Shown: positions 1 through 64,000 of the stretch, in pieces | How positions within the stretch are numbered: the first letter of the stretch is position 1 | Layout of the letters: each line of letters opens with the position of its first letter | Source of the DNA: Zootoca vivipara | Lineage: Eukaryota | Length of the DNA stretch: 64,000 nt | Assembly: GCF_963506605.1 (NCBI RefSeq) | Contig: NC_083279.1 | Coordinates: 17,236,001-17,300,000, forward strand | Reading direction: 5' to 3' | The notes under the pieces: generated by a model | Databases searched by the model: none | The model's input: only the letters and a program-made list of their open reading frames with translations | What the model was told of the DNA's origin: nothing | Made by a program: the position numbers and the translations under genes

Positions 1-619
1 TTTAAAGGGTTGTCAAATTTGGGCTGTAGCCATAATTTCCGCTTCCTTCCTATATTTTGGATTGCTCTGATATGGTTCCTCCCATTAAGGATCAAAATAA
101 TTCAAAATCCTGAAGAAGACAAGTGTCCTAAAATAACAAGTTCCACTTCAAATTGAAAGTGGCGGTATCCAATCACTTCAATTCCTGGATTCAATCTAGA
201 AATACCACCTAAGGCAAGGCCTAGTTTGGGCTGCTCCCACATCCAGGCTGCTTTAGGGCTCCATACTCATCCCTTGATGCTATTTCAGGACTCACAATCC
301 ATGCACAAGTTTTTGCAGCAGGAATTCACTGATTCTGGTATCTGTCCAGTGGTTCTACCCATGGGGGGTTCCCATGTTTTCCCTGCAATGCCTTTAGAAC
401 AAAACTACATCATGGTGCAATGTTATTCCAACTAATTTGTTGTGAAGGACACATAGGGACCTGCTTTGCTACTGATTGTTCCAACTTCATCACCATTTGT
501 GGCAGACGAACAACCACACAAAGGGGGGAAACTGCAGTTGTTGTTGTTTGATTAAAAATTCTATACTTTATCATGCTCCCCCAGCAGGGAATGGCAGGCA
601 GAAGAAGTGTGCTAGGACA

Positions 620-961
620 GCCACTTTCAAATATCTGAAGATCTGTCACATGGAAGATGTTGTTGTTTTTTTGTTTTTTTTTTTGCTGTTCCAGAAGAGA
701 GGACCTAAACCAATGAATTCTAACTGCAAGAAAGGAGATTCTGACTAATCATTAGAAAGAATTTTCTGACAGTAAGAGCTGTTTGACAGTGGAATGGACT
801 GCTTCGGAAAGCCATGGACTCTCCCTTCACAAGAGGTTTTAAAGCAGAGATTGGATGGTCATCTGTCAGAGATTCTTCAGCTGTGACCCCTAGCATTGCA
901 GGGAGGTTGGACTAGATAGCCCTTGGGAGTATGTTCCAACTCTACAATTCTATGATTCTAT
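620..961 (+). mobile_element. CR1 LINE 3' fragment
   Basis: Degenerate CR1 ORF2 end (AGAAAGAATTTTCTGACAGTAAGAGCTGTT...CAGTGGAA) followed by the CR1 3' tail GGTTGGACTAGAT...TTCCAACTCTACAATTCTATGATTCTAT. Confidence 0.8.
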
Positions 962-1888
962 GTTTCTCTACCACAAAGGGGCTGCTCAGGCCTTGTGGAA
1001 TTGCAAACCATGAAAACAATTCTTTCCAGGTGGCCTTACAGATCTTCCCCCTCATTACTCCTTGCTATGTAATTAATTTTAGCATTGTAGGAACAAAATA
1101 CAATTGCAATTTTCTTTGGAGGGCAGGAAATGAAGTAGAGGTGAGTAATTTATTGCTAAAGGGATGTTTATAGTCGTGCAACAGTTATGGATGGTGGTGG
1201 TTGAGTAATACTAATGAGATGTAAGATGGCAGATCCTGACCCCCAGATAAGGCTACATCTTTGCTGTTGTTTATGCTGTAGGATGTCCCACATAATTTTA
1301 TATTTATGAGGTTTAACTGCTTTGTGCAGATAAATGACTGAAGGTCGCCATGAAATGATATCATTAGAAAAGGCAACATGAAACCAATTCTCCAGTGAAT
1401 GAGTTATGGAGATATTTGGACATCAGGACGAAACGTTTGAAGCCAGTTAATTATGAATAACCCCTTCTGTGGCAGATGATGAGAAATCACCTTCAAATCA
1501 AAATAGTTGGAGGAAGGAAGAAAATGAATTAAAATTATGAGTACCATTAGTTGTATTATAGCCAGGGAAATCATTAGCATGGATGAATATTTTTATAGTA
1601 GATGTACCAAAAAAAACACCATTGGTAACATCAATTTTACATAATAATATGTAATATGCCCATAATATCTTCATAAATTTTGTTTTGTTATATGCCAGAG
1701 TCGGAGAACATCTACCCAGATGCTGCTGGACTATTACTATCATGGCCAATAGTCAAGGGATGGTGGAGTTCAGCAACAAGGCACAAGTTTCCCCCATAAT
1801 GACCAAATGATAAGTCATCAACTACTGAGACATGAAATGATGCATGCCAAAGCTAGTATTTATCAGGTGCATAGTCTTATTCTTGATA

Positions 1889-3382
1889 TGTCATGAATGA
1901 ACCAGCTCAAGAAAGCAGGCAGGGAGAGATAGAGTTAACTGAAAGTCAGGAGGTTTATAGCCAGGAGGCAACTCTTCCGCCCTTAGGATTGCAGTCAGAT
2001 AACAGTGGCGTTAGCAGACAGCCGCTAGCCTGTGAGGGTGCGAGTGAAGTACAAAAATACAGGGAAGAGAATCAGACACAGCTCTGAGAGTAAGAGGGAC
2101 CTCAGAAGCAGATCGTTGGAGAACAAGGAAGGGGGGGAGCTGACCCCCTTTCTCCAAATCTCGGCATATAGGAGGTATTCAAGACAGGCTACGTCACAAG
2201 AGGAAGTTTGTCTGCTTCTGGAAGCGGGAGAAACAACGTCCTTAGAAGGGACATCTTTGATTTATAGATGGACGTCTGAAATATCCACTCAGGGAAATAT
2301 ATTTTTCGCTCCATAAGACACACTTTTTTTCCTCCTAAAAGTAAGGGGAAATGTTTGTGTGTCTTATGGAGCAAATGTGTGGTCAATTGCAGGCTCCCTT
2401 TCCAGCCCTGCCCCCTTCCCCAGGCCTCCATTGTTGAATGTTCTGCAGACGGAGGCTGTTTGTTGCCCCAGCGACATGTGACTGGCTGATTAGATTAGCT
2501 GTCTGGAAACTGTAGAAACGGCTCCCTTTCCTTTCCTAAAGAAGCTGCAGAACTGTGAGTCGAACCCCACAAAAACAGGATTTTCCCCCTTTGCAAAGTA
2601 AGCTCAACAACTTTGAGCTGATCCTCAAAAAAGGGGCTTTTCCCCTTTGCCAAAGAAGCTGCACAACTTTGAGCTGGTCCTAAAAAAGGGGGGGACTTTC
2701 CCCCTTTCCTCCTTTAAAAACTAGTTTTTATATATATATATATAACAGGGGTTATACCCGGGAACCTTGTTTTTCCGAAGGACAGTACTTTTTGGCTGAA
2801 CCTGGCACCATTGGATACTTCTGCTGCCATCTCATGGACCTGGGCCCTACCACGCCCTTTTCCCAACTGGATCTACGAGTACCTGGTCTACACTTGCTGC
2901 ACCTCTTCTCTTTGGGTACCCCTTGATTATCTTATTCGTTTGGACTGTGACCTTGATTAACACTTTAAGTTTGGGGTTGTCCCCTCGCCTTTGACAGAGG
3001 TTGTTCCTACGTACATAATAACAAAAATTTCTTAATTCATTCTGTATTAGTTCATGCATTTTATTATAGCCGGTTACGGTTGTGTATAACCTTTATGTGT
3101 TCGTAACTGAGGTCTGTGTTGTAGTCTTATATTTGATCCTCAAAAAAGGGGCTTTTCCCCTTTGCCAAAGAAGCTGCACAACTTTGAGCTGGTCCTAAAA
3201 AGGGGGGGGGGACTTTCCCCCTTTCCCCCTTTAAAAAACTAGGTGTGTCTTATGGTCAGGTGCATCTTATGGAGTGAAAAAATATGGTACATTTGTGTTT
3301 GTTTGTTTTTGCAATAAATCTTCTTTGATTAACTAGTCTCATTTGTTATCAAGAACCCCTTTCATAATAGCGTGATCTAACA
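1889..3382 (+). mobile_element. Possible solo LTR interrupted by a MITE
   Basis: Starts TGTCATG, has AATAAA near 3313 and ends TAACA; no TSD found. Confidence 0.35.
2297..3289. mobile_element. Tc1/mariner (Tigger-like) non-autonomous element
   Basis: Terminal inverted repeats ATATTTTTCGCTCCATAAGACAC ... GCATCTTATGGAGTGAAAAAATATGGTA. Confidence 0.65.
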
Positions 3383-3487
3383 GTCCTCCTCATTTATTTG
3401 CAAGCTGCCTTTCCATAGTTAAACCATGCTCAAGGTGGCTTACAACACAAATACACAATTACAAAGCACAACAGGATCTAAGCAGAG

Positions 3488-3890
3488 CCTCCAAGTGTCC
3501 CTATTTTCCAGGGATAGTCCCAGATTTACAGAAGCCATCCCGGTTTCTGATTTGATCCCAGAATGTCCCAATTTTCCTTAAGACGTTCCTATTTTCAGTG
3601 GAGATATGTTCAAACGTATGGTAGGGCACCCCTATTTTAATCAGAGAAATGTTGGAGGGTTATGTGACTCCCAAGCCAAGGAGATTAGTAATTGTGCAAC
3701 TTTTCGAAGACATCTGAAGGCAGTTCTGTATAGAGAAGTTTTAAAATGTATTTTTTTATGTTTTTATATATGTTGGAAGCCACCCAGAGTGGCTGGGGCA
3801 ACCCAGACAGATGGGCAGGGTATAAATAAAATCATCACCTTCATCATTGTACAGGATGTCTCTATTTTCATAGGAGAAATATTGGAGGGC
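3488..3890 (+). mobile_element. Non-autonomous element carrying an L2-like 3' tail (copy 1)
   Basis: CCTCCAAGTGTCCCTATTTTCCAGGGA...TTGGAGGG; homologous copies at 11325-11680 (-) and 52171-52932 (+). Confidence 0.65.
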
Positions 3891-4640
3891 ATATCTAAGT
3901 TGTCATAGACAATAAATGAAAACATCTGAATAAGTGCCAGAAAATCAAGCAGTCCCCACATAGTTCATCATCATGTCTATCAAGGACAATACAGAAACAT
4001 TATACCAATAACAGCATTGATTAAGCAACTCCAAAATCAAATCTCAACCCAAACACAAACTCATAAGCAATACCTCCACCTCAGTGGTCTTGGTCTCTAG
4101 CCCCTTCAGCCAGGAGCAGCAGCTTTTGTAGGCAGCTAGTCAGGGACCAGCCCTGCCAGGTCACATAAAAATAGGCTAGCCAAGCAGGGAGCAGGTCTTA
4201 CAGGAATCAGAGCAAGGATGGCCTCGGTCCTCTTTGGATAGCAATGGTATATCTACAAGGCTGTTTGTGTCAGGCCCGTAATTATGACACCTTTTTCTGG
4301 CCACTTCTAACGGTTTTGGGAAAGTGTTGGCTGTTTTCCTGCAGGGTTGCCATTCCAGGGGAAGATTAAACTGCTCTGGGGTCAAGGGCTTTACAATGGA
4401 ACCCTACAGCTGCTTACTTGGAAGTAAGTCCTCATTTGCCCCGATGAGCCCTACTCCCTAGTAAGCATGTTTAGGATTGCAGCATTCAGTGGAGATTATT
4501 TCCAGGAAGGAGTGCATAAGATTGCCGTTTCATTGCTAATTATGCTATATGCAGTCTAATAGGAATTCAGTTCTATGTTTGACATTTACTCCTCCCCCAA
4601 CCCTTTCTATGGTTCCTTGCTCTGTGCCTTCAGGATTTGA

Positions 4641-4641
<1 letters not shown>

Positions 4642-4693
<52 letters not shown>

Positions 4694-5020
4694 TATTTGT
4701 ACCCCGCCCTCCCTGGCCAGAGCTGGACTCAGGGCAGCTAACGTCATAAAACTAACACAGTATACAAAGAACATAAGAACAGGCAATCAATCAATTAAAA
4801 TACATCTTAAAATTAGTTCAGAACAGATTAAAATCTGGACAGATGGCAGTCCATGGGTAAAATTGAGAATGGTTAATATTCTTCAAGGCCAAATATTACC
4901 ACTGGTCTTATAAAGGACTTGTGGGCTGGCTAGGAGGCCTCTTTAATGCTTGTTCTTATACAGAAAGAAAAGAATCAGGTTGAACCCCCACCAAAGGCCT
5001 GGCGGAACAGCTCCGTCTTG
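4642..5020 (-). mobile_element. L2-like LINE 3' end with (AAT)n tail
   Basis: (AAT)n at 4642-4690, then reverse-complement similarity to 56680-57160 (e.g. CCAAAGGCCTGGCGGAACAGCTCCGTCTTG). Confidence 0.6.
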
Positions 5021-6085
5021 CTGTATTTGCAAACAGATAAATGGATGGGTGTGATAGGGAATCCTCCATCATTTTCTAAAACAGGGAGAAATGATGTAAG
5101 AGCTTTCTCTGATAATTACACTACAGCAGCACACCCCATTTGCATAGGTTTCTACACTGCAGTATAATTAGAATAATGGTTAATCTGGCCATGAAATTTG
5201 TTCCCTCTTGGCGTCGCATCCTTTCACCTTGCAGTTCTTGGTAGTTTGCCCATTTTTTAATGTCCATATTAATAGTACTCCTCTTCACGTTCTCCCCCCC
5301 CCCTTTCTTTTTATAGATGCTCTTATTATTTCACTCAATGTAGTATGTGGATAAAAGCGCTTTTTTCCCCCAAAGTTTCCTAAAAGAACAGGAGCATGCT
5401 AAACTATTTCGGAGACATTCACACAAGAAGGAAACTAAAAATCATGCTGCTTTTTTGTTTTTTGTTTTTTGTCTAGAGTGCCCCTGGTCACATAGAACGA
5501 ACGAGACAAAGTCGGAAATGTGATTCCATTCGGGGAAGAAGCTTCTGATGGGGAGAGTGTTTGAGCTTCCCAAAATACTGGAATGGGGGCCTTATATCCA
5601 AACAGATTACAGAGAGAGAGTCCTCAAATGGCAGCATAAATGAAAAATATTTTCAGCCTCGGCTTTATACCACATAAGCTCTTTACAATCCTTATCCAAA
5701 GGCCAATATCTGATGGCCACTTTTCAGCCTTTCGTTCAGTCTTTTTATCGTGTATCTTGTAACTCAAAAGTTATTAGGAGGTCTGTGCTCTTTTTCAGGG
5801 CTAAGAAAATGCTGAGGTCAGCCCAGATCTATTAATATTTTTCTTTGGGGTCTGGAGAGGGGGAGGGGACACCTTTGGGCAACCAGATATGGAGCACAAC
5901 CAATTTCTTCTGATCAATTTGATTCATCACCGTTCCATTTAACGCTACATTCTAACCAAGAAGATGGGGTCATTACAATTTCTAATTATGGTTTTTCGCT
6001 TAGAACATCCTCATTTAAAACTTTTTAAAAAGAAACAAGCAAACACTGTACACTGTGAGCAGCTGGTTTTCGCAAGGCCGCTCAC

Positions 6086-6541
6086 CTTTTGCCAGTGGGC
6101 AGTGTTGCGAACAGGCCTCCGGGTCCCCGCAGTGATCCATTTTAAAATTACTGTCTTGCTTTCATTGAAGCTGGTGTGTGACAAAAGTGACTTATGGACA
6201 TCCTTCATTTTTCCACTGAAGGTTTTGTGAATGAAGAGCAATTCAGGGATGTGTATACATGGCATACTGTTGAACAAACACTGGAACCAGACTGTTTCCT
6301 TCTTCCACTTGATTTCTAACCTCTGATTCCATTGCACTACCTTTTTCAAACTGTTGAAGAAACTTTAAAGTATCGTACTGATTGCTGAGCAATTTGAGAA
6401 CGAGTAAATGTGCAATTCTGCTGGGAGTAGGTGTAATAATAAGCACTCTTATTGTACGAAGTAGCACCGGCGCTGTCTTGTGTTCTATTACTATGGTGGC
6501 AGCAGGGCACCCTGACACATCTCTGTGGGTGGCATCTCTGC
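6086..6541 (-). other. Candidate host exon, possibly a first coding exon (MDHCGDPEACSQHCPLAK, ATG at 6140)
   Basis: Non-repetitive sequence; minus-strand acceptor TTCTAATTCCAATCAG|G, donor AAAAG|GTGAGC, ATG in context AAAATGG; protein not recognised. Confidence 0.3.
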
Positions 6542-6671
6542 CTGATTGGAATTAGAAATAAGCCAAGTATTATCAGAAGTCACACTTTGAGCACCCCAGC
6601 TGGTGTCTCTAGAAGAAAACCCATACAAAGAGAACCGCCTTCTATAAACACTGATGCCCACATGTGTTCAA

Positions 6672-6920
6672 CATAGCTGCCAACTTTCGGATTTGAAAAT
6701 AAGGGATCAGCAGCCTCACCTGTCCACTTTCTGATTTGAAAATAAGGGATCAGCAGCCTCACCTGTCCTGGGGACAGTCTACGGTATATCTAACAATCCA
6801 AGATAGCAGCGGGAAACGGCGCTGGAATAAGGGAATTTCCAGCAAAAAAAGGGAAAGTTGACAGCTGTGGCTTAGATTAAGGGAGTTTCCCGCAAAAAAA
6901 AGGGAGGGTTGGCAGCTATG
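6672..6920. mobile_element. hAT-type MITE (CATAGCTGCC family)
   Basis: TIR CATAGCTGCCAAC/GTTGGCAGCTATG, perfect 8-bp TSD GTGTTCAA. Confidence 0.8.
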
Positions 6921-8689
6921 GTGTTCAAATAAAAAAAAAGCAAAGCACAAAAGGCAGCAATAAATAATTTGACTGAGTGTAATAAAAAGAATGGAGATGA
7001 GTCTGAGACAACAGAAGCCTTCAAGCCGACTCTAGCATGGAAATGGGGGTGGAGCCTGTGGACATGCATAGAAGCGACTTCCAGTGCCATGTCTGGGCAC
7101 CGGAAATCGGGCAGCGCCAGGACGCAAAATGGAGCCTCCCTGGCAGGTAGGAAATCCGGGGGATTTCTGGGATTTTTTTTCAATCCAGGCTGCCAGCGGG
7201 AAACAGCTTTAAAAATGGGGGTTTCCCGCGAAAAACGGGAGACTTAGCAGCTATGCTTTGTAGTGTTTTACCTTTTTTTGACTGCATTCAATCGCCGAAC
7301 CCCAGCCAATGGTATTCAAGGGGCAGATAACAAAGGACATGCAGGGAGGGAGGGAGAGAGGATTTATATGTGACACCAGAGGGCAATGCAGAGCAATGAG
7401 CAACCAGCACCAAGGAGAAAAACCCCACTTTGGAAAATGGTGTAACCAAGTATAACTTCATTTGTCAACAAAAAGAAAAAAAAAACCCAAGGTTAACAAG
7501 TTTAAATTCGCAAGTATGCCCTGTGACGTTTTAGAATGACATATCTAATATCGTTCTAATAGGGGGAAATAATGTTAAACAGGTCAGTGCAGATCCAGCC
7601 CTAGTTCAAAATGCAGAACTTCAGAACAACTACAGTGTTTGTAAATGGTGTTTCATGTGTATAAACTGCAACAGTTTTCGACACTGGTAGGACTTGTAGG
7701 ACAGAAAACGTTAGCAAGCGCCATTTTCCTTGAATGTCATAATGTGACCAGGTGCACTGGCTCAATTTTCTTCTTCAACACAACTCTTTAAGGTCAAGGG
7801 ATGCCACCCCTGGTATATTGTCCCCTGCTCTTCACTTTAACATATATAATTCTGCATTCCACAGCCAGCATTTTTCTACAGGTTCCAGAGTGTTTCATAA
7901 ATGTCCTTGTGGCCTATCAGCCAGGTGCTAGCAATTAGTCACTGATCACAAACATCGGATAATGTATAAGAGACGATTAACATAATTGTTTGAAACAAAT
8001 GTAAAATTGCTGCATTATCACTAATCAGCCGATGTCCTTCTAGGGAATGTAATCACAACCAGATGTGAAATGCACTTAGGCTAAAAAGAAACCCGCTTTT
8101 TACACATTTCATTGTTCTGCCGTATGTCAGAAGAGCTGGTGGAATTCTGATACTGTAAATGGAGGCACAGAGGAGGAGGAGGAGAGGCTGTCCGCATTAG
8201 TTCTTATTGAACACAGAGCAGCAGGTTGGCAAACAGATGATCACTAATGAACTTGCAGACATAATAGAGAAACACACCAATAATTAGGTGCACGGTAGGT
8301 GAGCATTCAGTTCAAGACTAGCAGCTGGATGGTTAGGCTAAAGTCAATAATTATGATACGTTGAACATTGTGCCGTGCCGTAGGCAGCATTATTTGCCAA
8401 CTATATAATAGTCAGCAACTAGCAGCTTCAGGGTTAAGTCTCCACCCATCTCTAGTAACAACAATGTGACCCCATAGCTCACAACTGGGGTCAAGAGAAT
8501 CTATGCATGCAGGGTCGTAGCTATGGCCTTGAGGCCAAGGGATGAGATACAGTAGATGGGACTCCGACCTGCTACTGTCAATCTCCACAGGTGACCCTCC
8601 AGGTGAGCCTCTGGGGAAGAAATAAAGAGTTGGTTTTCAGAGCTTTGGAAACACTAATGATACCACAGGGATGAAAGCCCATCAACCAA

Positions 8690-9190
8690 AAAACAAACAA
8701 ACCCCAGAGTCCTTTTTGTTGGGGATAATTCAGGTGGAAATTCCCAGGTGTCAAAAACGGTTATTTATGTATGCCACCGCTGCAACTTGTGTTTTGTTAG
8801 CCCAAAAATAGAAAATGGGCGAAGTCCCAAATAAAGAAGAATGGTAACTTAAACTGATAGAATATACACAGCTTTGCAGACTTAACATATAGAATAAGAG
8901 AACAAAAAGAACATATCTTAAAGAAGTTTGGAAAATGTTTATTGAATATACGGAGGAAAATTGTGTATACAGTATTTGAAAACGTGGGCAGCATTAAGAT
9001 AAATTCAACAGTGTGAATAAGTTTTGATGGATGTAATAATGGAATACTGAATGGTTTAGTTTATAGAAAATATGCAGGGATTTATGTTGTGCAAAACGAA
9101 CCATGGAAAGAGAAGAAGGGAAGTCATTGATATTTTAAGGTTGTTTAAATAAATATTATAAAATGTAAAACAGAAAATTTAATTTAAAAA
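8690..9190 (+). mobile_element. L1 LINE 3' fragment (degenerate ORF2 C-terminus and 3' UTR)
   Basis: Reads PESFLLGII...RLFMYAT...EVP.KEEW.LKLIEY with stops and frameshifts; A-rich end followed by (GA)n. Confidence 0.65.
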
Positions 9191-9200
9191 TATAGGAAAG

Positions 9201-9204
<4 letters not shown>

Positions 9205-9264
<60 letters not shown>
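9205..9264. repeat. (GA)n microsatellite
   Basis: Seen directly. Confidence 0.95.
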
Positions 9265-9269
<5 letters not shown>

Positions 9270-9664
9270 CCATCTGCAGGGTCCTCCCCGCCCACCCGTC
9301 AATCTATTTTTACCAAGGTGCTCTTGACTTGGTGATCTTGGAAGTTCTTAAGAAATGCAAATAGAATATTATTGCCTTGATAAACACATTTGATTAGCCA
9401 CAAGCCTTTACCTTACTGAAAGGGGATGAGCAAGGCTTTCTCAGGAAAGCCAGAAGGATTATTTGATCTAATAAGGGTGTGATATGCTTTCTCATTTATA
9501 ATCATTTAATCCCAAAGGGGTATTATTTGCTGAAGTAAGGCTTGCATTAGATTGTGATTCTGGATTCTGGTTGCAGTATGAAACCTTCTGCTTCTGTCCA
9601 TCACAAGGATACTCTCATGAATTGAACCAGAGCAAAATTTGACACATAACTATAGGTCAGATAA

Positions 9665-10013
9665 GGGACCCAGGTGGCGCTGTGGTTAAACCACTGAGCC
9701 TAGGGCTTGCTGATCAGAAGGTCGGTGGTTCGAATCCCTGTGACGGGGTGAGCTCCCATTGCTTGGTCCCAGCTCCTGCCAACCTAGCAGTTCGAAAGCA
9801 CGTCAAAATGCAAGTAGATAAATAGGAACTGCTACAGCGGGAAGGTAAACGGCGTTTCCATGTGCTGCTCTGGTTCGCCAGAAGCGGCTTTGTCATGCTG
9901 GCCACATGACCTGGAAGCTATACGCCGGCTCCCTCGGCCAATAATGTGAGATGAGTGCGCAACCCCAGAGTCGGTCATGACTGGACCTAATGGTCAGGGG
10001 TCCCTTTACCTTT
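9665..10013 (+). mobile_element. Sauria SINE
   Basis: GGGACCCAGGTGGCGCTGTGGTTAAACC...GGTTCGAATCC (A/B boxes)...GGGTCCCTTTACCTTT; near-identical copies elsewhere in the window. Confidence 0.9.
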
Positions 10014-10082
10014 ATAGGTCAGATACAGAGTCATCCGTTGATGGCTGATATATGCATGTCTATTGTATCATATGCTTAACTA

Positions 10083-10085
<3 letters not shown>

Positions 10086-10128
<43 letters not shown>
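10086..10128. repeat. (TA)n microsatellite
   Basis: Seen directly. Confidence 0.95.
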
Positions 10129-10130
<2 letters not shown>

Positions 10131-11324
10131 CCAAATCAGCAGATAAAACAGACTTGCCACTTGCAGCAGAATGGAAAATGCCAGAAGAAAGTTCAAATGA
10201 ATGCTGGAATATTTCTACATCCCTAGTACAGATTTCCAACTGAACTGAGCTTCTTCCTTACATTCTCTCCCTAGTGTAGTTGATTACCTCATTTTATTTA
10301 TTCATATATGTATAAGTATAAGACACACACACACAGAGAGAGAGGTTTCCTTTCAATCAATGTGGCACATATGAAACCAAACCTTTCTCCTACACATTTC
10401 TATTCTGAGACTTGAAAGAACTGATAATATTTATTTGAGCTGATGAGCAAGATAAAAACTGGATAAAAAAATAAACCGGGGGGGTGGGGGGAATTAAAAA
10501 TGTTGGGCATCACCTAGCCAGTGTCAGATTTCAGCACATATGATAGAAAGCAGAGTTAAACGTGTTCAAATTTGGCTAAATCATACCCATAGGTTTTCAA
10601 GATTGTTTTTATTTAAAAAAATACAATGTGATTTGTTTTTTTCAAGGCAGCTGCATGCTGCCACAAGGTATTTTCTTAGATCTTCATAAACATTACTACA
10701 TCTTAACTGTACTGAATTCCTCGTTTGGATATTAGCATGCTATTGAGTGGGATTTTTTAATAACATTTAGTACAGTTGGTGGTCTAATACAATTTAATTC
10801 TCTAATAAATGGGATAAAAGTAAGTGCAATGTGATTAGCAAACACCGAAGACAAACATTTCTTTATAATGGCAATATTAACTAGGGATGCTCAATTTAAC
10901 AACCAAAAACACCCCTCGCCCCCGCAATTTAAGTACATCCTAAATTATACATAGCTAGACACATTTGGGGTTCATTAAAAATGCAGCAAGAAATATCAGT
11001 GGGGCTGTTGCGGAATTACAAGACAAAATCCTAACCTGACAAGGCAAACAAGTGGCAGATTTAATATATAAACGTGTGTGATCAAGACACAATTGCAACG
11101 ATCAACTGGTATAACCACCAGCCTGTCCTTTGGTGGACATACCTGTCCACTTGATACTGCAGTCGAAGAATAAACATGCATACAGCATCTGTGAATTAAG
11201 CTAAATGACAAAAGAACAGGTCCTTTTTTCTTTCCCAGAAAGAAATCAAGTAGTCCTGTGGAAGTCCAGATGGGTGAATTGTGTGTATTGTTGTATTTGG
11301 TGGTGATCTCCTTCTGGCTGAGTA

Positions 11325-11680
11325 CCATACCTTCCAACATTTCTCCAACAAAAATAGGGGCACCCCTATTTCCCCCCCCCCCCCGTTATTTTTACCCCAT
11401 CCATCTGACGGTTTGCTCTAGCCACTCTGGGCAGCTTACAACATATATACAAACAGAATAAAACCTCCCTAGACAAGTCTGCCTTTAGATGTCTTCTAAA
11501 GGTTGTAGATTTACTTATCTCCTTGGCTCAGGGGTTGCATAACTCCATACCCTCCAACATTTCTCCAATGAAAATAGGGATGTCCTAAGGAAAAGGAGGA
11601 CATTCTGGGATCAAAGCAGAAACTGGGACGGCTTCTGTAAATCTGGGACTGTCCCTGGAAAACAGGGACACTCGGAGGGC
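11325..11680 (-). mobile_element. Non-autonomous element carrying an L2-like 3' tail (copy 2)
   Basis: Reverse complement of the 3488-3890 element. Confidence 0.65.
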
Positions 11681-11962
11681 CAGGATGGGAGAGAGGCAGC
11701 AATGAGTTTGGATTGGTTCCACTGACATGCTGGCACCATATATTTGATGCCATTGCCTTTCCCAGTCTCCATCCCAGTATGCAGCAGAAGCTCAAACACA
11801 ATTTTTATATGCAGTGCAAAATTCAGACAAGTCTACCATCCAACTGCAATGGAGGCAGCAGCATGCTTTTCAATACCAGTTGCAGGAGGGAAGAGTGCTC
11901 TTGTTCTCAAGTCCTGCTTGTGGGTTGGCCACTATGAGAGTAGGATGCTGGACTACATATAC

Positions 11963-12105
11963 ACCTGGGATAGCTCAGTAGGTAGAACATGAGACTCTTA
12001 ATATCAGAACTGTGGGTTTGAGCCCCTTGTTGAATGAAAACTTCTTTCCTTACAGGGAGTTAGGCTAGATTACTCTTGTGGTCCCTTTCAAGTCCATGAT
12101 TCTCT
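11963..12105 (+). mobile_element. Degenerate tRNA-derived SINE with CR1-like tail
   Basis: CCTGGGATAGCTCAGTAGGTAGAACATGAGACTCTTAAT (tRNA-Lys-like head), then GTTAGGCTAGAT...GTCCCTTTCAAG...ATGATTCT. Confidence 0.6.
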
Positions 12106-12923
12106 GAGCCTTTGGCCTGATCCAGCAGGCTCTTCTCATGTTAACTGCATTCCAATTCCCATATAAGTCCAGAAAGTGAACAAAATTCTCCTCCAACCCT
12201 AAATTTAGCACTCCTGTCAGAATATTTTTATGGAGAGTAGCAATAGCTGTATCACGCTATCTGAATAGTTATGCCTTTTTATTTTGTTCTTTTCATACAG
12301 CAAGCAACAAGGGACCTTGCTATCGTTTCCAAATATTTCTCAGAATTGCTGGAGAATCTTGAAATGCTACTCAAAAGTCAAGAAGAGGTCATATAAGAGA
12401 CATAAAACGTTCCAGAGCTGCAGAAAGACACCAGAGCTGCATGGCACGCAAAAACAAATTGGACTTAGGGCAATATGATATATAAGTATATATTTTCAAG
12501 TGTCTTCGAGTGCTTTGTATATATTGGGCGCAGGAACAACATGTACCAGAATGCATCTTAGAAGGAAAACGATGGAAAATGCAAAAATAAAACTGAGGGC
12601 CTTTTCTGAGAAATGGAAAGGAATGAGCTGGTGGATGTTTTAAAGCATGGGAGGCATGTCTGCATACCAGACATGGGCTTTCTGATAACAGAGAACATAA
12701 TGGGGGGGGGATAACTTTGATGGTTTCTCACCACTTTTAGGGAGGGAGGGATTGCCCACAAACCTTGGAATGAAGACCCCAGACAATAGTTGGGGTTAAA
12801 GGAAGGAGCAAGGAAAGAAAGGAAAGGAAATAAACAAGTAGTGGTATGAACATAAGCTTTTAATCCAGTCCTATACATTAGGGATGCTTTACTTACAACC
12901 TAAACAAGGATCTGCAAACACTG

Positions 12924-13160
12924 CAGGGCCGGCCCTACGGCCAGGCTGGGTGGCGCAGGGTGCCTGCCCGCCCGCTGCGCAGCTGCGCCTGCCCGTCCGT
13001 CGCGGAGCTGCGTCCGCCCGCCCGCCCGCTGTGGTGTGTGCTGCGCCCGCCCATGCAGCTATGCCAGCCCGCCATGCTGGGAAACGGGGCAGGATGAGGG
13101 CGCCGGAGGGATCCGTCGCACCACGGCGCCAGGGCGCCAAATATACTTAAGACGGCCCTG
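12924..13160. mobile_element. hAT-type MITE, GC-rich
   Basis: TIR CAGGGCCG/CGGCCCTG; 8-bp TSD AAACACTG/AAACCCTG (1 mismatch). Confidence 0.75.
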
Positions 13161-15413
13161 AAACCCTGCATAGGGTATCACTGATATGAGCAGCCCATTT
13201 TTCCTCCATTGGGCAATGCAACCATCACCCCAGGCACTGCATTACCGTAGTAGGCTGGCTGATGCATGGTTTTAAATACCTTTTCAAATGTAAGATGAAG
13301 GATGCCTTAGCTGCTCCATTCAATGCCCTAACCCCTCCCCACTGCCCAGCATTCAGAGGGAACCAGCCCTCCACATCCCACTGGTCCTTCTTTATCCCCC
13401 TAAGCTAGCCAGCCATGAGAGGTAGCTTGTGATGGTGGGGCTTCTCACAGAAGATCCCTACAGGTGTTCCTCAAAGTCAGTCCTGAACTCCAACGACCTG
13501 CCGCCTGAGGGATCCTATTCAAGCTTGGCTACCCTCATAACACCTGCCAGTGAATCAGATCAGAAAGAGCCTGGTGCAAGTCCTTGAGAAACCCATCACA
13601 TCTTTCAGTAGAGAGATGCAAGACATCCCTATAGAAAAGATGAGGAAGGTAATAGTAAGAAATAAGCTCCACTGAGATCAATGGGGATATAGTTAGAAAT
13701 GGACGAGAAATTAAATTAATTCAGATTTAAAAGTGAATCTATCACATTTCCATGGAATGGAACAATGTGAGAACCATATAGAGATTCCTCAGCCCCCAGG
13801 ACTGAGGTTCCCAACCCCAAGGATAGGGGAGCAAAATGTTATATTCCAAATCCTATGTTAAGATCCATTTTCTTTCCTTCTGCTGATTCCTGATTTCCTT
13901 GAAAGGCACTACCTTCCCTAGCTGTCCTCACTCTTCCTCCAGCCCTTGAGTTTCCCTGCATGCCTTCTGGGAGCTGTGTTCCTGTTGAAGGTTAATGGAA
14001 AACAATATATCTTACCAAATAAATAGGCTCTCTCTTGCACACACAAGGTTGTACAGAATGGCTAACATACATATCTGCACAGGAAAGGAGAGGGTATGGA
14101 ACTCAGAATATCAATGAAATGGGATGGAACTCAGAATATCAAGTTCATATTAAAATGCACAGTGGCATTGCTATTGTTTTTTAATCATTTCTATTTATTT
14201 ATTTTACTTCGTGAGCAACATTGGATGAGATAATTACTGATGAGGAAAAAGATGGGGATTATGTAGCAAATAGAAAAAAACCTGTGTGTGGAGAGAGTGC
14301 AAGCACTTCATTTTGCACAGATTATGTAGAAAGTGGGAGAGAGGAAGAGGAGAGAGAGAGAATTTTAAATCAGAAAAACTCTATACTCAGTGAGTTCTTA
14401 TATGTCAGTAGTAAGGATGTTCAGTAATTACAATAACTGACCTTTCTCTACACATGGCTTCTTCATTTGCATTAATGAAGATCTAAAAAGGCTTGCGGGT
14501 CAAAAGCAAACAAATAGATCTGAAGGAGGAAAAGCAGATGGCTTTTTCAACCTTCTCTAGGTCTCTCTCCCCAATTTACTCTGGGGGGGAAACATAGGTC
14601 ACCCAAAAACAATTTAGGTGCAGAACGTAAACACAGAGGAGATGGTCAATCAAATCTGAAAGGAGGTGTTGCAAAATTTATGAAGAAAACCATCAGGTTT
14701 TGAAGTATGAAAAGAACATATTCAGCTGTTTGTTTTTTTCTATTCATAAGTGTGGGTCAATAGTGGATGGTGAGGTGGGGTTGAAGCAATTTGCACAGTA
14801 CTCACCTCCCCATCACCTTGCCCCTTCCACTGTACTTTCTGGTAGGCAGCCATGACTCCACTGCCAAGGGATGTGGCAAGTACTGCCACCCCTCTCTACT
14901 GTCTGTTACTGGTGTGGAGTCATAAAAAATATTTACTCATCAGCTCCAACACCACCCTGTACATGTCATGTCAGAAGTAAGTCCCATTATGATCAGAGAA
15001 AGTTACTTAAATTTAAGCGTGTTTAAGATTTAATGCCTTAAAGAGCATTATTTTTTTAAAGCATGGTACTTTGTACAACTTAAACCACAAGATAGCATTG
15101 AGCATCATACTGTGATATGGCTAAACTGGTTACTTTATCACAGATTGTTCACCAAGATTCTGGTTACTATTTCTGTTTCTTATGTAGAATTCTATAGCTT
15201 CTTCCTGCCACTGTTCTAGCAACACAGGAAACTCTAGTCCACAAGAGAGGAGTCTGCAGTGCCCCTTCCAGGAAATAGATGCTGGTGGTAGAAGGAGTTA
15301 CATCTGATCAGATACTATGGTTGCTACTTATTAGGTCTGGGCTGTATGACAGCTATACTAAACAAATAAAGAAGTGATTCACAATGCCCTTTTGATAAAG
15401 GTAAGCATGGGAC

Positions 15414-15599
15414 CATAGGAGCCAACTCCTAGTGGCCAAGGTCCCTCCACCCCCAATAAAATATTTGAGGGGGCCAGCCCCCCCCAAGTTTATGGGCTTC
15501 GCCTTTCAAATGGTGTGCATGCACCATGTCATGTGCTCAATTATATGAAGTGGGGCTTACCTGTCCATCCCCCATCTTTTATTTAAGTTGGCACCTCTG
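15414..15599. mobile_element. hAT-type MITE
   Basis: TIR CATAGGAGCCAACT/AGTTGGCACCTCTG; perfect 8-bp TSD CATGGGAC. Confidence 0.8.
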
Positions 15600-16015
15600 C
15601 ATGGGACATCTCCCATTCGTCAATGATAGTGTTTTGGAGTTTGCATGCTTGTTGAGTTCCTGGCAATGTGCTGGAAATCAGTTGCCTGTAGCTGCTTTTC
15701 CAGCCACCAGATGACAATCTGCTACTTTTCATCCAGAGTCAATGGCACTGTTTGTGGCTGTGGATAAAAATCTGGGACAGATCCTCAGCTGTCCTGTTCT
15801 ATGACAGCTCATAGCTCACAGGGGAAGCCTGGCAGTGTGTTATCAAGAGATGGAGTCAAGGTGTCTGAGCTAGAGAGCCAAGGCAAAAATCCACAATAGG
15901 TATCCACAACAGGAATCCAAGGGTATGCAGCCCCTACAGCTATTGCAGGACCTTGGAGAGCTCTGTCTGCAAGCACCTATAACCAACACATGCTGATTGG
16001 GCCTATGGTGTAGTG

Positions 16016-16151
16016 CAGTGTTTCCCAACCTTGTGCCTCCAGATGTTTTTGGACTACAACTCCCATCATCCCTAGCTAGCAAGACCAGTGGTCAGGAATG
16101 ATGGGAATTGTAGTCCGAAAACATCTGGAGGCACAAGGTTGGGAAACACTG
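16016..16151. mobile_element. Palindromic hAT MITE (MER5/MER3-like)
   Basis: Near-perfect 136-bp hairpin CAGTGTTTCCCAACCTTGTGCC...GGCACAAGGTTGGGAAACACTG; 8-bp TSD GTGTAGTG. Confidence 0.85.
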
Positions 16152-16196
16152 GTGTAGTGAACCCTGCTTTTCCAGAGACCTATGGCTCCTGTCTGA

Positions 16197-16546
16197 GGGA
16201 CCCAGGTGGCGCTGTGGTTAAACCACTGAGCCTAGGGCTTGCTGATCAGAAGGTCGGCGGTTCGAATCCCTGTTACGGGGTGAGCTCCCGTTGCTCGGTC
16301 CCAGCTCCTGCCAACCTAGCAGTTCGAAAGCACGTCAAAATGCAAGTAGATAAATAGGAACCGCTACAGCGGGAAGGTAAACGGCGTTTCCATGTGCTGC
16401 TCTGGTTCGCCAGAAGTGGCTTTGTCATGCTGGCCACATGACCTGGAAGCTATACGCCGGCTCCCTCGGCCAATAATGCGAGATGAGCACGCAACCCCAG
16501 AGTCGGTCACAACTGGACCTGATGGTCAGGGGTCCCTTTACCTTTT
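16197..16546 (+). mobile_element. Sauria SINE
   Basis: Same sequence family as 9665-10013. Confidence 0.9.
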
Positions 16547-18547
16547 ACATGGCTCCTGCAGGGCTGCAGGACAGGGATATTGTGACTCTCCACTTAATCT
16601 GAAGTTTGTAGCATGATTCTGTCTTCCAGCTGGGAGGATCCTGAAGAAGGTCCAGGCAGTTCTCCCCCTACTTCCCAACCTTGTCCTCCACTGACTTTTC
16701 TGTTGCACAATGTGCAGTTCCTGGGTCATGACAACAGGTGGTCATGGGCGGAGCGAATTCAGAAGCAGTGAAAGATAGTAGCAGGAGCAGCAGAGAGCAG
16801 GCTCCACACATTATTTGGATAAGAGCAGGGTCTGATCCATTTCCTATCTGGGTGTACCTTACACCAGAATCGGTCAAACTTGCTTTCAGTTCCAGGTAAA
16901 TGTATATAGGATCAGGATGTCAGTCATTATTAGTAGACTAATTCCTTGTAAGCCTGGAGGAAGAAACAGGTTTTGAGAAGAGATATTGAGGAGGATTAAT
17001 GGTCTAATTATATTTATACTTTATATAGCCCTACTGGTGGGAGGATTATTACCCTAATTTGACCTATCTTAATGTTGCTATATCACTGAGCGTTAATGCA
17101 TTTGCTGAAGTGTTTGAATATTATTCACAATATCCTCCACTCCATGTTGAGAGCCTAATAATAGAATAAACTAATTAATTCTAAGAAAACCAAGATGACA
17201 TTTTCTAACTTATGTTTTCCTAGACGTGGTCCACTTTCTCCTGACCTCATGAGCAGAGAGAAATGAATGCATGTGTAATTTTATGCCATATGCATACCGT
17301 ATCAATGCATCCCTCAGAATGGAATGAGAACTTATTTAAGTTGTTGTTTTTTCATTTGCCCTGCATCAGACAGAATATCAGGGCGTGGGACACATACACT
17401 CAGAACAAACAAGAAAAATGGAACCACACCAACACAGTTAAAAAGAGCAACTCAAACAATAGCACACTAATAGTAACATAGCAATCAAGACCTGGCCAAG
17501 GTACTGAAGTTGTCGTCAAATCCATTATAAAAGTTTTGGACTATAACCTAGGAGACACTCAGCTCTGAAGCTTTCTGGTTGACCTTTGGCCCGTCACAAT
17601 CTCTCAGACCCAATGTACTTCAGAGGGTTGGTTTAAGGATAAAACAGACAGGTGAAAAGAACATATGTCACATTGAGCTCATTGGAAGAAAGGTGAGAAG
17701 ACTAGAAGACATAGTATTTGTAAAACTAAAAGTGGAATATGGCCTATGCCCCTTTCACTGGAAATCCCACCCCTATGCACTGGAAGTCCCACTTCCTGTA
17801 GGTTTTTCATTTTTTATATATTAAATAAATTTTATACTAAAATATAAAAAAGAACCAAATAAGGTTTCGGAGTGTAAAGCATTTGTCTGTTCCTTCATCC
17901 CTGATCCTAAGGAATAGGAAGTGTTGACATATGATTCTATGTGCCATAGTTCTCTCTGAACACTTTTGTTTTCATCACACCACTGCCATGAGCAAACACT
18001 TCAGTTTGCAATAGAGCTATGCATCATTTTCGGTATCCCCAGCCTTAGTTCATTTGATCTATATAATTTTAAGTACACCTGAGACCTGAAAGTAAAATAT
18101 CAATGGATAACCTTTCTAATACCCAATAGATATCTGATTCATCCCCCAGAGAGAGCTGTTCATGTTTTCTCAGATCCAGACTAATGTTCATTGAAGACAA
18201 TGGAGGTTCTGTTAATGATTTCAATAACAGGGAACACAAAATCTTGCTCAGAACTTACATAGTAAAAACATATGGAATATGTTTATTTCATTTTCATTAA
18301 TTAGCCTTTTAATTAAGATTGCCCACAGTAGCCTGGAGGAGGACATTGGTATCAATTAATCCTTAAATACAGAGTTTTAATAACTATGTTAATTTCTAAT
18401 TTACTTGTTATAATTATCCTGTTAAACCCCAATAAAATGCAGAGATTTTACATTTGAATATAACAATTCCAATTACACTTGTGATGCTCATGTAATTTGG
18501 GCATACTAAACAGTGACATGATGTACATCAGCTTTCTGGAGTCACAA

Positions 18548-19930
18548 TTTCAACACCTTTATTGGCATATATATATAATATAAAAACAAAGACAAAACAT
18601 ACACCACATATAGGTCATTAGTATAAATAGTCACTCAACATCATACAGAAATAATGGAGAGCAGGAGGAGAGAAAGGCACACAAGGGATCCTCAGCTATC
18701 ATTGTTGAAGGCTAGATGTATTGATTTTAATTACATAAATTCTGGACAAGTAGTGGGCCATAATTCTGGTAATTTCGGGGAAGTCATCCCTCAACAAGAG
18801 CTGGACCACTGTTTCCTTGTTGGGGAGGGTTCCAGGTCTTGTAAAGGATAGAGGGGGACCAAAGTCGAAAAAATTGGAAAGGGGACAGTCCAGAATCATG
18901 TGAGCCATAGAGTCTACCTCTTTCTGGCCACAAGGGCATAATCTATTCCAGTAAGGGATGCCTTTGAGTCTTCCGGCCAACACAGAGGATGGAAAAGCAT
19001 TTAGGCGGGCCAACATAAATATTATGCGATAAAAAGGAGATACCAGGTCATATAAATAACTAGGCATCAATCCTTGGTGCGGCGGCAGCCCCAGGAAGGC
19101 AGGCGAGCATACCAGAGGTTGGGCAGGATGAAGTTTCTGGAATTCGATATCAAGCAGTCTCTGCTTAATAAGAGTAAAGATGTATGAGTCCTCATATGTC
19201 AGGAGGGAGTCCACTGGAAGGCCTAGTTGCCTCAGTTTGTTGGAAATATTTGAAAACCATATAAAGCTGTGGCTGTCTTTCAGAAGATAGGATATCAGGC
19301 TATCTGGATCGGTATTAAAGTGAATTTTTAGCCAATATTTAAGAGTAATAATCCAACCTCTTGTCTCAAGAAGGTGTTGGCCCAATTCTGCACAGATAGC
19401 CAGGTATGGCACACATTTTGGTACTCCAAGAATTTGCCGAAAGAAGGATGACTGGACTCCTTCTACTTTGTTGTTAAAGCTGGATATCCATAAGGGGATC
19501 CCGTATAGAAGCTGGGAGGCAGATTTTGCCTTATAGGCACTAATTGCTGCAGGTACAAATTGATTCCCACCAAGGAAGTGAAAACGCTTGATTTGTGCAA
19601 CAGAGCATCTTGCTAAATTAATTGTTCTATTGCGATGGGTCGCCCATTTTAAGTTATAGTGAAAGGTGACACCCAAGTATTTATAGCATTTAACTTGCTC
19701 CATTTTTTGGGTTCCAATCGACCAGTTGAGTGGACACCAACTTTTAGAGAAAACAAGGATCTTTGACTTGGAGTAATTAATTGCTAGGTGATTCACTTCA
19801 CAATAATTGGAGAATGCTCTTAGATATCTTTGTAGCCCAACTCTGGAATAGGAGAGAAGAGCAGTATCATCTGCGTACAAAAGGGTAGGGATTGCTTTGG
19901 TATCTAGTCTGGGAGGGTGGCCATTTACAT
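18548..19930 (-). mobile_element. 5'-truncated non-LTR retrotransposon, RTEX-like
   Basis: Open frame with YADD and YKYLG motifs and a C-terminal CPC...H...C knuckle; 3' UTR ends AATAAAGGTGTTGAA; clade assignment by resemblance only. Confidence 0.75.
18699..19880 (-). CDS. Partial LINE ORF2 (RT C-terminal half and zinc knuckle)
   Basis: 393 codons without a stop: YADDTALLS...INYSKSKILVF...YKYLGV...RLCPCGQKEVDSMAHMILDCP. Confidence 0.8.
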   Translation of the reverse strand: MYADDTALLSYSRVGLQRYLRAFSNYCEVNHLAINYSKSKILVFSKSWCPLNWSIGTQKMEQVKCYKYLGVTFHYNLKWATHRNRTINLARCSVAQIKRFHFLGGNQFVPAAISAYKAKSASQLLYGIPLWISSFNNKVEGVQSSFFRQILGVPKCVPYLAICAELGQHLLETRGWIITLKYWLKIHFNTDPDSLISYLLKDSHSFIWFSNISNKLRQLGLPVDSLLTYEDSYIFTLIKQRLLDIEFQKLHPAQPLVCSPAFLGLPPHQGLMPSYLYDLVSPFYRIIFMLARLNAFPSSVLAGRLKGIPYWNRLCPCGQKEVDSMAHMILDCPLSNFFDFGPPLSFTRPGTLPNKETVVQLLLRDDFPEITRIMAHYLSRIYVIKINTSSLQQ

Positions 19931-22799
19931 TTACATTTACTTTCTGGAGTCTATGCAGTGTGTATTCATTGCTTGGTAATTAATGTTCTATATACAGTAT
20001 ATGATACAGGAGCCTTTGCTGAAGGTGGATAAATTTAGTATCTTTCTAGGTGGGAACTAAGCATTAGGGTGGAAGAATGGTTGATGCTTAAAGCTAGGGT
20101 CTCTTCCCCTTGCACATAGGATCTGGTGAGATGAATGGCAAACACACATGTGCTATAATGTCTAGCTCCAGTGCGCATATTTGAAGACTGAAACAGAAAT
20201 CTGAATCAGATATTAATATGCATTGTTATCTTATAACTAGTTCTCCCCTCCCCCAGCAAAATGTAGGAATAGGGAATTTGTGACCCTCCAGTTGTTACTG
20301 GAAAGCTCCTCAAAGACATGATTAGAAGGGTTGTCCACCACAGGTTTCCCATCCCTGATGTAAATAAGAGACAATACACAGAGTGGGCATTCTACAAAGG
20401 GAACTGCTCAGAGCACATTTGTGTGCCTGGAGGTTTCAATGTAGTTGTGGCTCCATGCGCAAAAGTGTACTTCTGAACATATCACCTGTTCTAATTCAGA
20501 GCACAGATCTCTGAATGTTTCATAACTATATTTGTCAACCATCTGTACCAGTCACATAATTTTAACATTATTTATATGTGGTTTGCGTCCAGTTGCCATG
20601 TCCTCAAATGAGATTTTTTTAATTGGCCTAATGATTTTCTAGCTGCCAAACAGATTAGACTTTTTGGCAGATGGAAGGCATGTGTATGGGATGAGGGGGA
20701 GGGTGTCAAGTGTTGCCCTGAAATGAGTGTGACAGAAGGGATTGTTTCTTTTCAGACTAATGGCTATTGAAAATATTGTGGTGACAACTCGGATGAGAAA
20801 GCCAGGCTGCGATGGGTCATTATCTTCAAATGAAATCACTTTTGGCTCTTTCACACTTGTGTGATACACGTTTCAGAATTTTAAAACTTGGAATTTTGTG
20901 AACACTTGCAAAGAAATCACCCTAAAAGCTCTGCCAGCATTGCATACCTTTAAGTCCTGTGAAATAAATGAAAGAAATAGACACATTAACCTAGGAATTG
21001 TGGAGATTACACATCAAGTTTCCAAGCCAGAGCCACCAAATGCCTTGCATCCCACCCTATTCCCTAATCTGTTTTATGTGATCCCTCCCCCTCCCATTTC
21101 ATAGCCTGGTAGTGTCTCCAAATCATCATTATTTTGTGGAAAGTGCTCAAGCACAAATTAGAAATTTAGATGTGTGTGATTTAAGTGGATTAAAACACTC
21201 TTGTTGTGAGGCAGCCAAGGGTTGTGTATGTGTTCCTTTTCCCAGTAACCATTTTTTTCCCCTAATTCTGCATCTTCGCTGACTGCCCAGGCTTCCTGAT
21301 GGGAGGAGTTACCTCATTATTCCTTCCCCTGGGCTTTAATTGATGACTCAGCTCTGTCACCCAGGGAGGATGCAGACTACAGGTGACATAGAATAGATTG
21401 TAAAATGAAAGAAAGGACAATCACAAACGTCCTTTGGCTATCTCAAAAACCCTGCACTTTGACTCATGTAAATTGCACCATTTTTCTCTCCTCTTTCACA
21501 ATTTTTGAATGCAATCTGGCTTTTATCCAACAATGCTCTAACTCTGATTCGCATCCTTACTTATATACATTAGCTCATAAAACTATACTATATATATTCA
21601 GGAGAAAAATGAACACTAGACTTGATGACCCTTGGGCCCCTTCCAACTCTAGGAGTCTATGATCGGATTTGGAAGAATGTGTCAAATGTTTGGATTGCAT
21701 TATTGGGTCCATATTGCACAATACATGAATTCTATATTTTTGGTCTTGAAGAAAACTTTCTTCCTTTGAAATCCTTTGGTGCCATTTTGTCTTCCTTTCT
21801 ACTTTGGTGCACTGAGCATATGAATAAAACTGTTTGATTTCAATTTTATTTTATTTTTCTCTGTGACTTGTGCCCCTGAGGCTCAAAAAAATCAAGCACA
21901 CAGAAGAAAACAAGCATTTCAATCAATATATGATAATTTAAGCACAACATGAGTTGCAAGTTGTCAGTGGGGTTTTGACTCATTTGTGTGGGAAAGGTCT
22001 GACTTTCCAGATCTGGAGCACTGGAAAAACATATGGTGTTGTCTAATCACTCACATAAAATTAATGAAGGTTAAAGCTTAGCAATTTCTTTACCATTTTT
22101 TTTTTTGTTACCTCTAGTGTGGAGACTCATAATTATTGACCTTTTGTTAGAAGTTGTTAAGTTTGGTGTTATAATACAACATACAACATTTCACTTATGT
22201 CGTTCATTGTAGATATTGGAATCAATTCTTCTCATGCACTAGTATTTTGTAGTCAGTAGGTGGCATATAGGAGATAAGAATATTTTCATTAGGGCCACAG
22301 CCTTTATTTGGTTTAATGAGTAGATTCAGCATCTAAAGATAGAAACAAATTTTAATCAATAAGGGCACAATTTAATTGGTTGAGTTAACACCAGAGTTGT
22401 TGATATTTTGAAGCAATTAAGTCTCTGATAGGGCATTGGAAAAGGAAATATTAAACGTGAACTTTCCTTCTTTTAAATTGATTTTTTTTTTTAAGTTTTC
22501 AAAGATTTTATCCATTTTACTTCACAGACAATATACAATTAGCTTATATTTTATTCCTTTTGACATTGAACCCTTCTCTCCTTGATGTTTTTGTTCTTAT
22601 CCTTGCTTGCTGCATTATAATTATCACCAACCCCCCCAACACAATCTTATCATTTTTAAGGTGAACTTTCCTTCCAAGAATTATTGCTTCCAACTTATTT
22701 ATTTCACATTTTGATATATTGAAAAATCCATCAATATAGAACAATATGCTGAGACATTTTAATGAATCACTGGATAACTAGTTACAGATAAATGAACCA

Positions 22800-22802
22800 A
22801 CA

Positions 22803-22868
<66 letters not shown>
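22800..22868. repeat. (CA)n(GA)n microsatellite
   Basis: Seen directly. Confidence 0.95.
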
Positions 22869-22872
<4 letters not shown>

Positions 22873-23039
22873 TGTAAGTGTGTTTAAGACAAACACATGA
22901 AAACATGTTGAAATCTAAAATAGGATTTGGTCAAAATACTTACTTGCGTTTTTTGCAGTCATTCCTCCCTCCCTTTTGTGGGTAAAATGCCTCTCAGAAT
23001 TAGGCATTTCAAGAAATTCCAAAACTGTCACTATTACAA

Positions 23040-23815
23040 CGATAAAGAATTCCAGAAGTATCTATCCAAACTAGATGAATTAGCATTAAAATGGCAAATG
23101 CAGTTTAATGTAAGGAAGTGCAAAGTGATCACCCAGGGGCAAAAAAAATTCTATATTCATATATATACTAGTGGGGGTCTGATTTTGTAACAAATAACCA
23201 TATAATGCAGTTGTCATGGATAATTCAATGAAAATCAGAACCATAGAACTGTAGAGTTGGAAGGGACCCTGAGGATCATCTAGTCCAACCCCATCAATGC
23301 AGGAATATGCAGCTTTCCCATGCAGGGATCGAACCTGCAACCTTGGCATTATTAGCACCATACTCTAACCAACTGAGCTATCTAGGCTGTCCCGATGTCA
23401 ACCTGTTGTGTGGCGCCCATTTAAAAAAAGGCAAGTTCCATGTTAGGGATCATTAGGAAATGGACTGAAATTAAAACTGCCAATATCGTAATATTATACA
23501 AAGATAAGATGTGACTGCACTTGGGATGTTGCTACAGCTCAAAATGATATTGTAGAGCTGGGAAAGTTTCTGAAAAGGCCAACCCAAATAGTCAAAGGGC
23601 TGGGGCAACTCTCCTATGAGGATACGTTACATTTGGTGCTTATAAAGTTAGAGCAACAAAACAGAGTAGTGGGGAGCTAATAGAGGTGTACAGTATGTGA
23701 TTATTCATAGTGTGGAGAAAGGTTATAACGTGGCCATAATGAAGGTGAGTATTGGAAGATTCAGGATGCACAAAAGGAAGGACTTCGTCATACACTACAC
23801 AATTAAACTATGGAA
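23040..23815 (+). mobile_element. Degenerate CR1 ORF2 fragment interrupted by a SINE
   Basis: Translates as ...LSKLDELALKWQMQFNVRKCKV..., a CR1 RT C-terminal motif; similarity continues after 23390. Confidence 0.7.
23238..23390 (-). mobile_element. tRNA-derived SINE with CR1 tail (POM/Squam-type)
   Basis: Minus strand reads TAGCTCAGTTGGTTAGAG...GGTTCGATCCC...GGGGTTGGACTAGATGATCC...TTCCAACTCTACAGTTCTATGGTTCT. Confidence 0.8.
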
Positions 23816-23894
23816 GAGGGGTAGACCTATTCTTGGGCCTTGGATAATGTGTGAACAAACTCTTGGTTTTGCCTCCATTCTTTATTAAAGCCAT

Positions 23895-23934
23895 TGTTGT
23901 TGCTTAGTCGTTTAATCGTGTCCGACTCTTTGTG
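23895..23934 (-). mobile_element. BovB (RTE) 3' end, left half of the Ngaro target
   Basis: TTGCTTAGTCGTTTAATCGTGTCCGACTCTT matches 45171-45201. Confidence 0.8.
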
Positions 23935-24324
23935 TGGCTATGTCCCTCCTTCCCACATAATCAAGACTCGTGACACAGAGATTAAGATTTAATTGGGTGG
24001 TTAAGGCCACAACTTTATTGATAAGCATGTTGAGCGGAATTGGCTTAGGCGTTGGAACCTAACAGACTATATCCGACTCCAACCCGTGTGTTGGAGTCCC
24101 TGAGAAGTTAACCACCAGCAAGGAGCCCCGCGATGTAGATCTACTAGAGCTCCTCCTGTGGCCACCGAAGGGGCGTGCCCTACGGCCCAGGCAACTCCAG
24201 GCTCAGGACCAAGCGACGCCCCCGGAATCCTTTAACGGAATTACTTCTCCCGATTTGGGCAGCCGTTGACGTAATCTGCCCCTCCTCCTTCTATTGTTAT
24301 GCAAATTTCCAACGCCTAACCGCC
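23928..24324 (-). repeat. Split direct repeat B2 (3' terminus), 397 bp
   Basis: Identical by eye to 24699-25095 (offset 771); minus-strand AATAAA at 24019-24014. Confidence 0.95.
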
Positions 24325-24482
24325 TAACCTAAGTTGTGACGACATGCTACGGGGTAGGCGAAAAACCCATCATGGCTAGCCCAGTATGGGAAAAGTCCTA
24401 CCCGGCCCGCTGACTAACCAGGCAACCGACTCCCGTCCATAGCAGCGTCCCCTTACCTCTTTTTAAGGGGTGGGTGGGCGGG

Positions 24483-24705
24483 TGAACTGTTCGCTCCGGC
24501 GAACAAGGGGAAAAGAGGTCGGCTTCCCGCCTGCGGGGAGCTTTAAAACTGCCGGCTCCGCCCCGACCATTCTCATTGGCTGGTCGGGGATGACGCAGGC
24601 GGGAAGCCACCAACGCGTAGGGGCTGAACTTGCAGCCCCTACGCGGTGGTGCAGTCGGTCGGCCCACAACGCCGCTTCCGTCGCAGGCGCGGAAGCGGCT
24701 TTGTG
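24483..24705 (-). repeat. Split direct repeat A2, 223 bp
   Basis: Identical by eye to 31612-31834 (offset 7129). Confidence 0.95.
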
Positions 24706-25095
24706 TGGCTATGTCCCTCCTTCCCACATAATCAAGACTCGTGACACAGAGATTAAGATTTAATTGGGTGGTTAAGGCCACAACTTTATTGATAAGCATG
24801 TTGAGCGGAATTGGCTTAGGCGTTGGAACCTAACAGACTATATCCGACTCCAACCCGTGTGTTGGAGTCCCTGAGAAGTTAACCACCAGCAAGGAGCCCC
24901 GCGATGTAGATCTACTAGAGCTCCTCCTGTGGCCACCGAAGGGGCGTGCCCTACGGCCCAGGCAACTCCAGGCTCAGGACCAAGCGACGCCCCCGGAATC
25001 CTTTAACGGAATTACTTCTCCCGATTTGGGCAGCCGTTGACGTAATCTGCCCCTCCTCCTTCTATTGTTATGCAAATTTCCAACGCCTAACCGCC
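24699..25095 (-). repeat. Split direct repeat B1
   Basis: Identical by eye to B2; overlaps A2 by the 7-bp core CTTTGTG. Confidence 0.95.
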
Positions 25096-25222
25096 ACTCG
25101 AGCCCCCCCCTGGGCTCGCCGCCAATCCGCTCTCATGCCTTAACCAATAATTAGAGATTAATTGGATATTTTAGGGACTTCATATACTGTTTAAGGGGCC
25201 GTGATCCTCCTCTCTTATTCAC

Positions 25223-25798
25223 CTAATTAAATTCTCTAACACGTAACCATTCTTTGATCCCCATTATTACGTTCTCTAGCCAGACATCATTCCCTCTGGG
25301 CGACAGATGAACACCATCATGACGATAAAGGGCTGCTTCGCTCTGTTTTAACGTTGGATGCGAAATGGCACGACCATTCAAAGACAGGACTCTACGGATT
25401 ACGAAGGAATTCAGGAGCCGTCTGGCTCTGTTCAGGGCGATAGGACAACGACCATCACGCCAACTGCGTCTCTCAAGCAAGGAGGACCAAAGCAGCGTCA
25501 TCCTCGGGCAAATGTCCAAAAGGGCATCAAAGTCTCTGAATATTTGTAATTTTAAGTCCACGGCATTGCGATAGGCAAGATCATTCTCTCCAAGCTGGAC
25601 CACCAGTAGGTCAGGGTAGCCGAGTGAAGCAGCCTGTTCCTGTATTGCCGGCAGCAACTCGTCCCACAGCATGCCTCTCCTCGCAATCCAAGACACCTGG
25701 ACGAATTCTGGAAGGCCCAGCCTGTTCCCTAGGCCCAACTCGATGGCCCTTTCACGAGCCCAATGGACTATGCTATGCCCAGCTATCCAAACCCGCAC
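25223..25798 (-). CDS. SGNH/GDSL-family hydrolase (esterase) ORF of the Ngaro element
   Basis: Motif blocks VWIAGHS (I), RG (II), VQLGEND (III), DGVH (V); annotated start is GTG and there is no upstream ATG. Confidence 0.85.
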   Translation of the reverse strand: MRVWIAGHSIVHWARERAIELGLGNRLGLPEFVQVSWIARRGMLWDELLPAIQEQAASLGYPDLLVVQLGENDLAYRNAVDLKLQIFRDFDALLDICPRMTLLWSSLLERRSWRDGRCPIALNRARRLLNSFVIRRVLSLNGRAISHPTLKQSEAALYRHDGVHLSPRGNDVWLENVIMGIKEWLRVREFN

Positions 25799-25859
25799 GA
25801 TCCGAGAACCTGAAATTCAAGAATGACAACCAGGGATCAGCCAGGCCACCGTGTCGACG

Positions 25860-26768
25860 CTACGCGCGAATATACCTTTTGTACGCATTCGATTTCCACC
25901 TCCCCAAGTCCTGAATTCTTTCGGATGAGAGGCCCAGATGCATGGCTGACGTAGCCGCGCCAATCCTAAAGGAGTGTGCAGAGAATTCATTGGGATTATA
26001 GCCGCAGGAGGCAATGGCCTTGCGCAGAACCCTAGTAAATTGGTGGCGGGTGAGCCTAGCGCTATCCTGGTGGATCAGCAATGGACCTGGGCCGGGGGGC
26101 CGGAGATAAAGATACCGTCTGGTATCTTTAACCGGACATGGACCCGGGGAACCAGTGGCGGGGAGCTTAATAGTCGCGCCCCTTCCCCTCTGGTCCGTTT
26201 TGGAACACCGTATGAGCACCTGCATTTGGGAGTCAACCAGTGACACGTCCTGCATGAGAATGCCGCGTGTGATACCCTGGGGGGAGTCCTCACATACCAC
26301 CTCGCCCACTCTTAGCGCTCCAAAATATGCTATAGAAAAGGCTGCGGAGAAAAGGCGCGCCTCAAATTTGGACCAACAGAGGGACCTCAACTGCCTGTGT
26401 ACCTGAGCCAACATGTCAAAGGTAATGGGACGCCTGGGGTCGCTGACAGGCGGCTGGAGCCTGCGCCAGCCCTCCATAGCCCTACGCAAATGGAAATTGT
26501 CACACGGGTCTGTAAAATAGAGTGCTTTTGAGAAGAATGTGATGGCTGCTGTGTGAATGTTAAGAGTCCTTGGTGCGCGCCCCAGGTTCCTCAAGTGCAC
26601 TACATACTGCATGACCTCCTCCGGGGAAGGTGGGGCCCGAAGGGGAGCAGAGGTCTGTCTCTGCCTGAACGTAGTGAAGTCTGACCAAGCCCGTTTATAC
26701 GAGCTCAGTGTAGACGGGGCAACGGAAGCTAATACTCCCTTTAGGATCTCTCGCTCCCAAGGTTCCAT
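25860..26768 (-). CDS. Tyrosine recombinase (YR)
   Basis: Catalytic motifs GALRVGE (R), SKTDQ (K), HSFRIG (HxxR), LGRWKSNAYKRY (W, Y); ATG start. Confidence 0.95.
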   Translation of the reverse strand: MEPWEREILKGVLASVAPSTLSSYKRAWSDFTTFRQRQTSAPLRAPPSPEEVMQYVVHLRNLGRAPRTLNIHTAAITFFSKALYFTDPCDNFHLRRAMEGWRRLQPPVSDPRRPITFDMLAQVHRQLRSLCWSKFEARLFSAAFSIAYFGALRVGEVVCEDSPQGITRGILMQDVSLVDSQMQVLIRCSKTDQRGRGATIKLPATGSPGPCPVKDTRRYLYLRPPGPGPLLIHQDSARLTRHQFTRVLRKAIASCGYNPNEFSAHSFRIGAATSAMHLGLSSERIQDLGRWKSNAYKRYIRA

Positions 26769-28588
26769 AGCTGTTCCGGGAACGGCTCCGGCGACTGGCT
26801 TGCCTCCGGTGCCAACGATCGGAAGCGATCCATCTGGAAGCGAGACAGAGCATCTGCGATATTATTATTGACCCCTGGCACAAATTTGGCAGAAAAATGC
26901 ATATTCAACTGCAAACTGAGTAACACGAAGTGGCGTAGGAGGGAGGACACCCTCGTCGACCGCGTGGATTGCCGAGATAGAACGCTGACCACCGCCTGGT
27001 TGTCGGTTCTGAAGCAGACCCGCCGGTTCCTGAAATCCTCGGACCATAGGTGTACGGCTACTACTATGGGAAAGAATTCTAAGAATGTTAAGTCGCGTGT
27101 GATGTCTGTACCCTGCCAGCTGGCCGGCCAGCGCTGCGAGCACCATTTACCTCTGAAGTAGACCCCGAAACCCAAAGCACCTGCCGCATCGGATTGCACT
27201 TGGAAATCGGCCCGCAGCAACATGGTGTCCTGCCATAGTGACACCCCGTTGTAGCTCTCCAGAAACATCAGCCAGGATTCAAGGTCGGCCCTGACCCCGC
27301 AGGGGAGGCGCTTCCTATGATAAGGTTTGGTTAAGCCCACCGTGAGCCTAGCTAAGCGCCGGCAGAATGGGCGACCCGGTGAAATAACCCTGCAAGCAAA
27401 GTTGAGGTGCCCTAGCAGTGATTGCATTTGTCTAAGGGTAAGTTTTTTAAGGGGAATGAGTTGCCTAATGGTCTCTTTGAGGGCGAGTAGTTTATCAGAC
27501 GGCAGGCGTGAGGTTTGTGCGACCGTGTCCAGTTCTATGCCCAAGTACGTAAGGCGTGAGACGGGCCCTTCGGTTTTTTCGGCAGCCAGTGGAACCCCTA
27601 ACTCCTCTGCGAGAGCTGAGAAGGCCCGCATAAGGCCTGCACACTCGGAACTGCGAGCCCCAGCCACGAAGAGAAAGTCATCCAGATAATGCGAGACCCC
27701 TGGAAGGCCTGTCCTGAAGCGCAGGGCCCAGTCCAGGAATGTGCTAAAGGCCTCAAATGCGGCACATGCCACGGAGCAACCCATCGGCATGGCCTTGTCA
27801 ATGAAATATGCCTCATTGAATCTGAAACCCAACCATTTATAGTCCTGCGGGTGAACAGGGAGTAGGCGAAATGCTGATTCGATGTCACATTTCGCCATTA
27901 ACGCCCCCTTGCCAAATTGCCTCACTAACTTCACCGCCTGATCGAATGAGGCATATTTCACAGTGCACAGCTCCTGGGGTATTCCATCATTGACTGACCT
28001 GCCCATCGGGTGGGAAAGATTGTGTATGAGCCGGAATTCCCCGGGCGCCTTCTTGGGGACTATTCCCAATGGGGAGATGTGGAGATCAGGTATCGGTGGC
28101 GACGCGAACGGGCCAGCCACGCGTCCTGCTGAGATTTCCTTGTTAATTTTCTTAATGGCTATATCAGGCCTTTCCCTAATGGATTTTTGATTGGGGGGTT
28201 CACCCGTGCTAGGTGGGGTACGCACGGGAATACGGAAACCTGTTGAAAACCCTTCCCACAGGTATTTTGCTGCATCTCTATTGGGGTAACAGTCAAGCAG
28301 TAGTTTCAGAGGGTGAAGCTTTACAGGGGAGTGGGCCAGGGCGAGTGATCTATTAGTATTTATTAGTCCCCGAGATTGATCCCTGGGGGGCACCTGAGGT
28401 ATTTCTGGGGCCCTGGTGCGAGTTGCCCCTGGCGCCACGAAAGGACTGCCTCCCCTTAAAACACGAAACTCCCGGGTGCTGACCCAAACACTTTTCGCAT
28501 TCGTGGGAGTACTTACAGTTGGGTCGCTGACAAAGGCCCTTGTTATATTCCCAGCAAACCCTGCGTCGCGGGTCCCTCTTGTGCTCAA
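26741..28588 (-). CDS. Reverse transcriptase and RNase H (pol)
   Basis: KCDIESAFR, MPMG and YLDD RT motifs; RNase H motifs SDAAG, LEFFP, TDNQ, IADALSR; true start unclear. Confidence 0.95.
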   Translation of the reverse strand: MSTRGTRDAGFAGNITRAFVSDPTVSTPTNAKSVWVSTREFRVLRGGSPFVAPGATRTRAPEIPQVPPRDQSRGLINTNRSLALAHSPVKLHPLKLLLDCYPNRDAAKYLWEGFSTGFRIPVRTPPSTGEPPNQKSIRERPDIAIKKINKEISAGRVAGPFASPPIPDLHISPLGIVPKKAPGEFRLIHNLSHPMGRSVNDGIPQELCTVKYASFDQAVKLVRQFGKGALMAKCDIESAFRLLPVHPQDYKWLGFRFNEAYFIDKAMPMGCSVACAAFEAFSTFLDWALRFRTGLPGVSHYLDDFLFVAGARSSECAGLMRAFSALAEELGVPLAAEKTEGPVSRLTYLGIELDTVAQTSRLPSDKLLALKETIRQLIPLKKLTLRQMQSLLGHLNFACRVISPGRPFCRRLARLTVGLTKPYHRKRLPCGVRADLESWLMFLESYNGVSLWQDTMLLRADFQVQSDAAGALGFGVYFRGKWCSQRWPASWQGTDITRDLTFLEFFPIVVAVHLWSEDFRNRRVCFRTDNQAVVSVLSRQSTRSTRVSSLLRHFVLLSLQLNMHFSAKFVPGVNNNIADALSRFQMDRFRSLAPEASQSPEPFPEQLWNLGSERS

Positions 28589-29852
28589 ACCTGGTGGACC
28601 TAGGTGGATCCGTATGTTTCCTTTCTACATATGGGACTACGTGATTGCTCCAAAAATGCTGGTGGCGCTGATCCCACCTGGTTTTGGGGTTTTGCGAAGC
28701 ATTCCGACGGAAGTCTTCATCGTAATTCAGCGCTGCCGCCTCCCCGGCCATCCTGTAGGCCATCCTAACATCAGCTATGTAGGCCATAAGGTGCATGGCC
28801 CTTTTTGGATAAGCAGCTGTTATCACTGCAATCCAAATATGCATTCCATCCAGCCAATTCTCGAACGTGCGGTCAGCCCGCGGCGTCCTATGCCTGCGCC
28901 TACCATACTCCTTTCTCTTTTCGCCCTTTCCCAGCGTATGGGACAATGGTAAGAGGGTGAAAATGTCTATAAAATCACCATTCAAGATTTTTTCCCTTGT
29001 TTTATTTGATAAATGGGATCCCAGAATGATATCCGTGTCTGAGTTGGTAGAATACTTTGAGTCCGGTATCAAAGCACCATCCCTCCACTCTAACGTCCCC
29101 TTGAAACCCTTACGGTGGGTGCTGGCTCTCCTCTTATGCACCCACAAAGGAAGACCCATCTGATCCTCTGCAATCCCCCAATAATCCTCCATTGGGATCT
29201 CCTCATCCGAATCGGACGTACCTGAGTCATAGGAGTCGTCATCCTTAGCTCTCTTACGCTTGTTGGTTTTCTTCTTCGCCTTTCCGCTCCGCTGACGCTC
29301 TTCTCCGTCCCGCGACGCCGCTTCGCCACTTCCCGCCGGCCTGGAGTTGTCATCGTCCCCCGATGTATCGGAACCCCCAGCTTCCCTTTGCGCCACTGGT
29401 TGCACAGGCTGGGCCCCTGGGAGACCTGCAATAGACTGTGAGGACTGCCCGGGCGAACCTGCTGCTTGAGCCCCGGCCCCCAGGCTATGGGCATCGGGAG
29501 CATTAGATCGCGCCTTCTGCCCCCGTGTCCGTGGGGCCTGGCTCGCAACGCTTCCAGGCTCGGAGCTAGAGCTGGCGAATAAGGAAGCCGAGGTGCCCGG
29601 CGATCCGCCCTCTGAAAAATAAGTATCTAAGATACAATCCTGAGACTCGGCAGGCTCGACCTGGGACTCACGAGGATCATCCTGCGTGGCCTCAGCTGCG
29701 GGGGCCAAAGATTTTGCAATGGCCGCCAGCTGTTTGCAAACATCCAGCTGGGTCTTCTGAAGCGTGGAGACCACACGTACCAAGGCCTCAGTCTTGTCCT
29801 GAGCTGCAGGAGTCTTGGAGGGGGCCGAACCTCGCACACGCTTGGGTGCCAT
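28353..29852 (-). CDS. Gag-like ORF1 (first ATG at 29852, MAPKR...)
   Basis: N-terminal amphipathic helix, basic NLS-like KAKKKTNKRKRAK, C-terminal Cys/His cluster CWEYNKGLCQRPNCKYSHECEKCLGQHPGVSC typical of YR-retrotransposon gag. Confidence 0.85.
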   Translation of the reverse strand: MAPKRVRGSAPSKTPAAQDKTEALVRVVSTLQKTQLDVCKQLAAIAKSLAPAAEATQDDPRESQVEPAESQDCILDTYFSEGGSPGTSASLFASSSSEPGSVASQAPRTRGQKARSNAPDAHSLGAGAQAAGSPGQSSQSIAGLPGAQPVQPVAQREAGGSDTSGDDDNSRPAGSGEAASRDGEERQRSGKAKKKTNKRKRAKDDDSYDSGTSDSDEEIPMEDYWGIAEDQMGLPLWVHKRRASTHRKGFKGTLEWRDGALIPDSKYSTNSDTDIILGSHLSNKTREKILNGDFIDIFTLLPLSHTLGKGEKRKEYGRRRHRTPRADRTFENWLDGMHIWIAVITAAYPKRAMHLMAYIADVRMAYRMAGEAAALNYDEDFRRNASQNPKTRWDQRHQHFWSNHVVPYVERKHTDPPRSTRFEHKRDPRRRVCWEYNKGLCQRPNCKYSHECEKCLGQHPGVSCFKGRQSFRGARGNSHQGPRNTSGAPQGSISGTNKY

Positions 29853-30184
29853 TATCAGGTTGTAGCCAAACACTATTCAGTATTATTATTATAATTATTT
29901 ATAATTTGCTTATTTATTTATTATTATTACCCTGTTTACCTCTATATATTATTATTTATAATTATATAATTATTTTATTTATATCTTAGTTTATTTTAGA
30001 TATATAATTATACGGGCTTATAATTGTCAGGTTACCGGTTTAATGCTATTATAATGTATTATTGCTAAGCCTCACCACAGGGGGGACGAATGAGCTATGT
30101 ATATAAGCGAAAGACAAGTCCCAAGTCGCTAAGCTCAGCAAAAACTTTTTGGCCTCCGCTGAACAGATCGCCTATAATGCCTCG

Positions 30185-30510
30185 GCAGCGGGTTGGACTG
30201 GATGACCCTTGTGGTCTCCTCCAACTCTATGATTCTATGACCCTAATCGATTGCTCCCTGGATAAGCCACTCGCCCGCACACAGCTAAATGCTTTGCAGA
30301 GGGTTGTTCTGGAAGGCCCCCGTGGACTCTTCCAGCTCTTATGATTCTATGATTCTATGTTTATAATTAGTTGTTCCAAAATTCCACTGGCCAGCACTCA
30401 GCTAATGCTTGGCGAGGGGGTTGGACTGGATGGCCCCTGTGGCCTCCTCCGACTCTATGTTTCTATGGCTCTAATTTGTTGTTCGCAGATACACCACTGG
30501 CCACAGGCGC
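30185..30510 (+). repeat. Triplicated ~115-bp unit containing a CR1-type 3' tail, inside the Ngaro leader
   Basis: GGGTTGGACTGGATGACCC...CCAACTCTATGATTCTATG at ~30190, ~30301 and ~30417. Confidence 0.75.
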
Positions 30511-30699
30511 TGGCCTCAAGATGCCAATCAACTTTAACTAGCTTATTATATCTTAAAAATTAAGTTCCCTATGAAAAACTCGATTGTGTACTGTGAATAT
30601 TAACTAGTAAAACCCAGCCAGCCGATAGGGTGCACTAGTCCACCAGACACCACAGAAGTAAATAGCAGTAAATGTAGCCAGGCAGCACAAGTGGCCACT

Positions 30700-30980
30700 C
30701 TCAAGATGGCCGCTGAAGAAGGGACAGTGTTTGCCCACACCTAAAATGGCTGCCGGGACAGGGTTTGCCAACACCTAAAATGGCTGCTGGGACTGAGTCT
30801 GCCCACACCCAAAATGGCTGCCGGGACTGGGTTTGCCCCCACCTAAAATGGCTGCTGGGACTGAGTCTGCCCACACCCAAAATGGCTGCCGGGACTGGGT
30901 TTGCCCCCACCTAAAATGGCTGCTGGGACTGAGTTTGCCCACACCTAAAATGGCTGCCGGGACACCTAAGATGGCTGCCG
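30700..30980. repeat. 34-bp minisatellite (~8 units) in the Ngaro leader
   Basis: AAAATGGCTGC at 30743, 30777, 30811, 30845, 30879, 30913 and 30947. Confidence 0.9.
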
Positions 30981-31611
30981 GCAGGAGTACTCACACGTGC
31001 CCTTCTTAAAATGGCGGCTGAAGAAAGGACAGGGGCTTGCCCTTAACCAAAATGGCTGCCGGACAGGATCACAACAAACAGATAAGTAACAAGAGCCGAA
31101 GCAAAGCAACCTAAACAGGGTATACGTGGCCGGCAAAGTAAACAAGCATGGAAAACTAACCACAGCCGTAGCAAAACAATATACACCGTAAGCAGGACGC
31201 CCACCACCCGATTCCAGGGGATAAGGCAAGGAACCACCAGGAACTATGACGGGGGGGGGGGCCCACGTTCACTCACCCAGCTGTACCGCGAAGAAAACAG
31301 ATCCAAGGTACGAGGGGGAGAGGGCGGCAGCCGCCTCCGCTCTTAGCCACCCAGCGAGCTTGCCAGCAGGAAAAACAAGAGGGCAGCAGGAATCCGCGGC
31401 GGATGGGGTGCTCCTCTCGGCTGCGAAAGCCCCAGCGCTCCCTCGGTGGTTAACTGCTTTCAGGCTGCAGCTGAGTGTCGTATATCCCCGGCGCTGCACC
31501 TCCGTGAACAGCTGGTAAAACAGCGAGGCCCCGAAGGACAACCAAAAACAAGCTAACTGGAACAGCGAGGCACTACAGGAAATAAGGACGGAAAAGCGCG
31601 ACAAGCTATGC

Positions 31612-31834
31612 TGAACTGTTCGCTCCGGCGAACAAGGGGAAAAGAGGTCGGCTTCCCGCCTGCGGGGAGCTTTAAAACTGCCGGCTCCGCCCCGACCATT
31701 CTCATTGGCTGGTCGGGGATGACGCAGGCGGGAAGCCACCAACGCGTAGGGGCTGAACTTGCAGCCCCTACGCGGTGGTGCAGTCGGTCGGCCCACAACG
31801 CCGCTTCCGTCGCAGGCGCGGAAGCGGCTTTGTG
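31612..31834 (-). repeat. Split direct repeat A1 (5' terminus)
   Basis: Identical by eye to A2. Confidence 0.95.
31668..31730 (-). promoter_or_regulatory. Putative Pol II promoter in repeat A
   Basis: Minus-strand order TGCGTCA (CRE-like), CCAAT, GGGGCGG (GC box), TTTAAA (TATA-like), pointing towards gag; duplicated in A2. Confidence 0.5.
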
Positions 31835-31940
31835 ACCCCATGGACCAGAGCACACCAGGCACTCCTGTCTTCCACTGCCTCCTGCAGTTTGGTCAGACTC
31901 ATGTTGGTGGCTTCGAGAACACTGTCCAACCATCTCGTCC
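31828..31940 (-). mobile_element. BovB fragment, right half of the Ngaro target
   Basis: GTGACCCCATGGACCAGAGCACACCAGGCAC... continues collinearly with 45203-45311. Confidence 0.85.
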
Positions 31941-32445
31941 TTTAATTCACATTTTGGTAATTACAAATGACTCAGTTATGAGAGTGTTTCTCAGATTGTA
32001 CTTCAATTAAGGTCATGGGAATTCATATAAAATAAATTCTGAAGGGGGGGAATGTTAAATAATGAACAGCACTTGTGGGTTTTTTAAAAAATCCATTGTG
32101 CTGCTAATTAGCTAAAGTTCATGTCTCCTGACTACAAATCAGGGAAGACTTTACTGACTTGATCAGTTGAATAAAGGAACCAGAGAGCTGTGGTGTTTTG
32201 TTTTGAAACACAAATGCTGTGCTTCCAATGATACTTACTGGGATAATTTGTACTAAAGGAGTTACTGACCACGTTTCTTAAACTAGAAAACATGCACTCT
32301 CTGATCCAGCTAGTCCCTTGCTGGATGTTGAATGATATACACAGAGGTGGGGCCAATAATGTAGAACACTTTTTGTAGGATTATATACATTTCTGTAGAC
32401 TTGTTTTATCAATAACTCTCAGTCATTATAACCGTGGACTCTTAT

Positions 32446-32673
32446 ACAGTGATACCTCGGGTTACAGACGCTTCAGGTTACAGACTCCACTAACCCATAA
32501 ATAGTACCTCAGGTTAAGAACTTTGTTTCAGAATGAGAACAGAAATCGTGCTCCGGCGGCGCGGCGGCGTCGGGAGGCCCCATTAGCTAAAGTGGTACTA
32601 CAGGTTAAGAACAGTTGCAGCTTAAGAACAGACCTCCGGAATGAATTAAGTTCTTAACCTGAGGTTACCACTG
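32446..32673. mobile_element. Tc1/mariner-type MITE
   Basis: TA-CAGTGATACCTCGGGTT ... AACCTGAGGTTACCACTG-TA. Confidence 0.75.
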
Positions 32674-33493
32674 TATGTCTTCAGAAACTTCAGAGACATC
32701 CAGTAGCTGGAAAAAAAAATATTGGACTAGACAATGCTTTTTTTTTCCTCTTAAAAAATGTTTAGGGTTACTCTCATTTTCCTACTCATATTGAAATACT
32801 GCCTCTCAATGGGGCCAAACTTATATTCAGAAAATGTATAGGGGTATGCATACCCCTGTGCCCCCCCCCGAAAGAAAAGCACTGGGACTAGATGAACTTA
32901 GTCATATTGTTCCAGCTAGCAAAACAATATTCAGCAAGGTGACCAATAATGCAATCTCAAAAGCCAGATCTCACCATGTCTGCATTAAATCACCAGGTTC
33001 TGCCAGCCTTCATCCATATTCCAGTAGTAGAGGTGCATTTGATGGGGTGGAGCCAGAGTGTCACCCTCTGACCCTGGTGTCACTCATGCCCCATCCCTGT
33101 CCAGGAAAGCAGCAGTGATCTCAGTATCGAGAGCAGTTCTGCCCCCACCAGACATGCTGATACTGTCATGTTCCATTAGACTGGAACTTCTCTCCACTCT
33201 TGACGTGTCGATTCATTCTGGGTTCCAATTCTGCCACTCCAGATTTCTCCTGCCTATGACCTTGACCTGCTAAGTTCTACTCTGGCTCCTCATGCCTTTC
33301 ACTAGCCAAAATGGACTAAGACAAAATTACCCCCAGAACTTCACAACCCTTCTTGAACAGTGTGAAGCTGGGGGTGACATTTTGGCGACTAGGCGGGCAC
33401 CAAGTCAAGGGAGATAAAACTCTCCAGAACCTTGGTATGTGGTGCTGCTTTTTATCCTTGACATCATCATTGCTGCCAGGACCAAGATCATAA

Positions 33494-33494
<1 letters not shown>

Positions 33495-33543
<49 letters not shown>
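33495..33543. repeat. (TA)n microsatellite
   Basis: Seen directly. Confidence 0.95.
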
Positions 33544-33546
<3 letters not shown>

Positions 33547-33867
33547 CGCGGGGGGTACGCGGGGGGTAGGGGGGAAGAGCTTCATGAAATCTTTTGCTAA
33601 CCTTCAATTTCACCAAACCTTTTCTAAAAACCTTTGGCTCAGGCCTAGAAGTAAAAATATAGCAACCCAAGATGAAACTTGAACTGATTCAAGAAGGCAT
33701 TACTTATATTTGAATGGGTTTCATTTTATTTTATTTTTAAAAACAACTTTAACAACTTATTTAATATTGAGGATCACAAATGGGGGTATTGCTATTTATT
33801 TATTTTTTGGGGGGAGAGAAATCTTCACAGAATTATGCTTGAGAAGAATGCTTTTCCAAGAATATTT

Positions 33868-33869
<2 letters not shown>

Positions 33870-33914
<45 letters not shown>

Positions 33915-34258
33915 TTTTATTTATACCCTGCCCATCTGGCTGGGCCTCCCCAGCCACTCTGGGCAGGATCCAACTGAATATTAAAAACAATACAGCATCA
34001 AACAATAAAAACTTCCCTAAACAGGGCCACCTCCAGTTGTCTTTTAAAAGTAAACTAGTTGCTTATTGCCTTGACATCTGCTGGGAGGGTGTTCCACAGG
34101 GTGGGCGCCACTACCAAGAAGGCCCTCTGCCTGGTTCCCTGTAACCTCACTTCTCACAGTGAGTGAACTCCCAGAAGGCCTCGGTGCTGGACCTCAGTGT
34201 CTGGGCTGGACAATGGGGGTGGAGATGCTCCTTCAGGTATACTGGACCGAGGCCGTTT
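33870..34258 (-). mobile_element. L2-like LINE 3' fragment with (AAT)n tail
   Basis: Reverse complement of 54285-54640. Confidence 0.7.
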
Positions 34259-34666
34259 AATTAGAATTCATGATGGAGAGCAGAAGCAGCGGTGTCATGC
34301 CGACTTCCGTGCAACCCATAAATATATGCACAATGGCATGTTTGTGCATTGAAAGCATCACTAACATCACCTATGTGTATGCAGAAGCATTGTACAAAGG
34401 TGTTATTGTTTTTGTGTATTAAAAATTTTCCGCTTCATAGCACTCCATGTTGTTTGATTGAAGCGCTCCTGATTTCTTTTATGTGTGCAGCAGAACATGA
34501 ACAATGCTGAAATTTAAAATGTGAATCTCATAATTTGTAGGCCTGCACATTTTGTGACCTTTCAATCAGATGCTTATATTTAAACAGTTGCCATATTATG
34601 TTGAAAACCTGCAGGAGAAGGCAATCAGTCGTAAAACACAACATAAAGGTAAAATAAGAAGCGCAC

Positions 34667-34799
34667 CTGTCCAATCGAAGTTTGCTTGATGCAAAATGTA
34701 ATTATTACGTTAGCATTAGTTTCACAACTTGCTGTGTTTTCTTCCTCCTGAGGTTGCACCATGAGCCTATCTTCCTTTGGAGATATATGGGATTCATTT
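34667..34799 (-). other. Candidate host exon, 133 nt
   Basis: Minus strand: CTAAC branch point, CTGCATTTATTTATTTAG| acceptor, ACAG|GTGCGC donor; one open frame (NESHISPKEDRLMVQPQEEE...) not recognised. Confidence 0.35.
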
Positions 34800-35017
34800 C
34801 TAAATAAATAAATGCAGGTTAGACTGAATATCAAGCAGGGAAGCTTGGAGCAGATATGGAATCCTTCTTAGATTCCCCTCAACCCAATGACAAATACTTT
34901 TATCTCGGTGCCACCCAAATCCTGAATCCCACTCAGCTGTGCCATGCTGAAAAATTCCACACCAAAGAAAATCCCCTGTGTTACAAAACAGAACACTCTG
35001 AACAACAACAAGAAATT

Positions 35018-35723
35018 TCCTGCAAACGTGAGGTGATGGGTGCTCCGAACTTCGCAATAGGGTGCTCCGAGCACAGCAGCAGACAGAACAGTTCTTCCCG
35101 GATAATGAACTGTATATAAACAGCTTACTACACATTTAAGTGATCGCTGATCTATGGTCATTTGATGTACCTTTGGGAACAATTAATTTGCTGATAAGGA
35201 ATTATCATTGAAACAGTTCATTATCCTGGAAGAACTGTTCTGTCTGCTGCTCGGAGCACCCTATTGTGACCATAGCTGCCAAGTACCCCGTTTTCCCCGG
35301 GAAACCCCCCGTTTTTACTTACCTTTTCCCGGCGGTCCCCCGTATCACTTTGTCTCCCGTTTTTCTCCGTTCTTTTCTCCTGTCGGCGGCCATTTTTTCT
35401 GATTTGCCCATCTATGGGCACCGAAAATGGCTGCCGCTGGCTTCGAAAGCCGCGTCTACGCATGTCCAGAAGTGCGTAGACGTGACTTCCGGTGTTGTCG
35501 TCGGCCATTTTTGGTGCCCATAGATGGGCAGAGCGACCCCAGAAGTTGTGTCTATGCGCTTCCGGACATGCATAGACGCGACTTTCGAAGCCGGCTGCGG
35601 CCATTTTCGGTGTCCATAGATGGGCAAAGCGGCTGCCGGGTCATGCGGCTGCCGGTCCCGGATTCTGCAGTCCGGAACTTGGCAGGTATGATTGCGACGT
35701 TCATAGCACCCACGTTTGTAGGA
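35018..35723. repeat. Fold-back palindromic element whose right arm is split by a MITE
   Basis: 35018-35113 is the reverse complement of 35213-35270 plus 35691-35723. Confidence 0.7.
35271..35690. mobile_element. hAT-type MITE (CATAGCTGCC family) with internal palindromes
   Basis: TIR CATAGCTGCCAAG/CTTGGCAGGTATG; 8-bp TSD ATTGTGAC/ATTGCGAC. Confidence 0.8.
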
Positions 35724-36219
35724 TATTGACTGTGGAAAGGCATTCTGCCTCCATTTCAATGAACTCTGACAGTGATTTGCCACTCCTACTATTCCTGTTC
35801 ATGGAACATTTATTTGATTCTTATTAATTTGTTACTTCATGCACATATTATATGTCTTCTGTTTATGAACGCTAAAAAATTCCACAGCATTCACTGATGC
35901 AACCCACTCCAGTCTGGAAGGAGGAGTGGAATATGATTTTTGGACTGGTGCTGAGTATTTTTGTGGATTTCTGTATATTCATGTATTATCCTTTAGTATG
36001 TTATCATCAATAACCAAATCAACAGGAACGAAGGCAAAGAGGAGCAGAGCATAACTATCCACCACATTTAGTACCTCTACGAAAGTTGCAGGACAATTTC
36101 AATGTATTCAATTATGTTTTCCAATTAATATTGTGGTTAAAAGTCATGTGCTTTAGATGCCTGATTATTGTCTTCCAAAGCAAGTACTCTATTCCAAACT
36201 TTAAAATGGAAAGCGTAAA

Positions 36220-36585
36220 TGCTGGTGGTCAACAAAAGAGGTTTAAATACTCTCTCAAGGCAAATCTTTAAAAAAGTGTAGTATAAGCACCGACAACTGG
36301 AAAACACTGGCCTGCGAGCGCTCCAGTTGGAGAACAGCCTTTACTGAAGGCATCAAGGGTTTTGCAGACACTCAAACTCAGGCCGAAAAGGATAAAAGTG
36401 CTAAGAGGAAGGCACGCTTGGCAAACCCTTACCATGATCAACTCCCACCCGGAAACCTATGTCCCCACTGTGGAAGCAAATGTGGATCCAGAATTGGCCT
36501 CCACAGTCACTTACAGACTCATTGTTAAAACCGTGTTAATGAAAGACAATCTTACTTGACTAAGAGTGATCGCTAAAGAAGAAGA
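36220..36585 (+). mobile_element. RTE-clade LINE 3' fragment
   Basis: GGQQKRFKYSLKANL...WETLACERSSWR-like...CPHCG..CGSRIGLHSHLQTH zinc finger; GAAGAAGA tail. Confidence 0.7.
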
Positions 36586-38134
36586 TTCAAACATGTTTTA
36601 GAATTAATATTGTGATTAAAAGTATGCTTAAATGCACATATTTAAGCATGTAATAAAATGTGGATTTTTCTGTGTACATAATTGCAGGTGAATGCAAAAA
36701 TGGAAAGTAACAGATTTTGGGTCTATATCACAGGGAAGTGAAATGGACTGGAACTAGATTTTCTAACCCTTTGCTTATAGTAGGGGTTGAGAGGTGTGTG
36801 GTGATTTAGTTTGAAGTGAAATGGCATTTAGATGCTGAGCCAGGGGTAGACAATATGGTGTTCTCCAGATGTTGGATTGCAACTTCTATCGGCCCCATTG
36901 CCAATGGTAAGAGATGGTGAGTCCATCAACATCTGGATGACATCATGGGGGTTCTCCTAGTTCTAGGCTATTTAGTATTAACTACATCGCTTGTGCAGAC
37001 TCCATCAAGCCCTTAACTCCTCTGAGTAAGATGCTGTTTGTATTGCAGTAATTCAAAAGATTATTGTATTGGGGGGGGGGGGAAGTTATGCTACAGCCAA
37101 TATCTGAGTTTGAAGTTCTTCCTTCAGTCTCCCACGATGTGCATGTTTAAAACCTGCCCCTTACTCTTATATAATAGTGACAACAGAAAGAGTTTTGGTA
37201 CTTAATGAGTCAGGTACTCTCCCACAGCAGTGTTGTAAAACAGAAGATACTAATTAAAACTGAGAAAAATAGGATGATAAAACATTTACAATTGTAGATG
37301 TGAGGATATGAAAAACAAAAGCTACATGGATGAATAAAATAGCAGGCTGTAAAGCATCCCACATTAACTTAAGTGTATGTGCATGCAGATTACAGAAAGT
37401 CAGCAAACACAACCCATTTGGCATGTTAAGAAAATGGCTGAGGTGCAGTCGTGCAAAATATTGGAAATGATGAAACACTTCTGTGATTGCACACGATCCT
37501 TTGCAGCACTTCACCCAAGGCATTTCTGTTCCATATACATGTCATGCTAGGCACCTTTTCATACACCACACTGAGGGAAACTGGCTTGCAACTCCTGTAG
37601 CTAATTGTAACTCCCTGATGAGTGGGCCTGCACACGGTTGCAAACAATTTTATTTTATTTTTTGCCATATTCACACAAATTTTAATATGCACCTTTCACC
37701 TTCAATCCTTTATGGGTTTACCTGGGATTGCCTCAGTTTGGGTTGCACTATTAAATAATCTTGGATAAAGGAATAAAAATTGAATGCCTTAATAGACACT
37801 AAAGGGACGACACACAAACATATAGATTTACCTCAAGTGTGTTCTTGCTTACCTTTGGGCAAGACTTGTTAATTTGGGGTCTGAATCTGCACTTCTCCAG
37901 CCCTGGGGCCTAGGTAGTAGAACTTAACCAGTGATAAGGACCACAGACTCTAGACTGTAACTGAAATTAATCAAATTTACTGGTGCGACTTATTTTCTCC
38001 TCCCCAATGGTTTCTTCTGCCCCTTCTATTTTCAAAACATTTTAGCTATTTCCAAGCTGTTTATTTACCTAGCAGCTTTATTTCAGATAAAATCATAACT
38101 ACTACTGTTATGATTTGGGAAGTTGGATCCTCCT

Positions 38135-38978
38135 CATAAAGGGTCCATGTTGCGTGTGGCTCCTGGACTCCCTCCCCCAATTAGCTGAGATGCGGGGCTT
38201 TGCCCCACAAGTAGCCAGTGGTGACACGATCACGCCAAGGGCTTGTTAGCCAATTAGGGGGTGTTGGCGTGATCGTGGACTGGGTATAAAATGGCAGTGT
38301 GATGTGGGCGCATTCTTCTTCTTCTTCTTCTTCTTCTTCTTCTTCTTCTTCTTCTTCTTCTTCTTCTTCTTCTTCTTCTTCTTCTCTTGCTTCATGCTGC
38401 CGAACACCCACCCACCCTCCTGGTTAAGTCATGATGGGCTTTGCTTTGGACTTCAGTTGGCCGCCGGTTTTGGAATGGGGGCTGGGTAGGAATTTTTCCA
38501 ATGTGGCAAATTGGCAGTGGCCGCTTGGTTTTTGCCCACCTCTTAGCAATCGTCACAACTTTGAAAGGTTTGGAGGTTAGGCATTGGTTTGGGGGGAGTG
38601 TGGGGAGGGGAGGTGTGGCCATCACCTGGCCCTCCAAGTTATATGGTATTCCGTTAAAGGAATTTGGGGGTCTGGATCTCATCCGAAACCTGGGAGGAGC
38701 TAGGGCCACGCCAGGACTTTCGGGAGCTCCAGGGGTGAGCACCAGTCAATAGCCATCAATGGTGCTCCCCCTGTCATAGTTTACCGTTTGCGGGCCTCCT
38801 GCTGGGTAGGCAGGGGCAAGTTATAGTCTGGATACCAATGCCTAAGCCAATACAATTCCTACTTGTGTATTTAATAAAGTTGCGGCATAAATTTTGCCCA
38901 ATAACCTTTAAACTAAATTCTGTGTCCATCATGTCTTTATTTCTATAGGGGATGGGTTTCGGGGCTTGATGCGCAAAG
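38135..38978 (+). mobile_element. Solo A-spacer-B remnant of a related Ngaro-type family
   Basis: Collinear blocks shared with the reverse complement of 23928-24480 (GGGTAGGA.TTTT.CCA, GTCACAACTT, TTCCGTTAAAGGA, GCCTAAGCCAAT, AATAAAGTTG.GGC, TCTGTGTC); ends resemble the CACAAAG core. Confidence 0.65.
38315..38384. repeat. (TTC)n microsatellite
   Basis: Seen directly. Confidence 0.95.
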
Positions 38979-41066
38979 AACCCAGCGATGGAACTACACT
39001 GAACTCTGTAAATGCTTTGGGTTTTCGAGGGAAATGTAAAAAAATAACCAAGAACAACAAACAAACACCTTGCTGTAAGTCTAGAGCGTTCCTGGATCAT
39101 GCCAACCAACTTAATACCAACATCACTTTCAAATCAATTTTTGTCCTTGCTCTAAAGTTGGTGCAGGAACACCTGCCTGGCATGCAGAAGCTCCAAGGGA
39201 GGGGTGGGAAAGTCTCCTGTCTGAAACTTGGATAGCTACTGCCAACTAGTGTGGACAGTACTAAGCCAGGTGAACCATGGTCTGAGAAGGCAGCTCCATG
39301 TGTTCCTAAAGCTTCTGTCTTGTGTGATTATTTCAGGGATTCTTTCTGCTTTGCTTAAGCAGATCAACAGGACTTGTAGCCCTCTAGAGATAAACACAGG
39401 CATTGCCAGTTGGAATGTACACCAAAACATACAAATACTTAATTCAAAGCAAATATATAATTTGTAAGAGGTGATGGATCCCCACTCATAAAAATTAATA
39501 AAGCTTCATACAAGGTTGCTGGGCTTTCTCTCTCACATACAATTCATGTGTCTTTATTAGCTGTGTGAACACTACAAGTTGAATAGTTTATCTGTGCAGG
39601 ACAAGGACAACATAAATATATATGGATATCTTTGGGGGAAGGCTAGAATTCCACTCTTATGATGTATCTATTAGTCAACTGCCTAGCTTTAGCTAGAAAT
39701 GAAAGGCACTCACACCCAGATCAAACCCTGTCCTTTAGTCTTCACAATTCTCTTTTGCTAATAAAAATAACAAAATAAAAATAAAAATAATAAATTATTC
39801 CAACTAAGACCAACAAAGTTTGTTATTGGTATGAGCTTTCGTGTGCATGCAGATTTTCTGATGTTTGTCCACTGGAGTCAGTAGGTGGCCGGTGTGCCTG
39901 TTGGTGGTTTCTTTTAGAGTTGAGTCTTTTGGGGAAATGCCCTATGAATGAAATTATGTTTTAAAGACGGGAAATACAATTTTATATTGTGCTAGCTCTA
40001 GCTTTAAAAAAGAGAAGAAGAAAAAAAGAAATCAGCTAAAACAGGAGAAGGTTACACATCAAAGAATTGCCCTTTTGGTATACTACAGAAAACTTGGCAG
40101 AATTCTAGAAGTTTTATCTATCTGCTTTGGATAAATCCATTTGAACCAAGAGATCTGAAAAGTTGCAAGCCAAGACTTTCTTTTCAGAAGTCAAAAGTTA
40201 ATGTGAATTTACTTCATATAAGATTATAATAATGTGCTAGCTTAACACAATATTTAAGTCCAAAGAAGTGTGGTATTGATCTCGTACCCCCCCCACCTTT
40301 TATTGCAGGCAGTTCTGTCCAGGAAAGAATGTATTTTTAAACTTTTGCTGTTACTCTGCAGCAATCTCCGTTCAGTGCCATCAGAAGAAGAAGCAAGGCC
40401 AGTGCACTGGTGGGGAATAAGGATGGAAATGTGTCATGTTAAGGCAGATTTATGTGCTACTGTGGCTCCTTCTGCAAAGCTTATTCTTGTTGCTCCTTCT
40501 GGTGCCTTACTGATAAAGTAGAATTCTTGTCATCACATTAGTAATCCAGGCTATGTGTTTATTTCCCAAAAAAAGAATTAGTGGTGCAATGAAAGTAAAA
40601 TATAACAGAATGCAGGAGCATTTTTCTTTTTTTATTATTATCCTGAATTACTGGTGCAGTTGTGAAACACAGTTTTAGGGGCCAGCCCTATGTGGCAGAA
40701 TGGTGATGGAAGTAGCTGGGCACTGGCTTAAACACCTACTATAACACAGTGAGTGGAAATTAGGCTGCTGTGTACTTTGGAGGATACTTCAAGGAGTGAA
40801 AGTGCTGAATGCTCCAGGTACTAATCATGCCTCTGTATTCCATATCAGCTGGAATCTGGATTGGAATTCTGGATGTGGATTTTGGAATGAAATCTGGTTC
40901 CACCACACTGTGATTGGTATGGTATTTTCAATGAATTTGTTTTTTTTTTTGGTTTTTGTTTTTCTGCCTGGGAAAGAATAGCAGGCAGTGTCAAGTTATT
41001 TTGGTACCCAGGAGAGAGGTGTTTCTGTCCTCAGTTGCCATAAAAATAATAATAATAATAATAATA

Positions 41067-41242
41067 CAGTGGTACCTCTACTTACAAATAACTCTACTTA
41101 CGAACGGAGCTCTGTCCGCCATCTTGGATGCGACTTACGAATTTTTTCTCCCAGTGCATTCCTATGGGATTCGACTTACAATTTTTTTCAACTTATGAAT
41201 GTGCGTTCGGAACGCATTAAATTCGTAAGTAGAGGTACCACT

Positions 41243-41243
<1 letters not shown>
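41067..41243. mobile_element. Tc1/mariner-type MITE inserted in an (AAT)n tract
   Basis: TA-CAGTGGTACCTCTACTTAC...GTAAGTAGAGGTACCACTG-TA. Confidence 0.85.
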
Positions 41244-41287
<44 letters not shown>

Positions 41288-41289
41288 GG

Positions 41290-42010
41290 AATGGAGTACT
41301 GGGGTAGGGTTAGTACCTCTGGCAGGGGACATGCCATGTTCCTTCTGGGGTAGTCTGTCCACCTTTGGTCCCCATTGTGTGCGCAGCTCTCACATGTGAC
41401 TCCTAGAAGCTGTCAGCATGCGACAGCGGCCACACCCTAGGAATGGATCTAACTGTCTGGCTAAACCAGGTAAGGGTTGCCAATGGGTCTCAAATCCTTG
41501 GTGACTTAGGGGCTTCCCCTGCATGTGAAGATAGGCCCCAGTGGCTTGAGCAGACAAGACCAAGTGTGGCTCCAAGAGTCAGGAAGGTGGTTTCTGGATG
41601 TGTTGTAGAGGGAAGTGAGGAGCAGATAGGGCTATTCAACCTGGGATTGTACCCCTGATCATAAACCTCCACTGCCTTGCAGTATATCTTTAGCAAAAGA
41701 AATGGCAAAGGAGTAAGCCCTACCCAAATCCAGAGGTGAGACCCTAAGATGGTTGGATGATGCATTGCATGCCTTCTTCTGGCAACTCCTGCCACCAAGC
41801 TGGTGCCAAATGTATTGCTATGCTTTCCTTTGGACCATATCAGCAAGGCTGAGAGGGGGTCTCAGCATCCGAGCAGCCCAGGACCTCAATACACACTGCC
41901 CAAGCTTTCACCCTGGGGAGTCACTTCATTGCTGCTAACACAGTGGTTTGGCTTCATCCCAGAGCCACACTCTATTGACTCTTGAGACAGACAGATGCTA
42001 ACAACAACAA
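41290..42010 (+). mobile_element. Probable retroposon fragment, unclassified
   Basis: Ends in an (AAC)n tail and differs in composition from its flanks; family not established. Confidence 0.3.
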
Positions 42011-42476
42011 TTTTATTACTATTTTGTGTTGTCATTTCACAACACTCAAAACCATCATTTCCCCCTATGGTAGGGTTGACCTTTTTTGTCAGTGTAGATT
42101 GCACAAAATCCTCAGATTTTGTAATGTTAATCTGTAATATGAACTGGAAATATAGTCAATGGTGTCTTATGCATTTCTTAAAAACTGCAGCTTGACACCA
42201 TCATTTGCTCATAAAAGAAGACATATATGTACATTCACAGTATTCACTGAACACATTTTGACTCTCAGATGTTGGCAGCATGAAGGCATTGGAACAACTT
42301 CAACAACCAGAAGCTTAATTGGCCTCCTTCCTCAACAAATATAGGCAGTCAATTTTACTCAAAGTCTCTGCAAAGGATTCAGTGCCATGAATGGCATCCT
42401 CATTCTCTTCAATATTGCATCCAAAGGATTAATTGAAAACCCTGCATAGCTTCTATAAAACTTTCAGGGATGCAGC

Positions 42477-42946
42477 TGTCAGGAGTATGGGCAGGAGTCA
42501 GGCTCTGGGGCCTGTAGTGCTTTGCAGGACTGGGGCCTGCCTCAGCTTGTGCTGGAGAAGCAAGGAGTGGCCACTCAGTTGAGGCCACTTGATAACTCAC
42601 TGCACCTGGTGGCAAGAGCTGGGAGGGATAAAAGCTCAGCATTTCCCTTCAGCTCTTTGCCACAGCAACGCGATCCCTGCCTTGTTTCATCTGGCCTCCT
42701 GTTCCTTGATCCTTGGACTTTTGCCTTGCTCCTCGACCCTTGGACCATTGCCTTGACGACGCCTTGCTCCTCGACCCTCAGGCCCTCGCCTCCATGAGGC
42801 CCTGCTTCCCAACCTTTGGTTCCTTGACCCTGCGACTGCTTGCTGCTGGACCCTCAGCCCTGCACTGTCCGGACCCCGTTCCTGCTTCCACACCACCATC
42901 TCATCCTCAGGCGGGCCTGCTACCTCCCGCCAACCAGACCGTGACT
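42477..42946 (+). mobile_element. Solo LTR
   Basis: TGTCA...TGACT termini, TATA-like GATAAAAG, 5-bp TSD GCAGC/GTAGC (1 mismatch). Confidence 0.65.
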
Positions 42947-45170
42947 GTAGCAAACTGGAGACAAACTCACCATTCAAAGCAAGCATAATATACTATGGCA
43001 CACAGTCAACTTGGGGGCTGAATTTAAGTGGACCATGTATGACTACTGAGTTGGTCTTCAATTTTCCGCAAAATTATTTCTACTCCTCAGGATAGATGTG
43101 AACTTATTCCCAAAAGGCAGTGCACTTCCATGCTGCAAGTCTCTGCCCTAGCCATGCAATGCACTCAGTGCCTGAAGTCCACAGTTAAAATCAGGATCCT
43201 GGATTTATTTTCCGTATGAAGCAGTCCTATGCATGTGGAGCAAGCTGGTGTAAACTAAGTTGACATAGTTACACCCAATCCAGACCCTGCTCAGCAGCGG
43301 GTCTACTGCTGACCGAGACAATCTAAGCCTGGCAAAGTCTTTAGTGTTTGAGTTACCATTTTTTGCCAGCTTAACTTACAATGTGTTGTCTGGTTGTGTG
43401 GCCAGGCTGAATGAGCTTAGGATCCCAGCTAGGTTCCCCATCCCTGCTCCTCCCATCTCTGGGATCTGGCTAAGCCAGGATGGCGTAGCCCTGTTGGCAA
43501 ATCTCCAGCTGAGCTAGGGATGAGGGTTGTAAACTGTGTAAAGTATAATTGATTTAATTCACACAGAAATGAAAAAAAATGTATGTGTATTAATGAAGGT
43601 TTAAAATGGAAAATGGCTAAATGTGGATTGCTAACATTGGGTTTTTTTGCACAGTAGTCACCCCACCCCACCCCCAGGACTCTGAGCTCTTGTCGGGTTA
43701 ATGATTAACTAAGTTATATTTTGTTCTTTGTTAGATAGCATGTAAGTGTTGTAACCTTTGGTCATGTGATGAAGGTATTGAGTTGTAAATCTCCATTTTG
43801 AAGGAAGTTGCCTTTGTGTCTTTGTCTCCCAAACTCCATGGAGTGAAGATGGAAATGAAGTTCTCCTGAAGGGCTGGAAAGCAAGCTGTTAAAGAGAGAG
43901 AGAGACCTTTGCTTCTAGGAGTTTTTTGATTATTTCTTATTTTGTTACATGCTGAGCTTGTGAGCTGGATAGCACAAGGCATTATATGGATATTTTTGGA
44001 TGTATAATTTGATGTTTCTGTTTCATTTTGAAGAGTTATGCTTGTAAAATTTGAATAATATTTTCATGGGTCTGGATAATGCTTCATTTTCAAAATGAGT
44101 CATGTTTCATGCATCCAGTAACTTGAAACTGTGCAATATTAATATCTAGAACAAGCTGGTCTTGCCCAGCTACACAAGCAACCTCTCAGCTCAGCTGGAG
44201 ATATGCTGGAGCTTAACTAGCTTCTCCCAGAGGTTCTTGCTATAAGACTACTCTCTACGTTATCTTCCACACTGTTAGAGAAAAAGTGTTCTGCAAATAC
44301 TCCCTTTGTTTTCTATTCCTAGTCTCTAATTCTGTCTGTGTTTGTTTGCTTATTGATTTGGAACATTTGAAAGACTGCACAATCAACAAAGTGACCTGGG
44401 TGTTTCACACCGACTTCAACCAAAATGCAATTAGAATATTAAATTAAAACATTCCTTTTTTAATTTTTCTTTAAACAGCTCAATTTGCTGCTGAAAATCT
44501 AGCACAAAAAGCAGAGATAGTTTTTTTGGGGGGGCGCATGACTGGTGCACACCATGCCACCGGGTGCACCAAAACAATGTTGTGGAACAGAATGCATGAG
44601 GCATGAGGCACTGGATTTTAGCATCACACGGGGCATGGCTGAAATTTGAAATTTGAAAGCCCATCTCTGCAAGCAGCAGTATTTAAAAACACAGCAGAAA
44701 TTACCTGTTCCAATGGAAAAACACATAATTTTAAAAGACCCACTTCTGAGTAACCACCTCTTCACCACTGTAGACTGGGGCACTTGAAAAAGGACCTTGG
44801 ATAAACTTGAAATTCTAGGAATGTATTTGTATATGGGAGGTGCTGATCTTTCTGATAACTTTGGCCCAAGCCATTTAGGATTTTATAGATGGATACCAGC
44901 ACTCTGACTTGGACCCAGAAATGGTCTGGAAGTATAAATTTTGAAGTCCAATTGGTATATTTTATATATAATTTTATGGTTTCTAATCAAATATGAAATA
45001 ACTACAAAATCGCAACGCATTTTATTTTGTATTTTCTGTTGTTGCAGCTTGTATACAGTAGTTCAAAAAGCAGTATAGAAATGGTGACTCAGATGGATGT
45101 ATAAAATTTTCAGGTGATATAAAACAGGGGAGGATGGCAAAGCATGTAGAGGACAAGCCGAAATTTTAAT

Positions 45171-46050
45171 TTGTTTAGTCGTTTAGTCGTGTCCGACTCT
45201 TCGTGACCCCATGGACCAGAGCACACCAGGCACCCCTGTCTTCCACTGCCTCCTGCAGTTTGGTCAAACTCATGTTAGTAGCTTCAAGAACACTGTCCAA
45301 ACATCTCGTCCTCTGTCATCTTCTTCTTCTTGTGCCCTCCATCTTTCCCAACATCGGGGTCTTTTCCAGGGAGTCTTCTCTTCTCATGAGGTGGCCAAAG
45401 TATTGGAGCCTCAGCTTCAGGACCTGTCCTTGCAGTGAGCACTCAGGGCTGATTTCCTTCAGAATGGATAGGTTTGATCTTCTTGCAGTCCAAGGGACTC
45501 TCAAGAGTCTCCTCCAGCACCATAATTCAAAAGCATCAATTCTTCGGCATTCAGCCTTCTTCATGGTCCAGCTCTCACTTCCATACATCACTACTGGGAA
45601 AACCATAGCTTCCACTATACAGGCCTTTGTCGGCAAGGTGATGTCTCTGCTTTTTAAGATGCTGTCTAGGTTTGTCATTGCTTTTCTCCCAAGAAGCAGG
45701 CGTCTTTTAATTTTGTGACTGCTGTCCCTATCTGCAGTGATCATGGAACCCAAGAAAGTAAAATCTTTCACTGCCTTCATTTCTTGCCCTTCTATTTGCC
45801 AGTAGGTGATGGGACCAGTGGCCATGATCTTAGCTTTTTTGATGTTGAGCATCAGACCATATTTTGTGCTCTCCTCTTTCACTCTCATTAAGAGGTTCTT
45901 GAATTCCTCCTCACTTTCTGCTATCAAAGTTGTGTCTTCTGCATATCTGAGGTTGTTGATATTTCTTCCAGCAATCTTAATTCCATTTGGGATTCATCCA
46001 GTCCAACCTTTCGCATGGTGAATTCTGCATATAAATTAAATAAGCAGTTA
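45171..46050 (-). mobile_element. BovB (RTE) LINE 3' fragment
   Basis: ORF 45316-45927: ...LNIKKAKIMA...FTFLGS...MYGSESWT.KKAE.RRIDAFELWCWRRLLRVPWTARRSN, the classic BovB RT C-terminus. Confidence 0.92.
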
Positions 46051-47029
46051 AATAGCTTTGCCAAAAAGAAAAAGAGAGAGAGAGATGCAGAAAGCACAAT
46101 GATGAGACCCAACAAGAACAAATGTGAAACATTACGGAAGAAAGATGAGCCAAAGACACAATAATAAGCAGGAGGAGGGAAGTTAAAAAAGCATGATTTC
46201 TTACTCATAGGACTATTGCCATTTTATTATGCATTAAGAGATGCAGAGTTGCCAAGATTTGTGAAGCAAACATAAGCCATACTCAGTGCTGGTAAAGCCT
46301 CATCTGCAGAATGGCACTTTATTCTGGAAAACACTCAAAAGAAAGATTTGCACAAGCTGTAAAGAAGAAAAACCAGAGGAAAATAAGCCCTCCAAGCTTC
46401 ATAGACTTTCATCTTCCTTTCTGAAAGTTAGTGCTGTTGTCTTGTACCTCTTCCCCTGCTGTGGCTATTGCCTATTTGTTTTTAAGTTTGCATGAAAAGC
46501 AGCTGCTCTTTCATTACAGGCCGCATTTCATGAAATAAACAAGAATCTGATTGCATTGTCACTTTCTCCAGCGAGCATCACTGGCTGCTTGTCTCATGAC
46601 ATACTGATTTTGAAATTTTACTACTTACTCTGGACAGTTTTTTGCTAAAGTCACACCATAGGCCTTGATAATGGATCTAATTTCAAGTTATCAGCCAGCT
46701 TTCTCCCTCCAGTCAGTTTCTGAAAGCCAATTCACAGTTCCTAAGATTAAACCATCTGTTGCTGGTGGCAACAGTTTTTCATTTTATAAATTATGGATCC
46801 ATTTCCTTAGAACCTTGGTGCTACATTCCTTGCTGAAGACTTCATTTGGTCTCCAATACTTTTTTGTTTGTTTGTACATTTCATACATCCAGTCCTGTAG
46901 AACTGCACTTGTGTAACATGTCCTAGCTTGTATAGTGTATTCTGCAGTATTTCATGAAGAATCAGGAAGGTGAAAAAAGTCTAAAATAAATGATGAGTTG
47001 TAGCAAGAAACAGACTACTGTCCACTGTA

Positions 47030-47385
47030 AACCACTGAGCCTCTTGGGCTTGCTGATCGGAAAGTCAGCGGTTTGAATCCTCACAACGGAGTGAGCTCCC
47101 GTTGCTCTGTCCCAGCTCCTACCAACCTAGCAGTTCAAAAGCATGCCAGTGCAAGTAGATAAAGAGGTACCACTGCATCAGGAAGGTAAGCAGTGTTTCT
47201 GTGCACTCTGGCACTCGCCACGGTCCTCCGTGCACCGGTAGAGGTTTAGTCATGCTGGTCACATGACCCAGAAAGCTGTCTGTGGACAAACACTGGCTTC
47301 CTCAGCCTGAAAGTGAGATGAACACCACAATTCCATAGTCACCTTTGACTGGACTTAACTGTCCAGGGGTCCTTTACCTTTTTTT
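47030..47385 (+). mobile_element. Sauria SINE (older subfamily)
   Basis: AAACCACTGAGCCTCTTGGGCTTGCTGATC...GGGGTCCTTTACCTTT. Confidence 0.85.
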
Positions 47386-48075
47386 ACAACACACGACTGA
47401 CCAACCTTCCCTCTCCTGCAGTTCAAAAATATCAGATAACAGAAGATGGCAAAAAAAAATCTGCCTGAGAGAAAACTGATTCTAGGCAGGATTTTTGTAG
47501 AGAGAGGGGGAGCCCCTGATTGGCATTGGGAATCTTCTTCTTTTGCCTAGTTCAGACTGTTGGGAGTCTGCAGGGATGGGTGGAGAGTCCTTTCCCTTGA
47601 ATTTGACTCATTAACATTTAGTTGGTGCAAGTGAGAGAATGCAAGGAAGGGTTGGTTATACTCCTGAGAGATTATTGGGGTAAGGCAATTTTAAGTCACC
47701 TTCCATAGCCATTGGCTAGCAGTTCCTTGGGGGTGCCCCTGCCCATAGGCTTGGCATGTTGAGTGACTGCTGGCCACGCATTCAATAGCCATGCCTATAT
47801 TTTCTTCAGGCACAGAGGTGTCACTCAAGGGCTACAGTTGCAGTTCAAGTTAGTTTCCCCTCTTGTAGCTGTCCCCTTCTCTTGATCTCATTACGTTCAC
47901 TGAATAAAAATTGTTCAGATCAACACCAGCCTGTTTGTCTGTCAGGCCATGATGGATATTTGGTTTGGATTCCCTTGTCCTTTGTTATTCCATTGAAGCG
48001 CCTCTGGGTCCCAACATCTGGGCATTCCTCACAGTACATCTTCTTTGAACTTCTGAATATCTGTCATCTGCCACC

Positions 48076-48153
48076 TTCTTCTTCTTCTTCTTCTTCTTCT
48101 TCTTCTTCTTCTTCTTCTTCTTCTTCTTCTTCTTCTTCTTCTTCTTCTTCTTC
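48076..48153. repeat. (TTC)n microsatellite
   Basis: Seen directly. Confidence 0.95.
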
Positions 48154-49723
48154 TAGATTCTCAACAACATGGCTGATGCATACCCTGTGATTTTCCATCA
48201 TAGCTTTCTCAGCTTTTAGTTTAAAGGTGTTATGAGGCTCAACATTTGAGTTTTATTGTGTGTGAATCTGAGATCTCTGAGGATATCCAGTTAAACAACT
48301 TGATCATTTCAGGACCAAATTGACACTATAAAATAGGCCACCGTTTTGGATCTTACCTGAGAGTGGGTTGGCTGAAGTCACCATTTGTGATGATGATGAT
48401 AGAGGAAAGATTAAAACCAGGGATTTCCTTAGAAAAGCTCTGTGTCCAAGTTTAGAGTTGCTTTTTAAGTGCTTTCTCAAGCAAACAAAGCAGCTGTACA
48501 TACAACATTAGAAGTTATTTTTTTCTGATGGTTGGTAGTATAATCCAGGAAAAGCTTTTCCACTTGCTTCTGTTGAATGCTAAGCCACTTTATATAATCA
48601 AGTGATTCAAGTGGCAACACTTTTTGTGGGGCTGTACCATTGTGTTTCAAGTGTCAGGTGTGTTTCAGGTGTCAGCATAGAAGTTCTCTCTCTGCAGCCT
48701 GGAGTGATGCAGTCTATTTTAACAATTTATTCTGTCGATTTATGGCAGAGGGTGCTATGTAGAAAAAAAGATAAGCCTACAACTCATTTGCAAGGCTGCC
48801 CTAACTTTCCTTCAAAGTGGAAATGAGCTGAAATGATATTAACATTCAGTCCTTTTTAAATGTTTTATGCAACTTTGTCTCCTTGGTATTTATAACCTCC
48901 AAGTACTTGTAGATTATTATCTTGTCCATCTTTCATTATGCTTTAGCCATGTTACATATAATTAAGTATTTTAATGACTCTTCACAAGCTAATCTATCTG
49001 GACTCATCATATTTTGTTTCATTTCTTTGAGCATCTGCCAACTTGTCAAGGTCTTTTTGATAATTAGTTGTCCAGTATTTATTTTGAACTGGCAACTTTC
49101 TGGAGGAGGAGATCAGGGTTTGTATTCCTCCCTTCTAAAATGTGATGCTCTGTTTGTAAAGGCCAAAGGTTCATTAGACATGCATTTTGGAAATAGATTC
49201 TCCTTTGTAATTTCAAACAACCTTCTCTAGATGGTTGATAATCACAGAGCAGCGGGCGGTGTTGGAAGGTCATTTATTAATCAATGAATTTCTACAGCAC
49301 CCGACTACCAACATCTAAGAGTTGGGGGGGGGGGGGCTTGGGAACTTAGAGCAGTCATTCATTAATCATATAACCAAAGAAACAAGCAAGTATGAAGTCC
49401 AAGATCAAATAAACCTATCCCAACAGAGAGAGATATAAAAAGAAAATAGGAGAGTTTGGGCATTGTCCCTCCACAAGTTCACTGAGCATGTGGACATACT
49501 TAAGTGTCCCAGTATAAAGAGGAGCTATACTTGTGTTGATATATGCACATATGTGTAGCTGGCCACATTAAATGCAACCCATTGTCCATATACAATGGCC
49601 TGTCAAGTGCTAGGTAGTCCTTCTCTTTATGAATTTAAGAAATCCTTGTTTCATTGTTCTCTATTGTTTGTAAGCATTTGTCATTTGGTATGTGTGTCTC
49701 TGCTATTTTCTTTTGTTCTCACT

Positions 49724-50183
49724 TGTCAGGGGATTGTTGTGGCTACTCCCGAGTAAAGACGCTCCAGTCCACTCTGTCTTTAAGAGTTTTATTGTGCATA
49801 CTATTTACAGTGCAGAGGCATCAGAAAACATCAATGCCTAGCCGCTCTCAGAATCCGGCAATACCGCCTTCCGGTTTCTGGTCCAACATAAGAGCTTGGG
49901 GACCCCAAAACACCTCCCCTTCACCTTACGTCTGGGTGCGCGCCTCAAATCGGGCGCCGGAAGGGGCTGCGTCCCATCTCCCCTTTGTTGGCTGCGACGT
50001 TGCTGTGACTCCGCTGCGTCACTGAGCCTTCCTTCCTCTACTGGCCTTCTGTGCAAGGGCTCAGCAGCATCTTGGAGCCCTCCCTCCATACCGCTCCCTC
50101 CTGACCCGCTGCTGACGCTATCACTGGGCGAAGTGCTGGTCAGGATGACTGGGGGAGGCTCCCTGTAAGGAGTCCCCCTGACA
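49724..50183 (-). mobile_element. Solo LTR
   Basis: TGTCAGGGG...CCCCTGACA termini; TSD TCACT/TCACC (1 mismatch); TTTATT near 49788. Confidence 0.7.
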
Positions 50184-51917
50184 TCACCTTTTATAGTTGT
50201 TATCTGGTTGTTATTCCTTCTGGTTCTCCTTCTGTCATATCTTGTCATATCTTGAATACTATCAGTCATACGTAGCATTCCATAGTAGACTATGTCTTCC
50301 CACATTTCACCTGCAATTGCAAGAAACTAGTTTTGAATGCATTGCTCAATAGTGGACCTTCCAGAAATTGGATATGATCAGTCTCACTACCATTAACACG
50401 TGACTGATAAGCTAGTGCACCTGGCCCACCACCAACAGAATTTCTGCCTCTTACTTCGGGGCTGGGGGTGGTGGTGGCAGAGAGGCTGGTACATTGATTG
50501 ATGCAATGCAGCACTCCCAACAATGTGCTCACTTAGTGTCATACCTTCTCCACTCGGTAAAAGGCAGGTGCATGGTGGTGCCCCCCCCCACTTACCATCC
50601 ATTCCTGATTCGCTCGCCTCGCCTTTCTGATTTCTGGTAGATTGCAAAATTTGAGGCTTATCATGCATTTTATGGACCATCACACACTGATAGTAAGCTC
50701 TGTTCAGCTTGGAAGATCACAAGTTGTGAAGCCCTTCTGTAGAAGGAGACACCATCCCATAGAATAACCTCTTTGCACTTGATTTAGCCTATGTTAGAAT
50801 ATGGTAAACCTTAATTACTAATGCATCTTCTTATTTAAAGACAACAGCACCGTTTGCAGAATCGTTCAGCCGTTGGAATATGTTTCAGAAGCCCATAGCA
50901 TATCTCATTTAATGCATTACTGGAGTTGCCTTCTGGGGTTTGAGATGCCCCCAGTCATTCCTCTTTAGTGTATCTCATTTTTGAAGACATCAGTCATTTA
51001 ACTCCGGAGGCTACTTATGTTCCATGCAAACTCACTGCCTCCTCTAGTTTGTTTCTGAAAATTATTCACATCTGAAATAATCATTGCCCTCAGGTTATCA
51101 GGAATTATTTTCAATAAAAGAATGAATGCCACAGCATGTTAAGTTCTGCACATGAAAGAAACTTTTGTGTCTCATTTGAGGCCCTTGTCCTTTATTGTGT
51201 TCAGCAGCTGAGCTGCGGCAGGATGAAGGAGGTGCCTGTAGCTATTTATTTATTTGTCTGACTTCCTTCAATCAGGCTCATTGGGTGTTCAAGGAGATCT
51301 CTCTGCCTGACACTAGCCCAACACATACCTGTTTAGCAGCAGCAAAGTTGCCAAATGATCATCATACGCCTTGAGACAACAGCCCTCCCTAAGCCTCTCC
51401 TTTCCTTCTCACATCTTATTGCTTGTCTTACCAAACACAAGACAGCTAATGTTGCAGTCACAGTTACACGCCTGATAATGATTTGAGATGACCAAATTCT
51501 TCCTAACAATTACATGTTTCGGGGGAAAACAAATTCTCAGCTGCAGTTCAACATTTCTCGTTACCGTGGGAAACAGGTTCCCCCCCCCCAGCCCCAAGAA
51601 ATGCTTGTATAAGGCTGTTTGCTTCTTCAGGCTGCATACAATTATGTGTCGATAAAACTAGAGCTCTATTCAGGTGCTCAAAGGACACACAGGGGAATAA
51701 GGTATAGAAGGAACACTGAGCCAGACATGTCATCCCAATGTATCCATCCCTACCAATTCCACCCCAACATATTGTGGTGTTAAATCCAAGGCGGGGTTCT
51801 TTCCACATTAAAACAAAAAAAAACTTAGAAGACTGCTTTTCCCTTCACAGAGCTACAGTCCCCAGAGTGGTTTAGCAATCAATCCCTCTTGGCAGTGAAC
51901 CAGTTCTCCCATTGAGG

Positions 51918-52007
51918 CATTGCTGCCAAGTTTTCCCTTTTCTTGCGAGGAAGCCTATTCAGCATAAGGAAATTTCCCTTTAAAAAAGGGAGAACTTGGC
52001 AGCTATG
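51918..52007. mobile_element. 90-bp hAT-type MITE (CATAGCTGCC family)
   Basis: TIRs plus perfect 8-bp TSD CATTGAGG. Confidence 0.8.
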
Positions 52008-52170
52008 CATTGAGGAATGCAAGAAATGGGTATGTCATGAGACCCAGACTGTACTCTGGAGGGTCTATGGTTCTATCAAATGCTAGGAGTTGGAGGAACC
52101 TGACACTGGGCTTACAACTTGGTAGCATTCGGGCTGAGGAAAGATTGTGGTGATCACAGCCACCTGCAGA

Positions 52171-52476
52171 CCCTTCCAAGTGTCCCTATTTTCCAGGGAC
52201 AGTCCCGGATTTACAGAAGCCATCCTGGTTTCTGGTTTGGTCCCGGAATGTCCCACTTTTCCTTAGGACATCCCTATCTTCATCAGAGAAATGTTGGAGG
52301 GTATAGAGTAATGTGACCCCTGAGCTAAGAAGATGAGTAACTAACTATACAACCTTTAGTAGACATCTGAAGGCAGCCCTATATTAGGGAAGTTTTTAAA
52401 AATGTTTTATTATGTTTTTATATATGTTGGAAGCTGCCCAGAGTGACTGAGGCAACCCAGTCAGATGGGCAGGGTT

Positions 52477-52528
<52 letters not shown>

Positions 52529-52932
52529 GGGACCCAGGTGGTGCTGTGGGCTAAACCACTGAGCCTAGGGCTTGCTGATCAGGTCAGCGGTTCGAATCCC
52601 TGTGACAGGGTGAGCTCCCGTTGCTTGGTCCCAGCTCCTGCCAACCTAGCAGTTCGAAAGCACATCAAAATGCAAGTAGATAAATAGGAACCACTATAGC
52701 AGGAAGGTAAACGGCGTTTCCATGTGCTGCTCTGCTTTGCCAGAAGCGGCTTTGTCATGCTGGCCACATGACCTGGAAGCTATACGCCGGCTCACTCAGC
52801 CAATAATGCGAGATGAGCGCGCAACCCCAGAGTCGGTCACGACTGGACCTAATGGTCAGGGGTCCCTTTACCTTTAATATTAATAATAGAATTGGATGTC
52901 CCTATTTTCACTAGAGAAATTTTGGAGGGTAT
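52171..52932 (+). mobile_element. Non-autonomous element with L2-like tail (copy 3), with a SINE inserted in its (AAT)n tract
   Basis: Homologous to 3488-3890; resumes at ~52876 after the SINE. Confidence 0.65.
52529..52875 (+). mobile_element. Sauria SINE
   Basis: Same family as 9665-10013. Confidence 0.9.
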
Positions 52933-54284
52933 GCAATGGCAATGGTAGGGAGTGACACAGAAGTGGGAATTTGATAGTTTCTCAGTATGCTCCTGAGGTA
53001 GTCATATAGTAGGCACCGTGGGGCCGGAACGTAGCCTAAACCTCCTTTATAATAGAGCAATTCTCCCCCACAGCTGTTTACAGGATTTCAGACGAACAAA
53101 CACCCCCCCAGTGAGATAATAAACCTGCTGAATTATTTAAGGGAATTTGTGCTTCTGTTGAGCCTACAACACACACACACACACCTTCCACATTTTTCAG
53201 CCTGCTTTTCGCAGAAGGCCTTTCTAACAAGCTCCTAGTTGATGGTGATGCTGAATGACGAACGTTTATCACAAGATGCTTGCTATCTTTCTAGTGCTAA
53301 ATAAAATGGATGTGCTGCACATTTTAATTGGAAAGCAAACTAAATGACCTGCCTGTATGATTTCACTCCTTCTGCATTGTCACATTCATATGTTTCTGGA
53401 TTCTACCAGCTCACAGGAGAAATGACATCTTGAGCCGTACTGAGTCCCAGCATCATTCCACTATAGGCAATGATGTTAAACCAGGCAATCATTTTTGCCC
53501 CTATTGAATGCAGCGCTCTGTGCTTAGCACACATAATGAAGAAACACGAGCTCTCTGTGCACAGCTAGACCTATTTTTTTTCCTGAATGTGCATATATTC
53601 CTGAAATATTAGGCTTCTATACCCAGAGGTATGGATCCTGTGGGGTGCATAAAATGAGGTTTGGAAGGAGCATAGAGCAGAGGCGCAGCATATGTTTCAC
53701 ATACAAAGGATCCGTATCAACAGGATCTCAAGGTGGGTCTGGCATTGTCCCTTGCTTGAAACCCTGGAGAGCTACTCTCAGTGTAGACAATCCTGAGCTT
53801 GATGGACAAATGGTCCAACTGAACAGGAGGCAGGTTCCTGTCTGCCCTAGGCCCAGGTTGCCTTGTCTGTACAGCTCACTAGGGCGTTTCAAAAACATAA
53901 ATCAATCATGCACAACTTTTCTCTTCCTGCTTATTCCCTATCCTCTTTACCTGCCAGTCCAGGCTTCCTGCAAACTTTCTCTTGAAGGCTGTGGTCCCAT
54001 TCCTCTGTGACTTGCTTCGCCAGCAACATGCACTCATGGCTGCTTCTCATACTCCAAGAGAAAGTTAGCAGAATCTCCAGCATAGGCATGCTGAGGATGC
54101 CTGCTCCATGCAAAGAATATGTTGATAATTCAAAACAACTGAAGGGAACATTCCCAAAGGCAGGCATGCAAATGATGTTCATAATTAACTCGGCACATCC
54201 GAAAAGCAGAGGGAAAACCTGACATGCTTAATTTTAAGATGGATTTTATAGGAGAGCCCAGCCAGATCCAGAAACAGCTGTCCT

Positions 54285-54640
54285 ATATACCTGAAGGAGC
54301 ATCTCCACCTCCATTGTTCAGCCTGGACACTGAGATCCAGCGCTGATGGCCTTCTGGCGGTTCCCTCACTGCGAGAAGCAAAGCTACAGGGAACCAGGCA
54401 GAGGGCGTTCTCAATAGTGGTGCCTGCCCTGTGGAACACCCTTCCATCAGAGGTCAGAGAGATGAACAACTACCTGACATTTAGAAAACACCTAAAGGCA
54501 GCCCTGTTTAGGGAAGTTTTTAATCTGTGATATTTTAATGTATTTTTGTGTTTGTTGGAAGCCGTCCAGAGTGGCCGGGGAAACCCAGCCAGATGGGTGG
54601 GGTATAATAATAATAATAATTAATAATAATAATAATTAAT
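54285..54640 (+). mobile_element. L2-like LINE 3' fragment
   Basis: YLKEHL...RAFS.V.PALWN.LP-like end of ORF2, then GGAAGCCGTCCAGAGTGGC...GATGGG.GGGGTATAA(TAA)n. Confidence 0.7.
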
Positions 54641-55591
54641 AATATCTAGAATGGTTTTATTTTAATAGAAGAGAAGATGCTTGCAGTCAGTGGGGTAGGT
54701 GGGACTTATGCTGAATTTTAAATCCATTCAACTCGGTCATGTGACCTAACATAAATTAAGCCATTACAAATAGTGTTGTAACTCAAGCACTATTTAAAGG
54801 CCTGTTTTTCCTCTGCCAGGCTTAGGTCAGCTCATCTAGTAGTAGCCCCACTGCTGAAAACAGTTTGGATCTGATGTAACTTTATTGATTAATTCCAGCT
54901 TCCTTTATGCTAGTTTCTTGCACATAGGATGGCTCCCAAAAGTTCCTGTTGCAGAATTGAACCATGGTAGTCTTTCAGACACTGCAAACAGCAGACCACC
55001 AACAAGCACACCAAATGTATTGCTGATATCTTGATTTCTAGATTTATCAGTGTGTTCACTGATAGCAAAGGATATCATTGCTTATAATCACATCATTGCT
55101 TATAATCACACATCATTGCTTATAAACAAGCCCATGTCCACAGGGCTCAAAGGGCTTTGGGATTGTGGTTTTCACCCATAAAATTCTACAATAGTTGAAC
55201 AAAGGTACTTAGCTAGAGGGATCATCATTGCCTATCAACTAGTTGTGCACAGCTAGCTGACAAATCTGGACTGAGATCTGGTGCTCTATGTACATAAAGA
55301 AATGTTTTTTTTCCTGTTGTTTCTTGGTTTCATCATTGAGCACTAGCATTTAAACTGATTCCCTGTGAAATAGAAGTACAGGAAGAAGAGACACTTCCAA
55401 CATTTGGCAATGTGTTAATAGGATCCCAGTGGAGTTAGCATTCAAATTTCTGCCATTTAATCAGTCAACAAAAGAATTCTGTAGAAGTTGCCATTTAGAC
55501 ATGCAAGAGCATCTAACTATCATGCTGCTCGGTTGCATAATGACTCCATGCAATTAAATCACCCAACAGAAATTTTTAACCATTCTCTGCC

Positions 55592-55830
55592 TACCCTGTT
55601 TCTCATATTTTAAGACATACCCATAAAATAAGCCATAGCAGGATTTTTAAGCATTCAAGGAATATAAGCCATACCCCCAAAATAAGACATAGTGATAGGT
55701 GCAGCAGCAATGCGGGCCGCGGCAGGAGGAGGAGGAAAAAAATAAGACATCCCTTGAAAATAAGCCATAGTGTGTTTTTTTGAGGAAAAAATAAATATAA
55801 GACGTGTCTTATAATATGAGAAACACGGTA
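55592..55830. mobile_element. Tc1/mariner-type MITE
   Basis: TACCCTGTTTCTCATATTTTAAGACA ... TGTCTTATAATATGAGAAACACGGTA. Confidence 0.75.
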
Positions 55831-56583
55831 TGTCTACTTGACTGAACTTGCAATGAAAAATAAATTACGGACGACGAATTATTTATATCCTGCAACTTCA
55901 TGGGGTTTCAGTCCTCCAGAATCTTAGCTAAAATGATACCCCCAAGAGAACTAATGATTTTGCCAAAGAATCTTGGATGGGACCCTCAGGACTTCTCAGT
56001 AGCTCTTCTCTGTACCTTGTCATACCAAGAGAGATATCTGCTGTCTGAGCAGAAGCAATCTATAATGCAGTACAGTGCTTTCAATAAGTAACGTTGCAGT
56101 TCTCACATACATTTATATACTTGTAGCCTTGCTGGACACACAATGTGCACACAATGACATTAGCGCTTCAATGTGAGGTAGAAAATCTTCTCAGTTAATA
56201 AAAGATGGTTGTTGAAACCCCATGTCACAATTGGTTAGGGTGGGAAGGAAAGGAGGAAGGAAATCGGAAGTCTCTCCAAGACCTCTTCTCTCTTCCTGGA
56301 ACTTCATTCCACATACCTCTAGTTTCTCACCATTTCCTTACTGGAGACTGGGTTTCCAAAACTAACCTGGTAGGGGGAAGAAGGTTCCTTCTGGAATAGG
56401 ACCTCCACCCTCTGCTCTTGGTAAGGGGGATTTGTCTCACAGTTAGAAAGCCTATACAGTAGAGCCACCATAGAGTTCGATGGGGCCATGTAAGACACTT
56501 AGTTCTGCCTCGTGTTCATTGCAAGAAACACATAGCTGTCCCATCTGATGACTGCCCATCCTCTGGTTGAAGACCTCCAGGGA

Positions 56584-56666
56584 CAGGTAGGTAGCCGTGT
56601 TGGTCTGACGCAGTCAAAACAAAATAAAATAAATCCTTCCGGTAGCACCTTAGAGACCAACTAAGT
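56584..56666 (+). mobile_element. Short Penelope-like terminal fragment
   Basis: GGTAGCCGTGTTGGTCTG...GCACCTTAGAGACCAAC motif, recognised by resemblance only. Confidence 0.45.
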
Positions 56667-56679
56667 ATGAGTTTTGTGT

Positions 56680-57109
56680 ACGGGACCGCCTCTCCTGGTA
56701 TGCCCCATGGAGGACCTTAAGGTCCACAAACAACAATATTCTGGAGATCCTGAGCCATAAGGTGGCTAGATCGCCCTCTACTAGCCAGGGCTTTTTCAGT
56801 ATTGGCCCCAACTTGGTGGAACGCTCTTTCACAGGAGACCAGGGACCTGCGAGATTTGTCATCTTTCCGCAGGGCCTGCAAGACAGAGCTGTTCCGCCTG
56901 GCCTTTGGGTTGGACTTAGTCTGACCCCTGTGTTTTTCCTCCCTCATGGTTTGAATTTGACTACTCAAAATGAGGCTGCATTTTAAATTTTAATACTGTA
57001 TTTTAATCTGTATTTTAATTAATTGCTTTTTATGTTTTATTGTAATTTTATTGGTGTGAGCCGCCCTGAGCCCGGTTCTGACTCGGGAGGGCAGGGTATA
57101 AATAAATAA

Positions 57110-57157
<48 letters not shown>

Positions 57158-57160
57158 GTT
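56680..57160 (+). mobile_element. L2-like LINE 3' fragment with (TTA)n tail
   Basis: RDRLS.Y.P.R.LRS...FRRACKTELFRLAF-like ORF2 end, GAGCCGCCCTGAGCC...GGGCAGGGTATAAATAAA. Confidence 0.7.
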
Positions 57161-57321
57161 ATTAATGTTCAACTGAAATCTACCATCTGGAAACTAAAAC
57201 CCTTTTGGTCCAGGCAAGCACTCTTCTATATGACAGATCTCCTAATAATATTTGGTCTTCAGCATTACGGTTTCCTTGGTCTTTGGTGATAAGTAAACGT
57301 CTTGTGAACTTACAGGGGTGC

Positions 57322-57806
57322 TGTCGGGGTGCCGTCAGCAGCTTCCGACTGGTTTCCCAGGGAAGTATAAAGAGAAGGGAAAGTTTCTTACAGAGAGAGG
57401 GCATAGAACCCAGCCTCTTGGATAATGACATTGTCCTGAGTGAATTCCCCCCCCCCTTTTGCTCCCACTTCCTCATTAATTACCATTTCCTCTACAGGTG
57501 CTGCTAAGTGCCCTCTGTCTTCAAGCTATTCGCTCTCCTACTTTTAAGGCTCGTCAGGTTCTGGGAGATGGCGGAATGCTTTCTAGTGACAGCGTGTCAG
57601 CCAGCTGCTGCTCCAGCTCTGCCTGCTCCTCCTCTCCCATTATTTCCCAACTTTCCCCCTCATCTGCCTCTATACTATCTTCCTCTTCCTCCTCCCAGGA
57701 AGGGTCAGGATGGGGAGGCGGTCTTCACTACTCCCACTCCCACTCCGCCCAGCCCCTGACATCACCCCTCTTTCCGGTGTCGTCCTCCTCTTCCCAGTCC
57801 CTGACA
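57322..57806 (-). mobile_element. Solo LTR
   Basis: TGTC...TGACA termini with perfect 5-bp TSD GGTGC; strand tentative. Confidence 0.7.
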
Positions 57807-59282
57807 GGTGCCATCTTGAATAAAATATGGTATTGGGAGTCAGGTAAGCCCCACCCCGCATAATCAATCTCAAGATGTAGTGCACACACACCATTTGAAT
57901 GGCAATGCTCATCAACTCAGGGGGTGGCCCCCTCAAATATTTTACTGGGAGGCCAAAGGGACCTCGGCCCCTCGGCCCCTAGGTATTGGCTCCTATGTGA
58001 GAATATGTTCAAGTACCTTCTTGCTAGACTTCCATGGGTTCTATTCTCGAGTGTGCCATAGAAGACATGGGGTTTGCCAGATCACTTCCTATGCAGCACT
58101 ACTCCTCTATTGGTCACCAGCTGTGCTGGTGTGGGAAGCCTCAATGAGTTCTTAGCAAACGGTGTGATTGGCCCTTGCATGTATTGTCACAGGGACATGG
58201 AGCCCGATATAAATGTGACCATTTGACCATGCCTCCTGGGTAATGTATAATTTTAACTTTGGCTGCGAACTGACAGAGGCCTCAAATAATAATTGAAGTT
58301 TCTGATGTAGATGACAAATGATATTTGGTCTCTAGAAGTAATCTAAGCTGCATGCTAGTTTCTTCTCTGACACGAGAATCAGGAGGGTACTTGTACAAGA
58401 TGATATGTTTGTAGATTTATGCTTCTTTTATTCTGAAGAATACTTAGCCTGCAGGGGGAAAATATATATAGAAAAGGACCCTTCTAGTATGTGCTTTGCT
58501 TCTTCAGATGGGTCCCTGTTGACTCTCTGGTTGCCTCTGTTGACATTACAGAGAACCTCCAGTCAAGGGAGCCCAAAAAAATATTTCCTTCTGACAACTC
58601 TTATAACAGTGAAAAGCAGTGTATATTTAGAGCTTGTTTCTCTATAGAGAGTCCTTGCTTGTGCAGTCCATGTCCTTGTTCACACAGCTACTGCCCCCAT
58701 TGACCTAAAATTTGCCACTGTTGAAACACCAGTGACCTTTATTTCAAGTTAACAAAGAGAAAGGGGAGGAGAGTTTTCTCTACTGCCTTTAAAGAGTGCT
58801 TAAAAGAAAAAAGAAAATAAGAAAATCCAATGTCAAAACATTGAAATTAGATCATTCTCATGATGCAAAACACTAACCTCCAGCCTTGACATGCAGGGAT
58901 GCATACTTTGAATTGCTTTTGTTCAGTTGCTGCCAATGGGAATGAATCAGACTAAAGCCAACACATCTGGTTTCTGTGGCTTATGGACTGAAATGAAAAT
59001 GTAGCAAGAAGCTAAAAATTCAGACTGTTGCCCAGTTAAAGGGTTTTCAATTGATCAACCATATCTCTCTTGAGTCAACTGATTGTTAAAAAGCAAATAA
59101 ATCTCCATATTACCAAACTGTCAAGAGAGGTGCATTTTTTTTTAGATATTAAAATACATTAAAATAAACTGGGTGATCACTCACAATTTCAAGTATAAAA
59201 TAACTGTTCCTGGTTAAAAGAGGAGGTTATATAGATTGTGGAGTTTCCTGATGATTATATTAGGATCTGTTCTTTTAAACTT

Positions 59283-59470
59283 AGAATCATAGAGTTGGAA
59301 GAGACCACAAGGGCCATCCAGTCCAACCCCCTGCCAAGCAGGAAACACCATCAAAGCATTCTTGACATATGCCTGTCAAGCCTCTGCTTAAAGACCTCCA
59401 AAGAAGGAGACTCCACCACACTCCTTGGCAGCAAATTCCACTGTCGAACAGCTCTTACTGCCAGGAACTT
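59283..59470 (-). mobile_element. CR1 3' fragment
   Basis: AGAATCATAGAGTTGGAAGAGACCACAAGGGCCATCCAGTCCAACCCC...TTCCACTGTCGAACAGCTCTTACTG. Confidence 0.8.
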
Positions 59471-60628
59471 GTTCGTAAATAATCTGGAGCTAGCAGTGAG
59501 GTATCCATATTCTTTGATGAAAGTTGTTCCAGGTGGTTAAACAAAAAAAGGATGATGAGGAGATCCAGAAGGATATTATCAAACTGGGTGAATAGGTATG
59601 AAAAGCGGAGGAACTGTCTCATCTGCCTGAGAAGTGAAGCTGGAGGAGTGTGTTATCCTTCTCTATATATTTCCTGTTGATAATTTGCTTCGCATTTGGA
59701 ACACTGAAAAGGTGCTACATCAAAGCTTTCTCCTGGTCCTTCCCTAACTATGTTACACTTTCAACATCAGTAGGGCAAGTTTCCATGGTGTGAGGAGAGG
59801 CAATCCAAGATCAGATTTTCTTATTTTCTGTCTCTGACCATTGTGATCTGATGCATCCTATGGCCCCTAAGGCAGCTTTCCGGGGGCCATAGATTGTAGG
59901 TCTGGTTGACTATTCTATACCTCACAGTAATCAAAACTTACAATCCTGGTGAAAGTCAAGGTCCTCCGTCTATAAACACAGATGCTTTTGTGGTTAGGAT
60001 ACTAAGTCAGTGATTAATGTGCAAGTGTCTTAAGGTTTGCATGGAAAAATAAGCAGATGCTTAAGGCACCTGCACAGATGCAGCTACAGGCATCGCTGCT
60101 CTGAAAACAATAAGCTGAAGTCAGCAGATTTCAAAGAGTCCATCAACTAAATGAGGCAAAACAGCTACAGCTAAGACCAGGACAAGAGACAGATGTCCAG
60201 GTGAAAAAGTCAGGGGCAATGGCTGTGAGGTAAGTATCCATGAGAAATCTCCATAGTAATGAACTGAGCCAGCAACCCTAGGATAAAAAAAATATGACCA
60301 GAGGATTCAGAAACCACAGGAGGTGGATCATGAAGTAGCAGGACTTGGAGGAAAATGTAGCAAGGAGCAAGCATGCCTGTGAAGCATAGCGAAACCCCTG
60401 CTGCCCAATAAAAATCTAAGCGAGGCATATAAAAATGCCCATAAAACATCTTAAGCAGATGTGCAGGTAAGAAGCAGTGGAAGAAAATGAGACGGAGTGG
60501 GAAAAACCTGTACAGGCAACTGATTTTAACAACTGTCAAAAATGTAGGATAACCCCATAAAAACGGCCCACCATATGTGACTACTTCTGCTATACCGATA
60601 GGGCAGGTCATGAGCAGTTGGTTTAGAA

Positions 60629-61458
60629 CAGAAGTTTTCAATTTCTTTGCATCCACGACTCCCTTGACCAATTATATTTTTTTCTGCGGCACCCCTGTGG
60701 GCTTCAGGAGCCCAGTTATGTCACCCCTTGCCTGCAGATCTGGCAGCCTCTTGTCCTTTTCCCCGAACACCTTCCCTTGTGGAGTACTCTCTCAGCCTCC
60801 TCTCCTCTCCCATCTCCTTGGGAGTCATCTGGGCAGCTGCTGCTGCTGCCGCCCCTGGTCTCTGAGCTTCCTCCCCCCCCCCCAACACACAAAGAGAGGT
60901 GCCTCTTCATAGTGCCTAACAGGGGCCTGAGACTTGCCTGCCCATTCCCAACAGCAAGGACTGGTGGACTGGTTGGGTAGGCTCCCTCGCCCACTTGCTT
61001 GCTTGCTTCAAAGCCACCTCAGCTCCTGACAACCAGCACTCCCTGAGCAGCCCCACAGGCAACCATTCACCTGGGGTGCTTGTAGCCAGGGCTGCTGTAA
61101 CAAACAGCTGTGAAAGCCTATGGGAGGCAGAGACGTGAGGGGCATCAGAGGAGAGAGGAAAGGAAAGAGGTACAGAGGCCAGCGTGGCGTAGTGATTAAG
61201 AGCGGTCGACTCGTAATCTGGTGAACCGGATTCACTTCCCCACTCCTCCACCCATGCAGCTGCTGGGTGACCTTGGGCTAGTCACACTTCTCTGAAATCT
61301 CTCGGCCTCACTCACCTCACAGAGTGTTTGTTGTGGGAGAGGAAGGGAAAGGGGATTGTTAGCCGCTTTGAGACTCCTTAAGGGGAGTGAAAGGTGGGAT
61401 ATCAAGTCCAAAGTCTTCTTCTTCTTCTTCTTCTTCTTCTTCTTCTTCTTCTTCTTCT

Positions 61459-61489
<31 letters not shown>

Positions 61490-61530
61490 GGCACCCCAGG
61501 GTACCATGGCTCACTGGTTGAAAAACACTG
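60629..61530. mobile_element. hAT-type non-autonomous element containing a SINE insertion
   Basis: CAGAAGTTTTCAA...TTGAAAAACACTG termini; TSD-like GTTTAGAA/GGCTAGAA. Confidence 0.55.
61176..61488 (+). mobile_element. tRNA-derived squamate SINE with (TTC)n tail
   Basis: GCCAGCGTGGCGTAGTGATTAAGAGC...GTGACCTTGGGCTAGTCAC...GTTAGCCGCTTTGAG followed by (TTC)n. Confidence 0.75.
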
Positions 61531-62437
61531 GGCTAGAACAATAGGTCTTTGGTCAGCTCTGTTACTTTGACATGGGTGTATATCTTATTAAAAGTTAGAA
61601 GAATGCACACCGCTGCCATCAAAAATGGCAGCAGTATGTGGCGCTCTCCAGTCTCTGTGTAATGTAGAATGGCAAGTTACCTTTGGTTCGTGCATAATTG
61701 CATAGAATATTTCCTCACTGTCTCCTACTCCACATTGGTGGTCGTCAATGCCAGTGGAATGACACCAGTACACATGCAAACTTTTTTTTTTTTTAGATGA
61801 TCCCCACCGTTTTGGACATAATATTAATTTGAGGATAAGGCTAGTAGTGACTACTTGCCACTGTTCTGCCTCCATGCCTCTGAATGCCAGTTGATGAAAA
61901 TCACTAGTAAGGATCTGCTTGTGGGCTTCCCATAGGCAATGGATTAGTCAGTGTGTGAACAGAAGGCTGAGCTAGATGGCCCATTTGGTCTGATCCAACA
62001 GGCCCTTGTTGTGATTTTTGGGTAGTGTCACCTTCAGAACTTCAAATCAGGGAAACCCATATGAACATTTGTTCAAAGTTCTCCGAGAAAGTGGTAGGGG
62101 GAGAAAGACCTCACTCTCACAGGAGTTGAATACTGTAGTTCAGTGAAATGGGACAGGTAAGGATCCTGTAAATTTCTAGTTGTTATGACACAAAACCTCC
62201 CAGATAGTCAGTGTGACAACAAAACAGAAAGCAGCTTTCAAGAATATATTTGTCAATAGTAGGGATGAATGAATCTGTCAATTTCAGTTTCTCTGTTTTC
62301 CAGGCTTAGCTCATCCCCCCCCCCCAACACACACATTTCTACAGCAATAGATGGTGAAGGGGAGAAAATCTCTTACGAAGTTCCTGCAGCCAATCCGAAG
62401 CCTTGCTGCCCGCAGCTGAGGTAAACCCGGCGAGGCC

Positions 62438-62759
62438 ATGGATGGAGAGGCTGGTGGGCAGGTGGTGGGTCTAGGTTGTGCCATGGGCATTGTGACGGGC
62501 ATATCACGGGGTTTCAGCCAGAGCTTGGCGTGCCTGCTGGCCCCGCGCCAGGTGCCCAACTTGGCGCTGCTGCTGGTGGGGGGCTCAGCGGCCACGCTGG
62601 AGCAGCTGGAGGGTGAGCTGTGTGCCACCTACTCAGCGCTCCATGTACGCAGCCTGCCCACTGACCTGGCCTCAGGTGACAGGCCGCAGCGCATGGTGCA
62701 CACCACCTGGGAGCTCCGTGGGGACGGGCCGATGAAGTGGCTGCTGCTCGTCAACGGCA
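62438..62759 (+). pseudogene. SPR: Degenerate copy of sepiapterin reductase exon 1
   Basis: GLGCAMGIVTGISRGFSQSLACLLAP...LEQLEGEL...LHVRSLPTDL...LLLVNG resembles SPR ([25 protein letters not shown]...LRQLEAEL...LRVVRVPADL...LLLINNAG, from memory); phase-1 GTGAGC donor at 62760; TGxxxGxG and NNAG motifs damaged. Confidence 0.7.
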
Positions 62760-62786
62760 GTGAGCGAGTGGCCCCGAGACACACTC

Positions 62787-62941
62787 CTGAGCATGTGCAG
62801 AGTGTGTTCCTCCTCCAGGTCCGGAGGCAGCTGTGGGACTGGCTTGCAGGGTATTTATATTTTTCAAAATATAGTCCGCCCCCTCCACAAGGTCTGAGAG
62901 ACAGTGGACTGGCCCCCTGATGAAAAGGTTAGCTGACCCCT
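62787..62941 (+). mobile_element. One end of a hAT-type MITE
   Basis: TAGTCCGCCCC...GGACTGGCCCCCTGATGAAAAGGTTAGCTGACCCCT resembles a Charlie/MER30-like terminus; the other end was not found. Confidence 0.55.
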
Positions 62942-64000
62942 CATCTAGTAGACCAGGTTGGGAGAAGGAAATTGCAAATTGGCATCAGTTGCTATGAACT
63001 TTCACACAGAGCACACATCTCCTATGTGATATGGGTGGTGGAGAAGGGGATGGGCCTATATATGATTCTCTCAAGCAAATGTGAACTGGGCCTAAGCATC
63101 TTAGAAAGATTTTAGAAAGGTTTTAAAAACAACAACCTGAGATTCCAGGGACTATGATCATATAGTGCATGCATGGGGCACCTTAAAAAGAGGAGCCCCT
63201 GAACCATGTTTTGTCTATTTCTGGTGTAATGAATACAAGTTATCAGTACTATTTCAATGCAGTTTAATTACAGATTCGCATCAACAATTTAACCTGAATT
63301 TTACTGACACACATGTGCAAACATTTCCTTGACCATAACCCATCTTTATGTCCTGATTGCATAATACATCTGGTCAAATGTCTTTATTTCCAAATGCCAC
63401 GCTGAGTGCCACTCTGAATAATGCTGCACCTTCAATGCTTCAAGAGATCGGGGTTTTTTTGTGAGCCGTATTCAAGGTACGGATTAATTTATCAGTGTAA
63501 CAAAATTGCAGCTGGCGTGACAATTGAAAACATCTGTGGTAACAAGTTCAGCTGAGCACTCACAGAAAATGCTAACTGCTGGCAATATTTTGACAGCTAA
63601 AATGGGAAGCAAGGTACCAATGAATATTAACCATGACATGGGGAGGAGGAGTGAATGAGCTAGCACATGCTATGAGGACTCTAGGAAGTATTCAAAAACT
63701 TGCTGATAAATGCACTAAAAATGCATTTGGTGCAGAGGTGTAAAGCTGCTACTCCCAGGGACAAATATGGCCTCCTGATTCATTTTGTCCAGTCCTTGGG
63801 CATTTTCAGAGAGTTTCCTTCCCCTGGAAGCCCAGTAGGCCAGTGAGTGTGCTGGGCACTGAGGCTGAAAGACACTCCAACCACTTTGCATGACCAGGTG
63901 GCAACAGCCCCAGCCCCCAGATATCATAATGATGGAATAAAGACTCTGACAATGTTATACAGACCTTGGCTTAGACCTTGGAGCCTTGGGCGTGTATCCC

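Follow-up and report, generated by a model that had tools for sequence, protein, structure and literature searches.

Elements of the Ngaro superfamily are placed in the DIRS order, and those of the Xenopus DIRS-53_XT type are described as bearing an SGNH ORF (PMC9210276, PMC8547959, PMC3783388). For the DIRS1-like elements, a 3-bp circular junction and NTT termini are reported, with no target duplication (PMC3266345, PMC7192593), and the entry of tyrosine-recombinase retrotransposons into the chromosome is presented so far as a model and not as a tested pathway (PMC7192593). In integrons, it is the folded strand of attC that recombines, at AA|C, and the resulting junctions are resolved by replication (PMC5027507).

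In the 64,000-nt stretch of the Zootoca vivipara genome analysed here (the window), the sequence at 23930-31829 is a young and intact Ngaro tyrosine-recombinase retrotransposon, a class assigned from its repeat layout and ORF content. Its split direct repeats are ordered A1-ORFs-B1-A2-B2, with A of 223 nt and B of 397 nt, each pair being 100% identical and B1 adjoining A2. On the minus strand, these correspond to the outer 5' repeat A1 (31612..31829, terminating in CT), B1, the internal copy of the 3' repeat delimited by repeat comparison (24701..25095), A2, the internal copy of the 5' repeat (24483..24700), and the outer 3' repeat B2 (23930..24324; the exact repeat of 397 nt counts two host bases). 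A unique 158-nt spacer located between A2 and B2 (24325..24482, minus strand) is retained in solo B-spacer-A units, and solo repeat units are dispersed through the genome. A repeat search also identified a 34-bp tandem repeat in the 5' non-coding region (30687..30997).

The element is inserted in the 3' end of a BovB-like LINE, on the minus strand, of which the left piece (23894..23929) finishes with the host bases CT and the right piece (31830..31941) opens with the host target TTGTG, with T at a CpG position. The family name BovB is that of the first-pass annotation and is used here as a probable label; the translation of the tail is the broken end of an ORF, which runs on into RT-LINE sequence at 45171-46047. 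That same annotation had reported the heptamer CTTTGTG at the left end, the B1/A2 junction and the right end, and all three copies are present (23928-23934, 24699-24705 and 31828-31834). The outermost bases of the flanking copies belong to the host, and because these copies hold just five (left) and two (right) element bases, the limits of the element are 23930-31829 and not 23928-31834. Excision of 7,900 bp rejoins the tail, as had been proposed, with 93.9% identity over 114 nt between 31828-31941 and 45199-45312. The latter belongs to the uninterrupted reference copy (45171..46047, minus strand), in which 45199-45205 does read CTTCGTG, the CpG position (45202) being occupied by C.

The gag-like, RT/RNase H and tyrosine recombinase ORFs share the minus strand, and the internal repeats lie downstream of the recombinase. 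ORF1 (28353..29876), with a C-terminal Cys/His cluster, is called gag-like by its position, a Pfam match being absent. The reverse transcriptase/RNase H ORF (26741..28624) matches RVT_1 with an E of 3e-12; its RNase H assignment relies on an acidic motif judged by eye, with no Pfam match, and the ORF stops shortly past this motif. In the recombinase (25860..26861) the catalytic R-K-H-R-W-Y residues are intact, the PF00589 match (E 1e-4) falls under the gathering score, and the closest solved relatives, by both sequence and fold, are Cre, the integron integrase 2a3v ranking only 46th. A fourth ORF on the same strand (25223..25816, 197 aa from stop to stop) is SGNH-hydrolase-like; it gave no direct Pfam match at E<=0.01, and shares 49% identity with the C-terminal region of P0047, a protein bearing PF13472, while the named proteins closest to it are from lacertid lizards. 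No methyltransferase (Dam) domain was matched at E<=0.01 in the four ORFs scanned, which separates the element from PAT and DIRS1.

The crossover point and the target motif were derived from 225 outer ends (103 A and 122 B) of one family group. The crossover is constant at CT|TT, and the targets read |TTVY, that is, R-B-A-A| on the sense strand of the element. Among the 122 B ends, 120 show the element bases at core positions 3-7. Of the 103 A ends, 101 have CT or TT, the two junction types, at positions 1-2, and where the host differs at positions 3-4 (13/103), the mismatch is confined to the A side. The element spacer, which is the product expected had a second exchange left heteroduplex, was found at none of the 122 B ends. 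The earlier proposal of a tyrosine-recombinase crossover between the B|A junction and the host, here with no true target duplication, is supported. The motif itself skips one position, with TT in 90 of 103 targets, G at +3 in 22 (equal to background) and Y at +4 in 96; the host is free at core positions 1-2, and positions 5 and 7 do not match the element. A divergent family with G in its own arm inserts at AA in 35/35 targets, with a purine at -4 in 34/35 (A 20, G 14), a pattern indicating recognition by protein rather than homology. A second arm in the host, with AA at -8/-7 in 18/122 against a background of 9.6%, is suggestive only. Three of 14 5' ends (L160, L165, L172) lack AA or are short of 1-2 bases, and 27 of 80 B-selected loci yielded no A outer end within the stretch fetched.

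The identity of the first host base was also considered. A match to its hairpin partner, suggested by 10 of 13 ends, failed as a preset prediction in 44 new ends (A+G 21/44, p 0.74), which start with A (20), T (22), C (1) or G (1). In 14 of the 22 ends that start with T, the next base is G, as in the element's own spacer, and this fits ordinary micro-homology; the bias is specific to the family, with A/T in 42/44 compared to C/T in 81/122 of the main group. In a 146-bp satellite, insertions in the same register (L021/L022 and L101) correspond to independent elements, each unit holding, by a rough estimate, only about a dozen motif sites.

A hairpin is predicted across B1|A2 (24662..24709, minus strand; z -4.3 sense and -3.9 antisense), with an outer arm of 5 bp, one mismatch by the crossover, an inner stem of 10 bp, a 9-nt loop and one bulged base, and is whole only where B and A meet. 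It spans the AA-N6-TT core of the circle junction (24693..24702), in which the crossover lies at 24700/24701 (CT|TT on the plus strand, AA|AG on the sense strand), and outperformed 200/200 shuffles on both strands. Among 18 distinct junctions, 97.2% of the cells are paired in the sense and 93.5% in the antisense strand, and one column shows G-C/A-T compensation, a covariation resting on few events given that the junction rows are related. Twenty loci of other families of the lizard were considered, of which 14 were parsed automatically, two by hand and four remained unparsed; 14 junctions from other families are predicted to fold similarly (z -2.5 to -5.8), and their arms show compensation (CACAA/TTGTG against CGCAA/TTGCG). 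The +1 pair is non-Watson-Crick in 15/15 junctions and a T.G wobble occurs in the inner arm in 14/15; a G.T wobble of the sense strand would likewise pair as G.U at the RNA level. The sense strand has the lower energy in 15/15 anchored segments, whereas wider folding windows slightly favor the antisense fold for L167, L168, L169 and L259. The bulged base is not conserved, being absent in the L168 family. Among 80 metagenome loci, of which those of at least 4 kb were parsed, none passed the automatic repeat filter, and the one junction found by hand (L218) displays a weak fold of -10.6 kcal/mol, calculated without shuffles. Within the titles, abstract beginnings and passages covered by our literature search, no prior description of a Ngaro target motif or junction hairpin was found; the one hairpin passage retrieved concerns priming in DIRS-1.

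Based on the constant crossover and the predicted fold, we hypothesize, with roughly even confidence, that the element integrated by one strand exchange from the B|A junction hairpin into a host TTVY site. A cDNA circle would join B and A, and the sense strand, either free or extruded as a cruciform, would fold and thereby bring AA-N6-TT into a double-stranded form. The Cre-like recombinase would then bind the AA-ending arm on hairpin and chromosome alike, cut 3' of AA and exchange one strand, and the junction would be resolved by replication. Under such a resolution, homology in the 6-bp spacer would not be required, and the insertion would leave no duplication. Among the points counted against a folded strand are the Cre-like enzyme, a strong hairpin inside A, the failed prediction for the first base and the unconserved bulge. 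The polarity reported for the single-stranded DIRS-1 cDNA, antisense, is opposite to that of the strand needed by the proposed geometry.

A possible, though rather unlikely, alternative is the classical one, as proposed for DIRS1-like elements, in which the circle is double-stranded and crosses over with chromosomal DNA within a 2-3-bp match containing TT, and the hairpin serves the RNA or reverse transcription (priming, template switching or end restoration) instead of integration. It agrees with the Cre-like enzyme and with published accounts of recombination at a 3-bp junction and of NTT termini (PMC3266345, PMC7192593). Likewise, a second hairpin, off the junction and inside A (24608..24651, also 31737-31780), emerged from the fold scan, in which 6 of 74 folding windows have z<=-3; it is as strong as the junction hairpin, and A may accordingly be structured for RNA reasons. 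The excess of TG just beyond the cut in one family and the TTGTG targets (7/103 against 3.1 expected, p 0.04) also favor a match of this kind. Nevertheless, two exchanges over an unmatched 6-bp spacer should give products with both edges or mixed spacers, of which there are 0/122, and both the constant mismatch at the crossover base and the presence of a T.G wobble in the partner arm, instead of a second perfect TT, are left unexplained.

An improbable variant of the folded strand, resembling CTX phage, has the antisense first-strand cDNA adopting the same hairpin and being cut there at CT|TT, with TT as the pairing homology past the cut. The identical single crossover would be predicted, the antisense strand also folds, single-stranded DIRS-1 cDNA is reported as antisense (PMC7192593), and CTX is described as integrating a folded strand with enzymes devoid of the I2 domain (PMC4792948). 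The better pairing of the sense strand and its lower energy in every anchored segment argue against it, and so does a target preference that skips +3 and ignores the element's own base at +4, which is unlike pairing.

Very improbable is the crossover put forward by the first-pass annotation, an attP/attB-like exchange matched over 7 bp, for which decayed BovB tails would be hit repeatedly and by preference: the match is 7/7 for this copy and for another, independent insertion at that tail position by an element of a different family (the two elements being 71-80% identical), and TTGTG targets are in slight excess, but CTTTGTG occurs in none of 92 unselected reconstructed targets (a 6-of-7 match in four), CT occupies positions 1-2 in just 11/122, and only two tail insertions were detected, the unselected one with p 0.03-0.09. 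Within the window, CTTYGTG is not over-represented (13 seen, 16.3 expected). These two insertions, among 853 B ends detected genome-wide with internal junctions counted, compare with an expectation of 0.03-0.09 when only the short motif is considered, and the enrichment has a p of about 0.03-0.09 because one of them is the copy that prompted the finding. Repeated insertion into the tail was found, but its enrichment is borderline, at most a weak excess, and the BovB tails are not a main target. The suggestion that CpG decay may create a usable site was supported: both insertions carry the T form, which is present in 14 among the first 100 tails listed, and TT exceeds TC (2/103) among the targets, with a per-site ratio of 27:1 that depends on just two TC sites. 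The identity at this copy would come from a decayed tail that happened to read CT|TTGTG, and the seven-letter match is mostly luck, the relatives sharing just TT with their insertion sites. The link with BovB is a small case of CpG decay making one repeat a landing site for another.

With a crossover resolved to the base, a target logo built from the ends of one family group and a defined substrate about 50 nt long, this genome opens the integration question to purified recombinase and oligonucleotides. If the single-strand exchange is true, folded-DNA recombination would extend to animals, beyond bacteria and phages, and would suggest an integrase that requires only a minimal target and inserts without a duplication.

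Compared with Ngaro elements of the DIRS-53_XT type, as described in the passages available to us, the present element shares the A1-ORFs-B1-A2-B2 order, the overlapping gag-like, RT/RH, YR and SGNH-like ORFs, the lack of a methyltransferase and the solo units; it differs in its unique spacer between A2 and B2, and in the lacertid origin of the nearest named relatives of an SGNH ORF described for amphibians. With the DIRS1-like elements it has in common the AA|N / N|TT crossover, a short target motif and no duplication, but those carry inverted repeats and an ICR in place of split direct repeats, whereas here just TT is shared, there is also selection for Y at +4, and any base may precede TT. 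Like the site predicted here, the attP of CTX phage is a folded single strand, used there by XerCD recombinases devoid of an I2 domain (PMC4792948); in contrast to this system, Ngaro has its own recombinase, degenerate targets instead of dif and little spacer homology. As in integron attC x attI recombination (PMC5027507, PMC4792948), an imperfect hairpin is predicted to restore a two-arm site with a single crossover point 3' of AA and unpaired bases beside it, and the structure, judged from fold prediction and covariation, is retained while the sequence changes. Unlike attC, however, the enzyme resembles Cre more closely than IntI, 5'-AAC-3' is not conserved (the base after AA being A, T or G according to the family), conserved extrahelical bases on the opposite arm are lacking and the bulge lies on the same arm as AA, the targets are dispersed host sites and the substrate comes from reverse transcription. 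By this analogy, which we hold tentatively and at somewhat less than an even chance, Ngaro would be a eukaryotic form of integron-style recombination, with a Cre-like enzyme, a self-folded cDNA donor and an R-B-A-A target of about four bases, in which one strand is exchanged, no double-strand break is made and replication finishes the reaction, and the ICR of DIRS1, which pairs with both ends, may represent this device in a different arrangement.

The element at 23930-31829 is a Ngaro retrotransposon on the minus strand, arranged A1-ORFs-B1-A2-spacer-B2 with split direct repeats of 223 nt (A) and 397 nt (B), both pairs 100% identical, an anatomy that fits the definition of Ngaro in excerpts of earlier work (PMC9210276, PMC8547959, PMC3783388, PMC4157794). 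Its four open frames are gag-like, RT/RNase H (RVT_1, E 3e-12), tyrosine recombinase (PF00589, E 1e-4) and SGNH-like, the recombinase residues R, K, H, R, W and Y are conserved in 32/32 aligned relatives, and the closest named proteins come from lacertid lizards. Fragments resembling a host repeat lie in the 5' non-coding region (30155-30503), with related pieces at 59282-59340 and, inverted, at 23232-23295.

The first-pass annotation had noted CTTTGTG at both ends and at the internal B1|A2 junction, and CTTCGTG in an uninterrupted copy of the host repeat; these were confirmed at 23928, 24699 and 31828, and at 45199, respectively. Likewise, deletion of 7,900 bp rejoins the interrupted tail; its right-hand portion shares 93.9% identity across 114 nt with the uninterrupted copy, which extends to 46047, encodes the end of an RT-LINE ORF and is presumably BovB. 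The 7-mer CTTYGTG is not enriched in the window (13 matches, 16.3 expected). Other repeats in the window are a 350-bp dispersed repeat with three copies 94-97% identical (9664-10014, 16196-16545, 52528-52876) and a more distant one (47028-47382), and MITE-like inverted repeats at 35075-35251 and 35403-35631, with 39-nt arms 97% complementary and 93-nt arms 85% complementary.

The same annotation had read the seven bases as an attP/attB-like core, an interpretation only partly supported by the other copies, which point to a two-base crossover instead. Copies number in the hundreds (606 and 550 matches in two end searches; 853 B ends genome-wide with a wider pattern), and loci were taken from the first 100 listed of each end search plus the best 30 of another, so that contigs C1-C5 are over-represented. 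The analysis covered 103 A and 122 B outer ends, excluding the window's copy, loci obtained with BovB-aimed queries and exact duplicates but retaining the near-duplicate pair L093/L108. Positions 3-7 of B ends read TTGTG in 120/122, although the query itself partly fixed 5-7; positions 1-2 are variable, with CT in 11/122. A ends have CT (74 of 103) or TT (27 of 103) at positions 1-2 (partly query-fixed), representing two junction types, and their positions 3-7 vary, starting with TT in 90/103; the base after TT is C in 42, A in 28, G in 22 and T in 11, the next is a pyrimidine in 96/103, and no clear preference follows. Since B ends are nearly constant at 3-7 and A ends are almost always CT or TT at 1-2, the crossover is placed at CT|TT and the target at |TTVY, and the insertions carry no true target duplication. 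A CTTTGTG target occurs in none of 92 two-ended insertions, and a 6/7 match in four. TTGTG targets are slightly over-represented (7 against 3.1 expected, p 0.04), and a weak effect of homology may thus persist.

Decayed BovB tails had also been proposed as recurrent targets. Searching the genome for each of the two junctions within the tail, with up to two mismatches allowed, gave four matches, two of which are not element ends; the true tail insertions found are the window's element and one on contig C12, from a different family (71-80% identical), with T at the CpG position as well. There are at least 23,045 intact tails; among the first 100 listed, 14 have the T form (counted by eye), and the exact T-form 14-mer occurs 4,345 times against 119 for a control. 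The motif alone predicts 0.03-0.09 tail insertions, and the one unselected insertion has p 0.03-0.09. CpG decay does make a better target, by turning TC into TT, but tails receive only about 0.3% of insertions. The crossover involves two bases, and the 7-bp core and the BovB preference are for the most part coincidental. Further insertions lie, at differing positions and strands, in two BovB-like bodies and two repeats that we take to be SINE-like (L016/L017, L107, L081, L117). In L160 (G000:C2:96797121-96807120; 5' end near 1079), an other-family element lies in opposite orientation and without an AA target directly after GTCCGACTC, a motif shared with the BovB tail, in a presumably SINE-like host repeat.

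Solo B-spacer-A units, roughly 250-850 bp long and at normal TTVY targets, make up the majority of copies (L006, L008, L031, many of L031-L096); several elements of the divergent CGCAA family lack A2-B2 instead (L260, L265-L267, L269). In L026 (G000:C2:108971134-108974201), two solo units of different subfamilies are oppositely oriented and separated by about 300 bp. Head-to-tail B-spacer-A arrays with a period of about 730-1,050 bp occupy some element 3' ends (L010-L012, G000:C7:14308360-14312154; L098; L174; L258), perhaps as products of unequal crossing-over or of small circles inserting at the junction of the element itself. Two independent insertions, in L021/L022 (G000:C12:98586-109062) and L101 (G000:C2:119573700-119582300), hit a 146-bp satellite at one and the same register, the elements being 95.6% and the flanks about 90% identical. 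Target-flanking host sequence is duplicated beside the element in L129 (34 bp) and L218 (96 bp, with the first hairpin arm missing at the 5' end), possibly as scars of aberrant resolution.

Where B1 meets A2, the plus strand (24693-24702) has AA followed, after six bases that differ among subfamilies, by TT; AA is constant in 103/103 A ends. A predicted fold-back over 24662-24709 has a 5-bp outer arm, half from B and half from A, one mismatch at the base next to the crossover and a 10-bp inner stem, and scores better than all 200 shuffles for either strand (z -4.3 for the sense, -3.9 for the antisense). In 18 different natural junctions, the share of cells that pair is 97.2% on the sense and 93.5% on the antisense strand; one column alternates between G-C and A-T (5 and 13 rows), and one-sided changes yield G.T on the sense strand, although the rows are related and the covariation therefore represents few events rather than 18. 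Querying with a distant recombinase brought up other families, with 14 of 20 fetched loci parsable, and all 14 junctions, including those of families with arms CGCAA/TTGCG, show a like fold with the crossover after AA. With the window's junction included, position +1 is non-Watson-Crick in 15/15 and a T.G wobble is kept in the inner arm in 14/15, which argues that the partner arm is maintained for pairing and not as a second perfect duplex site. A weaker fold, with the B end at AA, was found elsewhere (L218, one non-lizard metagenome locus). Repeat A holds a second near-perfect hairpin of 44 nt (24608-24651 and 31737-31780), 10 nt from that of the junction.

Tyrosine recombinases cleave a single strand, retain its 3' end and exchange the 5' end. 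On the sense strand, R-B-A-A immediately before the crossover is common to element and targets, and little is common after it. In CGCAA-family targets AA is found in 35/35 and a purine at -4 in 34/35, A in 20 against the element's own G in 14, a preference that, judged from sequence, fits recognition by a binding arm and not base pairing. A second exchange across the unmatched spacer should sometimes leave the element's spacer at B ends, and its presence in 0/122 counts against such an exchange. We hypothesize that a folded junction strand would act as donor in a single strand exchange with the target, resolved by replication, which would jointly account for the target and end patterns. Against a folded donor, the other hairpin of repeat A matches that of the junction in strength, the sense-strand wobble is compatible with an RNA-level role as well, and the antisense fold is slightly better for four junctions in wider windows. 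Three 5' ends lack AA or one to two bases, and 27/80 B-selected loci show no A outer end in the fetched stretch. A hairpin-partner rule for the first host base, set beforehand, failed in 44 new ends (A 20, T 22, C 1, G 1); 14 of the 44 start with TG, as in the element's own spacer, and an alternative hairpin register, proposed after the fact, pairs this TG.

In the published model for DIRS1-like elements, as excerpted, a 3-bp circular junction with NTT termini meets an identical host triplet without duplication (PMC3266345, PMC7192593), and a short TT core is thus expected; for DIRS-1 the reported single-stranded cDNA is antisense (PMC7192593), the strand opposite to the one that a folded sense-strand donor would need. 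The folded junction is apparently an undescribed feature, directly testable: neither a Ngaro target logo nor a junction hairpin as attachment site was found in the literature searched, including the accessible part of PMC6681497, and supplements and the work of Goodwin and Poulter, outside this search, could bear on novelty. The closest solved relative of the recombinase is Cre, by profile (E 1e-14) and, with a predicted model (pLDDT 92.6), by fold (TM 0.60-0.76). The system differs from the integron in that its recombinase is not IntI-like and its hairpin bulge is not conserved across junctions, which weighs against a folded site; the likeness lies in integron attC sites, shown in the excerpts consulted to recombine at AA|C as folded donors, by one exchange that replication resolves (PMC5027507, PMC4792948).

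Follow-up and report, generated by a model that had tools for sequence, protein, structure and literature searches.

How does a retrotransposon express an esterase gene that has no start codon? The question is raised by a stretch of 64,000 nucleotides from Zootoca vivipara (contig NC_083279.1, positions 17,236,001 to 17,300,000; "the window"), in which an SGNH hydrolase open reading frame (ORF) lies on the minus strand behind gag, reverse transcriptase/RNase H (RT/RH) and tyrosine recombinase (YR) ORFs. A reading made from the sequence alone had proposed that splicing attaches the hydrolase ORF, as a terminal exon, to the 5' part of gag. Our analysis indicates that the element very likely does splice a gag donor to an acceptor in front of the esterase, yielding a 405-aa Gag-N-esterase. 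The proposal draws support from conservation, codon constraint, RefSeq gene models and a Logan contig, although no junction reads were found for the window's own family. Because splicing would supply the Gag N-terminus, expression of the start-less gene would be explained.

The element that hosts the candidate fusion is a vertebrate Ngaro retrotransposon (order DIRS). It has the Ngaro layout of split direct repeats, A1...B1-A2-B2: A1 (31612..31834, minus strand as for all features below; 223 nt), the 5' end of the element, is 100% identical to A2 (24483..24705), and B1 (24699..25095, with an AATAAA at 24790-24785) is 100% identical to B2 (23928..24324), the 3' end. A variable long 5' region of 1759 nt (29853..31611), which contains one ATG and a 34-nt tandem array (30721-30963), precedes gag. 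The gag ORF (28353..29852, 499 aa) encodes an N-terminal helix, a disordered linker, a folded core and a C-terminal CCCH/CCHC zinc finger, and is 28% identical to the Logan Gag P0182 over 240 aa. It is followed by the RT/RNase H ORF (26741..28624; Pfam RVT_1, E 3e-12), which has no ATG before the RT core, and by the YR exon or ORF (25860..26833; Pfam Phage_integrase, E 1e-4). The three overlap, as expected of Ngaro, and an SGNH hydrolase ORF lies 3' of YR, as in vertebrate Ngaro. Pfam matches to the four ORFs at E <= 0.1 included neither a methyltransferase nor a protease nor a DDE integrase. The Xenopus elements DIRS-53_XT and DIRS-54_XT share the A1...B1-A2-B2 repeats and the order gag, RT/RH, YR, SGNH. 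In the main text of PMC9210276, where neither "splic" nor "intron" occurs, their SGNH ORF is a separate fourth ORF with "no proven function", whereas in the lizard element we predict that this ORF forms the last exon of a fusion with Gag-N.

The donor, CTCAG|GTACGT, is located at 29222|29221 (CAG|GTACGT, 29216..29224), in phase 1 at codon 218 of the stop-to-stop ORF. It follows 631 coding nucleotides from the gag ATG at 29852, or 210 codons plus 1 nt, which make up the coding part of a shared exon 1 (29222..29852; dN/dS 0.24-0.34), and it is present in 34/34 close copies covering the site. The acceptor, CTGAT...TTGAATTTCAG|G at 25810|25809, is in phase 1 in the hydrolase frame; its branch-point-like CTGAT, pyrimidine tract and AG (25810..25840) occupy a non-coding spacer and recur in 37/37 close copies. 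Both sites are as originally described, and arithmetic bears out the predicted 3412-nt intron and 405-aa in-frame product. All features of a U2-type intron are present (GT donor, branch point, pyrimidine tract, YAG and matching phase). Within the window, the donor ranked 2nd of 425 GT and the acceptor tied for 3rd of 553 AG on rough scores, which used a simple donor matrix and not MaxEntScan. The observation of a phase-matched donor and acceptor in this Ngaro copy is confirmed.

Two further claims held for the window copy and did not carry over to the family as a whole. The TGA at 25819-25817 in the hydrolase frame is there, but it is confined to the window's subfamily and we rejected it as a family-wide trait. 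Similarly, the window copy has no ATG before the GHS, its first hydrolase-frame ATG (25672) lying past this catalytic motif, but 14/37 copies of its cluster do have an upstream in-frame ATG, at scattered positions.

Conservation of position and phase in related families had been named as a check on the splicing proposal, and both are kept across 21 families of the same genome (donor 20/21, acceptor 21/21). In a blind column scan of these divergent Ngaro families, whose synonymous sites are near saturation (four-fold site identity between families 0.17-0.41), the best GT column was the donor at 29221, with a mean score of 3.8 vs 0.5 for the runner-up, and the best-conserved acceptor column was 25809. 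The 21 families are not independent draws, because they share ancestry. The donor Gly codon is GGT in 20/20, the sole column at or above 0.95 among 43 four-or-more-fold gag columns (mean 0.44), and NCA-GGT was found in 22/24 clusters vs 7/96 other [ST]-G pairs. Family L094/L095 lacks the conserved donor and has a stronger phase-1 donor ~165 nt upstream instead. In 92/94 loci the acceptor keeps phase 1 and sits at -26 or -29 relative to the Gly of GHS, and the spacer ranges from 46 to 100 nt and spans all three frames. These comparisons between families show that the donor and acceptor are conserved beyond coding need.

It could be argued that coding constraint produces such signals by chance and that the public gene models are prediction artefacts, since predictors fuse nearby ORFs and the RNA runs examined held no junction reads. 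However, the acceptor lies outside coding sequence, synonymous positions at the donor are fixed where the background is saturated, the donor of L094/L095 moved with its phase kept, and one public protein, P0090, is a contiguous ORF. We consider coincidence extremely unlikely.

The public gene models point to the same join in sister families. RefSeq models P0002, P0006 and P0020 are GT-AG phase-1 joins that match loci L050, L051 and L082 with 0 differences; their introns (3421, 3396 and 3399 nt) each excise the zinc finger, RT/RH and YR. Of 13 long homologs, 10 begin with Gag-N-like sequence. RefSeq held no model of the window's own family, the best SGNH identity being 57-59%. It also holds YR-SGNH (10 proteins), RT-SGNH and host-gene-SGNH joins and one Gag-N-RT join, and therefore the models alone are no proof. 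The Logan protein P0090 is Gag-N-SGNH as a single ORF on a 1677-nt contig: the N-terminal part shares 64% identity with the zinc-finger Gag P0182 across 143 aa, and SGNH then follows.

RNA runs X6, X7, X8 and X1 were mapped over 24710-30700, covering ~6% of each raw run. The 29222-25809 junction was not seen in these three raw runs and one contig run, at a donor depth of ~0-1; depth over gag-pol was near zero in all four, and the window's family is almost silent in them. A junction pattern gave 0 matches to intron-less genomic copies, and no copy spanning both exons was found among the 104, 98 and 80 best-scoring matches to three fusion models. Spliced RNA therefore seems to be rarely retrotransposed.

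The acceptor is crossed unspliced by a few X8 reads and by one X1 contig (25181-25992), which spans the YR 3' end and SGNH but not gag. One possibility is that the esterase is translated independently of the gag exon: past the YR stop, ribosomes may reinitiate or may start at a non-AUG codon or an upstream ATG, or the ORF may have a short transcript to itself. The X1 contig and the 10 YR-SGNH proteins fit this explanation, as do the 37/94 loci with an in-frame ATG upstream of the GHS. These ATGs, however, are scattered and none is conserved; in 13/27 clusters no copy has one, and the spacer length shifts the frame freely. Expression without the gag exon also offers no account of the branch point, the pyrimidine tract, an AG held in one phase or the donor's conservation at the codon level, and it is in our judgment very unlikely.

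Another possibility is that the acceptor is real and served by a different donor, in a 5' leader exon or in host genes, while the gag donor serves a different acceptor. Host-gene models P0001 and P0012 splice into the esterase exon, a GGTGAG donor-like site is recurrent in the 5' region, the RNA mapping range ended 1.2 kb short of the element's 5' end, and in one family model P0191 splices from the gag donor into RT. That RT acceptor is family-specific, however: none of the 14 conserved YAG columns is a phase-1 acceptor at the RT start, and a conserved RT acceptor was rejected. In the RefSeq models that match their loci exactly, the donor is that of gag. A non-coding leader would place the first ATG past the catalytic Ser, and so fits poorly with a dN/dS near 0.1 and intact motifs. 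Service by another donor thus seems highly unlikely, and splicing from gag to the esterase remains our preferred reading.

The terminal exon (25223..25809) has intact GHS, RRGM, GEND and DGVH blocks, with the Ser codon at 25774-25772. Among 95 open copies, blocks I (Ser), II (Gly), III (Asn) and V (DxxH) are kept in 92, 91, 94 and 93, respectively, and by its codon substitution ratios the exon is under purifying selection (dN/dS 0.09-0.17). Pfam GDSL matches to the window ORF were weak. A structural model of the homolog P0002 matched SGNH folds with Z 19.5 and an rmsd of 2.3 over 173 residues, an ESM Atlas search returned SGNH or hypothetical clusters alone, and the closest folds include acetylesterases and PAF acetylhydrolase. 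The domain is basic, with a net charge of +6.

Spliced as proposed, the 405-aa product would comprise the Gag N-terminal helix, a disordered linker, a basic patch and then a predicted active SGNH esterase, with the exon boundary placed where the disordered linker gives way to the initial strand of the SGNH fold. The N-terminal part had been described as a coiled coil. AlphaFold2 predicts a single 33-residue helix (residues 16-48, 29709..29807) at modest confidence (pLDDT about 61-71). After ~140 disordered residues comes the basic patch KAKKKTNKRKRAK (29244..29282), which we take to be NLS- or RNA-binding-like; in those lacertid families that we examined it lies ahead of the donor, and it is missing beside the junction in the P0090/P0153-like clade.

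How are the remaining ORFs expressed? Unspliced RNA would give Gag and, probably through a +1 ribosomal frameshift at UCC_UUU_CGU, Gag-Pol, with a predicted length of 1036 aa. The predicted site, TCC_TTT_CGT in the gag frame (28437..28445), is of the PA-X type; a (T/C)CC-TTT-CGN motif occurs at the gag-pol overlap in 21/21 families, and the pol frame is open from the motif to RT in 74/79 copies. No stimulatory RNA structure was found 3' of the site (z -0.89). In the available text of PMC3498833 and PMC5052127, influenza PA-X and amalgaviruses use the motif UCC_UUU_CGU or UUU_CGN, likewise in the upstream frame of a +1 overlap with no stable downstream structure; what differs is the setting, a predicted frameshift between the gag and pol frames of a retrotransposon. 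The 300,000 of 449,034 characters searched in a frameshifting review (PMC5009743) do not mention DIRS, Ngaro or tyrosine recombinase.

For YR, it had been suggested that an AG at 26772-26771 could serve the same gag donor. Among the copies tallied this AG is present only in the window copy, and we rejected it as not conserved. The use of the gag donor is plausible but with a different acceptor: the candidate TGTCTCGCTTCCAG|A (26833..26855, junction at 26834|26833) is in phase 1 in the YR frame and is the second-best YAG column (21/21). Its conservation is partly constrained by protein, because it overlaps RNase H codons. The YR "start" codon varies across families between ATG, GTG, TTG and CTG. 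Splicing of the gag donor to 26833, to give a Gag-N-YR of a predicted 534 aa, has in our view about an even chance of being correct; no Gag-N-YR gene model was found (4 matches among 8000 candidates scored).

A broader scheme, which we put forward tentatively and think less likely than not, is that all four vertebrate Ngaro proteins come from one promoter and a shared Gag-N exon: Gag from unspliced RNA, Gag-Pol by PA-X-type +1 frameshifting, and the YR and esterase fusions to Gag-N through a choice between 3' splice sites. In this scheme the esterase fusion would be an accessory protein that associates with particles and acts on lipids, having converged on L2/CR1 ORF1p. If true, YR retrotransposons have an expression programme like that of complex retroviruses.

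Retroviral env is reached by splicing of a subgenomic RNA, and an analogy to env had been drawn for the esterase. It is apt in that one genomic RNA would be spliced to reach a 3' ORF. The Gag-esterase product, on the other hand, keeps 210 Gag residues, and neither the signal peptide nor the transmembrane anchor of retroviral Env was found in Gag-N-SGNH, the maximum 19-residue hydropathy being 0.71 in exon 1 and 1.05 in SGNH. Splicing of one genomic RNA to reach a 3' ORF also has a likeness in Ty1/Copia, where spliced Gag RNA gives Gag alone, and in foamy virus with its separate Pol, according to the portions of PMC5580714 and PMC3196705 consulted. Bdelloid LTR retrotransposons likewise carry an extra 3' GDSL/SGNH ORF (ORF3), typically expressed from spliced messages; these ORFs differ in being without coiled-coil and TM domains, and the text available of PMC5408684 describes no Gag fusion.

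The closest likeness in layout is to ZfL2-1 ORF1p of the L2/CR1/RTEX LINEs (PDB 4c1b), a retroelement structural protein in which, in the sections of PMC3905857 consulted, an SGNH esterase is tethered to an N-terminal helical region and basic motif. That protein is one unspliced ORF, the first of a non-LTR element, and has a dimeric coiled coil at residues 15-91; the fusion described here would be splice-joined in a YR retrotransposon, with a 33-residue predicted helix and a basic patch that adjoins the esterase after the disordered stretch. The weak similarity to 4c1b favors convergence over descent. The fusion would be a second, probably independent, instance in which a retroelement attaches an SGNH esterase to its structural protein.

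Exon 1 may act as a shared address tag, its N-terminal helix assembling together with Gag and its basic patch serving for RNA binding or nuclear entry. Tagged in this way, the esterase would be carried along in the ribonucleoprotein of the element. By analogy with the proposal for ZfL2-1 ORF1p, a lipid or membrane substrate is our first choice for the esterase, held with less than even confidence. A serious competitor, to which we give roughly one-third of our belief, is that the splice is real and that its product, rather than being a membrane or structural protein, works chiefly in the nucleus or cytoplasm, either removing acyl groups from proteins, glycans or small molecules or acting in counter-defence. 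Exon 1 ends in a patch presumed to be NLS-like (also suited to YR), there is no hydrophobic segment, the nearest folds include the acetylesterases noted above, the match to the ZfL2-1 esterase is weak (E 0.03 by profile; Foldseek rank 34), and the fungal and protist Ngaro literature searched mentions no hydrolase. The lipid reading is favored by the layout shared with ZfL2-1 ORF1p, an esterase protein that relies on surface charge to bind acidic phospholipids in the part of PMC3905857 consulted, and by the net basic SGNH domain here.

Ngaro splicing, a Gag-SGNH fusion and a gag-pol frameshift are not reported in the available text of PMC9210276, PMC3783388, PMC7192593, PMC6681497, PMC3266345, PMC9341512, PMC8547959, PMC5408684, PMC3905857 and PMC5009743; Goodwin & Poulter 2004, Poulter & Butler 2015 and Repbase notes lay outside the search, and an earlier mention is possible. 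The parts of this literature searched assign no function to the vertebrate Ngaro hydrolase and do not address how start-less overlapping ORFs are expressed. The exact splice sites, frameshift site and likely product constitute a testable expression map for Ngaro, in which the Gag-N fusion, rather than the bare domain, is the likely protein product of the SGNH ORF. Many "uncharacterized" reptile RefSeq genes are accounted for as retrotransposon products, and the strong acceptor allows host genes to acquire the esterase exon, as in models P0001 and P0012.

The minus-strand region 31834-23928 is a Ngaro retrotransposon, in itself an already-known kind of element, which comprises split repeat A1 (31834-31612), gag (29852-28353), RT/RH (28624-26741), YR (ending at 25860), SGNH (25816-25223) and, after SGNH, the B1, A2 and B2 repeats down to 23928. 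A sequence-only reading had proposed that the 5' part of gag is spliced onto the SGNH esterase ORF. When we re-read the window sequence, the donor (29222|29221) and acceptor (25810|25809) and their phases (both phase 1) were exactly as given, and by arithmetic the 3412-nt intron and the 405-aa product agreed as well. The in-frame TGA in the hydrolase frame and the lack of an ATG ahead of GHS were both present in the window copy. The TGA is not a general feature: many close copies are open 51-172 codons upstream.

Among the 39 other close copies listed, all 34 spanning the donor kept TCAG|GTAC (two with an altered +5 G) and all 37 spanning the acceptor kept CTGAT with YAG|G, the pyrimidine tract varying mostly by pyrimidine-preserving changes. 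We added 60 divergent loci, chosen across the range of match scores, with SGNH identity to the window as low as 41%. A recognisable G[HDN]S was found in 94 of the 100 loci (six were dropped), and in 92 of these the best AG was phase 1 and lay 26 or 29 nt ahead of the Gly codon; the exceptions were L048 (at a deletion junction) and L109. The spacer from the YR stop measured 46-100 nt, in all three frames, except in one copy without the stop. An upstream in-frame ATG of some kind occurred in 37 of 94 loci at scattered positions, with no usable one in any copy of 13 of the 27 clusters, and YTNAY lay 23-38 nt upstream of the acceptor in 26 of 27 cluster representatives.

A blind column scan covered 21 family representatives, starting shortly ahead of the donor and running to the end of SGNH. 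The top GT column was 29221 (20/21; score 3.8 versus 0.5 for the next of 60, rough values from a donor frequency table). Fourteen YAG columns were conserved, the best two being 25809 and 26833, each in 21/21 and each phase 1 in its own ORF. RT four-fold-site identity to the window was 0.17-0.41 in these families. The donor Gly codon was GGT in 20/20, the sole column at 0.95 or above among 43 four-or-more-fold gag columns; 2 of 367 single-coded columns of gag, RT, YR and SGNH reached at least 0.95. NCA-GGT stood at the donor in 22 of 24 clusters, compared to 7 of 96 other [ST]-G pairs. Of the exceptions, L085 reads CTG|GTACGT, still a donor, and L094 and L095 lack the homologous site, about 165 nt upstream of which lies a stronger donor, also in phase 1. 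Midpoint rooting of an RT tree places donor-bearing families on either side of the root. Because the families share ancestry, these counts are not independent trials. Against six copies, dN/dS was 0.09-0.17 for SGNH and 0.24-0.34 for exon 1.

Thirteen long homologs comprised ten Gag-N-like plus SGNH proteins (Zootoca vivipara and Podarcis muralis labels), two host-gene fusions and one YR-SGNH. The RefSeq models P0002, P0006 and P0020 matched loci L050, L051 and L082 with zero mismatches, each being a phase-1 GT-AG join that uses the homologous sites; unspliced, the same ATG continues into zinc-finger Gag. Four further public models map with 2-5 differences. Alternative isoform labels on gene models normally require transcript evidence. 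Models with a similar N-terminus plus SGNH are labelled gecko, anole, cordylid, anguid, newt and frog, the Gag identity of the N-terminus being established for P0090 only. P0090 is one uninterrupted ORF on a 1677-nt Logan contig, with 64% identity over 143 N-terminal aa to P0182, itself a homologue of the window's Gag (E 4e-31). Other models join YR to SGNH (10), RT to SGNH (1) and GagC to SGNH (1), and in P0191 an RT acceptor specific to one family is paired with the same gag donor; the gene models should therefore not be over-read. In the window's own family, no joint at the donor or the acceptor turned up in one contig run and three raw RNA runs (about 6% of each was read). Gag and RT were covered to a depth of 0-4 and the RT/YR overlap to no more than about 5; the acceptor is crossed unspliced by one contig and a few reads. 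A junction-pattern search and searches with three fusion models, best candidates scored, returned no intron-less genomic copy. We consider it very likely that the gag-esterase splice is real. The literature searched, which excluded two key publications, held no report of the esterase fusion or of the gag-pol frameshift described below.

In the structure model of the RefSeq fusion P0002, a single helix (38-55) is followed by a long linker of low confidence; a confidently modelled SGNH domain begins near residue 208, directly at the junction, and its structural matches (best Z 19.5) include GDSL lipases and PAF acetylhydrolase. Window Gag is predicted to form a helix at 16-48, with pLDDT <50 over 68-224, a stretch that includes the donor position. 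A hydropathy check found no hydrophobic segment in the fusion product, which is thus not Env-like. A basic patch adjoins the junction and is specific to the lacertid clade. The esterase of the L2 element ZfL2-1, for which passages of PMC3905857 describe lipid binding and a coiled coil, matches this SGNH domain weakly. By analogy, a lipid role for the fusion would be a reasonable guess, of somewhat less than even likelihood.

The same donor had also been proposed to serve YR. The AG claimed for this (26772-26771) was present only in the window among copies tallied; a different conserved phase-1 AG, 26834|26833 (candidate site 26833-26855, minus strand, 65 nt upstream of the annotated ATG), opens into the YR frame. 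The "ATG" itself reads ATG, GTG, TTG or CTG across families. As the AG overlaps coding sequence (RNase H Gln, CAG in 20/20) and no Gag-N-YR model was found among 8000 candidates scored, its use as an acceptor is put at about even.

The blind scan contained no RT acceptor among conserved columns, and the window RT ORF has no ATG ahead of the RT core. Pol lies in the +1 frame relative to gag. A +1 frameshift motif of PA-X/amalgavirus type, (T/C)CC-TTT-CGN in the gag frame, lies in the gag-pol overlap (28437-28445, minus strand) in 21/21 families; across gag as a whole, 165 of the 322 codons for Phe are TTT and 397 of the 871 for Arg are AGR. In 74 of 79 copies the pol frame stays open between the motif and RT, and the version in the window, TCC_TTT_CGT, is identical to the PA-X site (PMC3498833). 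RT would likely be made by +1 frameshifting here. In some copies (L081, L086 and L087) gag is in frame with pol, giving open frames of 840-1095 aa, either a real variant or a homopolymer error in a C-rich tract; rather than reading through, RefSeq models of the L086/L087 family have the gag donor joined to the N-terminal part of RT (L087 intron, 930 nt).

Six gene models (P0001, P0012, P0022, P0023, P0030 and P0041) carry long host-like N-termini, where named IgSF1-like or ZNF638-like, before the Ngaro esterase exon, possibly exon capture via the strong acceptor. Large proteins with the same SGNH family (P0025, P0027, P0035, P0036, P0073, P0124; P0086, P0109, P0126, P0131, P0136, P0148) contain it either 4-6 times in tandem or once at the C-terminus and are possibly domesticated or donor host genes.

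The element's 5' region diverges much faster than the ORFs. Its minus-strand stretches 30155-30484 and 30687-30997 contain an abundant transcribed repeat in two or three degenerate copies, where most RNA reads pile up (30184-30240), and a 34-nt tandem array. Element ends (31829-31834 and 23928-23934; also L011-L038) share a short ACAAAG-like junction between B end and A start and show no obvious target-site duplication, a pattern expected of recombinase integration. In the internally deleted copies L012, L040 and L048, the A1 3' end is joined to internal positions equivalent to about 27766, 29042 and 25787 of the window, respectively, none at splice sites; these joins may reflect rebuilding of the 5' repeat in reverse transcription.

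Elsewhere in the window, 18699-19979 and 45316-45993 (both minus) resemble, by eye, LINE reverse-transcriptase C-terminal regions. A GC-rich stretch at 62420-62920 (plus) holds a 166-aa open frame like a short-chain dehydrogenase exon of sepiapterin-reductase-like type. Nested inverted repeats at 35075-35631 (arms of 93 nt, 85%, and 39 nt, 97%) are probably a small palindromic DNA transposon.

Follow-up and report, generated by a model that had tools for sequence, protein, structure and literature searches.

The window, a stretch of 64,000 nucleotides of Zootoca vivipara contig NC_083279.1, contains an intact young Ngaro element on the reverse strand and, on the forward strand, a shorter unit without coding sequence, which very probably is a complete Ngaro A-spacer-B unit, whatever the route by which it arose (Table 1). 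The intact element shows split direct repeats in the order A1-ORFs-B1-A2-B2, genes encoding an RT/RH and a tyrosine recombinase, no methyltransferase, and an SGNH ORF after the YR; its assignment to Ngaro is based on this repeat layout and ORF content. It fits the layout of the amphibian Ngaro-like elements DIRS-53_XT and DIRS-54_XT (A1...B1-A2-B2, four ORFs, an SGNH hydrolase after the YR and an A of 236 bp) with its A of 223 bp and its SGNH ORF, but B has 152 bp in the amphibian elements and 397 bp in the intact element (bioRxiv 2021.08.05.455354). The intact element is inserted within a short repeat (23880-23934 and 31828-31941), of which an uninterrupted copy is located at 45199-45312 (94% over 114 bp), and this target repeat shares the seven-base core CACAAAG with the junctions of the element. 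The repeat resembles a BovB/Sauria-type 3' tail. The 1.7-kb leader of the element contains a 34-bp tandem array (seven copies, 30721-30963) and three similar short segments at about 30180-30470, one of them with an inverted match at 59282-59338 (93% over 57 bp); we take these segments to resemble CR1-type tails. Elsewhere in the window, the open frame 62420-62920 (+) is sepiapterin reductase-like over about 100 residues (E=1e-9) and may represent a first exon or a pseudogene, and a 162-codon open frame at 49838-50326 (-) shows neither a Pfam match nor similarity to Ngaro proteins. No other Ngaro protein remnants were found in the 64 kb by tblastn with four Ngaro proteins.

Table 1. Coordinates of the features of the unit and of the intact Ngaro element in the window
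Feature	Position	Strand	Observation
Whole unit, read as A-equivalent, spacer and B of Ngaro type, without coding sequence	38135-38978	+	844 bases
Left core-like heptamer CATAAAG, proposed left junction	38135-38141	+	within the GC change-point interval
A-equivalent promoter segment, in the position of A	38135-38406	+	no detectable homology to the A of the intact element
Perfect 14-bp inverted repeat (38225-38238 / 38264-38277) around CCAAT	38225-38277	+	length reached by 0/100 shuffles
CCAAT box	38250	+	sequence
TATA-like box TATAAAA	38285-38291	+	sequence
(TTC)24 microsatellite, occupying the site where A has a short pyrimidine tract close to its 3' end	38313-about 38385	+	
Spacer, homologous to 24325-24482(-)	38407-38571	+	z=23.6
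B repeat, homologous to 23928-24324(-)	38572-38978	+	z=29.3
Predicted long-range stem at the base of the folded B domain (38577-38588 with 38834-38845)	38577-38845	+	0/100 shuffles, each element
AATAAA poly(A) signal	38873-38878	+	predicted unpaired in the unit (folding)
Right core-like heptamer CGCAAAG, junction with the right flank	38972-38978	+	common to a second individual and a second species
Intact young Ngaro element	23928-31834	-	CACAAAG at all three junctions
A1; A2	31612-31834; 24483-24705	-	identical over 223 bp
B1; B2	24699-25095; 23928-24324	-	identical over 397 bp
Unique spacer between A2 and B2	24325-24482	-	158 bp
gag-like ORF	28353-29876	-	
RT/RH ORF	26741-28624	-	RVT_1 E=3e-12; no other Pfam family
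YR ORF	25860-26861	-	Phage_integrase E=1e-4, below the curated cut-off
SGNH ORF (ORF4), after YR	25223-25816	-	nearest Atlas clusters SGNH/GDSL, score 0.97-0.98, without alignment
Unique tract just upstream of B1	25121-25149	-	predicted pairing with 24787-24815

Homology and ends of the unit

A sequence-only reading of this DNA had described the unit as a solo A-spacer-B of a sister Ngaro family, sharing nine collinear blocks with the intact element. The unit contains all nine blocks, and their order agrees with that in the intact element, the block GGTTTTT.GCC.ACC being matched with one optional base. Eight of them are exclusive to the two elements within the window (two or three matches, both strands), and the block TCTGTGTC shows five matches on both strands. 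Local alignment of the unit to the reverse complement of 23928-24705 gives a score of 220, against a shuffle mean of 28 (0/300 shuffles as high), and this signal comes from the spacer and B. In these two segments 368 of the 523 aligned bases are identical, so the unit belongs to a sister family of the intact element and is not its copy. The alignment proposed by the sequence-only reading therefore stands for the spacer and B and is not confirmed for the A part, which reaches only z=2.4 in local alignment (11 of 300 shuffles as high) and z=-0.07 in global alignment once the core and the array are removed (515 of 1000 shuffles). Three tests of sequence homology between the A part and the intact A were all not significant or marginal, so the identity of the 5' segment as A is an inference from position, length and layout.

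The 5' segment shows a promoter-like layout similar to that of the intact A. The CCAAT and TATAAAA motifs reported earlier are both present, at offsets 115 and 150, versus 126 and 157 for the CCAAT and the TATA-like box of the intact A. Both segments also contain an inverted repeat at a length not reached by any of 100 shuffles each: 14 bp from offset 90 in the unit, surrounding the CCAAT box, and 15 bp, perfect, from offset 97 in the intact A, where it encloses the TATA-like box too. The segment 3' of the array resembles the A2/spacer boundary (3/300 shuffles) and not the A1/leader boundary (248/300), and the B of the unit is preceded by the spacer, as is B2 in the intact element. Without the (TTC)24 array the unit measures 772 bp versus 778 in the intact element, a difference of 6 bp, in agreement with the earlier estimate of about 770. 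The array itself seems to be an expansion of the pyrimidine tract that lies close to the predicted transcription start in A; at about 48075 and 61415 there are two further (TTC)n arrays, with unrelated flanks.

Both heptamers proposed as ends of the unit, CATAAAG and CGCAAAG, were found at their positions. They are alike in five of seven bases and have AAAG in common; the two end regions have ten direct matches of 4 bp in all, AAAG included. The pattern CRYAAAG, which was defined post hoc, is found eight times on the forward strand of the 64 kb, two of them the ends of the unit, and heptamers with at most one mismatch from CACAAAG number 122 in the window, one per 525 bp. The left end is placed by three features of the unit itself, not by other copies: the core-like heptamer, the agreement in length and a change in GC content. 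The best change point is 38117 or 38141 depending on the window size, with intervals spanning 38110-38159. The right end is supported by reads: in both raw runs the multi-copy depth stops in the bin 38946-38985, with zero depth from 38986. Comparisons of the flanks of the unit with B, A, leader and ORF4 sequence, six in total, are all at chance (53-269 of 300 shuffles), and a truncated copy with remnants of B1 or leader flanking the unit was rejected on these comparisons.

The frequency of near-CACAAAG heptamers, the post hoc definition of CRYAAAG and the z-score of the A interior would agree with another reading, in which only the spacer and B are Ngaro-derived and the 5' 270 bp are unrelated GC-rich sequence, or another repeat, beside a truncated copy. 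This reading is unlikely, because the length agrees within 6 bp, the offsets of the CCAAT and TATA-like boxes are similar, inverted repeats of 14-15 bp are located at a similar offset, and a GC change point is located at the predicted end. What stands of the solo A-spacer-B description is the spacer/B2 context, the clean flanks and the absence of terminal features of an LTR; what does not is the sequence homology of A.

Copies, age and origin of the unit

A search of read runs with 38390-38978 lists 24 runs, 20 of them containing part of the query. Reads were mapped on 38386-39585 at 80% likeness, and four of the 24 sets were used: two raw runs and one contig set belong to organism A and one contig set to organism B. 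Runs X3-X14, which contain a small share of the query words, are left out of the evidence. The mapped interval starts 3' of the microsatellite, and the left end and the A part of the unit are outside it. Read depth peaks at about 540 at 38546-38585 (3' half of the spacer and start of B), falls to 11-18 in the variable middle of B and is about 100 around AATAAA; in the right flank it has a mean of 0.9 over 11 non-repeat bins, a noisy baseline with no reads there in X22. These depths suggest several hundred related spacer/B copies, with a subfamily of roughly 10-20 closer ones. A solo-to-full ratio from spacer versus B depth was rejected, because depth follows conservation across families. A short low-copy repeat unrelated to the unit is present in the right flank (39186-39305, read depth to about 34).

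Near-identical copies are few: only two of 1279 and five of 1233 reads in the two raw runs are at least 99% alike to the unit. Contig X15 record 8, of a second individual, spans 38907-39585 with four differences (among the 16 pieces listed; 1495 more exist), and contig X2 record 15, of organism B, covers 38693-39571, with 13 gaps and 51 differences in 873 letters, a divergence of 5.8%. Further X15 copies (records 2, 3, 5, 6 and 7) differ 12-19% from the unit, and in record 7 the match reaches 38976 and so misses the last two bases of the core. Since the right junction is common to a second individual and a second species, the insertion is old and fixed, while the intact neighbour is young; the CpG depletion of the unit (observed/expected 0.37 vs 0.71 in the intact element) agrees with this age. 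The mapped reads and contigs revealed neither a full-length parent of the unit nor a locus polymorphic for full and solo forms. One loose end, in three X2 contigs before 38593, shows the start of B after non-spacer letters (among the 24 rows listed; 560 more exist) and could be a B1 junction, the sequence being too short for proof. Pattern scans gave five loci in metagenome contigs and five in viral contigs, all ten chance matches: none shows a tblastn match to four Ngaro proteins, and the only blastn match, of 23 bp, is at the pattern itself.

The unit is probably the solo A-spacer-B remnant of a member of a sister Ngaro family, whose coding middle was deleted after insertion. A full element (A1-ORFs-B1-A2-spacer-B2) would have been inserted long ago by its recombinase at a short A-rich core, either AAAG or a seven-base core since decayed, presumably without target-site duplication. 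The stretch from A1 to B1 would then have been lost between the two A repeats. Homologous recombination of the host and the recombinase of the element, using the left junction and the B1|A2 junction as its sites, would have the same product, in which a promoter segment is followed by the spacer and a single B that contains the poly(A) signal. This remnant would have been fixed before the two species split, as seen for the right junction, and would have been decaying since. On the DIRS replication model it should be unable to rebuild its own ends, its transcript having no B|A junction.

In the DIRS model a circle is integrated at a short shared sequence, and the ICR of DIRS-1 was shown to be essential (PMC7192593). 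The recombinase of the element could resolve a circular intermediate at its two identical B|A junctions, and the resulting mini-circle of A, spacer and B, 771 bp in the case of the intact element, could integrate directly. The CACAAAG core at all three junctions of the intact element and the standing model of circular intermediates integrating at short shared sequences (PMC7192593) agree with such a route, and its product would have the same anatomy as a deletion solo. We consider it improbable, since the resolution step is conjectural and recombination after insertion is simpler and has been proposed in print (PMC8547959). A1 x A2 recombination, recombinase excision and small-circle insertion give the same sequence, so they are separable by allele comparison only.

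The sequence-only reading had also offered non-autonomous mobility; in such a case the unit would be transcribed, and Ngaro proteins would retrotranspose it in trans. The promoter-like and poly(A) signals, the hundreds of related spacer/B copies, the action in trans of the DIRS-1 RT (PMC7192593) and the same question left open for SIRE (PMC6681497) speak for it, but the transcript from the TATA-like box to AATAAA would have no 5' part of A, no 3' part of B and no B|A junction, no young subfamily of near-identical copies was found, and two species share the insertion. By analogy with the DIRS-1 ICR, the missing B|A junction makes independent retrotransposition unlikely, and this explanation is disfavoured as very improbable. 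A solo LTR of a gypsy element or an endogenous retrovirus, whose size and order of promoter, pyrimidine tract and AATAAA the unit resembles, is hardly credible given the collinear Ngaro spacer/B homology and the absence of a TG..CA pair with a 4-6-bp TSD in any combination of 38080-38200 with 38920-39030.

Conserved blocks and predicted RNA fold

The suggestion that the conserved blocks mark cis-acting signals is supported: they are the deepest-covered segments among the hundreds of copies and are mostly predicted stems. The conserved non-coding bases are located in the 3' half of the spacer, at the start of B and in the region around AATAAA, and most of them are predicted to be paired. The B regions of both elements fold better than shuffles (z=-2.76 and -2.78; one and two of 100 shuffles), and both predicted B domains are closed by the same stem of 12-13 bp, formed by the start of B with the segment before AATAAA, in which the unit shows one A-U pair where the intact element shows G-C. 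The fold of the intact spacer and B2 has 140 confident pairs, of which 134 are alignable to the unit and 80 are unchanged. Among the 54 changed pairs 26 are still canonical, against 17.3 +/- 2.9 expected (12/5000), including 10 of the 13 double changes when the intact fold is projected on the unit. The reverse test, with the fold of the unit placed onto the intact element, was not significant (14 of 48 changed pairs canonical vs 10.6 +/- 2.5; 627/5000), and general complementarity between spacer and B in local alignment does not exceed chance in either element (388 and 266 of 500 shuffles).

Among the 40 variant rows listed, of 347, 33 are inside the unit, and 14 majority variants are located on predicted pairs. 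Pairs broken in the unit are restored by the majority read letter at eight of ten listed sites (six with the letter of the intact element and two with another pair type), and one of four intact pairs in the listed rows is broken by the read letter. Being single-site tests on pooled families, these counts mainly show the decay of this copy from a conserved fold. A search of 38000-39100 against Rfam gave a single match, snoZ247 (E=0.033, below the gathering score), taken as chance, and no family for the fold. Paired RNA stems, as predicted here by folding, are new as the main content of the conserved blocks.

Poly(A) choice and known solo units

B1 and B2 are identical and each contains an AATAAA, but the transcript must pass B1 to carry the B1|A2 junction, which poses a problem of choice. 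In the folding predictions the tract unique to the B1 context buries the first four bases of the B1 AATAAA, whose unpaired probability is 0.03-0.07 with 80-160 nt of upstream context, 0.20-0.23 with 300 nt and 0.09-0.34 with a nascent 3' end. The complementarity responsible is modest, being reached by 15 of 1000 shuffles, and was noticed post hoc in one element. Behind the spacer, the first four bases of the B2 AATAAA are 0.81-0.96 unpaired and the last two pair with the end of the spacer; in the unit all six bases are 0.86-0.95 unpaired. Spacer and B may thus form a conserved RNA switch for the choice of the B2 over the B1 poly(A) site, with dispersed solos as promoter/terminator modules filed as LTR-like, a reading we hold as tentative and rather doubtful. 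Since solos keep the 'open' form of AATAAA and a promoter, the hundreds of copies could be such dispersed modules. The buried B1 versus exposed B2 AATAAA as a model of poly(A) choice is a new hypothesis; no literature on such a switch was found in a search with most subscription papers, the founding Ngaro papers and supplements outside its scope.

TOC1 of the alga Chlamydomonas is a non-autonomous DIRS-order element. According to Day et al. 1988, its loss reportedly leaves a solo unit of left repeat, unique part and right repeat. In Cafeteria burkhardae, Ngaro elements are accompanied by solo AB repeats, proposed to arise from recombination between 5' and 3' repeats and likened to solo LTRs (PMC8547959). 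These are likewise isolated A+B units, but the unit described here has an animal host and a unique spacer of 160 bp between A and B, and is an old copy common to two species. SIRE of Trypanosoma cruzi consists of A2, a short unique region and B2 of VIPER, its origin and mobility being stated as open, and like the unit it is the A2-to-B2 part of a YR retrotransposon with split direct repeats; VIPER belongs to a separate YR clade, and its internal region has about 30 bp, versus about 160 bp here (PMC6681497). The word 'solo' is absent from the main text of bioRxiv 2021.08.05.455354, the part of PMC3783388 covered makes no mention of solos, and no report of squamate Ngaro solos was found in the literature searched, repeat databases, supplements and most subscription papers being outside its scope. 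The solo A-B phenomenon is already published, and the unit is a further example, apparently in an animal lineage in which no report was found.

Annotators of repeats should be cautious with LTR-like units that have neither TG..CA nor a TSD, since these can be Ngaro solos. Comparing the two sister families is more informative: it shows the non-coding bases that Ngaro elements keep and, between the unit and the intact element, hints at how Ngaro elements may pick the end of their transcript at B2 over B1.
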